Shown: piece by piece, positions 1-64,000 of the stretch
How the letters are laid out: each line of letters starts with the position of its first letter
Position numbering within the stretch: position 1 is the stretch's first letter
Assembly: GCA_951406725.2 (NCBI GenBank)
Contig: OX597821.1
Coordinates: 61,070,001 to 61,134,000 of the forward strand
Direction of reading: 5' to 3'
DNA: 64,000 nucleotides
Origin: Octopus vulgaris
Lineage: Eukaryota
Program-made: the position numbers and the translations under genes
Notes under the pieces: model-generated
The model's input: the letters and a program-made list of their open reading frames with translations, nothing else
Databases searched by the model: none
Told to the model about the DNA's origin: nothing

Positions 1-469
1 TTTTACCCCTCTGCGAAGTAATTTCCTTTAATTTCTTCGTAAGAAGGGCTAGTTCGATGAGTCGTGTTCTGTCCTCACCTTCGAAACACACTGGAGTTGA
101 ACTAGGGACAGCTGATGAAGGGGATTTTTCCTTGTGTAGTTTGTCAAGTACTTTGTTTTTTCTTTGTAAAAAGAAGGTTCGTTCCATGCTTGTTTTCGTT
201 CTCGTTGAGTTCTGCGTCTATTTGTGGTGTCCTCTACTCACGTATATATATTTATACATGCATGTATATATACATGTAGATGTAGGTACGTACATATATG
301 TATGTATGCATATATTTTATTTATTACACTATTGTATGACTGAGCGCCTTCGCGTCGATTCGATTCGATTCGTTCCGTTTCGTTTCGTTTCTTCTTCTCC
401 CAGTACAGTTTATATAAGGCCCTCTGACAGAACACATTGCTTTCTAAAGAGAAGTGTGTAAGATAATCC

Positions 470-1110
470 TCATTGCAAGGCCTCCAATATAGCAGAATAA
501 GTTGATGTCCGTCCCAGAATAGCTGTCAGTTATCTCTGCAAAATTGGCTATTATGGCAGAGCAGGAAGAAAGAAGACACTGCTTCGACCAGCCAATATCA
601 AATGGAGAAAAGATTGGACAAGTGAGACGGTAGAGAGGTCACTAGCACTTTGGGACACTGTCAAATTCTCTGATGAATCCAGATTTGCTGTATTTTCTGA
701 CACTGGTCGAGTGTGGGTCTGGGGAATCAGTAACCAATATTTTCACGTGAATATATTGCAGCCAACAATGAAACGTGATGGTCTGGAGAGCAATTTGGAG
801 CAATGGTCAATCAGAAATGGTGGAGTGTGAGGGATACATAAACTCAGATAAATATGTGTCCATATTATAGAAAAATCTTCTTCCTATATCCTCCAGTGGT
901 AAAATGATTAAAGAACACTATTTATGGAAGATAGGGCGTTCTTGCACAACTAAAAGACCCAGGATTGGTTGGAAGAGAATGGCATTAAAAAGCTTCCATA
1001 GCTAAGCCAATCACCAGATATGAACCCTACTGAACACATCTGAGGCATGATGGATGGGACACTTCCTAAAAAGAAAAAGAAAGCATCCTTGAAGCCAAAT
1101 CTTACCGGAA
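470..1110 (+). mobile_element. Degenerate Tc1-family (DD34E) transposase remnant
   Basis: Manual translation across frameshifts and stops gives WDTVKFSDESRF, RVWVWG, LQPTMK, INSDKYVSIL, KTQDWLEENGI and SQSPDMNPTEHI, which are Tc1 catalytic-domain motifs. Confidence 0.85.
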
Positions 1111-1315
1111 GAAATCACTTATTATCTAGATCACCGGTCAACGTACACATAATTTAAGAAATTTGAAAAGCTGAACGCGAAACCGGTCATTTCTTCTATA
1201 CTATGTCATTGTATGAAAAAAATTTATAACATTCTTCAGACATATTGACTCAAATATATATTTTTTAACCTTTTAAAACAAGCCTTCTGTAGTTTTTTCA
1301 CTTTTTACTATTTTC

Positions 1316-1915
<600 letters not shown>

Positions 1916-2172
1916 TATATTATATTAAATTAGAGATAAAACCACTATTAAGCAAATCAAACAGTGAAAATCATAAGCCAATACATAGAAATAATGATTT
2001 TCACTGTTTGATTTTTATTTCTATGTATTGGCTTATGACTTTCACCGTTTGATTTGCTTAATAGTGGTTTTATCTCTAATTTAATATAATGTATATTTAT
2101 ACTATAACATTAGATTTAATCCTAAATCTAATTTTTCCCTGTAAGTTTGGATTTACTCCCTAATATCATTAT

Positions 2173-2180
<8 letters not shown>
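1916..2180. repeat. Fold-back (palindromic) repeat embedded in (TA)n
   Basis: Arm ATTAGAGATAAAACCACTATTAAGCAAATCAAAC...AGCCAATACATAGAAA is mirrored at ~2017-2090. A related copy lies at 33030-33215. Confidence 0.75.
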
Positions 2181-2226
<46 letters not shown>

Positions 2227-3315
2227 CTATATATGATTCCCTCTCTTTCCCTCTACCTATCAATTCATTTATGTGTAGCACACAGCAATATATTTAGTAC
2301 ATTCTTCTCATGTAGAATAGTTGTACTTAAGACGCTTCTTTCAATCAATAAAATCGGTCATTTTCCTTCTCCTCCTTCACCGTCTTTTGCTTTTTTTTTC
2401 CCTCACTGATTTTTCGCTGTCTTTTTGTTTTCGGTGACCGATTTCCAACTTCGTTTCTTAAATCTATCCAATTCCGCCCACCAACCACAACCACATATCT
2501 ACCTTGTCGTCGTCATTTCTCTTTCTCTTTTTAAACTGCTTAAACATTCACAATGGTACGTAGCATTTATCCTCATCATAATCTATTCGCTGCAAGTCTG
2601 AGACACAATTTGTTCTTAATTTATAATGGTTTCGAGTTATAAATAAAAATCTATACAAGGTTTTCAAAGACGATAGGTTTTTCAAGAAGTAAACACTTTC
2701 ATAAAGATAAGAATCTTATCTCATAAGAAAAAAATTAGGCAAAAATTCAGATATCTACATGAAATTTAATTATCAATGCAGGACTTAAATATCTTACGCG
2801 TATCTTTGGGGAAAAATTCTATTTGTAGCAATGAGATGATTTGGACTGAATCACAACTAAAATACGGAAAAGAAAAGAAAAAATCTCATTTTGTAGTTTG
2901 TCTTATTATATTTGAGTCAAACCTGTATGTATCCTTCCTTCAAATTTATATTATTTTACAGTTTCTTTTTGCGCGCAGTAAGCAATAGAAAATTCAGAAG
3001 GGACAACGGTAAAATGAATTGTATTACTGAATATCAGGAAGGTTTAAAGGCATGAAGAAAGACAAAAAAAATATAAATAAATAAAAAAGAATAAAATAGG
3101 AAAAGCGGAAACCAAAAAAGAAAAAATAAAGGCAACAAAACTGAAAGTTCTTAACTACTTAGTGAATCACAGTGAATCGTGTGTGAGTTGATTGAACGAT
3201 TAACCTTCTCTTTTGTGTTTCTAATATGAGGTTAATAGTCCAATAAAATCATATTACACGACTGTTAACTCATCTCAAAAACTGTAAACATAAATCTTTG
3301 TAGTATTTTTGTAAA

Positions 3316-3945
3316 TTCCTTCTACTTCCCTTCCTCTTCCTCCTCCTCCTCCTCCTCCTCCTCCACTTCTATGCTTCTACGCCTCACTTCCCCGCCTGCT
3401 CTGTCTCTTCTTCCATCTCTTCCACCTTCTCCCCTCCTCCGCCTCCTCTTCGTCCTCCTCTTCCTCCTCATCCTCCTCTTCCCCTACTTCTATGCTTCCA
3501 CGCCACACTTTCCCACCCTTTCTGTCTCATCTTCCATCTCTTCCGCCTCCTTCCCCTCCTCCTCTTCCTCCTCCTCCACCTCCTCCTCCCCACCTCCTCC
3601 TCCACCTCCTCCTTCCCACCTCCTCCGTCTTCTACGTCTTCCCTTACTTCTCCTCCGTTTCTTTCTCTTTCTTCTCCTCCGTCTTCTCTTCGTCATCTTC
3701 TCCATCTCCTGTTCTTCCTCCTCCTCCGCTTCATCATCTTCGTAATATCCATAGTCCCCGCCTCATCGTCTTTCTTATCGTCGTCGTCACCATCACCACC
3801 ATCACCACCACCATCATCATCATCGTCATCATCATGATAGTCACAGTCTTTATTACATCCACCGTCGTTGCCATAGTTATTATCGTCATCGTCGTCGTTG
3901 CCATCGTCCGCCTTCATCGTCTCAACCACCGCCATCGACATCATC
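3316..3945. repeat. Pyrimidine-rich low-complexity tract (CCT/CTT, then CAT/CGT) with an internal ~120-bp duplication
   Basis: CTTCTATGCTTC(T/C)ACGCC... recurs at ~3366 and ~3487. The ORFs here are Pro/Ser/Glu homopolymer artefacts. Confidence 0.85.
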
Positions 3946-4371
3946 TTATTTGTAACTTCGAAGGACTGGTATTGTAAATGTTGTTTTTTTCTTAGTAGCT
4001 GCTGATTCATATAAAATGTGCATTACCAACAAATGAAGCTAATCATTTTGGAAATTCTTTTATTATCCGACTAAATTATTTCAGAATATATTAAGAATGC
4101 CTTCTTTTGTATGAAAGTATACTAATGAAATATGAAATGCGTTTCGCACATTCTATTGTTTAATTATAATTCTCTTACAAATAAATTTTCGAAATCTTAA
4201 TTGTGTTTTCTATTATTTTACTTCGCAACAATTGCTAGGCTTTTTCCAAATTAATATAGAAAATGTAATTTTTTTTCGTTACATGAGACGCCATTTCCAA
4301 TGACTTTTCTCCATTTTGCAATAACGGGAATGCGTTGAATGTATTTGAGATACGTGGGTAGCGCGTCAATT

Positions 4372-4409
<38 letters not shown>

Positions 4410-5555
4410 GCTGCTACAACAACAGCAGCAACACGAATAATAATTATGGTAATATATTTCCTATTAATCACAAGAGCTTAAACATTAAAAAATAACAAAG
4501 AAAGTTCAGACGGTAAGGCGGGGTGGATAAGACAAAGAGTGAAAAGCGTTATGCAATATATACGTGGGCGAATTAAAAATATAAAAAAGTACAAATATTT
4601 ACAAAAGCGCCATAAAGTACACAATAATTAAAATAAGATATTTATATAAAAATTAAACATCTATTTGTATTTATCAGCGTATTCCATGTTCACGAGAACG
4701 CTTCCACTGGTGGTTATTCTTGTTTCGTTCATGAGAGGAAATTGTAAAATAAAAATAAAAATCTTCCATGAGGAACTTTAGGATAATGATGAGTAAATTT
4801 TCTCGGCGGTTCTGCTTCGCAATTGATGAAATTCCACCTTGCATTTTTTAATCCATATTTTGGGGATTTGGACTCAGCATATAGAGATATCCGGAAGGAG
4901 TGCTAAAAGGAATTTTGTTTTACGTCTATCCATCGACTTTTATTTTAACGAACGCATTGATTAATGCAGTTCTAGTCACGCTATGTCTCCAAAATATGAT
5001 GGCATCGTCACGACTAGTATGACTGTCCTCATAGCTTTGATCGGACAAGACTGATCAGCAATATGATTAATAACTCGTCTGTAGTCTTCGAAACAAACGT
5101 AAACCACTATGTTAAAACTGGAAACAAGACAAAATTGCTCAGCGAAGCCAGAGAGATGTGGCAAGTAAACGTTGCACATGTTTGGAGCCAGCTTTCATTT
5201 TTCAAGGCCTTTCTATGGTCGCTCTTTCATTGAAGATTTGCTCAGTTTTGTCGAGATTTTAACTTCATGTGCAACATAAAATAAAATGCATGTTATAACT
5301 CGGGTATTATATTTAATCCCTGGCTTGTGAGTTTTTCCTTATAAATCCAATCTCAGTGATGTGTGTTTGAATTAGTGTTTCACATTGGGTAAAACAAAAG
5401 TCATACTATAGATATAATTTAGACAATCTAATTAATAAATTAATTTACTCTCAATAGTTTGTGAGTACTGTGACTTGTCATATCTAATGGTGGTCAAATA
5501 TATATTCATACATTAGTTGATTTTTGTTCTTTGTTGCTCAGCCCCACTTTTCTCT

Positions 5556-5612
<57 letters not shown>

Positions 5613-7189
5613 GCACACCTAATACTAAAGATGTTTCAGCCATGACGACCCCGTTTTATCCAGAACACCGTGGGTGGGAATCCAATGAACCCTTATTCTC
5701 TAAAGCACTGAACTGTAATTTTAGAGTTCTTTGGCTCCTATTTCGATGCTTGTTAGTTTAGCCCTAAAAGAATATTGACAATTTAATGTGATATATCAGC
5801 TTGGTAGAGGAGGATTAATAGAATATTTAATAACTACGACAACAATATTCCTAGGATTTTGTCGTTAATTTTCTCCGAATGTTTTTAATTCTAGAGAAGA
5901 ATAATTTAGATGTAGAACACGGAGTTGAACATGATGTCGTATATAATTAGTGCCTAAGCTTTCTAGTTGTAATATTATGAAAAAAGGTTTGAAATATTAG
6001 TTTTATTTCCACAGGCAGATGTACAAATAATCACCCACCTCTTGCATAATATGAAAAAAAGTTCTTCACTACAACACCATTTGGAGTGATGATGTTCATA
6101 AATAGTTCCACACCATTTCATAAGTATGTCTTAATGATTGCTAAATAAACTATTTATCCATTCATGTATATGAAGTATACGTTACTATATTTACCAAATA
6201 GTTAAAATAAATTACTTTCAGTATAGCACATATAACAGAACAACTACCACATTATTATTTTTCAAAATTTCTGAAACACATATATTGTTACAACATCATA
6301 GACAAGCATTTCATGTAATATACCATATCTCAATGGCTATTTGCATAATTGCTGTATTTGCCTATGAATTGATAACGACAGAATTCTTTTCAAGGCATTG
6401 TATTTATTCAATTCTATCTAATCTAATGAATGTTTCTTTACCATTTTATGGCTTTTTTTTCTTTTCACAAGATTATAATGGCAGGCAGTATCTCTCACAA
6501 AAACTTGCATATTTGAAACAGTTTTTTTTATCTCTTTACTATTTATATGTATTTCATATTTCTACAAATTTAGCAAAGTTTTTTATAATTATAATTTTAC
6601 CGAATCTGCATCTTTCATTGCAATTTGCTATAGCTTCAGGTATTATTAACTTTTCCATGTGTGAAAAACTTTCTTTGTCAATAATTATTCCAGCGATAAA
6701 TTATGCCTTGATTAGAACTTACGCAAACGAATACGTTATTTCTATTACTTTCTTCAAATAAAATTGATATTTTTGTCTTGTATTTGAAGGATAAGATTCA
6801 GGTGATGGAAAATATAGATTTCAACATTCTTATAACCCACTTTCACACTTCATACATGCATATATCTGAATTAGTTTGCTATTCTATTGATTAGGCACTT
6901 CTGTAGATATTTTGCATTCTCACTGGATGTGCAGTATACTATTTTAATTGAATTTCCTTTCAAGAGAATATATTTGAGTGATTGTTATTATTCAGACAAC
7001 TAACAATAAAGTTTTACATGAACAGAAGTTAATTTAGAAAATGACGTATCTGTGCATAGCTCGCAGTTACGTAATGGTATAACAGTAATATGCGACGCTT
7101 GAATTATATATCTGCACACACAATTTATAACTACTAAACACATCCACGCAGACTCACACACGCACACACACGTAAATATATATTTCTTT

Positions 7190-7740
7190 CACTGGGTAGC
7201 ACAACAAGACCGTTACACATTCGCATCAAAGACCATCTGAACACAGAGAGACACCTCCTTCAGAAAGCATCTAGACAGATGCCGGAACGCCTACAAAAGC
7301 ATGTCAGTCACACTTGAGGCCAATGAAAGAAATTTGGGTAATCTAAGAATTAAGGAAGCTATCTTCATAGACAGATTAGGGCCCCAAATTAACAACAAGC
7401 TGGAGGTTGACAATCAAAATAATATTTAGCTAGATCTGGATGCATGTAGGTCCATTTTTTATAACATACTCATGTACTATATATAAAAAAGAAAAGCAGC
7501 CCTGCAGATGTACCAACACACACGAGCTTGAGATATAGCCGCCCTCACACACTTCTCATAAGGAGTTCCGGAAGGAGCTTCATGAGACCACTGCAGGGAC
7601 GCTTCCGGAAAAAAAATCAGTAAACGTTGGATAACTGGTTATAGCAGAGACTCGATGAATTCCTAGCGATATCTGAAGAAAAAATTTATATATTCTGAAA
7701 TATTATTATATATCATATAAACGTTGGATAACTGACGAAT
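7190..7740 (+). mobile_element. Penelope-like element 3' fragment (GIY-YIG endonuclease remnant plus 3' region)
   Basis: Translation LGSTTRPLHIRIKDHL, then a frameshift, then LEANERNLGNLRIKEAIFIDRLGPQINNKLE. This fits the second half of a PLE GIY-YIG domain. Confidence 0.8.
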
Positions 7741-7755
7741 TCCTATATATATATA

Positions 7756-8667
7756 TTGGGTCATCCTATAAACAATGCGGTATTTTCAGTTCTATGAACT
7801 AAAAGTCGAAGGGGGAGATTTAAAACCTGCATCAACTTGCTATAAAGGGAGGTAGTAATTTTACCTTGTACTTATTCTTAGTGCAAATTTTTTTATTGTG
7901 CAGTTCAATGTTTACAGTTATTTTTTCAAAGCTACAATAGGAGTGACAAAGGAGCATATTCAGCATATTTTGCTTTACGAGTTCAATAAATGTAACAGCG
8001 CATCGAAAGTGTGAGGAATATTAATGCAGTATACGGGGATCAGACAGTAAGCGTAAGCCAGTGTCATCGGTGGTCCCAGAACTTCGGAGCCAGAAACTAC
8101 ATCCTAGAAGACATGCCCCGTCCTGGGAAATCTCTAGAGCTAGCCGAGGAAATCCTGCAAACTTTGGCAGAGCAAAATCTTATAGTAACAGTTGAGGATC
8201 TAGCAGAGAAGCTTGGATTTGATCATTCTATCATTCATCGACAGCTACATGCCACCAGAAAAGTCAGCAAATTAGATCACAAACTATCCGAGTCTGTATG
8301 CTCGTTCACATACAGCGAGAATGACATTCCTTAGGCTGGAGCAGTTTGAATGGGAAACGATGCCCTACCCACCATATTCGCCGGATACTGCCCCCTCTGA
8401 CTATCATTTATTCCGCAGTCTTCAAAATCATTTGGATGGAAAAAATATGAATTTTGTAGACGAAATCAGAACAGTATTGGAGGAGTATTTTTCATCACGG
8501 ACAAGTGAATTTTGGAAGAGGGGACTTGCAAATCGAGCGGACAGATGGAAGAGCATTGTAGAAAATGAAGGAGAGTATATTTTAGATTTAAAAAAAAACC
8601 TTTGGTTATCTTAATTGTGAAAAATTAAAGAAGTATAAAAAACCGCATTATTTATGGCATAACCCAA
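7756..8667 (+). mobile_element. Internally deleted mariner transposon
   Basis: Imperfect TIRs TTGGGTCATCCTATAAACAATGCGG / CCGCATTATTTATGGCATAACCCAA, with TA on the left. ORF 8011-8334 encodes an HTH region (INAVYG...WSQNF...EDMPRPG) and ORF 8321-8614 encodes PPYSPDTAPSDYHLF...ENEGEY. The central catalytic part is missing. Confidence 0.92.
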
Positions 8668-9783
8668 CACACACACACACACACACACACATACACACCT
8701 GCACACACATATATACATGTTGTATGTATGTGTGTAAATACATATATATATGTCAATATTTTAGTATGTATATGTGCAGGTATGTATGTGTGTGTGTATG
8801 AAATAATAACAGACAAATATCTGGTATTGTTAAAATTATTTCGTCTTTATTGTGACATAAATATGGTACAGATAGGTATGCCAAGTGCAGATAATATTAC
8901 GTTAGTCAACTCTCATCAAGCCAGCAAAATAAACAAACGAGCGATAACTTGTTAATTAATCAACAGATCATCAACAAGTAAAATTTCTAAGCAAAATTAC
9001 CCGCATTTCAGAAACGTGAAGTGGATGAGACTATAATCTGTCAATTCTCGAGGACGGATAGCAGAATGAGCTTGTAAATTAAAGAACACGTGAGGCCATT
9101 TCTATTCTGAAGATGTCATTAAACCTAGCAACCTCGTCCTTTGTGGCTAGTAAAGGCAGAACTTGCTGGTTTTGCAGCGAATAGTAGACACTTAGTATGA
9201 CATTTGACCCAATCAAAACATGTTCTTAGAACAGCTGCCGGCCTATTAAAAAAATATATTTTTATATTTATATCTTTTTTCAAGTCAACAACAATAAAGA
9301 TTGGCCCGATTAATAGATTCCAACGTTACTTATTCACGCGCTTAATTAATTAATCTTGGTAAAAGTACTCCGATTAATTATCAAAAACTAATTGAATACT
9401 AGCTTTAATCAACGGAGATTCAGCTAATTATAATTCAAGGGGAATAACTTGATGAAATCTGTATGTTAGCAAAGTTCCCTCAGAATTTTGGAGGAGAGGA
9501 GAGAAAAGAAGGATATGGAGGAAAAGGAAAAGAGATAGTAGAGAAGAAAATAGGATTAATCAAATAGAGAAAGAGGTCAACGCATTGAAAGAGAAAGCAG
9601 TATTAGCATAAATGAATAATTGTGCCTCCGAGATGAAGGAATGTAGTATAGGCAATAATCTGTGTTAATATAAAGGTATGATTTAATAAATTCACGTTTG
9701 TTAAATATCAATGAGCATCGTCCTCCAGTATTCTTTCTAAGATAGCAGTATTGAATTTAGAGGAGACCAGTCTAGATAGCAAT

Positions 9784-10084
9784 TGTTTGTTCCTTCTCGA
9801 GCCACGTCTGGCTGATAAGGGCCGGTTTCCCGGTTTCTTTGGCGTATAGGTTCCCCACCTAGACAGGACGCCGGTCCGTCGCAGGTGAGCTGCAAGATGC
9901 AGGAGGAAAGAGTGAGGGAAAGTTGTGGCGAAAGAGTCAGCAGAATTTCGCCATTGCCTTCTGGCGGAGCCGCGTGGAACTTATGTGTTTCACTCATAAA
10001 CACACACACCACCCGGCCTGAGATTCGAACCCGCGATCCCTCGATCGCGAGTCCGCTGCTCTAACCACTTGGCCATATGCCTCC
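9784..10084 (-). mobile_element. tRNA-derived SINE, family B head with its own tail
   Basis: Minus strand GGAGGCATATGGCCAAGTGGTTAGAGCAGCGGACTCGCG...GGGTTCGAATCTC. The head is shared with the copies at 28419 and 52977. Confidence 0.85.
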
Positions 10085-10600
10085 ACCTAGATATCAATAG
10101 AGATATCAATTACTGTAAAGCTGAAACACTACTCTATCACTTTACTGTGACAGAAACCTCTGATACACAGTTATCACGCTAGAATACATCTAGAATGGCT
10201 ATCACTTACACCACAAGCCCAACTCTCTCTTTTCAAGCGCACCAACGTGTGTTGCGCTACCAAGTCACATATGGTTTTCAACAATTTAATATCATCCAGT
10301 CTATTATATGCAGTATACCTGGGCTCTGAAATGATGAAAATTATTTCATTTTCACCAAAATACATATTTAAACACCTGATCAGAATTAATTACCATTTGC
10401 TACGAAAAATACGCAGTCTTTTAAACCTCAATAGAGAAAGATATACCAAATGTAAGACATAAAAGAAGCGGGGGGTCAGTAGAATGTTAGTCGGTGTGTA
10501 TCAGTAAACAAATACACTCATACACCACGCATGCAAACACACACACACACACACACTTTCAGGCAAATACACACACTCAGAGACATATACGATCATATAC

Positions 10601-10692
<92 letters not shown>

Positions 10693-13393
10693 TTATGTCG
10701 TTGGTGAAAATGTCTAAAAAGTACAGCAGAGACAAAGTTTATTCGACGCTGAAGCATCCGGAATCGCTTCTTTGAATTTTAGATTTGCGATTTACTGACT
10801 TCAGTTCTATAATCTATGTTCAAACGACCGGACAAAGGAAAGAGTGCGACAATATATAACCAAAAATATTCGTAAATACATCGAATTAAGAAATGTGATC
10901 AAGATCTGAGTAGTTATCAAGGAGTCTTAGCATATGTCCAAATTTATGCGGAATACGTAATACATTCCTCTATTCACCATCAGGTATTTTTACACATTGA
11001 GCCTCACATATATGAAACACACAATATCAAGGAAAAGGAATTTTGTTAAAGAAAGTTCGATATTGTTGATTTAATATTTTCTTTTCAAATTTGACTGTCA
11101 TTCAAGATATGGGCAATTAAGTGAGTGGGACACATACTACCTATTTCACTAAGTAATTGATTAAGTTCTCAATAAATGTCAATAGAAGTGTCTGTCTGTA
11201 AGAACTGACCTATTCCCGTATTTTGCTCAAAATTACAGACCGTGATAATAAAATGCTATATTTTTGCGAGACACAAAGATTGCACTTTCTGGGGCAACGA
11301 AAATAGGATAGATATGATCAATCGATCTTATAACAGCTAATATGAGTAAATAAATAAATACAAAGTATATTAGGATAATTAAGGTTTTATATGTTATTCT
11401 GAAAGTCGCAGTGATTATAAATGTTGCAAGAAACTTTTTGCTACGCGCGAATGCACAAAATAACGCCTTAAAAACAAACATTCATTATATACCTATTTGT
11501 ACCTCACAAAGACACACACACGCCCCTCCCCAAACACACATATATCTGAGTGTATGTATGTGTGTGTTTGTAGGGCGAGTAGATGATATTTAATTTGATG
11601 TATTCCCAGAGCATTTTAAATATCTATTTATCTATTCAACAATTTGTCATCCAGACATTTAAATTGAATAGGGATTTGGGCAATGAAGTTGGTGTTTTTC
11701 TAATTAATTGTATTTTCATTATCTTTAGTAGAGTTGTTTATATATAAATCATTGAAAGAACACCGGAATAAATGCAAAAAGGAAATCAATTTATCAAATC
11801 TTAATGATACTTGCTTATAAATATCTTTATCTCGTATTAGGCAAGAACTATTTCCAGTAAGCGTGACATTTGCAATCCTATGAGAGCGCTACCATCATTC
11901 TGCATTATCTTCAGCTTGGACAACCGTAAGCCAACGTCTGGAAGAAATACATTCTTCAGGAATGATTTCAGTGGGTCGATACTGAATAGGAGGGGGTCAA
12001 AACGATTAGAGCGGGACCTGATAGGCAAGGCACAATAAATTCACATGCAAAGGTCAGAGAGGTGTTGAATTTAACTCAGGTGGAGTTGGTTCGGAAATAG
12101 CTATTTCGAAAAATAGCTGGCCGTTTCTGCAGAGACGTTTCTCATAAGATGGTCATCCTGCAGAAGTTACAGTAGTGTAGACTGTACATATTTTACAAAT
12201 GTTACAAGCTGTGTTTTGCACGCAATTTCTAGCAGAGAATTGGAGATAGTAAACTTTCGATGAGTGAAGAATCGGTAATTCTCCTAGGTGGATTGGATGC
12301 TAATTTGTTATCAGGAATCGGAATATAATATAATGTATCACAATATAATATAAATAATATAAAATAATATAACATATAATGTGATATAATATAATATAAT
12401 ATAATATAAATACAATATAATACATTTTTAAATGTAATGGGACTTTTCTTAAATATATGATTAATGAAAGATGAGGAGAGATGAATATTATATTTCAAGA
12501 AGATAGCATTCCATAAATTAATGGATGATTATGGAAAGCTAGATGGATTGATTTTCTGCTTCAGTATTATGTCTCTCCATAATCAATGAACGGATCGTTA
12601 AAAACATCATTTTACCTTGCATCCATCATTGGAAATGTATTTAATGTTTCTTCAATGATTTCAGAGAAAATTGTAAACTCATGTGAATTCTTGATGAAAA
12701 TGTTTTACGTTTCTAAATCCATCTAATAAAACCAGTCTTGCGTTCACTGTGAAAATAGAACGGTAATTCTGTAATTTTTGCGCAGTTTGTATTACTTCTA
12801 TTTGACAATTGCGTATAAAATATAGTAATGGGTAATGGCTTATAGTAAATGATTTGGATAAATTTAAAATATTCTACAGAGAACCACTCTTAAGTGAAGA
12901 TAATGAGATCACCTTTCAGGTGCAGCTTACTATATGATTACTTCTACTTTACGGAAATTACCATTAGTGTGGTTGATAATAACATTTCTATTGGAAGAAA
13001 GGCTGAGTGAAACCGAATGCTTATGAAAAGAAAACCTTTTAAGAACTCTTGGACAAATTGAATTCTAAACGCTAAAATAAATGTCACCAAATTGAAAATA
13101 ATCGAGTATTTTCTATTGTCAGTTATTTTCTTTAAAGTATAACTGTTTGCTTGTATAGTACTGAGACGGAGAAAAATAGAAATAAAATCATACAAATGAC
13201 ATAGGTGGTACTTTATAATCTAATAACGATGTGATAGTACATATTTATATTGATTCTACTCCTTATATTCAACTATAATATAGTTTTTTCACTCAAATTT
13301 TCCTGATTTCAAACAAGGTTGTCTACGAAATCTTTCGTTTCAACGAGATAATTCTCCACGTGAATAGAAATATAAATTAAAAAATCTTTTAAG

Positions 13394-13560
13394 ATCATCA
13401 TCATCATCATCATCATCATCGTTTAACGTCCATTTTCCATGCTAGCATGGGTTGGACGGATCAACTGCGGTCAAGGAAGCCAGAAGGCTGCACCAGGCCC
13501 AGTCATATCTGGCAGTGTTTCTACGGCTGGATGCCCTTCCTAACGCCAACCACTCCAACC
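13394..13560 (-). mobile_element. 3' fragment of a SINE/LINE with (GAT)n tail
   Basis: Minus strand GGTTGGCGTTAGGAAGGGCATCCAGCCGTAGAAA...GGACGTTAAACGATGATGATG. This is a retroposon-type 3' end with a trinucleotide tail. Confidence 0.65.
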
Positions 13561-14104
13561 ACTATATGAAGAAAAATAGCGTTGAATAATAAAGAGATAA
13601 ATTAAATAATCTGTCATGTATGAAATCTACACGACAATTTATGTGTGGGGAACAAAGGTTTCAGAGCATTAATAATCATTAAATATATTTTGTGGAAGGT
13701 AGCAAATATAATTCTACAGGATCAAACGTCTAAAGTAGTCTTCCAAAATACTAATTGGAGAAGGTTATTTAATATCTATCGTAGTTAATGTATTAGCTTT
13801 TAAAATTACTTTTATATCCAGCATTTTGTCTTAAGTTTATATTGAATCAAATCCTATATCACGTACAGCTATCTACATAGAATTTATTCACATATGTGAC
13901 CTTTTCAGATGAAGAACGAAATGATAATGATCATAAATTGAACTGGATAAGAAAGGACACCACCCCGTGTGTCTTCGGTTGGGAATAATGGCAAAAAGAT
14001 ATGTTATAGAAAATATCTAGCTATAAGTAAATTGCAGTAAATGTCAATTTAGTTTAGTTTTACTGTTTATGATATATGTAAATCTAATGTGTATGTGTTT
14101 GTTT

Positions 14105-14191
14105 ATAGATATGTGTGTGTATATATATGTATATATATGTGTATATATATGTATATATATATTTATATATATATATACATATATACGTATA

Positions 14192-14239
<48 letters not shown>

Positions 14240-14316
14240 CTTACATATGTACTTACATATATATATATATACACATACATATACTTACATATGTACTTAC
14301 ATATACATATACTTAC

Positions 14317-14385
<69 letters not shown>
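14105..14385. repeat. (TA)n-rich microsatellite
   Basis: Directly visible, and the source of the YIYI ORFs. Confidence 0.95.
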
Positions 14386-15239
14386 GTGTGTGTATTTCTA
14401 TGGTCTATTTCAGAACGAACGAACGTTTAAGACAATTCAAAATCGTACATTATATTACAATTAGGTCTAAAAAGTAACACCTCAAATAATTTTGAAGATT
14501 GCTTTGACATCGGTCAAATATATGCATTTAATAAGTTAGATGTTAAATGTAGCAGACAAAATATAATGGTGTAACAGGGTGAAAAAAATTCTTAATGAAA
14601 CGTATTATATAGAATAACTGTACATGGTCATTTGGTGTCTATATTGGAAACATTTGAAGCACTTTGTATCCTAATAGTGTCATATACCAAATATGTAGCC
14701 TACTATATATTTTTGGAAGTGGCTATGTTTAAATATACTAAACTATAGATCCAAATGTTTTATATATTCATACAACACTAATGACAATGTTAGCAACAGA
14801 AAGTTCATCCTTACAAGAGTAAAAGACACATAGAAAAGATATTCAGCCAGTTTCTGTATTATTAGGAGGATGAGAGATAGTTTCTTTCTGGCTAGAAATC
14901 TTACTTCAGTAAGATATACTAACGTAAATATTTCGAACAAGCGCAATATTAAACTGTGCTTTTTATAGCGGGAAAATATACCACATTCACAAGCTAAATG
15001 CAGCTGAGAGGCCTCACTGTTGAGAACCAAGTATACTTTAACCAACGAGATAGAGCAGTTCAGTGACACTGATTGTCTTGTACTATATCAAATGTATCAT
15101 CTGTATAAATATAAATGGGGAAAATAGTGTGGAGTAGATGCAATTTATACCTGTCTGCGAGCACATTTGGTAGTGTTTTTCATGCACACATACTCACACA
15201 ACACAAACATACATATGCACACACACACACACGTGTATA

Positions 15240-15618
15240 TCTCTCTCTATATAAACGGCAGTTTGTCTGTGCGTGTTTCTGTGTGTCTGTTTGCTTGTAC
15301 CCTCACCCTGACCACGGCTTTCAACCGATTCTGATGAAACTTGACACACACATAGCCCAATGTCATAATTCAAAACTAACGCAGCGAAAATTTTGAAAAG
15401 TTCCCCCAGTTCTGAAAAAAATCGATAAATTCGACATGGGGTCGAGAATCAGAAACACAAACCGCAAACTGTCTAGAGGACGCAACTCCACCTTTTTTAA
15501 CTAAAAAAAAATTACCATCATTTTTTTCCATTTTTTTTATTTTTTGGCTATAACTCTCTAAAAATGCTTTATAGTTATTTTCCTTACAAACCTGAGCAAC
15601 GCCGGGCGATACTGCTAG
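15240..15618 (+). mobile_element. Non-autonomous Helitron (complete)
   Basis: A|TC 5' start, TATATAAA followed by (TGTC)-like repeats, a 3' hairpin CCTGAGCAACGCCGGG and a terminal CTAG|T. The same 3' end occurs at 19824 and 36187. Confidence 0.85.
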
Positions 15619-15966
15619 TTTATATATAAAAGTGAAGTTGTGTGTCTGTCTCCTACGATTTAGATTCCTAACTACTCCCACATTTTGCGGTGCAGTGTAA
15701 CCAAAAGCGGGTATCTTATAGTTGTGATTCATATCGAGCCCTTCCGGGTATTAGCGCGCTTCTACGATGAGTCTACGATGTAAAAAAAAAATTACCATCA
15801 TGTTTTTCCATTTTAATGCATTTTCTTCGCTATTATATAAGGGAAGTAACTCTCTAAAAATGTCTACGATGAGTCAACGATTTAAAAAAAATTTACGATA
15901 ATTTTTTTCCAATTTTAATGCATTTTTTTGCTATTTTTTGGCTATAACTCTCTGAAAATGCTTACA

Positions 15967-16368
15967 TTCTTCTTCTTCTTGTTTCAGTCATTTGACTGCG
16001 GCCATGCTGGAGCACCGCCTTTAGTCGAGCAAATCGACCCCAGGACTTATTCTTTGTAAGCCCAGTACTTATTCTATCGGTCTCTTTTGCCGAACCGCTA
16101 AGTAACGGGAACGTAACCACACCAGCATCGCTTGTCAAGCAATGCTAGGGGGACAAACACAGACACACAAACACACACATATACATATATACACATACAT
16201 ATATACGACAGGCTTCTTTCAATTTCCGTCTACCAAATCCACTCACAAGTCATTGGTCGGCCCGGGGCTATAGTATAAGACACTTGCCCAAGATGTCACG
16301 CAGTGGGACTGAACCCGGAACCATGTGGTTGGTTAGCAAGCTACTTACCACACAGCCACTCCTGCGCC
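15967..16368 (-). mobile_element. tRNA-derived SINE, family A (full length)
   Basis: Collinear with 1430-1867 and 32278-32764. Confidence 0.9.
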
Positions 16369-16530
16369 ATTATATATATATTCTCTCCCAATTTCGCAGT
16401 GTGTGTATGTGCATAAATAAATGTATTTACGGTAATGTATCCCATTGCTTAGGTTATAATATTTCATTAATATATGTTTTGATGAACGTCAGATCTGATA
16501 ACAAGATTGCTTTACACCATTCAAGGCCTC

Positions 16531-19500
16531 AGAGATCAAAGAGGGGTGCCGACAGAGATCAAAGGGGGTGCCGACAGAGATCAAAGAGGGGTGCCGACAG
16601 AGGTTAAAAAGGGTGCCGACAGAGATCAAAGTGGGTGCCGACAGAGATCAAAGAGGGGTGCTGACAAAGATCAAAGGGGGTGCCGACAGAGATCAAAGAG
16701 GGGTGTCGACAGAGATCAAAGAGGGGTGCCGACAGATATCAAAGGGGGTGCCGACAGAGATCAAAGAGGGGTGCCGACAGAGATCAAAGAGGGTGCCGAC
16801 AGAGATCAAAGAGGGTGCCGACAGATATCAAAGGGGGTGTACAGAGATCAAAGGGGTGCCGACAGAGATCAAAGAGGGGTGCCGACAGAGATCAAAGAGG
16901 GATGCCGACAGAGATCAAAGAGGGGTGCCGACAGAGATCAAAGAGGGATGCACAGATATCAAAGGGGGTGCCGACAGAGCTCATAGGGAGTGCCGACAGA
17001 GATCAAAGAGGGGTGCCGACAGAGATCAAAGAGGGTGCCGAAAGAGATCAAAGAGGGGTATCGACAGAGATAAAAGAGGGGTACCGACAGAGATCAAAGA
17101 GGGTACCGACAGAGATCAATAGGGGTGCCGACAGAAATCAAAGAGAGGTGCCGACAGAGATCAAAGAGGGGTGCCGACAGAGATCAAAGGGGGTGCCGAC
17201 AGAGACCAAAGAGAATGCCGACAGAGATCAAAGAGGGGTGCCGATAGAGATCAAAAAGGGTGCCGACAGAGACCAAAGGGGGTGCCGAAAGAGATCAAAG
17301 AGGGGTACCGGCAGAGATCAATGGGGGTGCCGACAGAAATCAAAGAGAGGTGCCGACAGAGATCAAAGAGGGGTGCCGACAGAGATCAAAGTGGGTGCCG
17401 ACAGAGACCAAAGAGAGTGCCGACAGAGATCAAAGAGGGGTGCCGACAGAGATCAAAAAGGGTGCCGACAGAGATCAAAGGGGGTGCCGACAGAGATCAA
17501 AGAGGGGTGCTGACAGAGATCAAAGAGGGGTGCCGACAGAGATCAAAGAGGGGTGCTGACAGAGATCAAAGAGGGTACCGACAGAGATCAAAGAGGGGTA
17601 TCGACAGAGATCAATGGGGGTGCCGACAGAAATCAATGAGAGGTGCCGACAGAGATCAAAGAGGGGTGCCGACAGAGATCAATGGGTGTGCCGACAGAGA
17701 TCAAAGAGGGTTGCCGACAGAGATCAATTGGGGTGCCGACAGAAATCAAAGAGAGGTGCCGACAGAGATCAAAGAGGGTACCGACAGAGATCAAAGAGGG
17801 GTACCGACAGAGATCAATGGGGGTGCAGACATAAAGCAATGAGAGGTGCCGACAGAGATCAAAGAGGGGTGTCGACAGAGATCAAAGGGGGTGTCGGCAG
17901 AGACCAAACAGGGTGCTGACAGAGATCAAAGAGGGATACCGACAGAGATAAAAGAGGGTGCCGACAAAGATCAAAGAGGGGTACCGACAGAGATCAAAGG
18001 GGGTGCCGACAGATATCAAAGAGGGGTACCTACAGAGATAAAAGAGGATGCCGACAGAGATCAAAGAGGGGTGCCGAAAGAGATCAAAAAGGGGTGCCGA
18101 CAGAGATCAAAGAGGGATGCCGACAGAAATCAAAGAGGGTGCCGACAGAGATCAATTGGAGTGCCGGCAGAAATCAAAGAGATGTGCCGACAGAGAGCAA
18201 AGGGGTGCCGACAGATATCAAAGGGGGTGCCGACAGAGAACAAAGAGGGTGCCGACAGATATCAAAGAGGGGTGCTGATAGAGATCAAAGGGCGTGCCGC
18301 CAGAGATCAAAGAGGGGTGCCGCCAGAGATCAAAGAGGGGTGCCGACAGGGATCAAAGAGGGGTGCCGACAGAGATCAAAGAGGGGTGCCGACAGAGATC
18401 AAAGGGGGTGCCGACAGAGATCAAAGGGGGTGCCGACAGAGATCAAAGAGGGGTGCCGACAGAGATCAAAGAGGGATGCACAGAGATCAAAGGGAGTGCC
18501 GACAGAGATCAAAGGGGGTGCCGATAGAGATCAAAGAGGCGTGCCGACAGAGATCAAAGAGGGGTGCCGATAGAGATCAAAGAAGGGTGCCGACAAGGAT
18601 CAAAGAGGGTGCCGACAGAGATCAATGGGGTGCTGACAGAGATGAAAGGGGGTGCCAACAGAGATCAAAGAGGGGTGCCGACAGAGATCAAAGGGGGTGC
18701 CGACATAGATCAAAGAGGGGTACCGACAGAGATCAAAGGGTGTGCCGACAGATACCAAAGAGGGGTACTTACAGAGATAAAAGAGGGTGCCGACAGAGAT
18801 CAAAGAGGGGTGCCGACAGAGATCAAAGGGGGTGCCGACAGAGATCAAAGAGGGTGCCGACAGAGATCAAAGATGGTGCCGACAGAAATCAAAGAGGGGT
18901 GCCGACAGAGATCAAAGGGTGTGCCGACAGAGATCAAAGGGGGTGCCGACAGAGACCAAAGAGGGTGCCGACATAGATCAAAGAGGGGTGCCGACAGATA
19001 TCAAAGGGGGTGTTGACAGAGATCAAAGAGGGTGCCGACAGAGATCAAAAAGGGGTGTCAACAGAGATCAAAGGGGTGCCGACAGAGATCAAAGAGGGGT
19101 GCCGACAGAAATCAAAGACGGGTGCCGACAGAGATCAAAGGGGGTGTACAGAGATCAAAGGGGGTGCCGACAGAGATCAAAGAGGGGTACCGACAGAGAT
19201 CAAAGAGGAGTACCGACAGAGATCAAAGAGGGATGCCGACAGAGATCAAAGAGGGGTGTCGACAGAGATCAAAGGGGGATGCACAGAGATCAAAGGGGGT
19301 GCCGACAGAGATCAAAGTGTGTGCCCACTGAGATCAAAGAGGGGTGCCGAAAGAGATCAAAGAGGGGTGCCGATAGAGATCAAAGAAGGGTGCCGACAAG
19401 GATCAAAGAGGGTGCCGACAGAGATCAATGGGGTGCCGACAGAGATCAAAGGGGGGTGCCGACAGAGATCAAAGTGGGGTGCCGACAGAGATCAAAGGGG

Positions 19501-19784
19501 GTTCCGACAGAGATCAAAGAGGGGTGCCGGGAGAGACCAAAGTGTTGCCAAAAGAGGTCAAAGAGGGGTGCCGACAGAGATCAAAGGAGGTACCGACAGA
19601 GATCAAAGGGGATGCCGACATAGTTCAAAGAGGGGTGCCGACAGAGATCAAAGAGGGGTGCCGACAGAGATCAAAGGAGGGTGCCGATAGAGATCAAAGA
19701 GGGGTGTCGAGAGATATCAAAGGGGGTGTCGACAGAGATCAAAGAGTGTGCCGAAAAAGATCCAAGAGGGTGCCGAAAGAGATC
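16531..19784 (+). repeat. Minisatellite, consensus AGAGATCAAAGAGGGGTGCCGAC (23 bp, with frequent 22-bp variants), roughly 145 units
   Basis: Head-to-tail units with no unique spacers and a strongly purine-rich plus strand. Unit count estimated from length. Confidence 0.97.
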
Positions 19785-19898
19785 TTCCCTTACAAACCCG
19801 AGCAACGCCGGGCGATACTGCTAGTGTATAATATACATGAATACATACCTACGGTCATATGTATGTATGTGTGTATATATGTATGTATGCATGTATGT

Positions 19899-20335
19899 AT
19901 GTGGCGGTCCTATAAAAGACGGTGTTACTGTTGATTAAGCCCAAGGAAAACATCTTTTCCAGCTGGCCATCGACACAGTCTGTGTCCGTATAGCTTTTGC
20001 AAGGGAGGTCATCGCCCCCATCTCCAACTTTACTTGATACTCACAGACCATAGTTTCTGGTTGGTTACCTGTCCTCAGTGTGAGATAATCATTGGCTGTT
20101 GATGAAATCTTTCGCCACACGAAAACTCTATGTATTCTTTAAGCGACACACAGTCGCTTATCTCGTATAGAGAAAAACGATTTATTTTTAATCTCTCAGA
20201 GTGAGGTGTAGAGTAACTGTACCCAATAGTAAAGTTTATTTATCAACAAAATGTGGCGGTCCTATAAAGGGCGATGTTACTGTTGTTTAAGCCCCAGGAA
20301 AGCATCTTCTCCAGCTGGCTATCAACGACACACAG
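19899..20335 (-). mobile_element. Diverged copy of the ~350-bp hammerhead-containing tandem unit (putative non-LTR retrozyme), ~1.25 units
   Basis: ATGTGGCGGTCCTATAAA recurs at 19899 and 20251 (period 352). The reverse complement aligns by eye over the whole unit with 48069-48698. Confidence 0.8.
20035..20091 (-). ncRNA. Type I hammerhead ribozyme (canonical core, decayed stem II)
   Basis: Minus strand UGAU-UAU-CUCACA CUGAGGA CAGGUAACCAACCA GAAAC UAUG GUC UGUGAG-U-AUCA. Stem I is a perfect 6-bp CUCACA/UGUGAG, followed by the CUGANGA and GAAA boxes and a GUC triplet. Confidence 0.8.
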
Positions 20336-21258
20336 CATTCGCAGAGCATAGTTACGATTTATGAATATCTGGGTAATGGACTCAACACACTTCCACTACG
20401 CTACTCTGCTCAACTTCAGATCTACATATACATACACACATACATACATAAAATCATACATACATACATACAATCATACATATATACATATATGTGTGTG
20501 TGTCTTCGTGGTGCTTGTTTGTGTAATACATACCTATGTAGTACATACTTGTGTGTAGAACATACCTATAACATACAATCACAAATAAATACACTTCCAC
20601 ATAAAAAAGACCATAACAAGTGTACAAATGAGCTAAAAATGGCAGTAATGTGAAATAATGTAACAGTTTGTGATTAAGGTATTAACTGAATCTAATAACA
20701 AAGCTATCCACCTTAGACGTCTCGTCTTACATTACGTTACGTTTATTTCTTAGCAGTTTTATTATCTTATATTTTTTATCTTGATGAAGACAGACAGCTA
20801 ATTCGTCAAATTCGATAAAGTTTGCCCCCTTTAACACTTTAAATAAAACTCTGTCTGACAAAGTAAAACGATAAAAAAGCTATATAAATTTCGTATGTAT
20901 AAAACGAAACAGGAATTGACGAAAAGATTTAATAGAATTTATTTTATGTTAGGTATCAAAACAACAGTTCGTCCAATTTCTCGTTATCCGTTGAGTGTGA
21001 AAAAATAAAATCTAAATAAAAAATATAAAAAGACAAATAAAAAAAAGAAGCATTATCAATTCTAATCTTTCCTATGTTGAAATTTTAGGAATTAAACATT
21101 AGCCAAGATGAAGTTCAATTTTTATGTTATAAGAGTGAAATGCAAAATCCTGGTATTTATTTCCTATTTCTCTTTTCATCTAAAAAAATTTAATTATGTC
21201 TCAGTCAACTTTTATCAAAATTGCTCCATCGATTCTCGAAAAGAAACACACACACACA

Positions 21259-21310
<52 letters not shown>

Positions 21311-22058
21311 CACATATGTATATCAACAAACTTTTATTGGCAAGATATAGAACAATCAATTGGTCTCTGCTATAAGTAAAAGAAACGATAACAAAAAAAT
21401 AACGGCGATAAATTACATTCTTTTATACGTTTATTAATCACACTGCTGTATTATACAAGGGTTCAACAGGTGACAGACAAGATTTAATTGGACTCATACG
21501 CTCGTTTATATTGTAGCGTAACTTTTCTATATTCGATCTGATACGTTGCTTCCTGTATGTTGGCTGAGGTGACTGGAGTTAAATACATCGGCCAAGGGTA
21601 AAAGTTAACAGCTGCGATGAGAAGAACAGCCTATTTATGCTGTTAATTTCCACGAACGCCAATAATTCTCTCGTTCCACGCTAGTATTAATCAACAAATA
21701 CAAACAACATAGACAACTTTAAACATTTATTTCATAATTCCAAATTAAATTCCAGAGTCTGCTGACTGTTGGTTAATTACTTTTGAGTAATTACAGAATT
21801 CAGTTTCTATTAATATATTAAGTACCGGTCGATTGTCTGCGTTAAAGTAAATTTGGTGCTGAATTTAAACTGAAAGTGTGATATATGTATATTTATATGT
21901 ATGTATCTTTAGTTATTTTACAGAGTGTTTTATTGGTAGAGCTGAGTTGCTGTCTGCGACATTCTAAATTGCAGTTAAACGAACTGTAATAACCCCACCA
22001 AGAAGAAATATTTACACATAGAATAATGATAGATTAGATGATGGTGATGATGATTATT

Positions 22059-22093
<35 letters not shown>

Positions 22094-22129
22094 AAAAACA
22101 AAACTAAATAAAATAGTTGCTTGTAATAT

Positions 22130-22535
22130 AGACACAAGGCTAAATATTTGGTGAAGGGGGTTAATCGGCGTTATCAAATCCAGTACATAACTGGCACTGT
22201 TTTACCGATCCTGGAGGAATAAAAGGTAAAATGAACTGCGACAGAATTTGAACTTGGAACGTAAAGTCGGATGAAACGTCGCTAAGAATTTTGTCCGTGA
22301 CGCTAACGATTCTGCCAGCTCGGGGCCTCAACTTGATAACGTCTACAAATTTTGGCCCTAGGCCAGCAGTTTTAGACAGAATGGGTTAGTGAATTATATC
22401 GATCCTAGGACTTGACTGGTCCTTTATGTTATCGACCCTGCAAGAATCTCGGTAGGATTTGAACTAAGAACCTAAGGCGCCGGAAACAATATCGTTAAGC
22501 ATTTTATCCGACGCGCTAACGATTCTGCCACTCCA
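22130..22535 (-). mobile_element. Two old, diverged copies of SINE family C
   Basis: Minus-strand matches to GAGCTGGCAGAATCGTTAGC...GTTCAAAT...GTCGATAA, as in 50888-51118. Confidence 0.7.
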
Positions 22536-25412
22536 TCGGGAGATAGCATGCAAGGGAAGGTTGCCTGATTTCTCCGAAAAATATTCAATAACCACGATCA
22601 AACCACAACGGAAATCGAAAATATTGCGAATAATACTCTGTAAAATGTATTGATCGTTTCTGCTTATATATGATATATTACAAATGTTGAAATTATTCTG
22701 TGTTCGTATATCATATATGAACAAACTATCGAGGCACAATCCATATAAATACGAAACCAAGTCTTTTCCCCGCCACTTCACGTGAAAAATGGCAATTCAA
22801 GCAAAATGTTATTGTTCGACTCAAAATAAATAATAAAGATGCACGTCCATTGAAGTGAATTCAAAAGCAAAAACAAAACAAAACAAAGCAACGCGCGTGA
22901 AATTCCCGAAAACATTACGAACAAATGAAACGGTACCCAATGAAATTGATAACAGTTCAAATAAAGAACCGGGTTTACTCGTTAAATGTCACGAATCGAA
23001 CGGAAAGGCACCAATGGACACGAGATGAATGTATTTACATTCTATAAGCTTATTTTATGGCATCATTCTGCGTAACAAAAATATACGACTCCATATTGTT
23101 GTAAACTTTGGAAGAAAAATCATTAGGTCCCAGTAGACTAGCTAACCGAAGAAGAGAAACAAAATATCAGACATTGAAGTAAGACATTGGAAAGATGGAA
23201 TACATTGTGAAAACAACACGAATGAACACAAGAAAACGAGCAGCAATAAAAACAATGAGAACATAAACGAAGATAGAACTAGCATGCAAAGCGAATGAAG
23301 TAAATAGCAAAATTCGAAAAATTCAAACCCTGGGACAAGAATGAAAAGAATTCGATTATTATGCTGTGCCTAAACTTTTCCCCTCTACTTGCAATTTATG
23401 TAATTCTCTCAGGATATCTCATAAAATGATCGGAATATTATAGAAAACTTAATTTTCTTAGAGTACATGCGTATCTTTCTCAGCCTTATATAGCAGTTGT
23501 TGACCAACAGCATATTAACATGATAGTATTGAATGATTCAGGAGTACATGTAAAGATTAGCTTCTGGGCGTGTATTGATTTTCAGAAAACGTTTGGTTCG
23601 ATTCCGCCTGAAATCAATCGACAACACACTAGAGCATTAGTATTAGTAAATCAGATACTATATGAGCTACACACAAGTCATCCCCTATCCCTCAAATTCT
23701 TATCATACACTTATATAAGTAATCGATATTTACCATACAAATTGAGAATATAAGGCACATGAAAAGGTATCGATATTGTTGCTTATGGATGATAAACGCC
23801 GCAAATACGATTTCTTTACTGAAATAATACATTATATAATATCAGGATTCCGACAATTAACTCCCACAATATCTTAGAAGAAATATAACACTAAAACCCT
23901 TATACAGTTGGCTTTCAACTTCTGAAAGAAAATATTATGTGGTTATCAATGGAACATTCTGTCGTCTTCGGAAGTAGCAATGCAAAGAGATTTGTGGATA
24001 TTTTTCATATACACGGACAACAAATAATGCCGAATATTAAAGAATCCTCCTTTTTTATGACAAACATAATAATAGTTGTTTTAATAATCGACATGACAAT
24101 ATTGAATGAATTTACTTTGTAGCAGTGAGCATAAAAGCCAAAACATTATACATTGGCTTAACTAAGATATTGCGTTTAACCATACAGTACACCTACCACT
24201 GAAAGGCTTGCAGAAATGACCAAATCTCTAAACTTTGGATAAACATCTAATACATACAAATTACTTAGAAATATTTAGAAACAGCGCCTAAAAGCATAAC
24301 TTACTAAACAACATGTCAGAAACATCAAACAACCCAACTACAGGCTTAGGAGTTGTTTGCGTATAATAAATAAAAAATCAATTTTATCGTAAATAATAAA
24401 TGCTTTCTCTGAAATAAGAAACAAAACACATCAGAAGAGCTGATCAATGCTGCAATCACACTTATGGATAGGAAAATCAATTACAACAAAGCTGTAACTA
24501 AAGAATGCCTCGTCCAATTGATTCAAAAAATGCTTTCAACTAAATTTCTCATCCATGGGTACTGAAAAGATTAAAGGAAACTATTACAACTTTTAAAGTG
24601 AACCACCCAAAGTAGGCGTAGTCATAACACATACTAGTTCTATACTCACCGATTTGATGACTGCATGATGGTAATAGATAGAAATTATTTGTCTATTTAA
24701 ATTCTATCAATATTATAGAACATATCATGTTTAAATACACACAATGTTTGAAAGACTCAGAAAATTATTAACTTTTTCACTTTCAAAAAGTTGATGTTAT
24801 TCTGTCAACTAAATATATAAACTGTACAATATTGACATTTATTTAGCTGACATCCCTATGAACAATGATCCTCGTCAAGGTTTGCTTTCATTATTATAAT
24901 GTGCCTTTCTGGTTGATTTGCAAGAGACTTGTCTGCTACCACTAAGGAGTCAAATAATTACATAACAGCTCTCACGTTTATGCATATGTGTTTACGTTAG
25001 TAATGCCAGTAGCAGATGATAAATATAAAAAAAATTCTCTTCATAATAGTTGTGTCTAAATGTATCAATGCAACATGTCAGTAAACTAACTTGGACAAAA
25101 TTTCTTCATATATAAAAATAGTTTCAGAGAATATTTTTATTCAGAGAATAGTTTCAGAGAATTATTTTTATTCTCAGAATAAATTTTCACGATAAGGAAT
25201 GCTTTCTTGAATGTTTCAGTTTCACAATTTTTGTCAAAATATGTAAGTTGAAAATGATATGTTTACCTACTAAACATGAGAATTGATTGTTTTACTGACA
25301 GAATATCTTTGTAAAGTTTTGTAAAATAGTTTACACATCTCAGTAATAAGTTGTTTTATGTAGTAGATGGAACTACATTCAAAACATCGAAATAGTTGTA
25401 CAGCTGCGTCAG

Positions 25413-25513
25413 CTATTTTACTGACTCAAAGTTTAATACATCTGTTACTGTTTTTAATATCTGGTCTCTTTCTTCTTCCAACTTCTCTGATTTTATCTTT
25501 TTTCTTTCATCAA
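25413..25513 (-). CDS. Candidate terminal coding exon, unknown protein (xDERKKIKSEKLEEERDQILKTVTDVLNFESVK*)
   Basis: Pyrimidine-rich acceptor CATCTTTTATCAG, phase 1, then 32 sense codons with natural helical composition and TAG. It lies in non-repetitive DNA, with AT-rich UTR-like sequence downstream. Confidence 0.35.
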
Positions 25514-26569
25514 CTGATAAAAGATGTCAATTGAGAGTAATGTTCTTATATAGTGAATACTCGGTATGCTTGGACAAAGTGAAAGTAGACAAAAATTGCT
25601 TAAGTTTTTCTGAGAAGCTCAGGGATCAAAAGACAGAAACAACAGGTACAAAACAACAGCGACAAAACCAGACACCACCTAAAACATATAATGAATGAAG
25701 AAGTTTTTTTCTTGGATTCATGTCGGTTCTGTCTGAATGGAGCCATGATGAAAGACGCGTGAGGCATGACCACCTGGTATGTTATATTCAAAACTGGAAT
25801 GTAAGAAATGCGTCGATCAACCGTTGTTGCTGTATATGCAACTAGGATACAACAATATGTTGATCAAAAGGTCTCCTGTTTCTTAAGATATATAGGATGT
25901 GATCTGATGCAGAGTTGCTTTTATTTCAAGCAGTCTCAACGATCCGTCGAAAACATATTATACGTCGAAAACATATTATAAAAAGTGAAATGTATAGTGG
26001 AAAATTGTGTTGAGAAACTGAATATATAAAAATGGTGAAACTAATATCTGAATCAAGTTGTTTTTAACGACCCAATATTTAGCAAAAGTCATAATAAGGC
26101 CGGATGCTTCTTTGTGCTTATACCATACCATAAAATACATGTGATTGGTCATCTTTAGCCCCAGGACGTCTCTAATGGAGAGGATATAACACCAAAAGCA
26201 TATTAAATAGGAAATATTGTTTCATGTTCAAGTACTGTACATCTAAGATTGTATAGTCAAAGTAGGGCTTCCATTTATACGACACCAGATCGACAGCGCA
26301 GGAACTCCCACGTTGGTGTCGTTAAACGTCATTCAACACTAAATGCCTAAGAGAATGAAATTCTCCGGTTCGTATGCATTTGAACACTAGAGAAGATCCT
26401 ATATACACAACTATTTTAAAGACTAAAGAAATCAAGATATCGTTCTAATGGATTAATTTGAACGGTCGAAAACAAATTTAACTGTTTCAGAGATACCTCA
26501 CATTTACATATGGCAATATAGACATGTTACTGTAATATGCATACGTGACATGTATACACCCCCCCCACA

Positions 26570-26620
<51 letters not shown>

Positions 26621-27239
26621 GTATTATACGTTAAAAGTCAGTTTGAATCTTGCTTGTTTGCAATGTTACTCAGCCAATCTGGTACATTATGGGAAAATAT
26701 TCCGGAAATAATCTTAATCCTGAAAGGTAAGAAACCCTTATCTTTCGATTAGAAACAGTGACTTGACAACGATAAAATAGGATTTGTTTATTTTCATTAA
26801 ATGTTTCTACTTTCGCTTTTGTTAAACACAATAGTTTATTCATTTAGAAATATTTTTTTAAGTGAATGTGATTTCAAAAATGTAAGGTGTTTGTATAGTA
26901 AGTATTTATATGTTAGCTTTCTTTAAACAGACAATATTTTAATGTTTCCTTAAATGATTTTCAAGTGAATACCATTACAAATTTGTTTTGGGGATATCCA
27001 AAAAATGTTTTAAAGTGCAAATTACTTTAAAAATACTGTAAATATTCATAAAAGACTCGTTTTTACCCTCGGTGTGAAATAGTATCTTTTCATTGTTTTT
27101 TTCGAGTGCATTCAACGTATCCCACCTCCAAAGATTTGGCTGCTATTTCTTGCACGCCCTGCTACCACGTAACAGCTATTTGCGATAAAGGACGCTACAT
27201 ACCTGTTACGTTGTAGCAGAACGTTCAAGAAATCGCAGT

Positions 27240-27411
27240 CAATTTTACCTTTTCTGTGAAAAGGAGCCGTTTATGCATGATTTTGATGTCACATTCGCTG
27301 AAAGCATGAGAAATAACCTGGAAAAGAAAACAAAACCCATGAAACTAAACTCCGTTCCTGGGGAACTCAGTTTCCTAGTGATCCTACGGGTCACGGGTAG
27401 TCCGGTCTAGT
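27240..27411 (+). mobile_element. Helitron-like 3' end (left boundary uncertain)
   Basis: Imperfect GC-rich hairpin CCTACGGGTCACGGGTAG followed within ~10 nt by CTAG|T. Confidence 0.5.
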
Positions 27412-27421
27412 ATATATATAT

Positions 27422-28160
27422 ATCGTTTTCCAGTATGGATGATACTAGGTTTTTATAGTTTTCTATATCCATCAGAACTACAGCACTTCCTTTGTCTGCT
27501 TCTTTAATTGTCGGGTTTTTGTCGGTTTGTAGTTCAATTAGATTTTTCCATTCTAGATTGTTGAGATTCGGATTAATTTTTCGTTTATTGGATGTATAAG
27601 GGAAATTTTGGATATGGTCGCAGAAGTCATCCAGTGTTTTATTCTTACCCTTATGTGGAAGGTAATTACTTCTGTTTTTGACTACTGATTCATCTTCGTT
27701 ATTGTAGTCAGTTACTGCTTCTGCGAGTCGTAGTTTTCTGCAGAATTCCGAAATATTGTCCTTAATATCCTTATGGTTAAATCTTCGTGTGATTGGAGTA
27801 AACTTTAAAACTTTGGCTAGTATAATGATTTTTGTTATAGAGAGAGTTTTCTTTTAATTACTTTGGGTTTCTCCCGTATGTTTTGTTTCAACGTGTGTCC
27901 CTGATTCTCTCCGCTTGGTCTAAAAAATGTTTATTGTAATTTGGTTGGTAGAAGTTATTATTGGTGTTATTATTGTAATTAATTAAATCAATATTATTAT
28001 TACTTATTATACAGGGATTGCTGGGAGGTTAGTGTTACTGCCTGGGTAACTGGTTGCGAGCACGTGTTATAGCTTCTTCGTTGGATTGAATTGTTGGGGT
28101 GCTTAATTATGTTTGGAATGGTGGGGAGCTGGTAGTGCTGTCTGGGTAAATAGGATGAGA
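27422..28160 (-). mobile_element. Penelope-like element fragment (region N-terminal to the RT core)
   Basis: 27422-27850 translates without stops as ...LAKVLKFTP...EFCRKLRLAE...NLNNLEWKNLIELQTDKNPTIKEADKGSAVVLMDIENY. The LxKGLKFxP and IKxADKG..VV.MD motifs are diagnostic of PLE ORFs. Confidence 0.88.
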
Positions 28161-28195
28161 TTCTTCATTGAAGGGTAAAGCGGATCATATACATA

Positions 28196-28733
<538 letters not shown>

Positions 28734-28799
28734 ATATGTATGTATATGAAAATGAAAAGAAAATACACACATACACACACGCACACACACATATATTGT

Positions 28800-29996
28800 G
28801 TAGTTTGTCCGTCGACGCAACGAAGACCATCTAGTCATCCTTGGGTGGGGGTGGGCTTGTTTTGTGAGTCCGCAGAAGGCTAGTGAGGCAAATCTGCGCC
28901 CGAACGCGTCTTTGACAGTGTGGCTCTGTTCTTCCTGGCTTGTCTGCGGTCTTCTGCAGAAGCGATCCTATTGGTCTCGCATGTGTTGGCACCTTTGTGG
29001 ACAGCTGATCGCCACGCTTCTCTGTCTGGAGCAGACTGCTCCCAAGTGTCATGGTCGATGTTGAAAGCTTTCAGTGAGGCTTTCAGAGTGTCCTTAAAGT
29101 GCTTGTGAGCGCTTTCCCTTTTGCAGCTCGTCAAAGAGCAATCTTTTTGGTAATTGATCTTCTGACATGCGAACTACGTGCCCTGCCCAGCGAAGCTGAG
29201 ATTACATCAAGATGGTATGGATGCTGGGCAGTTTTCAGAGGGGTATTGTTTGAAAGTGGTTCAGCTTCCTGTCATGACGCTGGTAGACCGTCCCGGACTC
29301 GCAACCGCAAAGCAGCGTTGTGAGATCAACAGCTTCGTACACCTTGATCTTCTTTCATGATGGTGATCCCTCTCCTGTCCCAGACAGTCTTGCGTAGCCT
29401 GCCGAAGGCAGCGCTTGCCTTGGCGAGTCTGGCGTTGATTTCGTCATCGACGACAACATTTCTAGAGAGTGTGCTGCCAAGGTAGGTGAAAGTGTCCAAC
29501 GGGTTCATTCGCTGCCCGTTGATGGTGATGTTGTGTTAAACGTAGGGCTTGGTTGGAGCTGGTTGATGTAGTACCTCAGTCTTTTTTGTATTGATACTTA
29601 GGCCAAAGTTGTTGCAGGCACCAGAGAACAAGTTAACGCTGTGCTGCATGTTGGACTCAGTGGCAGCATTGAGAGCGCAGTCATCAGCAAACAGGAGGTC
29701 GTTGACGGTGTCTACTGAAACCCTGGTTTTCGCTTTGAGCCTCCCGAGGTTAAAGACTGAATCATCGGACCGGTGCTTGATGCCGATGCCTATATCTGTG
29801 TCCCTGAAAGCATGGCTGAAAACGTAAGGCTGAACAATGTGGGAGCAAGGACACATCCTTGTTTCACTCCGCTGGAGACAGGGAATGAACCAGAGGTCTC
29901 TCCGTTGCCCTGTACCATTGCCAACATGCCATCGTGTAGTTGTCTTACGACGGTAATGAATTTTCTGGGGTATCCATACTTCGTCAAGACTTCCAT
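28800..29996 (-). mobile_element. 5'-truncated RTE-clade (BovB-like) LINE, frameshifted RT and C-terminus
   Basis: ORF pieces KYGYPRKFI, GVKQGCVLAPTLF, DLLFADDCAL, FGLSINTKKTEV, FTYLGSTLS, RLAKASAAFGRL and FKDTLKASLK..W...A.DR..WR. Confidence 0.93.
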
Positions 29997-30249
29997 GTTC
30001 TCGAGTGATCAACTCAGTACCAGTGATACGACGCGAAGTAGTGCTGTAAATCTCCCTTCCCCTCTCTTTGTATATATATATATATACTTATATGTAGATC
30101 TATCTATCTATCTATCTTTGTGTATGCTTGTATATCTTGACTATTCTAGAAGACGATCTGAAGAATAACTATAAGCAATTCTACAGGATCACAGAATTAC
30201 TACTTTTACTACTTTAACCATTGCATTTAATAAGCAAGAGCATGAAATA

Positions 30250-30440
30250 TCCAATATAATCCAAGATCACGAACCTGCCTAATATTACAATTATTTAGGT
30301 TTCCCCAAATGCATCTACTTCAAGCACGAACACATGAAATGGAATTTCATTACAGAATACGGACGCCTAATAAATCTTGTGCTCAAAAGTGAGATCAATA
30401 TAGAAATGAAAGTATATAGCGGTAATAATATCACCAGTAA
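30250..30440 (+). mobile_element. Decayed Dong/R4-like LINE RT thumb fragment
   Basis: Translation IQDHEPA*YYNYLGFPKCIYFKHEHMKWNFITEYGRLINLVLKSEINIEMKV resembles the YKYLG...H..MK..I..EY..R...LKSELN..NK block of R4-clade RTs (recalled motif). Confidence 0.55.
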
Positions 30441-30799
30441 TAATATCATATAGTTTCAATAATAGTAACTACGAGAAAATTGATATTATTAAAAAAGTTG
30501 CATAAATCGGGAATCATTGACGCCAGCGAGTGAAAATAACAGGAAAGACAGAGAAAGCAGTAGCCTACCTCATATGCTTCAGACACTAGTTGGCAACAAA
30601 TATATCTCAGAAAGATTCTCGACCCTGTATATTATAATAGCAATAAAAAAACATGTATTCTGTCTACAAAGAATTAGTCATGTCCACAAAAAAGAGGAAT
30701 ACTTGTAATGTTAGAGTAATCAGACGACAAACCAGCAAAACGTTAGGATAATAGTATGAAAAAAAAATTATCGGAAAGAATTGTGATTGAAACTGTGAA

Positions 30800-31222
30800 C
30801 TTATTTCTTTATTGCCCACAAGGTGCTAAACATAGAGGAGATAAACAAGGACAGACAAAGGGATTAAGTAGATTACATCGACCCTAGTGCGTAACTGATA
30901 CATAATTTATCGAACCAGAAAGGATGAAAGGCAAAGTCGACCTCGGCGGAATTTGAACTCAGGACGTAACGGCAGACAAAATGCCTATTTCTTTACCACG
31001 CACAAGCAGCTAAACACAGAGAGGACAAACAAGGATAGACAAACGGATTAAGTCGATTATATCGACCCCAGTGCGTACGTAACTGGTACTTATTTAATCG
31101 ACCCCGAAAGGATGAAAGGCAAAGTCGATCTCGGCGGAACTTGAAATCAGAACGTAACGGCAGACAAAATACCGCTCAGCGTTTTGCCCGGCGTGCTAAC
31201 GCTTCTGCCAGCCTGCGCGCTT
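30800..31222 (-). mobile_element. SINE family C, one full copy plus a tandem partial duplicate
   Basis: GAAAGGATGAAAGGCAAAGTCGA occurs twice (~30918 and ~31106). It is the reverse complement of 50888-51118. Confidence 0.88.
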
Positions 31223-31581
31223 ATTTGGAAATATAAAATTTTAAATACAATGTGTTCGGGATGCTTAAACACATTGTGACTGAAACAGCAAGGTTGAGTT
31301 GCTGGCCAAAATCAAGTTGCTCGATGATCCTTTCATGGACATAGATAGAAATGCAGACACCAATTTCGGAGCCATATTAAGGCCATGGTAAAAGCTGTTA
31401 TTTCCCAGCCATAATCTAGTTAATATTTTTGCATATTTAAAATTATCATTATGCTTGGATGGCGGCATATTGTTTTCTTTTCCATTAATGCAAACTGTGA
31501 AATTTAGTTGGAACACTCCATCACCTCCCCCACACACAAACACACTCATACATTCATACATACATACATACATACATACAT

Positions 31582-31612
<31 letters not shown>

Positions 31613-31721
31613 TATATAAAAGTTTGTGAGAATATATGGCGGTGCCCCAGTATGGCCACAGCTTGTGAGCTGAAATTAGATAAATAAAAAATATATATAT
31701 ATATATATAAGGAGAAGAATA

Positions 31722-32200
31722 TATATATTCCATCTCAGCTACGTGTTTTTTGTTTATCAAAATAACTTCGCAGCGAATGCAATTTGATCAGGAGCAAAAA
31801 TATATTTTTTAAAATTTATGTTTAGGCTTTTAGTGTTGATGATAGGATGTTTTTCATAAAATTTAGCTTGATATCGTTCGATACACAAGTAACCGAAAGA
31901 TCACATTTATTATTTTTCATCTTCGGTTTACAACCAGTGCTGAAGGAGTATTAAGATGGTTATTAGAGCCATTTTGCATCTATATCTAGGGCGCTGGAGC
32001 GAGTAACACGCTCCCTTTAATATAATTATAAATTTTGTATACATTATTACTTACAAGCTTTTTATTTCACGCTGACCACTTGATTAACTTAATTCTATAA
32101 TGAATAAAAATAAAAATTAAATAAATTTGCTCCTGATCATATTACATTCACTGCGAGGTTATATTCATACAAAGCACGTGGTTGAGATGAGAATGTAAAT
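31722..32200. mobile_element. Old MITE-like element with ~85-bp imperfect terminal inverted repeats
   Basis: CATCTCAGCTACGTG...CGCAGCGAATG...TGATCAGGAGCAAA is mirrored by TTTGCTCCTGATCA...CATTCACTGCG...CACGTGGTTGAGATG. Confidence 0.6.
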
Positions 32201-32277
32201 TCGATTTTTTTTCTCGTATGTACGTGTAAATGTCTGCATATGGTCGTGTGGTTTCGGTGTTCATATGGGTATCTCGC

Positions 32278-32569
32278 TTTTACTCTTTCTCGTTTACTTG
32301 TTTCAGTCATTTGACTGCGGCCATGCTGGAGTACCGCCTTTAGTCGAGCAAATCGACCCCAGGACTTATTCCTTGTAAGCCTAGTACTTATTCTTTCGGT
32401 CTCTTTTGCCGAACCGCTAGGTTACAGGGACGTAAACACACCACAATCGGATGTTAAGCGATGTTGGAGGGACAAACACAGACACAAAAACATATACACA
32501 TACATACGTACATACATACATACATACATACATACATACATACATACATACATACATACATACATACAT

Positions 32570-32624
<55 letters not shown>

Positions 32625-32764
32625 TCCGTCTACCAAATCCACTCACAAGGCTTTGGTCGGCTCGAGGCTATAGTAGAAGACACTCGCCCGAGGTGCCACG
32701 CAGTGGGAATGAACCCGGAACCATGTGGTTGGTAAGCAAGCTACTTACCACACAACCACTCCTG
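32278..32764 (-). mobile_element. tRNA-derived SINE, family A
   Basis: Collinear with 1430-1867, with an expanded internal (TACA)n/(TA)n. Confidence 0.9.
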
Positions 32765-33029
32765 GACCTATCTATAAATATTTGCATGAATATGCTTAGG
32801 ACTATTGTGCTGACGATAGCAGGTTGTATTTCATAACATCTAGCACGAAATCGTTTGATACACAATTAACCGAAAAATCTTAGTATTCATTATCTGTTCG
32901 TTTACGACCTGTGCTGAAGTAGTAGAGCGGCTTTAGAACCATCTGGTATCTAAATCTAGCATGTTGAAGCAGGTAATCCATTCTCTTTAATATAATTATA
33001 TATATAATTTATAAATTATATATATATAA

Positions 33030-33212
33030 TATAAAGATTAGAGAAAAACCACTATTATGCAATTCAAACAATGATAGACATAAACCAAATCATTGTTTGA
33101 ATTGCATAATAGTGGTTTATCTCTACTTTATATATTATATGTTTATATTGTGAAATTTGCTTTATTACTAAATTGAATTTTTCCCTGTAAGTTTGGAGAT
33201 ATACTCCCTAAT

Positions 33213-33215
<3 letters not shown>
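33030..33215. repeat. Second copy of the TA-embedded fold-back repeat
   Basis: AGAGAAAAACCACTATTATGCAATTCAAACAATGA is mirrored by TCATTGTTTGAATTGCATAATAGTGGTTTATCTCT. It shares the tail TTTTTCCCTGTAAGTTTGGA..TACTCCCTAATA with 1916-2180. Confidence 0.75.
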
Positions 33216-33307
<92 letters not shown>

Positions 33308-33505
33308 CATTAGGGTCCAAATACCCTCATCTAAAAGCCATTAAAAAATTTCGTTCAAATTCTTTCAGCTCTACATTCGTACATCTGACGACGCGGACGT
33401 GTTCTACGTCTATGTATCTTTAAGCCTGAATCAATTTCTCCCAAAATATTTACTTTTCCAAATAGACGCGGTAAGTGCTGCTTTCTTCCGTTTGTTCACT
33501 CATAC

Positions 33506-33540
<35 letters not shown>

Positions 33541-34307
33541 TATGCACATACTTACATACTTTCACACACACACATATATATGGAATCGTTGCAGGTTTCG
33601 ACCACTATGCATTAAGCGATAGTAAACGCAGGAACATGTACATATCACATACTACATAATAATAGTGACTGGCTTTCATAGACAAAAATGTAGACAGAAA
33701 TATTGCCAAAAAAATGTAGAAAACTATTAAGCCAGCTACCAACGGATAACAAAAGTTGTACTTTAAGGTAGAAGTATGTCGCAATAAATAACACTTATTT
33801 ATATAACATGAACGTAGATAAATAATCAAGAAAAACGCTCTGCGCAGTAAAATCAATACTTCCATTATACATGTACCCTTTTACATAGAAATGCTATATT
33901 TTCCCTCCTGTTTATGTCTGTGACTATCAAAGAAAAAAGCTAACGTATCGTTATTACTCTTACATACATACATACACACATAAACACATTCTTTTATCAT
34001 TTAGCGGTTTCAGCCGGAGGTTGAGGCTATGCTGGAACTTCGTCTTATAGTGTGTCTACGTTTCTTTTCTGCACTCTTTGTGATGAAGCAGTGAGATAGA
34101 CAGAGACCTCCTGCCTCGATGTGGCTTCATGTAGTAAAAATTTGAATACCTCTGCATTTACACGTTGCAAATCTTTGAGGTTGTATGACACATATGCACA
34201 CATACATGCATACATAAATACATACATACACGCATACATAAAAATACATACATACATATACATATGCATATATATATAGTAATAATAATAATTATAATAA
34301 TAACAAC

Positions 34308-34367
<60 letters not shown>

Positions 34368-34526
34368 CCTTGGATGAAGTTTATACATGCTTTAATGCAT
34401 CGATACGCCCGTTTCCATAAGTCGCTTGTTTATGACGATCATAGTCCGTATTCCTGGGAAACATGAATCGTGGAAACGCGCGTTGCGATGTATTAAAATA
34501 TTCCCTCCAAGGATTATTATTATTAT

Positions 34527-34789
34527 TGAGTGAGGAAGCAGTGCGTGCCATCAAAGTGACACTGGGGTAAATTATACGAAGCCCAGTATACCCATCATGA
34601 CTACCTGTCTGATAAGGGTACACTAGGCTCATGCATCACAACCATATGTGCGCGATATGGTGATCTCATATAAAAATAAACAGCATATAACCTTGCAGGT
34701 GGGGCCCAGTTAGAATTTCCTTCTGGTCGAGTAACCCATTCCGCTCAAAAGGTCCCTGAATAAGGGTTTTTTAAGGATGTTGAACGAAA
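34527..34789 (-). mobile_element. Retroposon 3'-end repeat flanked by (ATT)n
   Basis: Reverse-complement homologue of 57825-58080, with (ATT)n on both sides. Confidence 0.75.
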
Positions 34790-34848
<59 letters not shown>

Positions 34849-35672
34849 TTGTTGTTGTTGTTCTTCTTATTATTATATCAGTGTAACTCCACAAACCTGG
34901 TATCGTCAGATGTCGATCATTCGGCTGTAGCATAATGGAACAGGTGCTTATATTTGAATAATCAAAACATTTCCCGCAAACGAACTTAAAGGACACAAAC
35001 ACACACACACACTCACACACACACACCCACACCCACACATACACACACACACAGACAAAGACACACACAGAGACAAAGACACACACACACACACATATAT
35101 ATAAAGACAATTATAGTGAATATAGAGTTTAGAACACCTGAATATTGTTTATTTTGACAGTCAATAATACAGCATATCTTGTTTATATATGATCGTTACA
35201 TGTTTCTGCTGCATAGAGAATTAGCACTTGCATTTGCATCTACGTATTTTCGATTATGCAATTTTATTCGACGACAGTCCGCAGATGTGCTCCGACGCAA
35301 ATTGATTGTTTATGCATGGCAAAATTTATTTTGCTCGGTTACTATGTTTTTTGAGAGACAAAAGAAGATGAGGAGAATTGAAAACTTGATATAGAGATAA
35401 AAATTGCAACGTGGCTGGCCACATCACGACGTTACGTTTAAGTTCGAATGTAGGTTAAACTGTATTTCTTGTTGGTTTACGAGTTTGTGATTTTCCGATG
35501 TTTTGTATAAGAGCTAACTACTAAATGAAATTAAATCAAATTAAATTAAATTCTTCTAAACTGAATTAAATATACATTGTATGAAGGAATTTTTATGAAG
35601 TAATCCAAAATTTTCTCTGCATAATCGCGCTTTTGAATTATATACTGTTTCTACATCATAAAAGCTTTGCTA

Positions 35673-36187
35673 TCTATATATATAAAACTGTAGTTGTGTG
35701 AGTGTCTGTCTCCTACGATTTAGATTCCTAACTCCTCCCACATTTTGCGGTGCAGTTTAACCAAATTCGGGTATCTTATAGTCGTGATTAATATCAAGAC
35801 CGTCTGGCTATTAGCGCGCGTCTACGATGAGTCTACGATTTTAAAAATAATTTAACATCATTTTTTATTCCATTTTAATGCATAATTTTTCGTGTGTCGA
35901 TGGCGGCGGAGTTGGCGTCCACGCTCACGCCTGCACCTGTGTTTGCTTCTCCCCCTTCTTCCCTCCCTCGTGAAGCTGTGGGGAAGGGAGTTTAAGGAAA
36001 TCAACGTCGTAATGCGTTGTCAAGGAGACCAGCGTTCTTTTAGAACAACGACTTCATGGCTTGAAGACACCAAAACAGAAATGGCTAAGAAAGCCCGAAT
36101 TGGCATCTATAAAGGAAGTAACTCTCTAAAAATGCTTATATAGTTATTTCCCTTACAAACCCGAGCAACGCCGGGCGATACTGCTAG
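35673..36187 (+). mobile_element. Non-autonomous Helitron (complete)
   Basis: A|TCTATATATATAAAA start, CCCGAGCAACGCCGGG hairpin and CTAG|T end, with no TSD. The 5' part closely matches 15619 onward. Confidence 0.9.
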
Positions 36188-36764
36188 TAATTTATAAAAA
36201 GGTAGTTTAATTTAATGAGAATACCGATTGCTGCTTGAAATTCAAACTAGATATTACCAATTTATTTCCCTGCAAACCCAGGGACCTCCTATTTACATGT
36301 AGGATACTAACTTATGCATCGTTTGCCTGGAAGTATTTGAAAGTCTTCCCATCTAGGTGCAAACATGTTAAAGCTTGTTCTTCTCTACTGTTAAGGAACT
36401 GGTGCTTAGCTGTAAAAATATGGAATATTTTCTCTATGCACGAATTTTACCTTTTTCTTCCTGTTGCATGAGGTGCAGCGACGCTAATTATTTCCCATTC
36501 TATACTAAACCCTGCGTTTCTATCTGTATGGGACCAGACGAACGCACTTAAGCTAATGTTCTGCATTTCGCCATAGTGTTCTGAATTTCCCCACAACCTT
36601 TAAACGAAATTAAACGGTTTGTTAGTCTCGCCTTAAAGTTTGTCGAGCATTCACCGATATAGAAGTGCGTCTTATGACGTAATCTTACTTCGATTTACTA
36701 ATTTTTTCCTCATTTTATGTAACAGTCCGGCCAAAGGCTCCTTTACTTAATGACCTATGAGCTA

Positions 36765-36990
36765 TTATTTTATTTTTTGTGCCTTATAATTTAACACACT
36801 CACCGGTAAAATTTCCACTTATTTTTAGTTTCCTAAAATTTTCGTTTCGTCTTGCAATCTTTTCAGTAGTTTTGACTATTGAAAAGGTTGCAAGATGCAA
36901 CAAAAATTTTAGGAAAATAAAAATAAGAAATAAGTGGAAATGTTACCGGTGGGTGTGTTAAATTATAAGGCACAAAAAGAAAATAACTCT
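36765..36990. repeat. Near-perfect ~220-bp palindrome (fold-back MITE)
   Basis: TTTTTGTGCCTTATAATTTAACACAC.CACCGGTAA.ATTTCCACTTATTT...TCTTGCAA is mirrored across a short centre near 36872. Confidence 0.85.
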
Positions 36991-37169
36991 CCCCAGACAC
37001 AACAGAATATGCTTCAACACATGAACTCATATAAAGAATCTTGCAAACCAAATCCCAAAACCAACTATTATTTTTAATTTTACCCATATTCAAGGTACTT
37101 AGTATATCAAAATATCCCTCCATATTTCCCAGTACTTCTGAAATACGATGTCTAATGTAAGCAGTGTTG

Positions 37170-37312
37170 CATGTTTTGTTTGTTTCGGTTATTGGACTGC
37201 GGTCATACTGGTGCGCCGCCTTTAAGAGTGTAGTAGAACAAAACAATGCCAGTAATTAGACCTTTAAAGTCTACTACTTATTCTGTTGGTGTCTTTTGCC
37301 GCATCGCAAGTT
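37170..37312 (-). mobile_element. Old SINE family A 3' fragment
   Basis: TGTTTCGGTTATTGGACTGCGGTCATACTGGTGCGCCGCCTTTA...TACTTATTCT...TCTTTTGCCG. Confidence 0.6.
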
Positions 37313-39500
37313 AAAACAACTACATCTTTGAGACAAAATCAAGCTTCTCGCTTTCTTTATACTTTCAGGGAACAAATTGTTTGTTGATCGGTGCTCATAT
37401 CTACCACCTAACGAAAACGCCGTTACTTAAACCGTGCCAACAGATCAGAACACGCTTTGTCCGCTGAAGAATAAAAAAGCCATCGATTTATTTTAAGCTC
37501 AAAGTCGGTTGAAAGTTACGAACGTGAGTCAAACAGTGGAGACAAGTGGCTGAATTTGAGTATAGTAGTCTCGATCGCCCGATCCTTGGACATGAGTTTG
37601 CTAATACAATCTGTGCCGGCAACCACCTCTGCTTCTGCCCGTGAGTACACTACGGAATCTTGCAGCCTGATGCTCCCTGTTGGCCGATGTCGTCCCGGGA
37701 ACATCGTTGCTCGTGCTCGTGCTTTCCGCGGTCTATCTGTTTGTTTAATTTTTATGTTCCATTTATCTTGAAAAATTACAAGGCAGAAATACTATGGAAT
37801 GCCAGACCAGTTGATAGCACATAATAAAACCTCTCATCGTTACATTCCTCGATATATCGATAGTTGTATACAAAACGGTATTAAATGATTATCATATTGT
37901 ACAGAAGCAAGCTGATAATGTAAGGAATTACGCTGTGAAACTAAACACATTATGGCTGATAAAGAATATTTCTAACTCTTCATTTGTAATTGGTATAACT
38001 CAAACAATGCTCAGCTGTTTATACACAACTTCTATTGTTATTTATTAGGATAGACATATCCACTTTCTACGAAATAACAATACTAAGATCAGAAAAGTAT
38101 TGCTACAGCTTTCTCACGCAACGTTTTTTAAATCGCGGACTTATTTGTTAAAACTGAACAATTTTACTGTAAATATTTTAAAGCATGTTTTCGAAGATGT
38201 TTCCTATTCTTGATTTAAAAACAAATTATACATATTTTTCATAAAGCACAAATAATAAGAATAAGAATAATGAAAGTAGTATTAGTAGTAGTAGTTGTGG
38301 TGGTGGTGGTGGTACTTATAATAATAATAGTTGTAGCAGTAGTCGTAAAATATAAGCTGCGTTGGAATTTCTTTCAGAGACATTCTACACTCGAAACAAA
38401 GCCAATATAAAAATATACAAAACATGCTACGTGCAATTTCAAAATACAGATTAAAAAAGAAAGCTCCTCAAGCTATAGGAATTCAGAAGTAGATTATCTT
38501 AAGAAGAATAACAGGTAGTACGGTGGCTGTGTTATTCACAACTATAAACTGTTTTAATACTCACTGTGTGTTATAACAATCAGCATTTATTCATGTACAA
38601 GCCTTCATCGAAGATATGCTGTGAAAGTATAGAACATCTACACAGCATGCATAAGCATTTTAATCATAGCTTATTTCATAATAAAGTCTGTGTTAATGTG
38701 AAGATTTTCCAATTATCTTTGCAAGGTGTGATGTAGCAATGAGCATTAACATGCATCCACGTGATCCAGAAGATGATTAGATCAGCTGGCACCACCCGCA
38801 GCGAGACATACTTAAAACGATGCTATGTAACAAATTAGGTACCACATGAGTTATTCTCACAGGACAGACGATTAGAATCATGAAGGTTATGATAAGGTGA
38901 TTGGCACAGTTGTCCTAAACAAAATGAATAAATAGAGATATATGAGAAATACTGGATCTAAGCGCTATAGGAGTTATCATGGTACGTTAAGAAAGAACTT
39001 GTAAATCGTAATTCTCATTAGCTCATGCAGATAAAAAAATAACCAAAGTGTATTTATAAATACTCACCACAAATATTTGGTGATATAAAACATATAACAT
39101 GTGATCTCAACTGAAGATATTTTTCATGGAGTCAATCCGATTCGGCGTCCAGGCGATCGTTCGTTCTGCACGATGTAGGAACCGAATGCACTTCAAACTA
39201 AAAAACATATTGTTTTAAAAACCAGAAATGATATATTGAATAATGATAAACTCATTATGGCTGAAACAAATAGTAGATTCACTATCATTGAAATGAAAAA
39301 AATAACGGTGTGATCGCCACTAATGGAACGATATTAATCGGGACTTTGTTCAATCATGGCTGATTTGGGGTTAAGCAGCAACAAAAGGCCCCCCCAAAAA
39401 AACAAAACAAGTGCAACACCAACAACAAAAACAACAATTTTCTCTCTATGTATATATCAATAGACCCTAAACTTAAAGGTCAAATATTTCTTGAAATGTG

Positions 39501-40066
39501 TTGGGTTGTCTGGAAAGTTCGTGCCGATTTTTAAAGGAAAGAAAAAGGTCAATAAATACTTTTCATTACATTTTTAATCAACCAAATGTGAAGCATTTTG
39601 TTGCAGAATGCGTTTACATCTTTCCTTTAACTTGAAAATATCCTCTTCCAAGAATTGAGGTGGTTTCATGGCAAAGAATTCATCAAAGTATCTTTTTACG
39701 TCATCCAAGGAATTGAATTTTTTACCATTAAGACTATTCTGCAGAGACCTGAATAAATGGAAATCCGAAGGAGCAATATGTGGTGAATGTGGAGTGTGGG
39801 GTAACACATCCCAGCCGAGCTGCAGCAATTTTTGTCCGGTTCCCAAAGCATCAAGTGCCAAAAATGAACTTTCATATCTACCATTTGAAAGGGTTACAGA
39901 ATTAACACAGTTTATAGGAACATAAACCCTCGTCCACGAAAAGATAGCTTAAACTGTGCTCTAAATGAAGATACAGTCAAATCCTATTTTATGAACTCAA
40001 CCATGTTCTAAAATAAGTTGAAACGTAAGCTACAATAAATCGGCACGAACTTTCCGGATAACGTAA
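39501..40066 (-). mobile_element. Internally deleted mariner transposon
   Basis: TIRs TTGGGTTGTCTGGAAAGTTCGTGCCGATTT / AAATCGGCACGAACTTTCCGGATAACGTAA. The N-terminus MVDMKVHFWHLMLWE is joined out of frame to LGWDVLPHTPHSPHIAPSDFHLFRSLQN. Confidence 0.92.
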
Positions 40067-41756
40067 TACTTCTAGCTTCCCTGTTAGTAGATACAGGTAC
40101 TTATAAATACTGCAGACATCATTTAATATTCCATTTTTATCGAGTGATAACATGAGTCCATCTTTAACGTACCGTACCCCCGCTCCACATAAATACACGT
40201 ATATATGTACATATATACGCCGTGACTGAAGTTGGGAAATGTGCATACAACTAAAACTGCAGAAACATGTGTTTGCATGTATGCTATGTAATCATCGGGC
40301 TTCCTCTCCCAATACATCTTACAGGTCCGCAACAACTGGTTATTTCCTTTCTGTTTCACTTTGTTCTTCCTCTTCTTCCACTACACAACGGGGTCCCTCT
40401 TTCGAGTCACTTCCAATTGATATCTATGCTTCCTTTTTACAACCTTGCCTCTCACCTTTAATTACTATTATTTTTATCACTGTCATCGTTGTCCACCCTC
40501 ACCTTATTTTCTCCATCCCTCATTCTTCTACGTCATTTATCTAAACCACGATGTCACTTTGTAATAACTTCACTGCAAATCATAAAAGCATCGATATAAG
40601 TTTTGTTTTGATCAATATATCTTAAAAGACGTTAAACTTATTTCCCTTGTATGTCTATTGCTAAATGTAGCTTAAAAGAGTCTTGGTGTTCTTTTTATCT
40701 TCGTATCGGGAGACCTCGGTCTTGTTATAGAAGTTGCTTTTGAAGTTTCTCTCAATCATTATTATATCATTAAAGTATTATTAATTAAAACATTGTTAAT
40801 TGAGGTTTCTTCAATGAAATTTTCTATGGCAGTTCTATGAAACTAGAAATAGCAGCCTAACTTCATTAAAATCAGACGATGCCATCAATGAACGGACGTA
40901 TTGTATAATATGGCACCAGATAAATTAAATATGTTTGAAAATGTCGTGATGGTCACGACAAGACTGCCTCTGAATATCAGCAAACTTAAGCAAATCTCTT
41001 CACGAGACTGCTACTGCGTACTTTAGTGTATTTACTTCAATTGTTAAGTATTGTAATAATCAAATATGGTTTCGTTGTGAGAAAGAGTAAGGTTAATTCT
41101 ATATTAATTCCTGTTCGTGAGTACTGCCCCAAAACTTTAAAATTTGTTTTGCCTCACCTCACACAAACATATCCTGTATTTAAACTTTTTCAAGTAATTT
41201 AAGCCTAAAAGAACCATTTTAATTTCCTTGGATTCTATAACTTTTCTTCACGCTTCACATATCCTCGGAACTACGATACGCATGTCAGCTCAAGCACCCT
41301 AAACAGATTATTTCTATTTTTACTATAATTTCTCTCATTTCCTGGGCTGTTTAATCAAAATTATAATTAAACTATCTCATGAATGTTTTCCATTTCAATG
41401 CAAAAATATTTGTATTATATTTTTTTTCTAACGTGCAGAATAATGAGAAGATAAATCCCATTAGTGGTGAAATTAGACACACCTCATTTAATTCATCTGA
41501 GGGTGTATGGCAACTGCATATTGTAAGCACGGTATAACTACAAATAATTGTTTGCTAAATCGACATTTATATGTTGCAGGCAATCTTTACATTTATAACA
41601 TCTTAAAAAATTCTGACAGAATCCCAACGATTACTAAGGAAAGTGAAAAAGAGATAAAGTAACACGAAGCTAGAATGCTTTATCGATAAGATTCTTGAAA
41701 TCAATCAATAAATAAATATTTCGTTGCAAAATACTTTTAAAAATCATCTACCGATA

Positions 41757-42037
41757 TTATTTGAAAGAGAAAGGATGAAAAAAGAGGAGGAGGCGGAAGA
41801 ACAACAGCAACGGAATACCAGACAGCAGCAACCACGACCGACTCCAACTTTCACTTGTGACTAACGCAATCCCGTGTGGTACGCTAGAATCGGCCTCTTT
41901 ATCCACATTCGCCATCGGCATTAATGGTCGAAATATTCGTCCATGAAGAGAAATCAACCTTCGTATTCGAGGGACAAGCCGATGACGACGACTATGCACT
42001 GATGATTGGGCCCAGAAAGATCCAAACATGTCTGTAC
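41757..42037 (-). CDS. Candidate terminal coding exon with hydrophobic C-terminus (GPI-signal or TM-like), host gene unknown
   Basis: Strong acceptor TTGTTATCTGTTTTCAG, phase 1, with only one frame open (92 sense codons to TAA). It is GC-richer than its flanks and ends SWSRSWLLLSGIPLLLFFRLLLFFHPFSFK*. Confidence 0.5.
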
Positions 42038-43064
42038 CTGAAAACAGATAACAAATTTGCTCTAAGCATGTACATTAATTTAAAGGAATGAATATGGAAT
42101 GTCTTGAAATGATCTCTCTTTGTCTTTGAGCTTCTCTATTATTATGTTTTTTGCTTTTTTCTGACTAAAATAGAAATTTTAATGCATTCAGAATGTTTTG
42201 TATATATTATTCAGTACATCAACTCACAACTTATTTAAGTTAAATATAACATCTTTCAGAGATGCTTGGACCAAAGCCAGATGTCTTGAAGAGCTTTGTG
42301 ATATAGCATTGTGATGGTTAACTAACGATAAACAATTTGCCCGCCAGACTAAAGAAAGAATTAAATAAATAAATAAAAAAAATGCTATTAGTTGAAGCGT
42401 AAAGAGAGAGAAAATAACGCAAAGAATAAAACAAATATAACAAGACGAAGATGATTTGAAAAATAGAAATGTAACTGAACAAATACAATGAAATGTTATC
42501 AAGCTAAGTGTGCTTCAGTGCTCAGCAGATCACACGCAGAGATCTGATTATTCAACTGGAAATATCTATCTTTCAATTCTCGTAGAGTATTGGCAAATGT
42601 TTAAAGAGCTTATTTTAGCGTAACTAGAATTAATCTCGGATTAGTTAGACGTTTATCGATGTCGCTAAAGCAGATGTGAACAGTTTCGTCCAAGAGTTGG
42701 CTGCAAAATACACATGACTGACTTTTGGCACTAAGAGTAAAACATGATTGAAGAAATGCAATGCTCTATAACAATAGGCACCACAACCAATATATGAACG
42801 CATTCGTAGCATCGATGCAAATTTAATGTAGGAGAATATTTTTCAGATTTACTTTCATTTCCTTTTGTTATTTTCTTCTTTGCTTTGCTGTTTTCTCTTT
42901 CGAAGTATTCAATAAGATTTTTGGAATATTTCTTTGAAATGAAAGGAATTTAATAGCAACAGACTAAAAAATCATTAAAAATGTATAATTCATTTATTTA
43001 TCAGAATATCAAGATATGACACACGCATATACGCACGTACAAACATATGAATTGTATTTATGAA

Positions 43065-43290
<226 letters not shown>

Positions 43291-44119
43291 ATAAGCTATA
43301 TTGCATGCATACATATATAGTCAAATATAATAAGAGAAGTGACAAGAAAATTGCAAACGAAATGAATGATAAGTAAATACGCATTGAGAATGCAAAGGAT
43401 TTAAATAATTAAACAAGAAGAGAAAGATGCATTGTACAAAGGATAAAATAATTGAAAATAAGGATAAATAAAAAAATACGATGTGCATTTGATATATTAT
43501 ACAAATATGGGCCACAAGAGATCTAAAATATTAATTTCATATGACATCAAATCAAAAATGTTATTGAAATGGGAATCTTCAGATTTGCAAGAATATAATA
43601 TTAAGGCAGTTATATATGGTTGTGTTTACTAGGAGACTTGTTCTGATCAACAGTTAAAGAATAAACGGGTCTAGAACGTGCTAAGGTCACTTTGAGGGAT
43701 TAGAAAATATTAAAATTTCTTCAAATAGCATCGCGTATATACTTTTAGAAATCTTAAGCTCTTTATACCAATTAATATTTAATGTGTTAAAGCAAGATTA
43801 TTGGACGAGCATTGGCCGACCAGAAACAGGACTTCTATTCAATCATGGCGGGCATTTACACACATAGGGGCATACACAGATACACACACTTCATGCAACA
43901 TTTCGGTTGTTTCGTGGGCGGAGGTCGGTAGCACATTATTTAGCAATATAAACAGTAGTCTTTAGATATTTAGAGAGACCTAAGAGCTCTTTGATACGTT
44001 AACGGAAGTACTTGAGTGAGTAGATCAATTTTTTACTGTGTTTATTCTTGTCTTTCTTCTCGAGAGTTGACCTAAGTTTTAAAGTATTAGGCACAGTACG
44101 GCATTATAAATCTATTGAT

Positions 44120-44520
44120 AAAGCAGCGGGCTGATAAAACTGTTAGCGCGTCAGACAAAGTGCTTAACGGCATTGGTTCCTATTCTTTACATTCTGAGCT
44201 CAAATTCTGCCGTAGTCGACTTTTCCTTTCGTCTTTTCAGAGTAGATAAAATAACTAAAAGTTACCTCTACTTTTAAAAAAAGTGAGGACCATGTACCAA
44301 AATTCAAAAGCATTATTATTCTATTGGAAGCCGGTAGAATCTTTGGAACATCGGAAAAAGGCGTTGAGGTATTTTTTCTGGCATGTTATGACGTTCTGAG
44401 TTCAAATCCTGTTAGGATTAACCTTACCTTTCATCCTTTCCTGGAATATTGTAAGAAAAGTAATTGTGTCGAAATTGTTGATGGCATGGTCCCTAAATTA
44501 GGAAGAGTTATTAATATGTT
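44120..44520 (+). mobile_element. Two decayed SINE family C copies
   Basis: TTCTGAG(C/T)TCAAAT...CCTTTC(G/A)TC(C/T)TTTC core seen twice. Confidence 0.6.
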
Positions 44521-47165
44521 AATATGATTCTAAATGGTAAGTTATAACTATCGCTTGGGAATCTCAATAAACGATTCAAGCCATATATCTGACTGTCCCT
44601 GGAATTAAACGATTTCGGCAATTTATTACAAACCTATATACTCATTATTCGATTCCATGGAACTTGGAGTAGATACTTTAACAAATTTAAAGGTTGTTAT
44701 AATCCTGTAATAATTAGAGTACGACTTTTAGCATTGATAATGTTGTGTACGTTTCTGAAAACCCACTGAGAAATTATAGATGTTGCATATGTGAATAAAT
44801 TGGGACATACAAAGATTTTGAGCGAAGGCTAATATGTAAATCTTGCTGTCGATTGACTTTATGTCAACCTTGATTTTGTAGTTCTATGATCAAAGGCATA
44901 TTCAATTTGTAGAATATGACAGTTTGGATTTTCTGAGTAACAGACGTAATATATCATGCAAGCACAGAGGATTCCAAGTGTTTAATGAAATAGATGATAA
45001 AAAACCTCAAATAAATGTTAATGAAATCGAAAATTAAACGGCTACAATAGAGGACATTATTTTGTTTCCTTTCGATCCGAACAATTCTACTGAAAAACTT
45101 GCCCCTGAAAATTTGATTTTGTGTTAGAGTCGTAATTAATATAAATAACATTTTAAACACTCTTACTGTTAGACCAAGTATAGAAGGTGTGAACATTTCT
45201 GCTCAAAAAGTTTTTAATATTTGCAATGAATACAATTGAAAATCTATGGTATACTCTTAGAAGTAAACACTTAACATACATGCACTCACCACTTCATTTT
45301 TGCTCAAAATGAAGTGTTGTTTTTGGATAGAAAGAAAGTTTAGAATATAACGAGGTGTTTTAGTTTCTTAGCCAAGGTCACATTTTATCAAGCAAACCAT
45401 GTTGATAAATTTCATCTATAACTAACCCATTTCTTATCTGGTTGGCGGTTTTCGCTGTGGTCGACGATTCTGAACAGATAGTTACTTCACCACTTCTACC
45501 GTGTCGTGGCTGTTTCCAGAAGCAAAGGCCTGGTCTCAAATATACTTACCACCTCTCCAATCACGAAAGGAAAAAACGTAATTCCGTTTGCATCATCTAT
45601 GGAACCGCAGAGGAAGCCAGATATTGATTAAATATTGTTGTACACGTCTGCTCAAGATTCTCTGTAGATGATTACTTCCTTAGCCTTTCTTAAGGCTCAA
45701 TAAATTACTTGCCAAAGCAGTAGAGGTTTATTATTATGGTGGACATTGTTTTGTGTAGAGTCAGTACCATTCGCTCGTTCTCCAATCTTGTATCGGTTTG
45801 GTGCAACAAGAATGCCATTAAGTAGTTATCAGGATGCGGAATATTATGGAGTTACCTTTTCTTAGATGAGCCGCTAAAGAGCTGAAGGTTTATGTGCCCT
45901 GGGTTCGTTGGGATGTATGTCAGCGATCTTATTCCAGAGTATTCTATAATTATCTAATGTCCTATAATTTCTTTATGATGATTTGGTACAGTTTGAAGGA
46001 AATGCAACTGGTATTTATAGCAAGCCGTTGACCACGTGGAACAGAAACAGCAAACTATTTAACAGAAAGAGCGAAATGAAATTGTATAAAATTCTGTTGG
46101 AACGTAACACTGAAAGAAAAAATGGTCAATATTTAATTATATATATATACATAAGCGAAGAACATAAATTACTGTTTTGATCTTAAGGGTTAAACAGTTT
46201 TCTTTTCTATTTTCATATTGACTGCTGGTGAACTCAATAGACGCTAACAGCCGGCGATTTCAAATTGGAATTAATGGCGAAACATTTCTCATCTTCAATG
46301 GAAAATATCTTTGGCAAGTATAGGTATATTGTGAATAAATGGGTGAGTGCATTGACAAATACGAAACCCAGTGAAAACGAAAAGCATCAACCACAATCCT
46401 ATAAACTTCTCATAATTTAACTGCTAAAATATGACTTGAAGTTATAATTTATAATTTTCAATTTCACAATTTCTGAATATTCTGTCATCTTAATGGTATT
46501 TATGAATTGTTACGTGTAGATTATTCCTTAAGGATAATACTGACAATTTTCTGCTTGAGCTATCTCAGGAATTGATAAGAACTAGCTATCAACATTGATT
46601 TAATCGTTATATCATTATGTTGAAAACGCAATTGTACAGGATATATATCAATTTAGATGAGAGGAAACAAATTCATACAAATCTCTCTGTTTTGTTTCTT
46701 CACACCTAATTAATCTGTCATACAGGAAAACAATTCGTGTGATTGATTGACTGATAAAATGTTAAAACTTATGGGAAATATTTTCACACATTACAGCAAT
46801 TATATACGTATAAAACTAATTAAGTTAATACAAATGTACGCGTGATAATCTCTGCATGTCGTTTTAGAACAACGTGGCTGATGTGACATGCAAATAGATA
46901 TACAATTATTAATATATTAGAGCTTATTAACTCAGGTGAAAAGTGACAAGCATCTACATATTACCTCAGTCAAGAATCAAATCCATTGTTTATTAGGTGG
47001 ATGCACTACCGTTTACAACCTCTAGAATACGCATTCTCTTCTCTCTCAAATGAAATAGAAATGTATTTGTTAAAATTTAGCTTCACAACATGCTCAATTG
47101 CCTATATTTATTTTGTCAAAGCATTAACCCGGGGCAAAATTCAGATACATACATACATGCATACA

Positions 47166-47199
<34 letters not shown>

Positions 47200-47304
47200 C
47201 ATTCAAATATACATTCGTACTTGCATATATAAATACATACATGCACACATACGTATACATATATATTGCATGTATAAATATAGATATACAAGATATATAT
47301 AAAA

Positions 47305-47470
47305 CATCGAGCTGACAGGATCTTTAAACATCTGGTCAAAATTCTCAGCAGCATTTAGTCCGGCTTTAAGTTCAAATTTCACCGAGATTGACTTTGCCAT
47401 CCATTCTTTCGGGGTTGATGTAATTGACCCCTCCCCCTCAATTGGTGGTATTTTCCCAAAATTTGAAACG
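47305..47470 (+). mobile_element. Decayed SINE family C copy
   Basis: GAGCTGACAG...GTTCAAATTTCACCGAGATTGACTTTGCCATCCATTCTTTCGGGGTTGAT. Confidence 0.6.
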
Positions 47471-48085
47471 AAGATATGTAAATTTATATAACACATACAT
47501 ATGTGTATATGTTTATATAAATAATTCACGCTGCTGTAATCTTATGAAAGCTACGCAATTAACAGTGAAGAAATCATTGACTACTATTTTCACTACTTTG
47601 CCAGAGAAAATTCCTGAACCATCCTCTTCAGTTTTGGTGCTAACGACAGAAATTAGTCCTGTAATTATCTATCCGTGAAGAACGGTTTACAATAGAGAAT
47701 TCCAAATCAAAAGCTTTACTCCGAGAAAAAAAATTCTTATTATCATTTCCTGAAACACTAAATACGGGTGTAGTGTAATTTGTATTGGTCTGCTGATGAT
47801 ACCAAAAGTTAATTTAACCATTCTGAGTTTCCCTCTGCAGTATAAGTGCAGTGTGGTCAAATTTATAGTTTACTATTTGTTTTAGGTTGATATATGTAAA
47901 AATAGTAGTTCTGATAAGACTGGACAACAGTTATATAGTGAAAGAAGTGTGAATTAACATATTTGGTATTGTATATTAGCCACTACAAAGGAACAAAATG
48001 TTGACTTAGCGTTAGGAAGGAGAACAAGATATTTTAGAACTTTAACAGCGTTTGGTTTATTGTCACCCCCCTTTCATCGTAATCT

Positions 48086-48146
48086 GGTGATTACCGCCCG
48101 TTGACAAGAGGCAACAACCTCGAAACTGCAGTCCGTGCGTATCACT
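48086..48146 (+). ncRNA. Type I hammerhead ribozyme, U3-A8 core variant
   Basis: GUGAU-UAC-CGCCCG UUGACAA GAGG-CAACAA-CCUC GAAAC-UGCA-GUC CGUGCG-U-AUCAC. Stems I, II and III all pair. Predicted cleavage is after 48133. Confidence 0.88.
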
Positions 48147-48435
48147 TAGGCTTACGAGAAAGGGATGGCCTCCCTTTGCAAATACCATAAGGGCACAGAT
48201 AGTGTGCCTATAGCCAGCTGGAGACGATGGTCTCCTGGGGCTAAAAGCTACAGTACCCCCCTTTGCGGTTAGCCATATTGAGATGGCTATTATACTTTAC
48301 ATTGTCGAGCGGTTATTGTTTACATCTCGTTCAGAGATTTAATAATGCTTGCAGACAGTTTTTTCGAAATCAGTGACGGAAGTTACTAGAAAAACACATA
48401 TATTTGCATACAGGCTTTCCCTTTCATCGTAATCC

Positions 48436-48496
48436 GGTGATTACCGCCCGTTGATAAGAGGCAACAACCTCGAAACTGCAGTCCGTGCGTATCACT
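48436..48496 (+). ncRNA. Type I hammerhead ribozyme, U3-A8 core variant (second copy)
   Basis: Identical to the first except the core reads UUGAUAA, a change at the free N7 position. Predicted cleavage is after 48483. Confidence 0.88.
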
Positions 48497-49617
48497 TAGG
48501 CTTACGAGAAAGGGATGGCCTCCCTTTGCAAATACCATAAGGGCACAGATAGTGTGCCTAAAGCCAGCTGGAGACGATGATCTCCTGGGGCTAAAAGCTA
48601 CAGTAACCCCCCTATGTGGTTAGCCATATTGAGATGGCTATTATACTTTACATTGTCGAGCGGTTACTGTTTACATCTCGTTCAGAGATTTAATAATGAT
48701 TTTTTCTTTGTTTATCTCAAAATACAAGTTAAAAAGGTATACTGATTAACATTCCTCAAATATTTGATTAAGCATTAAGCAACAAATAACTAGAATATCT
48801 ATGTACATCAAATTGGATTAGAATGACTTTCCTTAGCATCTCAATATTTACTGCGTTGATGCCGCCAAAATGACGTTCGTAGTTTAATAAGAAAATACAT
48901 TAATTTTTGTTTAAGATTTCAGTTCAATGTGTGAGTGATTATATTAGTGTATCAAGTGATTGAACGATTTAGTAGGTGGATTAGGAAGATAAAACCAATA
49001 CTTAGTCATTAAGCATCTACAGTTTATATACTGTTGTTATTAAAGAAATCAGTTCTGTTTAGAAGAGAGCAGTATGATAAATTAGATGTGCGTTCATTCT
49101 GACGTCTAGGTCAGGATGCAATTATATTAATATGACATTTACATATATGCAAGTGAAATACGTGTGCAAAGCGAGAGTTCATACAAATAATGAATAATAA
49201 TGTAAACAAAAAGAAGGGTAGACATCTACATACATACATTACACATATACACAAACATATATAGGTTATCACATACATATAGGCTATCATTTATTTATAC
49301 GCACATGTTCTATTTAATATTCACATGCATAATTGCTGTTGTTTATCCCCAAATGAATCATGATTGACCAAACATAGGATGAAATATATTTACACCGTTA
49401 CCATTTATTATATTTCTGAAGGTATCAATGAATACATTATCTCCAAGATAGTGGGGGGGGGGGGGTGATGTGAAGGAGGAAGATTTGTCATCTCTATCTA
49501 ACAGATCAACTAACAATTCTACATGACTTCTACAATCAATATTAATGTCTTTATAAAGACCGGAAAGTTGAAAGATGTATGCACAATCATTTGAATCGGA
49601 ATTCCAGTTATATAAAT

Positions 49618-49828
49618 ATGTACATTATTTACATTTGGCAGATATTTGTCCCCATCTTGTTTGTTGTTAACACAACGTTTCGGCTGATATACCCTCCAGC
49701 CTTCATCAGATGCCTTCATCAGATGCCTTCATCAGATGCCTTGGGGAAATTTCGAACCTGGGTTCACATTCCTAAGGTATATTTCGATGTTATTACTATT
49801 ATTATTATTGTTATTGTTATTATTATTA

Positions 49829-49901
<73 letters not shown>

Positions 49902-50630
49902 GTTGGGGTTAGTAACTCGCGCTCTCAACCACTATACCATATTATGCCCGTGGGCAATTATGGAGTGAATTTTAGGGCTTATAAATCTAATATTTTCCTA
50001 TGCTTCCTTAATACCGGTTCCCATATGATATTCATATCTGCACATGGTCTGCTTAGGAGGTTGTTGTGTCCTAGCATATGTACTGCTTCTCTTAGTTTTC
50101 ATATTTTCCAGTAGTGTTCTCTGTCTATTGTTTTAATTTCATCCCACAGAGGAACGTGGTCTCCATTTTTCCATACTTGATCAGCTATACCTGATTTATC
50201 TCCTCGTGCCAAGCTTTGCAAATATTCCCCTACCCTTATTTTGAAGGGGAGGCATGTTTCGCCTTTGTATAACCTACCAGAGCTGCATGGAGTACACACA
50301 GTTTTTGGTCATATTCTCTTCTATTTGTGGTTTTACTCGGAGATATTTGTGAAATATTCTATTACTCTTGAATACCGTCCTGATGTCATATGGGCCGCAT
50401 ATCTTTTCTATCTTTTAGGAGAGGCCTTTCACATAGGGTAGACAGACTGTAGGCAGTTTATTGGTTCCACCCTCTCTTCTCTGCATAATTGGAGCAGATA
50501 GTATGTTTTTGGGGGTAGTTGTTGTTTAATAGATTGTTACTGAGCTTGACCATTTCTTCGTGGTGGGTATCATGATCGCTACTTATATTCTTTGCTCGAT
50601 GTTTTAGGCACTGAGCAATCCCTCTGTCCA
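49618..50630 (-). mobile_element. Penelope-like element 3' portion: RT C-terminal tail, GIY-YIG endonuclease remnant and 3' repeat
   Basis: Minus translations GIAQCLKHRAKNISSD...LLNNNYP, LPYVKGLS and PCSSGRLYKGETCLPFKIRVGEY...KSGIADQVW...WDEIKTIDRE...KLREAVHM. Confidence 0.9.
49668..49714 (-). ncRNA. Minimal PLE-type hammerhead motif
   Basis: Minus strand GGCAU CUGAUGA A GGCUG-GAGGGUAUAU-CAGCC GAAAC GUU GUGUU. It has a 5-bp stem II, a wobble-rich stem I and a loopless palindromic helix III (AACGUU). Confidence 0.7.
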
Positions 50631-50887
50631 CAAGTATTGCCAGTACATACTCAAATTTTTATTTACACCAGAAAACCCTTTTCGAATGAGCAACACAGAA
50701 TCCACGGCTCCAAACTTTGAAATAACTAAACATGAACTACTATTGGAACTTACATACCATGTACAGGTAAATTTTTTTACCACTTCTATACACCGCTTTC
50801 TTTGAATAATGGAACTGTAACAACAATATGTTTATATATTTTATTTCTACTTTCATTCTCTTCTTTCCCTCTATATTCCCTATCTCA

Positions 50888-51118
50888 AGGCGGCGAGCTG
50901 GCAGACACGTTAGCGCGCCGGGCGGAATGCTTAGCGGTATTTCGTCTGTCGTTACGTTCTGAGTTCAAATTCCGCCGAGGTCGACTTTGCCTTTCATCCT
51001 TTCGGGGTCGATAAATTAAGTACCAGTTACGCACTGGGGTCGATGTAATCGACTGAATCCGTTTGTCTGTCCTTGTTTGTCCTCTCTATGTTTAGCCCCT
51101 TGTGGGCAATAAAGAAAT
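50888..51118 (+). mobile_element. SINE family C (full length, Meta-domain-like core)
   Basis: AGGCGGCGAGCTGGCAGA...GAGTTCAAATTCC...GACTTTGCCTTTCATCCTTTCGGGGTCGATAAA...AAAGAAATA. Multiple copies occur in the window. Confidence 0.9.
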
Positions 51119-51239
51119 ATATATTCCCTATCTCATCCTTTTCCATAATAATCACTTATTTCCAATTGAAATATTTACCTCTATTTAACCATCTTACAGC
51201 CTTGGCCTTGTTATCACATTTTGTCTAATATGTATATAT

Positions 51240-51460
51240 ACGGAGGTGGTTGAAACTTCCCTGGCTTTTGGGGAAAAGAAAATAGAGGAGGATCGGTTAA
51301 CTATGTTTTTATTGAACATATTAACATATTCCTCTCTCAAATTTACACATTTATTGAAGCCGCCCTTCAGGTTTTCTCAGCCCTGTAAAAGAAGTCAGAC
51401 GTTCAAACAGGCCTTTCGCAATACCCTTAAAGTCAGGTACTTTTCAGCACCCACTCGACT
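51240..51460 (-). mobile_element. Mariner-derived MITE
   Basis: Imperfect TIRs GGTGGTTGAAACTTCCCTGGCTTT / AAAGTCAGGTACTTTTCAGCACC. The interior resembles a mariner C-terminus (KCV.LR.EYV on the minus strand). Confidence 0.55.
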
Positions 51461-52020
51461 ATATGTGTGTGTGTGCGTGTGCGTGTGTGTATGCATGTGT
51501 GTGCGTGTTTGTGTCGGCAACACAAGCCATTTCTTCATCATATTTAGAGCAGATACATCGCGAAAAGGCAAGTATACTTCGTGCGATAAAATCTCTTAAG
51601 AACTTTATAAAAGTAGTTTAAAATACCAAATATATCATTGGTAGACGACACTATTACAGCAGTAGCGGTGTGAGTGTTATAGGAGCATTCCTGCCTCTTT
51701 GTGCTTTGTCAGTAGCATGCATTTTCCTGCACATTGCAATGATGAGACAAAATTCGTCGCTACTGACAAAGAAAAACGGTGATTAAAAGGTTACTAATAT
51801 TACAATTAGCCACCCGGTTGAATAATATCCCTTGTGAGCATCAGAAGTATAAGATTAAAATAGGTATCTGAGTATCATACTTAATGCAAATGCATCAATA
51901 ATGCAAATATAGCAAATACAACAAATAAAGGCAAATTAACTGTGCTATTCGTCCGGTGCTTGTATTGTTATGGGCCTTCTATGTCCAAAAACAAATAATT
52001 TAATGGCAGCTGTTGATATT

Positions 52021-52153
52021 TACTCTTTTACTATTTTACATGTTTCAGTCATAGCCCGGGGCTATAGCAGAAGACACTTGCCCAAGATGCCACGCAGTGG
52101 GACTGAACCCGGAACCTTGTGGCTGGTTATCAAGTTACTTACCACACAACCAC
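52021..52153 (-). mobile_element. SINE family A with its middle deleted
   Basis: The tail TGTTTCAGTCAT is joined directly to GCCCGGGGCTATAG...GGGACTGAACCCGGAACC head sequence. Confidence 0.75.
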
Positions 52154-52485
52154 TGGTATCCATGGTTGATAATTTTAAGGTATTCTAGTATATTCTCCAG
52201 ACTTTATGAATGGAAATATGTAGATGATATTTTCGTATTTATATGAAATTTAGTTATTGTAGTTTGCTTAATTAAAAACAACACACCTTATCAGCATTTT
52301 ATTCGATATCTTACATATAGTTTTATTTACTGTTATAATTAGGGATTTTGTCACAAATAGTTAAGCATACTCACTATACCTGACTTGTGCAGCTTGGATT
52401 TCTGATTAAAATGTTCTGGCACGAAGCCTCGTTGATTGTAACTAATACATACATAAAATAATGCGAAAAACGGAATATGTTACAC

Positions 52486-52534
<49 letters not shown>

Positions 52535-52976
52535 GACACACACATAGACGCACAGACACATACAGTCACATTCACACAGTCACACTCACATGCACACGTG
52601 TATGTATGTATTTGTTTGTGTGTGTGTGTGCGTGGGCGTGTGTGTGCAATCATCTGTTTTCTCAGCCCCTTCCATTATTGTTCTTGACTCCTGTTTTTCA
52701 AAGAGAAGTCTGCAAAACACTTCGACCGAGGAGTGGCTACATGGTAGTGAAAACATGTTATTAGAGAATGCATATTCTAATGATACGTCTCTAAATTTTC
52801 AACGCCAGCCGAAACGTAAACATAACAGAATTGGAGAAATGATGCAGTAAATACGATTATCCCAAAGATCACTGGTATCCACGGTTGATAATTTTAAGGT
52901 ATTCTAGCGTATTCTCCAGACTTCATGAATGGAAATAATGTCATGACAATATAAATGCATTATTATTAGTAACAGT

Positions 52977-53493
52977 GGAGGCGCAATGGCCCAGTGGTTA
53001 GGGCAGCGGACTCGCGGACGTAGGATCGCAGTTTCGATTCCGTGACCGGGCATTGTAAGTATTTATTGAGCGAAAACACCTAAAGCTCCACGATTCTCCG
53101 ACAGGGGGTGGTGGTGAACCCTGCTGTACTCTTTCACCACAACTTCCTCTCACTCTTTCTTCCAGTTTCTGTTATACCTGTATTTCAAAGGGCCAGTCTT
53201 GTCACACATTGTATCACGCTGAATCTCCCCGAGAACTACGTCAAGGGTATACGTGTCTGTGGAGTGCTCAGCCACTTGCACGTTAATAAATTAGCTATTA
53301 CGTCACTGGTGCCAAGCTTTATCAGCCTTTGCCTTTCCCTTGGATAACATCGGTGGTGTGGAGAGGGGAGGCTGGTATGCGTGGGCGACTGCTGGTCTTC
53401 CATAAACAACCTTGCCCAGACTTGTGCCTCGGAGGGTAACTTTCTAGGTGCAATCCCATGGTCATTTATGACCGAAGGGTGTCACAACAACAA
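52977..53493 (+). mobile_element. tRNA-derived SINE, family B, long form with (CAA)n tail
   Basis: Same ~180-bp head as 28419 but a different 3' half. ATTATTAGTAA flanks both ends as a likely target-site duplication. Confidence 0.9.
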
Positions 53494-53753
53494 TTATTAG
53501 TAATCCAAAGATAGGTGGATATGGACGGCAAACTCATAAGCTTGCTTCACCTTCAAAATATAAAGTCACAGGATTGAAGATATCCACTAGCATATAAATA
53601 TACACGCTTGGATAAGCTAACACTTACGCGGGCGCGCGCACACACACGCACATCTTTGTATATGTCTGTATACTTATTTGTATATGTATGTATCTCTCTT
53701 TCTCTCTCTTTCTATCTCTCTCTCTCTATGTATGTATATATATATATATATAT

Positions 53754-54400
53754 AAAATTAATCAAAGGACATACTAAGTATATCTACCTGCTGGAAAGAT
53801 TAGTCAAAACAATTATTTAATTCGCCCAATAATAACTACACAAATCAACCGTCCGAAGGCAAACGAGCTAACACAATCTCCCAACGTGCATTGAAGTATT
53901 TGGACTCACGTAGACCGGTTTCTGCTCTGGCAAAATAGCCTCAGGTTACTCAACACGCGTTACCATAATAGAGACTTCCAACCCATTGTGTTGAAGTCTG
54001 TGTTGCAACTGTTCGTTTTGCGCCGAAATCATGACAGGCACCAGTGTGAAAATAATTTCAATAAATAGCAAATTAGTCACGAGAAAAAAAAAATACTGCA
54101 CGAAAAAGTAATTTGCGAAATACCATTGACTCTGTTATTATCTTGTGTAACAATTCAAGGACAATAATAACAGAGTCAATAATATAGGCGATTGCAGGCC
54201 TCCAAAAAGCGTTAAATAGCTGAAGGATTAAAATTAATCAAAGGACATATTACGTATATCTACCTGTTGTGAATAACAGTCAAAATTCTTATTTAAATCA
54301 CCGAAATACACAAATAATAACTACAGAAATCAACCGTCGGAACACAAGCGGGCTAACACGATCTCCCAACATACATTCAAGTATTTGGACTCACGTGGAC
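53754..54400. repeat. Tandem ~476-bp unit (~1.35 copies) with an internal 17-bp perfect hairpin
   Basis: AAAATTAATCAAAGGACATA...AAGTATTTGGACTCACGT occurs at 53754 and 54230. Inverted repeat at 54125-54141 / 54164-54180. Confidence 0.75.
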
Positions 54401-54445
54401 AGTTCTTGCGTACATATATATATATTTTTATATATATATGTGTGT

Positions 54446-54496
<51 letters not shown>

Positions 54497-54504
54497 CATA
54501 CAAG

Positions 54505-54780
54505 GGCGGTTTGAAAATGTCCCTCGACGACTGTCATATTAACCATCGTCAGTGGTTCACTCTGGCCGAAGATTGTGACGCCTGGTGTCTCACTGCTAAG
54601 AATGCTGTTTCCTCTTTCGAAAATAGCCGCAGGGCCGCTTACGAGGACAAAAAGCGCTGAAGGAACAACCGCAACACCACGTCATCAAATCCTGAGTAGA
54701 ATTGCAACTGCAACCACAGCAGCCTTACCCGCCTGTTCTTCACTGGCCTTGTCAGCCACGTGTCTTCTTACACTGAATAT
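54505..54780 (+). mobile_element. RTE LINE 3'-end fragment
   Basis: LKMSLDDCHINHRQWFTLAEDCDAWCL...AVSSFENSRRAAYEDKKR parallels the C-terminus of the RTE element at 28880-29134. Confidence 0.7.
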
Positions 54781-54788
54781 AAATAAAC

Positions 54789-54902
54789 GTTAACACAACG
54801 TTTTGGTTAATATACCCTCCAGCCTTCATCAGGTGTCTTGGGGAAAATTTCGAACTTGGGTTCTCATTCCTAAGGTATTTTTCGATGTTATTGTTGTTGT
54901 TG

Positions 54903-54956
<54 letters not shown>

Positions 54957-55035
54957 TTCAGGTCACTGCCTGGAATTGAACTCGGAATGTTGGGGTTAGT
55001 AGCCCGTGCTCTTACCCACTACGCCATATGCCCGT
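54789..55035 (-). mobile_element. Solo copy of the Penelope 3' repeat: tRNA-like head, (AAT)n and mutated hammerhead
   Basis: Homologous to 49665-49955. Minus strand TGGCGTAGTGG...GAGTTCAATTCC, then (AAT)n, then GACAC CTGATGA AGGCTG...TAACC AAAAC GTT GTGTT. Confidence 0.8.
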
Positions 55036-55152
55036 ATTAGTTATGATATTTTCCATATAGAACATAGTAGCGTACAGTATAAATCTCGTCCACCTTCAGA
55101 TTTTACCCACGTTAGCATTTGGGCATCTGTCGTGTGTGAATAGATAATTGAA

Positions 55153-55775
55153 CAAAATTGGAGTCTACGTTTGGACATTTATTTTTTAATCACTATAATT
55201 GTTCAACGCAAAGTAGTTCTCCAGGCGTGCAGGTACTTGATTATGCAAGTGTTTCTCAACATTATGAGATTTAGCTGTGTTTCCTCAGGCGATATGCAAA
55301 TATTGTATCCGTACATGCCAAATCCTCAGTTTCAAGAACATTCTGCTACTGTTAAATTGATTGCCGTTTTAAAGGGACCGGTTTTGATTACAAATCAACA
55401 GTACAAAGAAATCAAATGTCAATCACTTTAAAACGGAACCATTTTAATAGTAGCAGAATCACTATCACACTATCTCTAAACATTCAAAGCAGTTTGCCAG
55501 CGGTTCTTAAGCAGCAACACACCCTAGCAAGCTCAGTAACTACTACTAAATTCAGGCCATGACAGACAGAGAAGATGTTCTTGAAGCCGAGGATTTGAAA
55601 TTTACGGAGACAATTTCTACATATCGGCTGAGGAAACACTACTAGATCTCATAATGCTGGAAAACAGCTGCGTAATCAAATACCTACACGTCTGGAGAAC
55701 TACGTTGCGTTGAAACAATTGTAGTGATTAAAAAATAAGTGTCCATAGTACTCCTTCTTGTAGACGCCAATTTTT
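55153..55775. mobile_element. MITE-like element with ~125-140-bp imperfect TIRs
   Basis: GGACA.TTATTTTTTAATCACTA...GTAGTTCTCCAG...CATTATGAGAT...GTGTTTCCTCAG.CGATATG is mirrored at 55620-55744. Confidence 0.75.
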
Positions 55776-55814
55776 TTAACTGTATCTATCTAACAATCTA
55801 TCTATAAAATATAT

Positions 55815-56036
55815 ATGTGTGTGTGTGTGTGTGTTCATGTGTGTATTTGTAACTGTGCTTGTGCCCCACTACCGCTTGACAACTGGTGTTAGCGTGTTTC
55901 CATCCCCCTAACTTTGCGTTTCGGTAATAAAGACGATAGTAATAGGGTCTATTTATTCCACTTAAAAATATTTAAAGCGGCGCCGCGGGATGGCCTCAGT
56001 GGAACGACTAATAAAAGTAAAAGGAGAGATAAAAGA
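55815..56036 (+). mobile_element. Diverged SINE family A 3' half
   Basis: TTGTGCCCCACTACCGCTTGACAACTGGTGTT...CCCCTAACTT.GCG.TTCGG...AAGTAAAAG. Confidence 0.65.
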
Positions 56037-56425
56037 AAGTACTCACGACTGAGGATGTGGTACGCCGCCGGGTCGAAACGTTAGAAATTTCAAATCTCTT
56101 CTGCCAGTGCATAGAAAATCTACTGCAATGCCTGACAGCGACAAAACTTTACACTGAAAGCTGTAAATATAATATTTATCTAATATATCAGGAATGCATC
56201 GTTAAGTAGGATATAGTGTTATGTTATCTGATGTAAAACAACAGTATAAACATATTGTGAATTCTTTAGATTTTCCCCATTATATTTATATCTCGTCGGT
56301 CAATAATATCTGGGGAATTGGAATGTCATTTGGTTGGCGCCCGGCTTGGATTGTAAAAAAAAAACATGCAGTTTTTAAGATTCAGATATATAGTTATTTT
56401 AATGCATATATGTTGGCGTAGCTTC

Positions 56426-56469
<44 letters not shown>

Positions 56470-56549
56470 CATACGTACGTGTACACACGGATATATACAC
56501 ACACACCAACTCACAAAAACGTGTTTATATATTTATGTAAATATTATGT

Positions 56550-56592
<43 letters not shown>

Positions 56593-57042
56593 CACAGACA
56601 CACACACACACACACACATGTAAACGTGCGGACTCTGCGTGAATTAGGAAACAGAATTTTGTAAACAGAATTATAAGCCTTCACCATATATTGACTACAG
56701 AAAGTAGTCTAATGGTAGAGCATATAAGCTAAATGTAATGGTAGAGCATATACGCTAAATGTACTGACAGGTTTGCACAATTATTGCGAAAATAAGAGAT
56801 TGGGGTTCGATTCCCATGCATACTAATGTCCTTTTATTCGTAAAGTGGGGCATATATATTCTAATATTTGTATTTTTTTTATATGTATATACATTAACGA
56901 TTGTTTTTTCTGCTCAGTTATAATAAAGAAATATCATATCTTATGGGTTACACTATACTTTTGCACGGTGCAAATTTATTATCCTTAAACAAGAATGTAG
57001 TTGACTGTGACTTCGAAGTTTGGGCTTTGCTGGACGAAATTC

Positions 57043-57111
<69 letters not shown>

Positions 57112-57114
57112 TGA

Positions 57115-57390
57115 AGGGGCGTGACTTAGTGCGTACAGCTTTCAGCCCACAATCGTAAGGTCATGAGTTCAATTGCCGGGGACGTGTTGTGTGATTTAGC
57201 AACACACTTTATTTCACGTTGCTAGCAAATTGAGTCGTAGTTGTATTTCAAAGAGCCAGTTGAATCTCTCCGTGGACTACGTTAAAGGTATACGTGACTG
57301 TGGAGTGTCCAGCCACTTGCACGTTACTTTCATGAGCAATCTGTTCCGCTGGTCGTATCAGCTGTGGCACTCGTCGTCGTAACCGACGGA
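57115..57390 (+). mobile_element. Diverged tRNA-derived SINE related to family B
   Basis: GTGACTTAGTG...GAGTTCAATT head. TGTATTTCAAAG.GCCAG...GGTATACGTG.CTGTGGAGTG..CAGCCACTTGCACGTTA is shared with 53180-53285. Confidence 0.7.
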
Positions 57391-57401
57391 GTTTTCCTAT
57401 A

Positions 57402-57434
57402 TCTATATAAAACTGAGAATGTGTCTGTCTGACC

Positions 57435-57472
<38 letters not shown>

Positions 57473-57610
57473 GTGAATCCCTAAAACTTGAGAACTACAC
57501 AACCAATTTCATTCAAATTTTACACATGCCTTACTTAGGGTCCATGTAGTGTCATGGGGAAAAAGTTTCTAACTTCTTGCCTAGGGCGAGCCCACAGCAA
57601 TATCATATCT
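57402..57610 (+). mobile_element. Helitron-like 5' fragment
   Basis: A|TCTATATAAAACTGAGAATGTGTCTG(TCTG)n...AACCAATTTCATTCAAATTTTACACA has the same layout as 15240. The 3' end was not identified. Confidence 0.6.
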
Positions 57611-57824
57611 TCTCTACTATTTCAGTATTACGTGTTAAAAGTGAAACAAAAACATCTCAGATTTGTTTATCAGTTGCTTGACCTCAACCAGTTGAGAATG
57701 TCGCTTGTGTCTGACGAAATATGCATTTCTGATCACGAACAGAAGTAGTGGGGCACTATCATGGCCATGCATTGAGAAGAATTCTTTGAGTTTTGAATAA
57801 TTCACCTCTACAAACAAGGATGTT

Positions 57825-58113
57825 TCATTCAATATCCTTAAACAACTCTTAGTTAACGACATTTTGGATGGGATGGGCTACTCGATCCGATGTAAATTCT
57901 TACTGGGCCCCACCTGGAAAGTTATGCGCTGTTTATCTTGATATGAAATCACCATGTCGCGCAGATATGGTTGTGATGCATGTGCCTGGGTTACCCTTAA
58001 GACGTGTAGTCATGATTGTTATAATGGGCTTCATATATTTTATCCCAGTGTCACTTTGATGGCATGCACTGCTCACTCACACAACAACAACAACAACAAT
58101 AACAATAACAATG

Positions 58114-58165
<52 letters not shown>

Positions 58166-58222
58166 TAATAATAATAATAATAACAATAATAATAATAATA
58201 ATAATAATGATAATAATAATAA
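57825..58222 (+). mobile_element. Retroposon 3'-end repeat with long (AAC)n(AAT)n tail
   Basis: ...CCCAGTGTCACTTTGATGGCATGCACTGCTCACTCAC is followed by ~140 bp of (AAT)n. Homologue at 34527-34789. Confidence 0.75.
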
Positions 58223-58699
58223 TTACAAGAGCAAAAACCTAAAATAATGCTGATGAATAAAAATAGTTTTGCGCTGCATAATTTTATAATAAACGGAATT
58301 TAGTTAAACATAAATGCCAAATGTATTATAGTATGAAATAATTTCATGCATATTTTCCATACCATGGCATAAAATGGTTTTATGAAACAAAAATGTTGTA
58401 CGTAAACTGGTCGTGCATCTTGTTTCAGTCATCCGCTGAGACAACACTGCATTACGTAAAAAATGTTATCTTTGATACTTGGGTCATATCTATATTCCGA
58501 TTTAATACACGGGTGTGTGGGAGCTATGAAGTTCGAGAACAATGAAAAAAGCAGAATGTTAAAAGGGTTTTCTTAATGCTAAAATGAGTATGGAATAATA
58601 TTCTACCATATATTTCTTAAAACGTTTAGAGATTTCAGTGTTTCACTCTGGTTTATTTTTAATTCAAAATGGCTACGTACAAATATACACGCGTACGCG

Positions 58700-58826
58700 A
58701 AAGACACCGATAGAATAAGTACTACGCTTACAAAGAATAAGTCCTGGGGTCGATTTGCTCGACTAAAGGCGGTGCTCCAGCATGGCCACAGTCAAATGAC
58801 TGGAACAAGTAAAAGAGTTAAAGAAT
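58700..58826 (+). mobile_element. SINE family A 3' fragment
   Basis: ACCGATAGAATAAGTACTA.GCTTACAAAGAATAAGTCCTGGGGTCGATTTGCTCGACTAAAGGCGGTGCTCCAGCATGG. Confidence 0.88.
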
Positions 58827-58903
58827 TAAGAAGAGTGATAAATATGATATACAACAATGTATATATCGTGCGTGTGTGTGTGAACATGTATACACATACG
58901 TGC

Positions 58904-58967
<64 letters not shown>

Positions 58968-59479
58968 ACACACACACATACACAATCATATGTATGCATA
59001 TATATGCGTGTATTTGATTAATAAATTTGAAGAAAAAATGTATACAAACATAACTACATAAGAGTGTATATATATACATTACAGCCTTAACTGTCAATGT
59101 GTGTCGGTCTGCTATTGTATAATTGTGTGAACATATACGCATTTCTTCCTCACAAACTTCCTACAATCATAGCTAAAGTAGGTCTTCTATTTCTCAGATC
59201 AATTTGAGAAAATCTCTTAACAACACTGGAGTTCAGTGTGTGAAAAATCTTCAGACCGATTAAAATTATAGGGCAGGAACTTAACAATTCTAATTTTTAT
59301 ATGATAATAAAAGGCAATACAAATGATATCGATAATTGGTTTCTGGTACTGGCTGCCTTCTTTTTTTCTTCTTCGTCATCTCTTCTGTACTTCCTATATA
59401 CGGACAAGTTTATTGAACAGTTGAACACAAGTATTATGGCAAAAGAAAAACAAATCAATCAGTAACTTACACACAGACA

Positions 59480-60018
<539 letters not shown>

Positions 60019-60019
60019 T

Positions 60020-60210
60020 CTACCAAAAGTGGAAGATCAAATTTATTGAGGACTTATTTAGTCCCCACAGAAACCCATCTCAATAACCTCCACTTGGAAG
60101 CTGAGCTGAGACTGAAGAATTGTACAGCCATCCGTGCAGATCGTGTCGGCAGAAGAAAAGGTGGGCCCGCCACTTTCGTGCGCGATCCTTTTTCGGCTGA
60201 AGGAAAGGAC
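60020..60210 (+). mobile_element. LINE apurinic-like endonuclease fragment
   Basis: TETHLNNLHLEAELRLKNCTAIRADRVGRRKGGPATFVR matches the TETxL...R.DR..R.GGGV..YV motif of LINE APE domains. Confidence 0.7.
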
Positions 60211-60736
60211 GTATTTACTAACGTATTTACCTCGCACTCAACAAAGGAAATTACAGAGAATCTGCAACAATGATTCATCTATGGACCTCGGAAGACGAAG
60301 TGGCCTGCCTGTTTCCCCGACTTAAACCCAGAGGACACTTAAACATCAGAGGAGATCTAGAAATTGCTATGTTCCATGAACCAGCACCTTTCCCAACTTA
60401 TTTCAAACAAATGCTTGTTTATTTCTATTTCTCCCATATTTACGGCTATGTATTAATTTCAGAATATATATCAAACAGTTAATTTCATATTTTCTTGTTT
60501 ACATGATAATTTGAAACAGTGAAAGTTTACGTAAATACGGTAAGTGGTCGTAGTCTCTGTACTGTTTTACGAAACCTCAAATATGTTACACTCCACGCGT
60601 ATACAACTTTTGCCATTATTCTGTGAAAATGTCGTTGAAATCCAACGAGTAGTTTCCAAATAAAATTTTTCGTATGTTACATCGTGAATAATATGAATCG
60701 CAGTGGATATATATGAACTCAACTCAGATTTGTTAA

Positions 60737-60738
<2 letters not shown>

Positions 60739-60781
<43 letters not shown>

Positions 60782-60788
60782 ACACAGA

Positions 60789-60855
<67 letters not shown>

Positions 60856-61624
60856 TGTGTATATATAGTATGACTTGAAATTTACGAAGTGTACACTGGA
60901 ATCAAAGGTTGATGAGGCTAATCACTTTTACTATTTTACGTCCTTCACCCAACATGGTCACTGTTTACAGACTGAAAGAAGTAAAATACAAAAATAGCCT
61001 TGAGAGGACCCAAACATTCTGAATACATCTGGTAATATAAAAATAGCTTATGAATCTGTTTCTTAGATTATATTTGTAGTTCAGGAATGAAACCTTTTCA
61101 GGCGTAATGAGCCGTATGTATTGCTTGTGACAGTCGATTATACTAAGAGTACGCCTGTCTTTCGAATATTCACCAACTAATTTTCTGAGTAGCGAATCGA
61201 GTTGATTGAGAAAAAGAGAACACCCATCGTCTAAATTGAGATCTATTTGTGTTTTATGTGAATATACATATACATACATATGTGTGTGTGTTTACGTATA
61301 TGTATATATATATATATCTGTGTGTGTACGCTTGTGTATGTGTGCATGGTGTGTGTTTAAATACTTACATACATGCATACATATATTTATACTTACATAT
61401 ATATGTGTGTGTGTGTGTGTGTATGTGTGTATACACACACACATACACGCGTGTGCAAATGTGTACATATATATATCAGTATGTTAAGTTTATTTTGAAG
61501 GCAGTCTCAAAGAATTGTACAAAGACTTTTATATCTACGTGTAACGAAATACAACATATATAAAACTTACAAAAATAATTCTAACTGTTTGAAACTGTTA
61601 TTTTCTTATCAAATAACAATGGCC

Positions 61625-61670
<46 letters not shown>

Positions 61671-61770
61671 AGGTAGTAGTAGTAGTAGTAGTAGTGGTAG
61701 TAGTAGTAGTAATGTCGATGATGATTATAATAAAAGAGCAATATATATATTCTTAATATATATATATATA

Positions 61771-61832
<62 letters not shown>

Positions 61833-61864
61833 TACACATACATGTGTGTGTAAGAATACATTTG

Positions 61865-61911
<47 letters not shown>

Positions 61912-61934
61912 TATAAAGATATCTATATATATAC

Positions 61935-61981
<47 letters not shown>

Positions 61982-63011
61982 GTAATCTTCCTTTTGAGAG
62001 ATTTTTCATCTTTTTGGTTTCATTTATATTAATGTTTTTCATTATTATTGTTCTTCTTATCATTTTTACTACTACTACACTTATTTTTATTACCAATTTT
62101 GGTACTTTTTATTTTTTATGATGGTCTTTAATATTATTGTTATTATCATTATTTTTATTTTATTTTTCTAATAACAGTTCCCTAAGCTAATGGCCAATGC
62201 TCATTAGCTTAGTTCACGCTTTATTGATCTTTTCGTGTTTTATTTCACTGTGAAACAGTTGCACATCTCTGAGGTCTCTATTGCAGCTCTAGGATTCTCA
62301 CAATCTCTACCTCTATCTCGCTCTTTCTATCGCCTTTTACATTCTCTCTAAAACACTCATTCTTTCTCACTCACAGACGCTCTCTTTCTTTCTCACACAC
62401 AAACACACACACACACACTCTCTCTCTCTGTCTCTTCCTCTCTTTCTCTCTCTACAACATATAGGCCACAACCACTCTAAATTGTAACCCGAACAGTCTC
62501 TAATTCTCCTCTCTGTCGCTTTTTAAATCTACTCTCTTCATAATTCGATCATTCTTTCATACAATAATCCTTTGTTGCGTTTTCTTTCGTTTCGACAAAC
62601 CGCCCCCTTTAAAAATTTCTCCATTTCTTTCATTCTTTTCTTCCTTTCTTTCTTCCCACCCCTTTCTCTCTAATCTTTATTTACTTCTTCCCCAATCTCT
62701 TTCTTTCCTTTCTCCTTTCTTTCCTTTCTTACTTTCTTATCACCCTTCTATTTTCTTGCTTTCTATATTTCATGGTACAACAATACATTTTGCATAAGTG
62801 AAGTTTTCGCATTTTTCCATGAATTTTTTTCCCCTCTTCATTGTTAAATTAATGAAGATAAGAAACAGGAAAATCAATCGAACTTCTGATCTGAATTGTG
62901 CTCTATTTATACAAGTTCAAACACGCATTTACGCATGTACTTACACACGGATTTTCTCTCTATACATATGCATTCACACTCACGTATACACAAATAGATA
63001 TGAATAATATA

Positions 63012-63082
<71 letters not shown>

Positions 63083-63262
63083 GTATATATACCTATATGA
63101 TGTACCTATATCTATGTATATATATTAGCACATATATTTATATATGTAACTACTATGTATATATGTATTTAGGTGTGAATATATATGCGTGTAAATAAAT
63201 TCGTCGCTAGAATTGTAAATGTATATACATAGTGAAATATGCACATAGATACATAAATACGT

Positions 63263-63293
<31 letters not shown>

Positions 63294-63434
63294 CATATAT
63301 ACATACATACATATATATATATATATACATATATACATATATATATATACGTAGATACAAACATATATATATGTATATATATATAAATATATATATATAC
63401 ATATATATATAAATGTATGTAAGTACACACACAC

Positions 63435-63484
<50 letters not shown>

Positions 63485-63600
63485 GTAAACGCGTCTCAGT
63501 GGTTGTGCCTGTGAGTTTACGCGGAAGGTTTTGTGAGTGTGTATATGCACACATATGCACACATGCGTGGTATGTGCGCAAAATTGGGCGTGTGTGTTAA
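60739..63600. repeat. Microsatellite-rich region: (CA)n, (TA)n, (GTA)n and CT-rich tracts
   Basis: Directly visible. No credible ORF. Confidence 0.9.
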
Positions 63601-64000
63601 AAACAAAAACTGCATACATTTGTGTATTGTATTTTGTATGCATTTTATTAGTGCGTGATAATGTTTATGTGTTTTGGTAGCCAGCTTAAAACCATTCTGT
63701 TATGGGAATAGAAGACTGCTTCAGTTTCTATAGATTGTTCCAGGAAATAAAAAACATAAAAATAATAAGAAAAAAACCTACTATAATGAAATGATCTGTA
63801 CAATGAAAACAATTTCATAATAGATGTACAATATCCCAGTTTCCTGTGAAAAATCAATATTATTGATAAAGTATGTTTAGAAATGTCGAAATTCAAGAAA
63901 TATAAGATATTCATTTGAATTTGTCGAATTCATGAATTATTAAAAACACGGCTGAATACACACATACACCAACATAAAAGGAATATATGTGAACACACGC

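Follow-up and report, generated by a model that had tools for sequence, protein, structure and literature searches.

The interval at positions 19899-20335 of the analysed window (64,000 nucleotides of the Octopus vulgaris genome) is, with a probability of about 0.8 as judged from its sequence, an insertion of a non-coding 350-bp hammerhead repeat of the animal retrozyme kind, which a Penelope-like element (PLE) likely wrote into the genome with its reverse transcriptase and GIY-YIG endonuclease. The locus itself is a dead copy and the interest lies in the family to which it belongs. The features of this locus and of a companion copy on the opposite strand are listed below in window coordinates.

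19899..20335, minus strand: one arm of the retrozyme-like repeat, belonging to subfamily A and 1.24 units of 352 bp in length
20335-20255, 20254-19903, minus strand: partial upstream pass and full pass of the arm, followed by 4 nt (ACAT) common to the flank
20035..20091, minus strand: type I hammerhead motif of the arm, recognized from the sequence, no Rfam match
20103..20161, minus strand: putative internal snRNA-type promoter, decayed
20339..20410, minus strand: degenerate copy of a tRNA-Met gene in the orientation of the arm, whose 5' end is 3 nt away (18.8 bits, below the gathering score of 29)
19858..19902, no strand: (TATG)n microsatellite adjoining the arm at its 3' end
48069..48701, plus strand: companion locus of subfamily B; its one arm comprises 1.8 units and stops at the long end of the family (b282)
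48088..48144, plus strand: hammerhead 1 of the companion, U3-A8 core variant (UUGACAA)
48438..48494, plus strand: hammerhead 2 of the companion (UUGAUAA)

The original prediction described a repeat with a period of 352 bp, and such a period is indeed present: positions 19899-19994 pair with 20251-20347 at 81% identity over 97 nt, with a 76-nt core reaching 88%. The homology to the opposite-strand copy, claimed for the full unit and for 48069-48698, was recovered by pairwise search (65% identity over 411 nt to 48069-48701, E 1e-37, the whole unit being spanned). Positions along the unit are expressed on a ruler drawn on the companion monomer, where b1 corresponds to 48069. On this ruler the locus runs on its minus strand from b132 through b350 and b1 to about b208, and the companion from b1 through b350 to b282. 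The two copies thus start at different points of the unit, as had been noticed, and the difference that was taken for circular permutation amounts to 5' truncation combined with a different and eroded 3' end, since 19899-20335 stops about 25 nt before the short end of the family, inside an (ACAT)n tract, and 48069-48701 stops at the long end. The view that 19899-20335 is the older of the two also holds, because its passes have diverged more from the column majority of their subfamily (7.5% and 10.6%, subfamily A median 9.2%) than those of the companion (2.1% and 1.1%, subfamily B median 3.3%), which are 97% identical to each other. Rare variants common to the two passes amount to 0/8. No target duplication, inverted arm or fixed end was found at the locus itself. 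The locus is an aged, 5'-truncated and end-eroded copy. Contigs from three sequencing runs, carrying three organism codes, cover it together with its flank. As regards the surroundings, a 23-bp minisatellite of about 145 copies occupies positions 16530-19784 of the window and ends 115 bp from the arm. The stretch 20338-20415 was considered as an inverted arm and rejected, its sequence being tRNA-Met-like; related tRNA-Met genes are found in tandem with a 175-bp period at another locus (L243).

The hammerhead that had been predicted, with its CUGAGGA core, 6-bp stem I, UAU/U internal loop and UGAU/AUCA distal pairing, is present on the minus strand at 20091-20035 and reads UGAU-UAU-CUCACA / CUGAGGA / ... 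/ GAAA-CUAUGG-UC / UGUGAG-U-AUCA. Stem I retains 6/6 pairs in addition to the distal UGAU/AUCA, the core CUGAGGA lies at 20078-20072, the GAAA is conserved and the GUC site places the predicted cleavage after 20046. The stem III hexamer CUAUGG is no longer a perfect palindrome, and stem II retains 2/5 pairs, so that cleavage is predicted to be absent in this copy. A single hammerhead is carried by the locus; at least two consecutive complete hammerheads, by which Li et al. define 'active' elements, are found in the companion and in the array described below. Searches against Rfam returned no hammerhead in 19899-20335 at E<=1, no match in the whole 64-kb window at gathering score and, at E<=0.01, no hammerhead in three family loci of 3-8 kb scanned whole; in the companion only the second motif was scored, as an HH9 match at 48433-48505 with 34.6 bits against a gathering threshold of 52. 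As the family loci that were missed include the young array, Rfam is a weak test for this hammerhead.

The alignment of 26 natural motifs shows 91% of the cells paired and two-sided changes in 9/18 pairs (the core pair, C3-G8 in subfamily A and U3-A8 in subfamily B, two stem I pairs, and stem III), this covariation being mostly one split between two subfamilies, so that the 26 motifs do not amount to 26 independent observations. The stem III hexamer is perfectly palindromic in 66/104 copies and occurs as several different sequences. A palindromic stem III is the layout of hammerheads that cut as dimers, and the U3-A8 core variant has already been described, both in PMC4209133. In subfamily A, the basal pair of stem II is a C.A mismatch in 25/35 parsed copies, above a GGGU/ACCC stem, which on sequence grounds calls cleavage into question even for the founders of this subfamily. 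When folded at minimum energy, the 73-nt motifs do no better than shuffled sequences (z ~0). Circular folds of five natural monomers are stabler than 25 shuffles (z -2.1 for 19899-20335, -5.8 for the companion), a property that is not strand-specific, as the antisense strands are likewise stabler than shuffles.

Upstream of the hammerhead, the unit may contain an internal promoter. The U2 loci of this genome carry the 6-mer ATCAGT 57-61 nt before their ATCG start in 11/12 cases. The same 6-mer, with at most one mismatch, occurs in 46/49 B-type and 19/27 A-type copies, nearly always 56-60 nt before TTTC/ATC at b8. Its counterpart in 19899-20335 is ATAAGC at -58, two mismatches away from ATCAGT, with the putative start TTTC/ATC at 20103. 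An snRNA-type promoter inside the unit is suggested by this arrangement, although a single 6-mer at constant spacing is a hint and no proof. No snRNA 3' box was seen by eye near the fixed ends described below. With its broken stem II, decayed promoter 6-mer and single hammerhead, the copy is predicted to be inactive.

A 17-nt pattern common to the two window copies was searched in the entire genome (2.8 Gb, 227 contigs). It gave 4,018 exact matches, a lower bound that counts units rather than loci, and its reversed control gave 0. A sample of 159 loci was then reduced to 120 distinct places, of which 36 were chosen for full-length likeness, 58 through a short internal query and 26 in order along contig 1; about 90 of the 120 were picked by likeness to the window copies. 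Three groups were distinguished, namely subfamily A (median 9.2% from the column majority), subfamily B (3.3%) and a third, more distant subfamily accounting for the 20/120 places that display no arm at 78% identity. This third subfamily (L167-L186, contig 1 sample) possesses its own versions of both fixed ends and dominates the unbiased sample. The GC content of the units is 41-45%, and copies are found both in tandem and dispersed. The end map is without an LTR pair, and an LTR/PBS/PPT layout is judged absent from this map. A young array of about ten 355-bp B-type units, whose neighbours are 98-100% alike, was found elsewhere in the genome (L103:2260-5880, G000:C4:13620759-13624379); all of its hammerheads are intact and it terminates at the short end. 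A Tx1-like LINE family (L099:4546-5678, L217-L241) was also observed in the unit at a single fixed site, which follows b22 and lies just upstream of the hammerhead. The junction is common to 25/25 loci, 22/25 of which have matches to the unit profile, and the copy in L099 displays a duplication of some 15 bp. From L098:2369 onward, this LINE has frames with zinc knuckles and frames of endonuclease-like and RT-like type.

The original prediction also proposed a tabulation of start and end points along the unit. The 5' ends are scattered over the 120 places, as expected there, but the 3' ends lie at two fixed sites about 50 nt apart. Using the profile method, 150/206 arms have their 3' ends within b228-245 or b274-297, which together represent 12% of the unit; the in-order sample of contig 1, with loci anchored on a motif at about b140-156, places 40/49 3' ends in the same two windows. 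When close natural references are used, 67/152 arms end within one 15-nt window, the maximum of 1000 uniform runs being 20 (p 0.001). Subfamilies A and B have homologous short ends (b234 = m29), with the long end situated further on by 47 nt in B or about 58 nt in A. No clustering of 5' ends was detected in subfamily B (best window 9/85, p 0.61) or in subfamily A (7/55, p 0.56, after removal of 12 reference-edge arms). A number of artefacts were removed beforehand. The 5' piles at b317 and b131 and the 3' pile at b121-130 are edges of the profile, a subfamily A 5' pile at b183-192 is the start of the reference (the 12/67 arms concerned were dropped) and six 'tail-in' pairs were overlapping self-complementary matches. 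Three loci duplicating the array were excluded, as were two reference loci in the close-reference end count.

Where two arms are present, they point outwards and nearly always combine one end of each type: 33/34 classifiable pairs are long+short, one is long+long and none is short+short, 24 further inverted pairs having an unclassified end by the profile method. A second method yielded 25 long+short pairs, no long+long, no short+short and 27 unclassified. Target duplications of 9-16 bp flank 12/40 inverted loci, where shuffled pairs give a mean of 0.2 and a maximum of 1, and 5/62 single-arm loci (shuffled: mean 0.4, max 3). A dinucleotide-type repeat follows 39/106 fixed ends against a background of 10%, the flanks being of (AT)n type. 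Arms exceed 365 nt in 49/152 cases, one array reaching about ten units.

This architecture corresponds to that of PLE insertions. The marks reported for PLE insertions are 5' truncation, partial tandems, an inverted copy, a one-sided tail and a bias towards microsatellites (10.1101/2021.04.23.441226). The octopus family shows variable 5' truncation, partial tandems and the microsatellite bias and, at the family level, an inverted copy adjacent at the 5' end and a tail on one end only. Inverted arms and target duplications are predicted by Penelope-type integration and not by plain rolling copying of a circle. Coding PLEs do reside in the same genome, with a 781-aa frame matching RVT_1 and GIY-YIG and a CxxxxCxxC linker before GIY-YIG, as in the Neptune/Nematis type. 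Their terminal repeat contains a minimal hammerhead with the U3-A8 core of subfamily B. Inspected by eye, their 3' ends are short in 20/26 cases and follow a tail of about 40 nt in 6/26, all in (AT)n-type repeats, and an inverted PLE locus (L073) displays one short and one long end. The young Neptune-type family (L091-L096, L105; e.g. L094:244-5460) was noted for its many 781-aa frames and an upstream frame; its terminal repeats are 504 bp long and identical, and its hammerhead is minimal, with U3-A8. A second PLE family (L104:2321-3086 and 4718-5483) is represented by a 5'-truncated copy with 766-bp perfect inverted arms. Among 56 distinct GIY-YIG loci, a small sample of 6136 candidates, no coding PLE employs the unit as its terminal repeat; the unit profile is found in 3/56, each time as a separate insertion across a microsatellite. 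The likeness between the unit and PLE 3' ends is at shuffle level (score 36 against 34.9 +/- 4.5). No RT + GIY-YIG frame was found between unit repeats in the 120 places by profile matches, frames being listed for the first 60 loci. As the unit has no homology to the sampled PLE repeats, it is the architecture alone that points to a PLE partner.

The nature of the template can be approached from the position of the arms relative to the predicted cleavage site. The fixed 3' sites are located 170-225 nt downstream of it; the site is traversed by 109/152 arms (twice by 8 of these), without an accumulation of 5' ends (8/152 against about 7 expected). The template was therefore not a cut linear monomer. 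In subfamily B, the passes of one arm have 23/114 rare variants in common and inverted arms 37/222, against 502/36,078 between loci. The signal has faded in subfamily A, where the corresponding values are 8/184, 34/433 and 1,252/59,470. The two arms of a locus and its repeated passes go back to one template lineage. A circle would account for this in a simple way and fits the data, but an uncut homogeneous multimer would leave equal traces. No sequence set recorded as RNA was listed as containing the unit; it is covered by contigs whose runs are only presumed to be RNA, and these cannot show expression. The proposed mechanism can be briefly summarized as follows. The unit would be transcribed from its internal snRNA-type promoter, and hammerheads paired through their palindromic stem III would cut the transcript into monomers, which would be ligated into circles. 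The PLE enzyme would then nick both strands of the target, each nick priming cDNA synthesis at one fixed site of the circle, and copying would proceed for a variable length, often for more than one round. In its full form this model is tentative and is held at somewhat less than even odds: a 350-nt RNA circle with its own snRNA-type promoter would be cut and closed by dimeric hammerheads and repeatedly copied by a Neptune-type enzyme from two fixed internal starts simultaneously, one per nicked strand, without detectable sequence likeness to the RNA of that enzyme, and the subfamilies would record a core switch from C3-G8 to U3-A8 towards the form found in coding PLEs.

The main competitor of this model retains the PLE machinery and replaces the circle by a linear, uncut multi-unit transcript, or by jumps of the reverse transcriptase between linear molecules, the circle becoming unnecessary and the hammerhead largely a passenger. 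It is a possible, if somewhat doubtful, reading that accounts equally well for every arm pattern. It would suit the wide spread of subfamily A in spite of the C.A mismatch in 25 of the 35 parsed copies, as well as the cleavage observed in only 1/9 frog elements tested by Li et al. (10.64898/2026.07.22.740005). Against a passenger hammerhead stand a core and stems I and III that were kept through two-sided changes between the subfamilies, and a stem III remaining palindromic in several different hexamers (66/104 copies). The sharing of rare variants at young loci (20% between passes and 17% between arms, 1.4% between loci) is what would be expected if each insertion re-copies one monomer, and circles have been demonstrated for the retrozymes of coral, mussel and axolotl (PMC7229834).

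Rolling reverse transcription of a circle from arbitrary starts by any reverse transcriptase, leaving freely permuted copies, was the mechanism originally envisaged. The dispersed arms of more than unit length, the read-through at the cleavage site and the scattered 5' ends stand in its favour and this part of the proposal survives; free permutation does not, being contradicted by the fixed 3' ends, homologous in both subfamilies (67/152 arms inside a single 15-nt window, p 0.001). The inverted second arm and the target duplication found at many loci are not predicted by plain rolling copying, and the long+short rule is left unexplained, which makes this mechanism very improbable. It is also unlikely that the copies are merely terminal repeats (pLTR stumps) of an unsampled coding PLE family, devoid of an independent life. 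Most PLE insertions are indeed 5'-truncated stumps (10.1101/2021.04.23.441226, 10.64898/2026.07.22.740005) and inverted stumps would have an equal appearance. The units of the octopus family, however, abut directly, up to about ten in number and 98-100% alike, with no coding sequence between them. A PLE frame between direct unit repeats was found in 0/120 places (frames listed for the first 60 loci), and the full-type hammerhead of the unit, with its bulged stem I, differs from the minimal one of coding PLEs. The least credible alternative is a tRNA-headed SINE with the tRNA-Met-like sequence 20410-20339 as head and the unit as body. This sequence, 79% identical to a tRNA-Met called by ARAGORN, is co-oriented with the arm, 3 nt away from it, and contigs from three runs span the junction. 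Such a stretch nevertheless adjoins the unit at 1/120 places, and the unit was found beside 0/8 other matches to it. The gene-like 5' flank (GTTG) and the lack of CCA, together with this single occurrence, make a neighbouring gene copy likelier than capture of a mature tRNA or the head of a SINE. A retrozyme-type unit likely written by PLE enzymes is retained as the main reading.

At the level of sequence features, the octopus family is a member of the animal non-LTR retrozymes, a known kind of element whose link to PLEs has already been proposed in print. It shares with the elements described in coral, mussel and axolotl (PMC7229834) non-coding repeats of 150-450 bp with one type I hammerhead per unit, a GC content below 50%, tandem and dispersed copies, target duplications of more than 4 bp and a stable predicted circular fold. 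The differences are that cleavage, expression and circles were established experimentally in those animals, the octopus family being known here from sequence, and that the paired fixed 3' ends, inverted arms and internal snRNA-type promoter were not found among the features given in the accessible text of PMC7229834. The words 'octopus' and 'cephalopod' have 0 occurrences in the main text of that paper, whose supplement may list cephalopod repeats. In search listings of the published literature, no paper had retrozymes or hammerheads of octopus as its subject, and none dealt with the end structure of retrozyme insertions.

PLEs were named as the likely mobilizer of animal retrozymes by Cervera and de la Pena (2020, PMC7229834), and Li, Clavereau and Pollet (bioRxiv 10.64898/2026.07.22.740005) propose that the non-LTR retrozymes of vertebrates descend, as non-autonomous derivatives, from PLEs and are mobilized by PLE enzymes. 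The vertebrate elements resemble the octopus family in occurring as monomers, dimers and multimers and in co-occurring with PLEs. The evidence of Li et al. consists of this co-occurrence and of pLTR homology in Xenopus; no pLTR homology was found for the octopus unit, and the link is provided by the insertion architecture, for which the available part of the preprint includes no analysis, nor a mollusc in its sampling. Mobilization of animal retrozymes by PLEs is thus proposed and not demonstrated, and the origin of the tandem and inverted structures and tails of PLEs is still undefined according to Craig et al. (10.1101/2021.04.23.441226). With two starts mapped on a 350-nt non-coding substrate, and with a young coding PLE residing alongside it in this genome, both questions become testable in vitro. 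If a circle is indeed copied by a Neptune-type enzyme, the loci would be a natural record of the unsolved Penelope mechanism. The family also resembles the EN+ Neptune-type PLEs, with which it has in common 5' truncation, partial tandems, an inverted 5' copy, a tail on one end and a microsatellite bias (10.1101/2021.04.23.441226), as well as a hammerhead within the repeat and the U3-A8 core variant (Cervera and de la Pena 2014, PMC4209133). Unlike these elements, the octopus unit encodes no reverse transcriptase or endonuclease, the whole element being one 350-bp repeat, with a tail of 47-60 nt instead of 30-40 nt and a full-size instead of a minimal hammerhead.

Follow-up and report, generated by a model that had tools for sequence, protein, structure and literature searches.

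A tandem hammerhead repeat in the Octopus vulgaris genome as a probable non-LTR retrozyme with PLE-type insertion scars

We consider it probable that the locus at positions 48069-48697 of the window (the whole 64-kb stretch of Octopus vulgaris DNA analyzed here) is a 1.8-unit copy of a non-coding, non-LTR retrozyme family, likely inserted by the reverse transcriptase-endonuclease of a Penelope-like element (PLE). The retrozyme identity had been proposed in the initial annotation of the sequence, and it is supported by the tandem unit, a covarying hammerhead, a genome-wide family that includes tandems, and a predicted double-hammerhead fold. The sequence-level hallmarks of a retrozyme were found: a tandem in the 150-450 bp range, a type I hammerhead in each unit, no coding capacity, a GC content below 50%, and a self-paired monomer.

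The repeat unit and its hammerheads

The tandem has a period of 350 and extends over 1.8 copies, with an aligned identity of 96.8% between 48069-48418 and 48419-48701. Unit 1 (350 bp, 48069-48418, plus strand) begins inside a C-run at the 5′ truncation point of the insertion. Unit 2 (48419-48697, plus strand) is partial and ends at E2, the distal of the two 3′ ends of the family; homology ends after 48697, and the two copies differ at 8 of their 279 shared bases. This bears out the 350-bp unit, the 1.8 copies, and the identity of about 97% that had been reported for the locus. The unit has a GC content of 44.6%. The longest ATG frames on the circularized monomer are 35 aa on the plus strand and 50 aa on the minus strand, hence no frame exceeds 50 aa and the unit is non-coding, as had been stated.

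Each copy carries a type I hammerhead on the plus strand. In the first (48095-48139), helix I is formed by 48095-48100 and 48134-48139, the core UUGACAA lies at 48101-48107, helix II at 48108-48121, GAA at 48122-48124, and helix III at 48125-48132; the predicted cut follows C 48133. The second (48445-48489) has the core UUGAUAA at 48451-48457 and a predicted cut after C 48483. Both have a six-pair helix I with one C-U mismatch and a four-pair helix II, and helix III is the palindrome ACUGCAGU in both copies (48125-48132 and 48475-48482), so that the description of helix III as short and palindromic holds. Since the cores read UUGACAA and UUGAUAA instead of CUGAnGA, the usual C3-G8 pair is replaced by U3-A8. 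The earlier claim of a complete type I hammerhead per copy is thus correct for the motif, which is present in both copies, but had overlooked this core variant. The GUC triplets end at 48133 and 48483, exactly 350 nt apart as had been noted, and double cleavage would yield a predicted monomer of 350 nt (48134-48483, plus strand) that may then circularize.

The Rfam hammerhead models that had been suggested as a check gave a mixed answer. At gathering thresholds there was no match anywhere in the window. When the scan was run by E-value, Hammerhead_HH9 matched copy 2 with 34.6 bits (E 9.5e-7), under its gathering score of 52, and no hammerhead row was returned for copy 1.

Folding gave further indications of structure. 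The hammerhead regions fold at z-scores of -4.5 and -4.0, and the reverse strand also scores -3.2. The unconstrained minimum-energy fold of 48040-48701 is a double hammerhead in which an eight-pair helix III forms between the copies, at -220.7 kcal/mol vs -210.6 kcal/mol when both monomeric hammerhead folds are enforced. As a prediction, this agrees with the proposal that the palindromic helix III favors dimeric folding; co-transcriptional folding of the dimer could differ. The monomer folds better than its shuffles (z -6.2 linear, -5.0 circular), and a long stem in its predicted fold juxtaposes its two ends. Conservation of the monomer fold across subfamilies is modest, with double changes in 8 of 47 pairs, and the long closing stem did not emerge from RNAalifold across subfamilies; L103, which is not a true monomer, was left out of this alignment.

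At the locus itself, we found no LTR pair, no inverted arm, and no clear target-site duplication, the best candidate being a 9-mer with one mismatch that lies off the junctions. The flanks are T-rich DNA, not (AT)n. There is no tRNA gene within the 64-kb window. An octamer-like word that precedes copy 2, a possible promoter element, is not conserved in the other subfamilies and was dropped for that reason.

Elsewhere in the window, a GC-rich, strongly purine-skewed 23-bp minisatellite of about 145 copies occupies 16530-19784. A reverse-transcriptase fragment at 29536-30087 on the minus strand (Pfam RVT_1, E 2.3e-5, below the cut-off) is probably a LINE remnant, and the frame at 39574-39948, also on the minus strand, has no Pfam match and by motif resembles a mariner transposase fragment. 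Two copies of a dispersed repeat, 84% alike, lie at 47369-47419 and 50962-51012; we take this repeat to be an octopus SINE.

A dispersed family, its covariation, and its insertion scars

In this genome (2.8 Gb, 227 contigs), a protein named from Octopus bimaculoides has a match at 86%, which fits an octopus. We searched the genome with the window unit and obtained 4002 candidates, 40 loci of which were scored. The exact intact-core pattern matched 210 times, compared with 0 for a reversed control, and short copies are scattered over more than 20 contigs. At 12 of the 40 scored loci there are two or more tandem hammerheads, and one of these loci has 10, an array of hammerhead-bearing units of about 355 bp each (G000:C4:13620759-13624379; L005, L013) that ends at E1, the proximal 3′ end, in (AT)n. 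The further tandem copies, one of the checks named in the initial annotation, came out in its favor.

Three subfamilies could be distinguished. Other loci of the window's subfamily are 84-96% identical over long matches. An older subfamily is represented within the window itself by a minus-strand copy at 19915-20135, with a second piece near 20272-20326, which is about 70% identical to the unit and has a canonical C3-G8 core; as a query, this subfamily returned 1745 candidates. In the third subfamily (359-364 bp; L130-L149, e.g., L135:1450-1811), copies are 98-100% identical and occur as tandem and inverted arms, and 11 of 40 scored loci are 100% identical over 195 bp. Such identity suggests that the wider family is probably still active. 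The view of the family as active or recent is therefore right as to recency, but the window's subfamily is not its youngest member (84-96% vs 98-100% in the sister). Units within one locus of this youngest subfamily differ by 0-3 bases (17 pairs), whereas the median between loci is 6. This low divergence within loci fits one template being copied repeatedly, which does not in itself prove a circle.

Covariation was assessed on an alignment of 53 hammerheads, 26 from the window's subfamily and 27 from the older one; 3 of 56 regions with deletions or insertions (L077:1527, L087:1291, and L102:1526) were omitted. Pairs were counted over 20 named pairs, excluding the distal stem, where the alignment is out of register. 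Over these 20 pairs, 90.2% of cells are paired and the covariation score is 0.344, compared with 0.03-0.08 for slid controls. The 3-8 pair is UA in 26 hammerheads, CG in 20, and UG in 3, with UA in all 26 members of the window's subfamily and both CG (20) and UG (3) confined to the 27 older ones. In the youngest subfamily, the core pair is U3-G8 or U3-A8. Changes on both sides are seen as well in helices I and II and in the loop-III palindrome, which swaps between UGCA, CAUG, CGCG, and CUAG. Because the pair-change counts mostly reflect the split between two subfamilies, they represent a handful of events rather than many independent ones. An intact core is found in 23 of the 26 copies of the window's subfamily. 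We found no measured cleavage rate for a U3-A8 hammerhead in the literature searched; the pair itself has been published for a Schistosoma PLE hammerhead (PMC4209133). At window position 48456, contigs of the sequencing runs X11, X14, and X5 have a C as core position 8, accompanied by a change at 48459, which possibly points to a further subfamily whose 3-8 pair is different, or to an inactive form.

The ends of the copies carry the main argument for the mode of insertion. Of the 56 non-junction 3′ ends at the 40 scored loci, 51 map to unit positions 228-238 (E1, 17 ends) or 274-288 (E2, 34 ends), about 47 bases apart, and the 5′ ends are scattered. An inverted arm is present at 15 of the 40 loci. 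The outer ends of these inverted loci comprise one E1 and one E2 in 12 cases, two alike in none, and are unclear in 3. An (AT)n run, as counted by eye, follows 14 of 33 ends. In the window's copy, the PLE-type tail, i.e., the 45-47 bases between E1 (unit 231-237) and E2 (unit 276-283), lies at 48654-48697 on the plus strand, equivalent to about 48303-48349 in unit 1. The family thus combines variable 5′ truncation, partial tandems, an inverted 5′-truncated arm, and a tail at one end only. Insertions of PLEs are described as having 5′ truncation, partial tandems, an inverted upstream copy, and a one-end tail (PMC8557442), and in vitro, the PLE tail corresponds to the interval separating two internal start sites of reverse transcription, with the protein cutting and extending both DNA strands (PMC11167929). 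The 3′-end, tail, and inversion pattern of the retrozyme matches both the insertion features of the former and the two start sites of the latter.

Candidate helpers are present in the same genome. Starting from a decayed N-terminal PLE fragment with GxKF-like and ADKG motifs (27407-27853, minus strand), we identified three families whose intact frames measure 811, 776, and 750 aa. These are about 56% mutually identical and present in many near-identical copies (L061-L071, L115-L124); scoring covered 150 of 3591 and 94 of 18413 candidates. All three carry the linker cysteine motif, which is given for Neptune and Nematis PLEs (PMC8557442), and a clade assignment from this motif is provisional. 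Hammerheads of the U3-A8 or U3-G8 type, in which helix III is palindromic, lie in the terminal repeats of all three families; the one of the 811-aa family emerged from a relaxed scan that did not demand a 3-bp helix II. In the 811- and 750-aa families, moreover, 3′ ends occur at two sites separated by about 40 nt, with (AT)n following. Several copies have frames of 480-495 aa upstream of the main PLE frame.

When the retrozyme unit was compared with the PLE terminal repeats by blastn (44 and 39 loci, partly overlapping), we observed no similarity beyond, at most, two chance hits of 15-25 nt. The helper is therefore deduced from the scars and not from homology. Judged from sequence, the retrozyme appears to be a PLE passenger in its mode of insertion and is not classed as a PLE deletion derivative. 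The U3-A8 pair common to the retrozyme and the PLEs may not reflect functional matching, since the 3-8 pair lies within one half of the double hammerhead and AT-biased mutation could drive both.

These PLE loci also bear on another account, by which the unit would be a terminal repeat (pseudo-LTR) that became detached from an autonomous PLE, one that was not found, and its copies the 5′-truncated insertions of that element. The type I hammerheads with the same U3-A8 core in the PLE terminal repeats would fit such an origin, as would the fraction of PLE candidates scored (150/3591 and 94/18413). Yet copies extended at the 5′ side enter the previous unit (17/30) rather than coding sequence, a period of 350-362 bp is kept in three subfamilies, and the unit is absent from all PLE loci examined. 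We regard this account as improbable and retain that of a separate retrozyme family using PLE machinery.

RNA evidence and the putative circular intermediate

To look at cleavage, we compared contigs from 8 of 24 sequencing runs, taking the RNA nature of runs X1-X15 as a guess. A 203-nt contig of run X9 (depth 12.9) matches 48485-48657 and bears a 27-letter loose end, most of which we take to be the template-switch oligo of full-length cDNA kits. The last two letters of the loose end complete the start of the 3′ cleavage product in a variant with one extra G, and this variant occurs in genomic copies and in four runs. The template-switch end and the completing letters together place the beginning of the cDNA at the first base past the predicted cut site. 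The contig, a single one from one of the eight runs, represents another family member (6 mismatches, 3 gaps), and the cleavage that produced its RNA end could have occurred in the tube during library making. Among the listed loose ends of X16, X11, X14, and X5 there was no second template-switch end. A depth step at the hammerhead in the runs guessed to be RNA was rejected as a cleavage signal because the DNA-like run X16 shows the same step. The flanks of the locus had no contig cover in four runs, with no firm bearing on this locus. The sequence of a circle junction is the same as that of the genomic tandem junction.

The cDNA end at the cut site, albeit from another family member, argues against a satellite that is spread by DNA recombination and whose hammerhead is vestigial and inactive. 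The 10-unit array at one locus, the non-canonical core, and the sub-threshold Rfam score could all be expected of such a satellite. Set against these are the scatter over more than 20 contigs of short copies whose 3′ ends are fixed, whose 5′ ends vary, and which include inversions, the compensatory changes in both core and helices, and an intact core in 23 of 26 subfamily copies, which together make a satellite very improbable. Equally hard to credit is a viroid-like RNA-to-RNA replicator with DNA copies as occasional reverse-transcribed footprints. The size and self-pairing of the unit are viroid-like, and RNA-RNA replication has been raised as a possibility for mussel retrozymes, but no hammerhead core was found on the minus strand and thousands of genomic candidates can explain the RNA. 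Consequently, the label of a viroid-like circRNA retroelement given at first reading applies loosely: the minus strand lacks a core, and the copies are reverse-transcribed with PLE-type scars.

We therefore return to a reverse-transcribed retrozyme and the form of its template. Thirty copies were picked solely by the segment downstream of the cut, two being the window's own units. None of them starts at the cut site, 23 contain the whole core, and 17 enter the previous unit. As no copy begins at the cut, the template would be a circle or an uncut multimer and not a cut linear monomer.

Between these two templates we favor the circular intermediate. In the mechanism we propose, a tandem genomic copy would be transcribed, and the palindromic helix III would let its two hammerheads fold together into a double hammerhead that cleaves the RNA 3′ of 48133 and 48483. 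With its ends held by the long stem, the resulting 350-nt monomer would then be closed into a circle; the enzyme is probably an RtcB-type ligase, which has been shown to act in this way on axolotl and mussel retrozymes in vitro. A PLE protein would then nick AT-rich DNA and begin reverse transcription inside the RNA at E1 or E2, pass the cut and ligation site, and halt at variable points; the window's copy would correspond to an E2-started cDNA of about 630 nt.

Alternatively, the same element and helper could operate with no circle, the insertions arising from uncut linear multimers and the cleavage being incidental or serving another step. Read-through of the cut site is equally compatible with uncut RNA, tandem sources are available (12/40 loci), and an anole PLE uses unprocessed RNA in vitro, its hammerhead being dispensable for insertion (PMC11167929). 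What speaks for a circle instead is the 0-3 differences between units of a locus in the youngest subfamily (17 pairs; median 6 between loci), although homogeneous arrays would do likewise, together with the 10-unit array and the circles demonstrated for coral, mussel, and axolotl retrozymes (PMC7229834). On balance, we find the version without a circle unlikely, if still a serious competitor to the circular intermediate.

A more far-reaching scenario can be offered as a tentative conjecture, which we would sooner doubt than defend. A PLE dimer might simultaneously use two sites, 47 nt apart on one and the same RNA circle made by the ribozyme, to prime the two strands at a single DNA cut, recognizing the circle by shape and not by sequence homology and rolling through the ligated junction. 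The family might then be a long-lived parasite of Neptune-type PLEs in the form of a circular RNA, renewed time and again, with a core that passed from C3-G8 by way of U3-G8 to U3-A8, the form of its helpers.

Comparison with known retrozymes and PLEs

Elements of this kind are already known, and the octopus family is a further non-LTR retrozyme family. Metazoan non-LTR retrozymes have been described from coral, mussel (350-390 bp), and axolotl (330/350 bp) (Cervera and de la Pena 2020, PMC7229834). The octopus family resembles them in its short tandem unit without a coding frame, its GC content below 50%, its highly self-paired monomer, its single type I hammerhead per unit with a 2-bp helix III and a palindromic loop, and the co-existing PLEs. 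It differs from them in the U3-A8 core of 26/26 copies, in its clear PLE tail and inversion scars, and in its cephalopod host, a group unnamed in the main text of that report (the supplement may list some), and here the family is known from its sequence. We found no description of a cephalopod retrozyme in the literature searched, which had most subscription papers outside its coverage.

PLEs were proposed as a "strong candidate" for the retrozyme helper in 2020 (PMC7229834). More recently, vertebrate retrozymes have been presented as non-autonomous PLE derivatives on the evidence of PLE co-occurrence and terminal-repeat homology in 35 genomes, none of a mollusc (Li, Clavereau, Pollet 2026, bioRxiv 10.64898/2026.07.22.740005). 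In Xenopus, according to the same preprint, homology identified a helper for 24 of 57 retrozyme families, and 1 of 9 predicted dimers was cleaved in vitro, so the activity of the octopus copy cannot be assumed. Our conclusion on the helper is the same, and monomers, dimers, and multimers occur in both groups; unlike the vertebrate elements, the octopus unit has no homology to the PLE repeats examined, and the case is built on how the insertions are shaped. Here, a retrozyme family directly displays the tail and the inversion scars of PLEs, where the helper link was previously mostly a proposal.

With canonical PLEs that have a C-terminal endonuclease (Craig et al. 2021, PMC8557442; Frangieh et al. 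2024, PMC11167929), the octopus family shares 5′ truncation, partial tandems, the inverted upstream copy, the tail at one end, and AT-rich or (TA)n targets. It departs from them in having no reading frame and a tail of about 47 nt as against 30-40 nt. The hammerhead of the Cercyon PLE of Schistosoma mansoni has the same compensatory core pair (Cervera and de la Pena 2014, PMC4209133). As described there, the Cercyon hammerhead is minimal and mostly single, whereas that of the octopus is a full type I hammerhead in a tandem retrozyme with C3-G8, U3-G8, and U3-A8 sister forms. In contrast to hammerhead viroids and satellite RNAs, the octopus element lacks a ribozyme core in the minus polarity and has genome-wide DNA copies. 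The family extends retrozymes to the cephalopods and supplies a natural series of 3-8 core pairs, and the intact candidate PLE helpers, along with a near-identical young sister subfamily, make the helper, the start sites, and the form of the template testable in vitro.

Follow-up and report, generated by a model that had tools for sequence, protein, structure and literature searches.

In a superfamily of hammerheads, which are self-cutting RNA motifs, selection probably keeps a pyrimidine-purine pairing between core positions 3 and 8 together with a double-hammerhead fold, and both U-A and U·G appear to be tolerated at the contact. This reading draws on one locus in the window (the whole 64,000-nt stretch of DNA analysed) and on its relatives across the genome (2.8 Gb). 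Amplifying subfamilies carry each of C-G, U-A and U·G, and no C·A subfamily was demonstrated. Because younger sister families carry U·G, which is as common as U-A, the 3-8 pair likely tolerates more than the textbook says. Judged from trees and counts, the contact seems to behave like an ordinary helix pair across the superfamily.

An abundant 350-bp non-coding repeat is inserted at the locus as a tandem of 1.8 units (Table 1). The two copies (48069-48350 and 48419-48701) are 96.8% identical over 283 bp at an offset of 350 bp, and their plus-strand cores read TTGACAA and TTGATAA, respectively. These letters, UUGA(C/U)AA in the transcript, and the CTGAGGA of a minus-strand homologue were all re-read as the earlier note had given them. 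N7 is the sole core difference between the copies, as had also been stated, and only one other base differs within 48075-48160, in outer stem I. At N7 the family as a whole is polymorphic between C and U, and U was counted by eye in 21 of 87 copies.

Table 1. Positions of the repeat, its hammerheads and related copies (window coordinates unless a contig is named).
Feature	Position	Strand	Basis or remark
Retrozyme-type unit, copy 1, one full 350-bp period	48069..48418	+	self-comparison; tandem relatives with 350-363 bp periods
Copy 2, 283 bp	48419..48701	+	ends at the family's preferred 3' end (+240..252 from U3)
Stem I 5' arm, copy 1, UUA bulge and long outer extension	48069..48100	+	fold, Rfam match
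Core U3 U4 G5 A6 C7 A8 A9, copy 1	48101..48107	+	letters
Stem II, 4 bp, 6-nt loop	48108..48121	+	fold
G12-A13-A14-A15.1, 2-bp helix III, palindromic loop UGCA, U16.1, C17	48122..48133	+	predicted cut after 48133
Stem I 3' arm, copy 1	48134..48163	+	fold
Rest of unit between copies (spacer)	48351..48418	+	homologous in tandem relatives
Core U3 U4 G5 A6 U7 A8 A9, copy 2	48451..48457	+	predicted cut after 48483
Decayed copy of older C3-G8 family, same superfamily	19921..20110	-	core at 20072-20078
Second short fragment of older C3-G8 family	20276..20322	-	alignment
Second U3 family loci	G000:C2:18472069, C2:46967578, C2:168187182, C2:145063858, C1:9566045		L263-L266, L154

In both copies the motif sits in a complete type I hammerhead fold, which bears out the claim that it is a hammerhead with U3-A8. 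Each copy has a stem I of 6 bp (including one C·U mismatch) with a UUA bulge and a long outer helix, a 4-bp stem II, GAAA, a 2-bp helix III closed by a UGCA palindrome, and GUC. The remaining core (U4, G5, A6, N7, A9, G12, A13, A14, the A15.1-U16.1 pair and H17) is present in both copies and invariant in 36 of 36 subfamily representatives. The canonical C3-G8 letters are absent from the window hammerheads, which have U3-A8, a published natural variant, in their place. Compared with shuffled sequences, the hammerhead region folded with z = -3.1 and -3.7 in the two copies. A local Rfam scan matched Hammerhead_HH9 at 32.3 bits (E 8e-7), under the gathering score of 52, and the stem I bulge and loop II agree with the HH9 consensus in their sequence letters; a scan of the whole window at E<=1 gave just microsatellite-driven miRNA matches and no hammerhead.

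The short helix III and palindromic loop would permit a double hammerhead. The unconstrained minimum-free-energy structure of a two-copy transcript (48066-48525) was a double hammerhead with a shared helix III of 8 bp, at -163.8 kcal/mol compared to -147.5 kcal/mol for two monomers, a predicted advantage of 16 kcal/mol. Folded as a circle, the 350-nt piece between the cut sites reached z = -5.4, with none of 60 shuffles as low and 62% of its positions paired; the unit-length circle is thus predicted to be highly self-paired.

Many dispersed copies of the repeat were found on many contigs of the genome, nearly all matches being 87-97% identical, both as monomers and as tandems with a 350-363 bp period. 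No frame that stays free of stops for at least 130 aa overlaps 48069-48701. We examined the insertion footprint at 41 family loci, in which two pairs of loci are the same place. Segment 3' ends fell at +240..252 from U3 in 40 cases, at +198..204 in 19 and elsewhere in 10, so that the two clusters are spaced ~45 nt apart, and both orientations were present at 22 of the 41 loci. Penelope-like insertions are described in passages of PMC11167929 and 10.1101/2021.04.23.441226 as partial tandems with an adjacent inverted 5'-truncated copy and a 30-40 bp tail between two reverse-transcription start sites. With its partial tandems, inverted truncated copies and two 3' ends, the insertion shape here is, on sequence grounds, that of a Penelope-mobilised element. 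The tandem unit of ~350 bp, with one type I hammerhead per unit, non-coding and dispersed, likewise has the make-up of a putative metazoan non-LTR retrozyme, for which a unit of ~170-400 bp with one type I hammerhead is the defining range. The Penelope-like footprint and the non-coding tandem structure led us to file the element as a non-LTR retrozyme-type repeat.

Several details of these arrays stood out. Within the spacer, a T-run and an AAATCAG(T/C)-like block are conserved across diverged families, and an AT-rich box lies closer to the hairpin start. One tandem dimer (G000:C2:55685526-55685916, L278) carries two hammerheads from different U3-A8 subfamilies and may reflect template switching or serial insertion. 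At G000:C1:94.32 Mb (L176-L179), U3·G8 units recur at ~1.38-kb spacing within a larger tandem array.

The homologue with its core at 20072-20078 is an old, worn member of a distant family and not a direct ancestor of the window copies, since the nearest C3-G8 family to the window family is at a p-distance of 0.157. It shares ~69% identity with the window copies and 82-89% with its own nearest relatives; its stem II is broken and its fold is no better than that of shuffled sequence (z = -0.2). A 45-bp tandem array (16530-19784, ~73 copies, 23-bp sub-period, long stop-free frames) lies 140 bp from this decayed copy, and a TCC-rich low-complexity stretch at 3269-3977 contains overlapping stop-free frames of 158-220 aa.

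When positions 3-9 were left free, U3-A8 was found in 87 of 88 matches to the window family, the remaining one being a rearranged copy. U3-A8 is therefore a fixed family state that was inherited, not an event at the window locus; the fixed state fits the earlier note, whose reading as a whole is supported in part. For genome-wide counts we used a stem-independent descriptor with fixed spacing, which also catches other hammerhead families, and the reversed pattern as control. It returned 2635 matches with C3-G8 (control 10), 573 with U3-A8 (control 42), 669 with U3·G8 (control 37; ~630 after correction) and 135 with C3·A8 (control 16). By eye, this clade supplied 91 of the 100 U3-A8 matches listed and 82 of the 100 U3·G8 matches listed. 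About 30% of control-corrected matches carry U3; as had been predicted for this subfamily, a strict CUGANGA search would miss these.

Counts within single backgrounds separated the states further. In the UAUA-loop clade with positions 3-9 free, U3·G8 made up 91, U3-A8 8 and C3-G8 1 of the 100 matches listed of 354. In the closest C3-G8 background, the 100 matches listed of 214 comprised 93 C3-G8, 2 U3-A8, 2 C3·A8 and 3 others, and none with U3·G8. Neutral decay of C3-G8 copies was considered as the source of U3·G8 and rejected, because the ancestral stem II background yields 18 scattered singletons among 19 matches, far below the ~630 U3·G8 matches. Whole subfamilies carry U·G, look younger and have the rest of the core intact, which indicates that this state is not decay. 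Matches with C3·A8, spread over several families, are mostly explicable by CpG decay: C7pG8 is a CpG in the family from which many of them come, and other CpG sites of that family had decayed in 50 of 131 cells compared to 186 of 3200 cells elsewhere. A C3·A8 subfamily is nonetheless compatible with the tree: when 8 such rows were held as a single clade, p-AU was 0.594 and the likelihood lay 9.07 above the free search.

The earlier note had held that single changes at 3 or 8 strongly impair the ribozyme, and had set beforehand, as its refuting test, that mismatched combinations be as common as paired ones. The first claim fits the 135 matches with C3·A8 and not the 669 with U3·G8, which outnumber the 573 with U3-A8 and belong to young amplifying subfamilies. 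Since U3·G8 is as common as U3-A8 and occurs in amplifying subfamilies, the refutation applies to the U·G wobble; it does not extend to C·A. Counting mismatches within one young family was tried and rejected as a selection test: its 87 copies show no change at positions 3 and 8 and four at positions 4 and 5, which is uninformative because copies mutate neutrally once inserted. The same A/G toggling at position 8 may have occurred independently in a second hammerhead family, which has different stems, a GGCC-type loop III and U3; three of its copies carry A8 and two carry G8.

For the tree, 280 loci gave 277 descriptor rows, of which 192 were kept for full-length homology; the focused tree has 159 rows, after 33 rows of distant families were dropped, and the wider tree 171, with positions 3 and 8 masked. 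Because rows were sampled with state-specific patterns, proportions on the tree differ from those in the genome, and the bootstraps are rough and not fully settled. The C3-G8 families form the basal ladder. By parsimony, C3>U, A7>C and G8>A all map to one short branch, which agrees with the earlier proposal of a paired C3>U and G8>A swap, and C3 changed to U once across the superfamily tree. Two early U3-A8 copies retain the ancestral C10.1·A11.1. The window copies fall in a pure U3-A8 clade (33 rows, support 98/96). In the best tree the U3·G8 lineage (66 rows, 100/99) branches from within the U3-A8 rows and itself includes further U3-A8 groups. Placing all U3·G8 rows in one clade was rejected (p-AU 1.8e-21), as was placing all U3-A8 rows in one clade (p-AU 3.4e-7). 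Later family-level changes at position 8 number five by parsimony, falling to three if the CURG-loop U3-A8 rows are held together (p-AU 0.50, not rejected).

U3·G8 may have arisen after U3-A8 or may have been an intermediate. A tree that unites the early U3-A8 rows in a clade next to the U3·G8 lineage was not rejected (p-AU 0.132). A surviving U3·G8 intermediate at the base of the U3 clade was sought and none was found (0 of the 100 matches listed of 214); L293, one of the U3·G8 singletons with the ancestral stem II, was placed next to a C3-G8 row (support 99/90). A longer alignment, contaminated by truncated inverted copies, resolved the base poorly. The median distance to the nearest other locus was 0.027 and 0.013 in U3·G8 subfamilies compared to 0.042 in the window's group, and the U3·G8 subfamilies look younger than the window's U3-A8 family. 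Across the whole lineage, U3·G8 rows are 21-32% apart from one another. A-to-I editing was considered as the source of A8>G and is unsupported, since A>G (36) does not exceed T>C (45) on family-level branches, leaving no sense-strand excess. In columns outside the core, terminal branches carry C>T 148 and G>A 144 times compared to A>G 58 and T>C 76 times, and substitution types are balanced on family-level branches. These spectra fit a history in which methylation drives decay once copies are inserted, with selection preserving structure in the source copies.

The rest of the ribozyme is strongly conserved. Twelve core and helix III positions show zero family-level changes on the tree; as 44% of columns outside the core are unchanged, twelve such positions would arise by chance with a probability of 0.44^12, ~5e-5 (hand calculation). 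Since tree rows had been picked by a core pattern, we rechecked this with the positions left free. With positions 3-9 free in the UAUA-loop clade, U4, A6 and A9 occurred in 100 and G5 in 97 of the 100 matches listed of 354. With positions 12-17 free, G12, A13, A14, A15.1, U16.1 and C17 occurred in 100 and C15.2 in 98 of the 100 matches listed of 580.

Covariation was assessed on the 36 subfamily representatives, which were hand-picked. In these, 92.8% of cells pair compared to 27-47% in slid controls, and two-sided changes occur in 12 of 20 pairs, which supports the predicted three helices with an open stem I. Loop III is self-complementary in 97% of cells, in versions reading UGCA, CGCG, UAUA, CUAG, UCGA, CCGG and CAUG. 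The 3-8 tally in this set (C-G 15, U-A 12, U·G 8) follows from how the rows were chosen and cannot serve as a test. Of 35 representatives, 15 have a non-standard pair 10.1-11.1, which indicates that the superfamily tolerates several weak features. Across families this pair (48108 and 48121 in the window) cycles from C·A in old ones to G-C, G·U and U·U, and U10.1-U11.1 is also among the natural core variants in PMC3088659. The earlier argument that the double change implies selection thus holds in a changed form: the swap alone does not carry the case for selection, which draws on the stems, the palindromic loop III and the remaining core.

It is very improbable that only Watson-Crick pairs at 3-8 are viable, so that U3-A8 would be a selected double change and mismatched copies dead. 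C3>U and G8>A do share one short branch, C3·A8 is rare, no U3·G8 subfamily was found among the 19 matches in the ancestral stem II background, and U3-A8 recurs inside the U3·G8 lineage as if pairing had been re-selected. Such a rule is hard to reconcile, however, with the abundance of U3·G8 after control correction and with the placement, by eye, of 82 of the 100 matches listed in homogeneous subfamilies, which include tandem arrays, look younger and persist over 21% divergence; for U·G, it appears largely refuted. Catalysis might instead have been relaxed: C3>U would have crippled the ribozyme, U3 lineages would have spread without cleavage, position 8 would drift, and the shape would be kept for protein binding. 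Family-level changes at position 8 are as many as at N7 on the tree, and U3·G8 lineages have a weaker palindrome (UAUA, -7.2 kcal/mol, vs UGCA, -11.1 kcal/mol) and G·U or U·U at 10.1-11.1. Passages of PMC11167929 describe the Penelope hammerhead as protein-assisted and dispensable for insertion in vitro. Mutagenesis predicts low activity; in the portion of PMC9901934 on a type III hammerhead, pairwise mutants were rescued only by G3-C8. We nevertheless consider relaxation unlikely, as position 8 takes just A or G on the U3 background, the twelve positions above are without family-level change, and loop III has changed at all four letters yet remained palindromic, which is the expectation for a dimeric ribozyme.

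The toggling at position 8 could also reflect recombination or template switching between co-expressed subfamilies and not repeated point changes, to which we give only a small chance. Positions 7 and 8 vary jointly in the CURG-loop clade (U7-A8 vs C7-G8), and diagnostic columns conflict between its subgroups. However, double CpG deamination would likewise convert C7pG8 to U7pA8, the CURG-loop U3-A8 rows can form one clade, and the UAUA U3·G8 lineage includes a U3-A8 subfamily of four loci; U3·G8 would be viable under either reading.

Under the preferred reading, of selection for pyrimidine-purine pairing and the double-hammerhead fold, a read-through transcript over tandem copies would most likely fold as a double hammerhead and be cut after each C17, releasing unit-length RNA that can circularise. 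We infer this cleavage and the circular RNA, together with a Penelope-like protein that would reverse-transcribe the unit RNA back into the genome, from passages of PMC7229834 and PMC4209133 and from the footprint. After the single C3>U change, position 8 would have shifted again between A and G at least three times, with G8>A steps likely aided by CpG deamination where N7 is C (C7pG8). U3 would accept A or G at position 8, the contact needing a pyrimidine-purine pairing. Selection most likely acts on retaining some ability for cleavage and ligation, with slower cores tolerated. We also raise, tentatively and with some doubt, the idea that the superfamily is a natural fitness landscape of the 3-8 pair in which, after C3>U, the U·G core, predicted to be strongly impaired in vitro, came to characterise the lineages that are youngest and most amplified, since slow or protein-gated cleavage aids transposition. 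If true, the fitness of retrozyme RNAs would peak at sub-maximal catalysis, which the series C-G, U-A, U·G would test directly.

The U3-A8 covariation is not novel: it was published as a natural variant in 2011, and is said there to be active in vitro (PMC3088659), and again in 2014, when ~1,300 U3-A8 motifs were described from Penelope-like elements of Schistosoma (PMC4209133). PMC7151607 quotes a single natural U3·G8 core, which comes from a saltern source and carries a two-base insertion. No account of these families turned up in a literature search for U3-G8 hammerheads and for hammerheads or retrozymes of cephalopods; subscription papers and supplements may contain one. The swap is real, family-wide and already known, by itself an ordinary new example; the worthwhile part is comparative, a lineage-level picture of C-G, U-A and U·G. 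Within one genome and on one tree, there are hundreds of dated C3-G8, U3-A8 and U3·G8 copies of the same ribozyme; they show which states evolution accepts at a catalytic tertiary pair and form a natural construct set for asking how much cleavage a retrozyme needs.

Among known systems, the metazoan non-LTR retrozymes (PMC7229834; 10.64898/2026.07.22.740005) share with the repeat non-coding tandems of ~350 bp (350-390 bp in mussel), one type I hammerhead per unit, dispersed monomers, dimers and multimers, a highly self-paired predicted circle and a link to Penelope-like elements. They differ in the core, which here is U3-A8 with U3·G8 in sister families; the passages of these reports mention no such core and no cephalopod. 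The Cercyon elements of Schistosoma mansoni, in passages of PMC4209133, have the same U3-A8 covariation, missed by the authors' first descriptor, and a dimer-type helix III as here. Their hammerheads are minimal and lie in pseudo-LTRs of coding elements, whereas ours lie in a non-coding repeat, have a canonical type I fold with a 6-bp stem I with bulge and a 4-bp stem II, and derive from a C3>U change that can be placed on a tree. The 2011 variants of Perreault et al. share U3-A8 and appear there as isolated examples. In contrast to the saltern U3·G8 core, the U3·G8 cores here lack an insertion and number several hundred copies in amplifying subfamilies. Finally, Rfam Hammerhead_HH9 (RF02275, clan CL00010), matched locally at 48083-48155 over the whole model, shares the stem I UUA bulge and a CAA-type loop II with the window copies but, unlike them, itself has C3-G8 and a monomer-competent helix III.

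Follow-up and report, generated by a model that had tools for sequence, protein, structure and literature searches.

Retrozyme copies in the window

The window analysed here is a stretch of 64,000 nucleotides of Octopus vulgaris DNA. It contains a family-A retrozyme insertion on the forward strand and a family-B copy on the reverse strand, with the following features.

48069..48701, + strand: family-A retrozyme insertion, 1.8 units of ~350 nt, 5'-truncated, with the long (L) 3' end
48088..48144, + strand: type I hammerhead, copy 1, core UUGACAA at 48101-48107 (U3/A8 variant), placed by sequence and helix map
48125-48132, + strand: palindromic stem III of hammerhead copy 1; predicted cut after 48133
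48159..48177, + strand: hairpin 1 (H1), an alternative fold predicted for nascent or cleaved RNA; rod instead in the full monomer
48192..48208, + strand: H2 hairpin (copy 2 at 48542-48558); covaries
48212..48242, + strand: H3 (copy 2 at 48562-48592), with outer stem, internal loop and inner stem 48220-48235; the inner stem covaries
48251..48318, + strand: long-range helix P6, copy 1; private changes damage both strands
48601..48669, + strand: intact P6, 48601-48607 pairing with 48663-48669; encloses H4, H5 and the S end
48271..48288, + strand: H5 hairpin, hairpin 4 of the original prediction (copy 2 at 48622-48639), within the P6 loop
48302-48303, + strand: short (S) insertion end (copy 2 at 48653-48654), with H5 directly 5' of it
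48324..48338, + strand: H6 hairpin in the 'tail' (copy 2 at 48675-48689); sequence nearly invariant
48369..48387, + strand: U2-promoter-like motif, sharing sequence with the 5' strand of hairpin H7 (48372-48387); transcription predicted to start near 48426
48401..48425, + strand: rod 5' strands, pairing with 48508-48535
48438..48494, + strand: type I hammerhead, copy 2, core UUGAUAA; predicted cut after 48483
19886..20335, - strand: family-B retrozyme copy, 1.3 units, 89% identical to the family-B consensus
Parts of the family-B copy, - strand: hammerhead 20040-20084 (core CUGAGGA), H2 19972-19986, H3 19945-19960

The insertion at 48069-48701 matches itself at 96.8% over 283 nt and agrees with the family-A consensus at 613 of 632 positions. 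A sequence check found all six hairpin stretches quoted by the original prediction in place, and its four hairpins were confirmed by coordinates. The stretches behind its paired substitutions between 48150..48295 and 19945-19986 were in place as well, and the two loci are homologous (~69% over 171-192 nt, E ~1e-11); two loci alone are insufficient to show significant covariation. The prediction did not contain P6 (48601-48607/48663-48669), H6, H7 or the rod.

At gathering scores, no Rfam model matched anywhere in the 64-kb window. The second hammerhead (48438..48494) was hit by Hammerhead_HH9 with 34.6 bits (E 8.1e-07), under the gathering score of 52, and the family-M ribozyme by Hammerhead_1 with E 5e-06, likewise under the gathering score. 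The family-B ribozyme had no Rfam match at E<=1, and that of family C had none either. A likeness to the RT-7 RNA (RF03028) was rejected as chance level: the gathering score is 116.8, the match reached 12.1 bits, and families C and M lacked it.

No clear target-site duplication was found at 48069-48701, and no empty-site joint for it was present among the assembled contigs of sequencing runs. The right junction was bridged by contigs of runs labelled organisms A and C, and the left by one labelled D. A 23-bp minisatellite of 145 copies (16530-19784) adjoins the family-B copy.

Families and abundance

Genome searches, together with searches of the flanks of the matches, yielded 11 families (A-F, H, I, J, K and M) with full units of 349-365 nt and a mean pairwise identity of 56%. 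The consensuses were built from 25-95 matching segments each, except those of H (9), M (4) and J (3). The type I hammerhead core and stems are present in all 11 consensuses, and the ~350-nt unit is too short to encode a reverse transcriptase (RT). Judged by its sequence, the insertion at 48069-48701 is a member of a new superfamily within a known class, the metazoan non-LTR retrozymes.

The first-look search returned 514-3587 candidates per family in the eight families searched, and 18 arbitrary 10-kb stretches contained two loci. Tens of thousands of genomic loci are plausible, within loose bounds. Segments longer than one unit made up 90 of 307, and one locus (L061) is an array of about ten units, flanked by a possible AT-rich 12-mer that was spotted by eye. 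The unit-to-unit joint is identical in a circle and in tandem DNA.

Perfectly palindromic stem III sequences, six different ones, occur in 8 of 11 consensuses, as expected if the ribozymes cleave as dimers. Families F and I have longer ordinary stems, and family A is polymorphic (29 G, 27 A). A stem I bulge (UAC or UGU) divides the families in the same way as the base closing the H3 loop, with B, E, I, K and M against the rest (alignment columns 48, 121, 122 and 268; E about 3-4, non-significant). A tertiary contact, recombination and shared descent are candidate causes of this split. Further hammerhead-like elements outside the 11 families occur at L049:648-833 and near position 4850 of L190.

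Conservation of the fold across families

The consensus fold, computed on a sequence-only MAFFT alignment, reached -56.0 kcal/mol against -2.1 +/- 1.9 in 40 column shuffles, with a double change in 40 of 56 pairs against a shuffle mean of 2.4. The part 3' of the ribozyme arm alone gave -36.9 kcal/mol against -2.4 +/- 1.8 (200 column shuffles). The window's own unit folded with z = -5.4, and none of 100 shuffles was as good. Outside the ribozyme, 398 of 428 cells of the 39 pairs were paired and 25 pairs showed a double change; relative to family A, 68 of the 73 double changes at these pairs preserved pairing.

For the covariation statistics we used two levels. The per-pair test, our own R-scape-like implementation (G-test and RNAalifold-type score, tree nulls, 11 sequences), found no column pair out of 56,953 at E<0.05; the best, at E 0.10, lies in ribozyme stem I. 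As this positive control fails too, the per-pair test is underpowered with 11 families. In the helix scan, all possible 5-pair helices were compared with the best helix of each null alignment over 200 column permutations. Stem I, outer stem I, inner H3 and P6 reached p = 0.005, H2 p = 0.010 and H7 p = 0.015; each of these helices also gave p 0.010 against a tree-simulated null (100 simulations). Outer H3 (p = 0.85) and H5 (p = 0.70) were non-significant across the 11 families, and H1 and H6 fall outside the helices listed by the scan. The deep-alignment check that the original prediction had named is split: the helix level is significant, the strict per-pair level is empty, and 11 families are too few for it.

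The single helices can be read against this background. Hairpin 2 (48192-48208) covaries as had been predicted, with 66 of 66 cells paired and a double change in four of six pairs. For hairpin 3 (48220-48235), the inner stem stands, with 63 of 66 cells paired and a double change in five of six pairs (outer stem, 42 of 44 cells); the predicted closing C-G occurs in only 2 of 55 family-A matches, the other 53 having a C.A mismatch at this position. The GAUG loop, described as retained, is longer or altered in families C, D, F, K and M. P6 was paired in 83 of 87 cells, with a double change in seven of eight pairs. Hairpin 4 (H5) is paired in 55 of 66 cells (family F is misaligned), mostly through sequence conservation. 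The covariation claimed for stem I is found at the helix level; its best pair stays at the E value given above, and the family-A stem I has a C.U mismatch.

Additional sequences behaved in the same way. In eight fragments outside the alignment, some of them close to included families, 156 of 187 cells were paired against 33-45% when the fragments were slid. Ten real genomic copies, one per family except K, were 90.2% paired with a double change in 20 of 37 pairs, and none of 500 shuffles was as high, in a control that ignores relatedness.

As read from the family consensuses, the non-ribozyme arms are maintained by compensatory changes across 11 diverged families, which are interrelated and all come from one genome. 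The idea of a branched fold under selection is upheld by the energy of the part 3' of the ribozyme arm and by the four non-ribozyme helices (H2, inner H3, P6 and H7) that pass the helix test; its extension to the whole monomer leaves H5, H6 and outer H3 without significant covariation. 'Whole monomer' is overstated also because hairpin 1 forms in an alternative fold and because H7 coincides in part with a promoter-like DNA motif.

The conservation holds among family consensuses, not among individual loci. This weighs on the possibility that the fold is kept by host-level selection after co-option. Retrozyme circles are abundant in other animals (PMC7229834), but the families turn over, with copies from ~80% to 99% alike, and single loci carry helix-breaking changes, such as those in P6 copy 1 at 48251..48318. 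We give host co-option the slightest chance among the explanations considered.

Hairpin 1 and the rod

The original prediction had counted hairpin 1 (48159-48177) in the monomer fold. This placement was rejected, since its probability was 0.0 in 11 of 11 full monomers. There, the hairpin 1 strands are predicted to pair with upstream sequence in a 35-44-bp rod with the ribozyme at its tip. When the 3' cleavage product alone was folded, hairpin 1 appeared at >=0.7 in 9 of 11 families, and folding of transcripts that begin at the predicted start gave it in 7 of 11. Treated as a conserved alternative, hairpin 1 had shuffle p values of 0.01-0.74 per family and 0.0006 combined, the families being related and the shuffle destroying G-runs that the rod requires. 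Hairpin 1 may be explained by the order of synthesis, because a transcript from the predicted start would lack the rod 5' strands until the next unit is made.

The rod is out of register between families, and its support therefore comes from per-family folding and not from the column test. Only its pairing is constrained; the sequence varies freely. In family A, one rod pair is C-G in 26 and U-A in 10 of 38 copies, a switch that was probably one event.

Alternatively, the fold may be kept for ligation, nuclease resistance or circle trafficking, with the RT reading only brief local signals at either end. Strong self-pairing is predicted for each of the 11 circles (z -5.1 to -11.0, 30 shuffles each), axolotl and mussel monomers are circularised by RtcB (PMC7229834), and a rod that needs pairing with any sequence would suit such a role. 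Stability alone, however, does not demand the same branch order, the H3 internal loop whose unpaired bases are invariant and the same across families, or a P6 that surrounds the S end in every family. We consider a pure circle function unlikely as the reason for the conserved arms, and prefer their recognition by an RT.

U2-like promoter motif

In 18 of 20 U2 loci, AT(C/T)AGT was spotted by eye 57-61 nt before +1. The two remaining copies (L345 and L352) have no promoter motif, and their upstream sequence is unrelated and the same in both. A matrix was made from seven distinct 18-mers, with the motif chosen by eye and post hoc; among ~710 positions, it put the H7 5'-strand site first in 8 of 11 families and second or third in the other three. 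The motif at the H7 site lies 54-60 nt before a conserved purine-(T/G)-C. An unaligned U2 promoter matrix found nothing. We think it quite probable, on a post hoc match, that the H7 site is an internal snRNA-type promoter; snRNA promoter use has been reported for newt satellite 2 (PMC2220036).

The overlap of this motif with H7 means that part of the unit's conservation is probably at the DNA level. In a broader form, promoter elements and hairpin-guided repair of inverted repeats would imitate covariation throughout. The match of the H7 5' strand to the U2 upstream motif agrees with this, as does H6, a nearly invariant inverted repeat. By contrast, P6 pairs across ~65 nt and around two other hairpins, and the H7 3' strand follows the changes of the 5' strand. 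G-U outnumbers A-C (18 vs 7, p 0.02), which favours the ribozyme strand, and in all 11 families the sense strand gives a better fold than its complement. The broader DNA-level explanation is accordingly very unlikely in our estimate.

At the locus itself, 48069-48701 is predicted to be unable to yield a full monomer from its own promoter, because it has one promoter-like motif followed by one ribozyme only.

Insertion ends

The free 3' ends of the copies are concentrated at two sites. From 284 ends, 119 fell in the S window and 122 in the L window (241 together), and 43 lay elsewhere; as copies were gathered by core similarity, ends upstream of S are under-sampled. S lies 3' of H5 within the P6 loop, and L just past H6, beyond P6, at a spacing of 44-63 nt in the six families measured. 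At the ribozyme cut site we found only 2 of the 284 free 3' ends and 4 of 302 5' ends. The ends adjoin (TA)n in 134 of 284 cases and are not followed by an element-specific tail repeat.

Inverted insertions with outward-facing 3' ends accounted for 73 of 212. Eighteen of these were set aside due to one unclassified end, and among the remaining 55, 51 combined S with L, two were L+L and two S+S (p 2e-11). The S+L combination was found in 10 of 11 families. PLE insertions are described as carrying a tail at a single end, as having inverted copies truncated at the 5' end, and as targeting microsatellites (PMC8557442). By analogy, the two 3' ends and the inverted S+L pairs match the Penelope 'tail' footprint. 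The suggestion that the fold serves RT recognition gains support here, insofar as the insertion ends suggest it.

Candidate partner and proposed mechanism

Four PLE groups with C-terminal GIY-YIG-like domains were examined, in a genome that has more PLE families than were sampled. Their 3' repeats contain hammerhead-like motifs without the retrozyme core. Matches of the retrozyme profile in PLE loci were considered as a shared repeat and rejected, as they were separate retrozyme insertions. One young PLE family (L260-L269, L278 and L279) has intact 781-aa RT and GIY-YIG frames; its 3' repeat contains several repeats of CCAAT/TGACG-type boxes together with a minimal hammerhead-like motif whose core is of the U3/A8 type. 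An abundant PLE-like family (L310-L339; 17,047 first-look candidates) has two or more 3' ends and a hammerhead-like motif in which stem II is long.

Since none of the groups examined shares the core, the link to PLEs comes from the insertion footprint by itself. A LINE-type RT could mobilise the element instead, in the manner of a SINE with a 3' stem-loop; LINEs recognise stem-loops, and the missing partner among the four PLE groups would fit. The two fixed 3' ends and the S+L inverted pairs nevertheless match the PLE features of tail and inverted copies (PMC8557442), and no element-specific tail repeat follows the ends, which leaves LINE mobilisation highly improbable.

Our favoured reading, held as likely with some reserve, is that the paired arms of this non-coding unit form the binding and start site for a PLE reverse transcriptase. 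Binding is placed by the nearness of the helices to the insertion ends, and nearness does not show binding. In the proposed cycle, the internal snRNA-type promoter would start a transcript ~58 nt before the first cut, and two hammerhead cuts would free a monomer. Hairpin 1 would be the fold of its segment before the rod partner exists, and the 35-44-bp rod would then keep the monomer ends side by side so that ligation could close the circle. A PLE protein would bind the H2-H3-P6-H6 domain, cut AT-rich DNA and prime both target strands, one per fixed site (S and L); copying that runs past the ribozyme site would give tandem copies. An uncut multimer may be the template in place of the circle, because hammerhead cleavage is dispensable for insertion in the system of PMC11167929.

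A more specific version is possible but doubtful in our judgement. Here, H2-H3-P6-H6 would be a self-contained element recruiting a dimeric Penelope RT-endonuclease, with its two active sites at two fixed points of a single circular RNA. The unit of 350 nt would also contain an snRNA promoter as well as a switch from hairpin to rod by which the circle is closed.

Comparison with known systems

The metazoan non-LTR retrozymes of PMC7229834 likewise consist of non-coding units, 150-450 bp long and arranged in tandem, that each contain a single type I hammerhead; the mussel repeats measure 350-390 bp. Stem III is short or palindromic as in the axolotl motifs, which cleave better as dimers (PMC7229834). 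A highly self-paired prediction and PLEs as the proposed mobiliser are also shared. That study demonstrated cleavage and circles, whereas the octopus units are known from DNA and their cleavage is predicted; it gave single-sequence folds, in contrast to the fold common to families described here. Its main text does not mention 'covariation', 'tail', 'inverted' or 'cephalopod'.

Vertebrate retrozymes have been presented as non-autonomous PLE derivatives (10.64898/2026.07.22.740005), with PLE co-occurrence and with monomers, dimers and arrays as in octopus. In Xenopus, 24 of 57 families match known elements, mostly PLE terminal repeats, whereas the octopus families matched none in the four PLE groups. 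In the parts of that main text covered here, insertion ends and shared structure are unmapped.

In PAc, the Poseidon PLE of Anolis, reverse transcription begins downstream of the hammerhead at two internal positions, and these define the tail; the purified protein requires an RNA that includes the ORF's first 172 nt (PMC11167929). PAc resembles the octopus retrozymes in its AT-rich targets and in both strands being cut and extended. It differs in encoding RT and GIY-YIG and in having the start region within the ORF, and its tails measure 30-40 bp against the 44-63 nt between S and L. In the text covered, its RNA fold comes without a covariation test. Newt satellite 2 (PMC2220036) also joins a hammerhead repeat with an internal snRNA-type promoter; the octopus promoter is a motif match only.

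In the open literature, as covered by titles and the starts of abstracts, no description of this fold was found; supplementary files of PMC7229834 and the 2026 preprint, together with a 1993 paper on conserved domains of salamander satellite 2, may bear on it. The element class is known, and the helix-level structure map tied to two insertion ends is the addition made here. The map bears on how a borrowed RT recognises retrozymes and on the RNA feature to which a PLE protein binds. In the retrozyme papers, the PLE link is drawn from co-occurrence and from the similarity of terminal repeats (PMC7229834; 10.64898/2026.07.22.740005), and the in vitro study narrows RT recognition to a region only (PMC11167929). 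The 11 natural variants with compensatory pairs provide a structure model tied to two mapped start sites. If the more specific version, with a dimeric RT-endonuclease, is true, no earlier template-recognition structure for the RT of a telomerase-related retroelement would have been defined phylogenetically.

A repeat sharing a family-A piece

In the contigs of runs considered as possible RNA, read depth is uneven and follows that of the large genomic-type runs, with a peak at 48254-48301, a piece shared with another repeat. This repeat has a GC-rich hairpin and a CTAG end, which we take to be a Helitron-like 3' end, and occurs in the window at 15555-15619, 19786-19826 and 36123-36190 and elsewhere at L106:1303-1430 and in L117. 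The depth over 48254-48301 is inflated because one subfamily of the repeat carries this family-A piece, ~60 nt long and stopping exactly at the S end.
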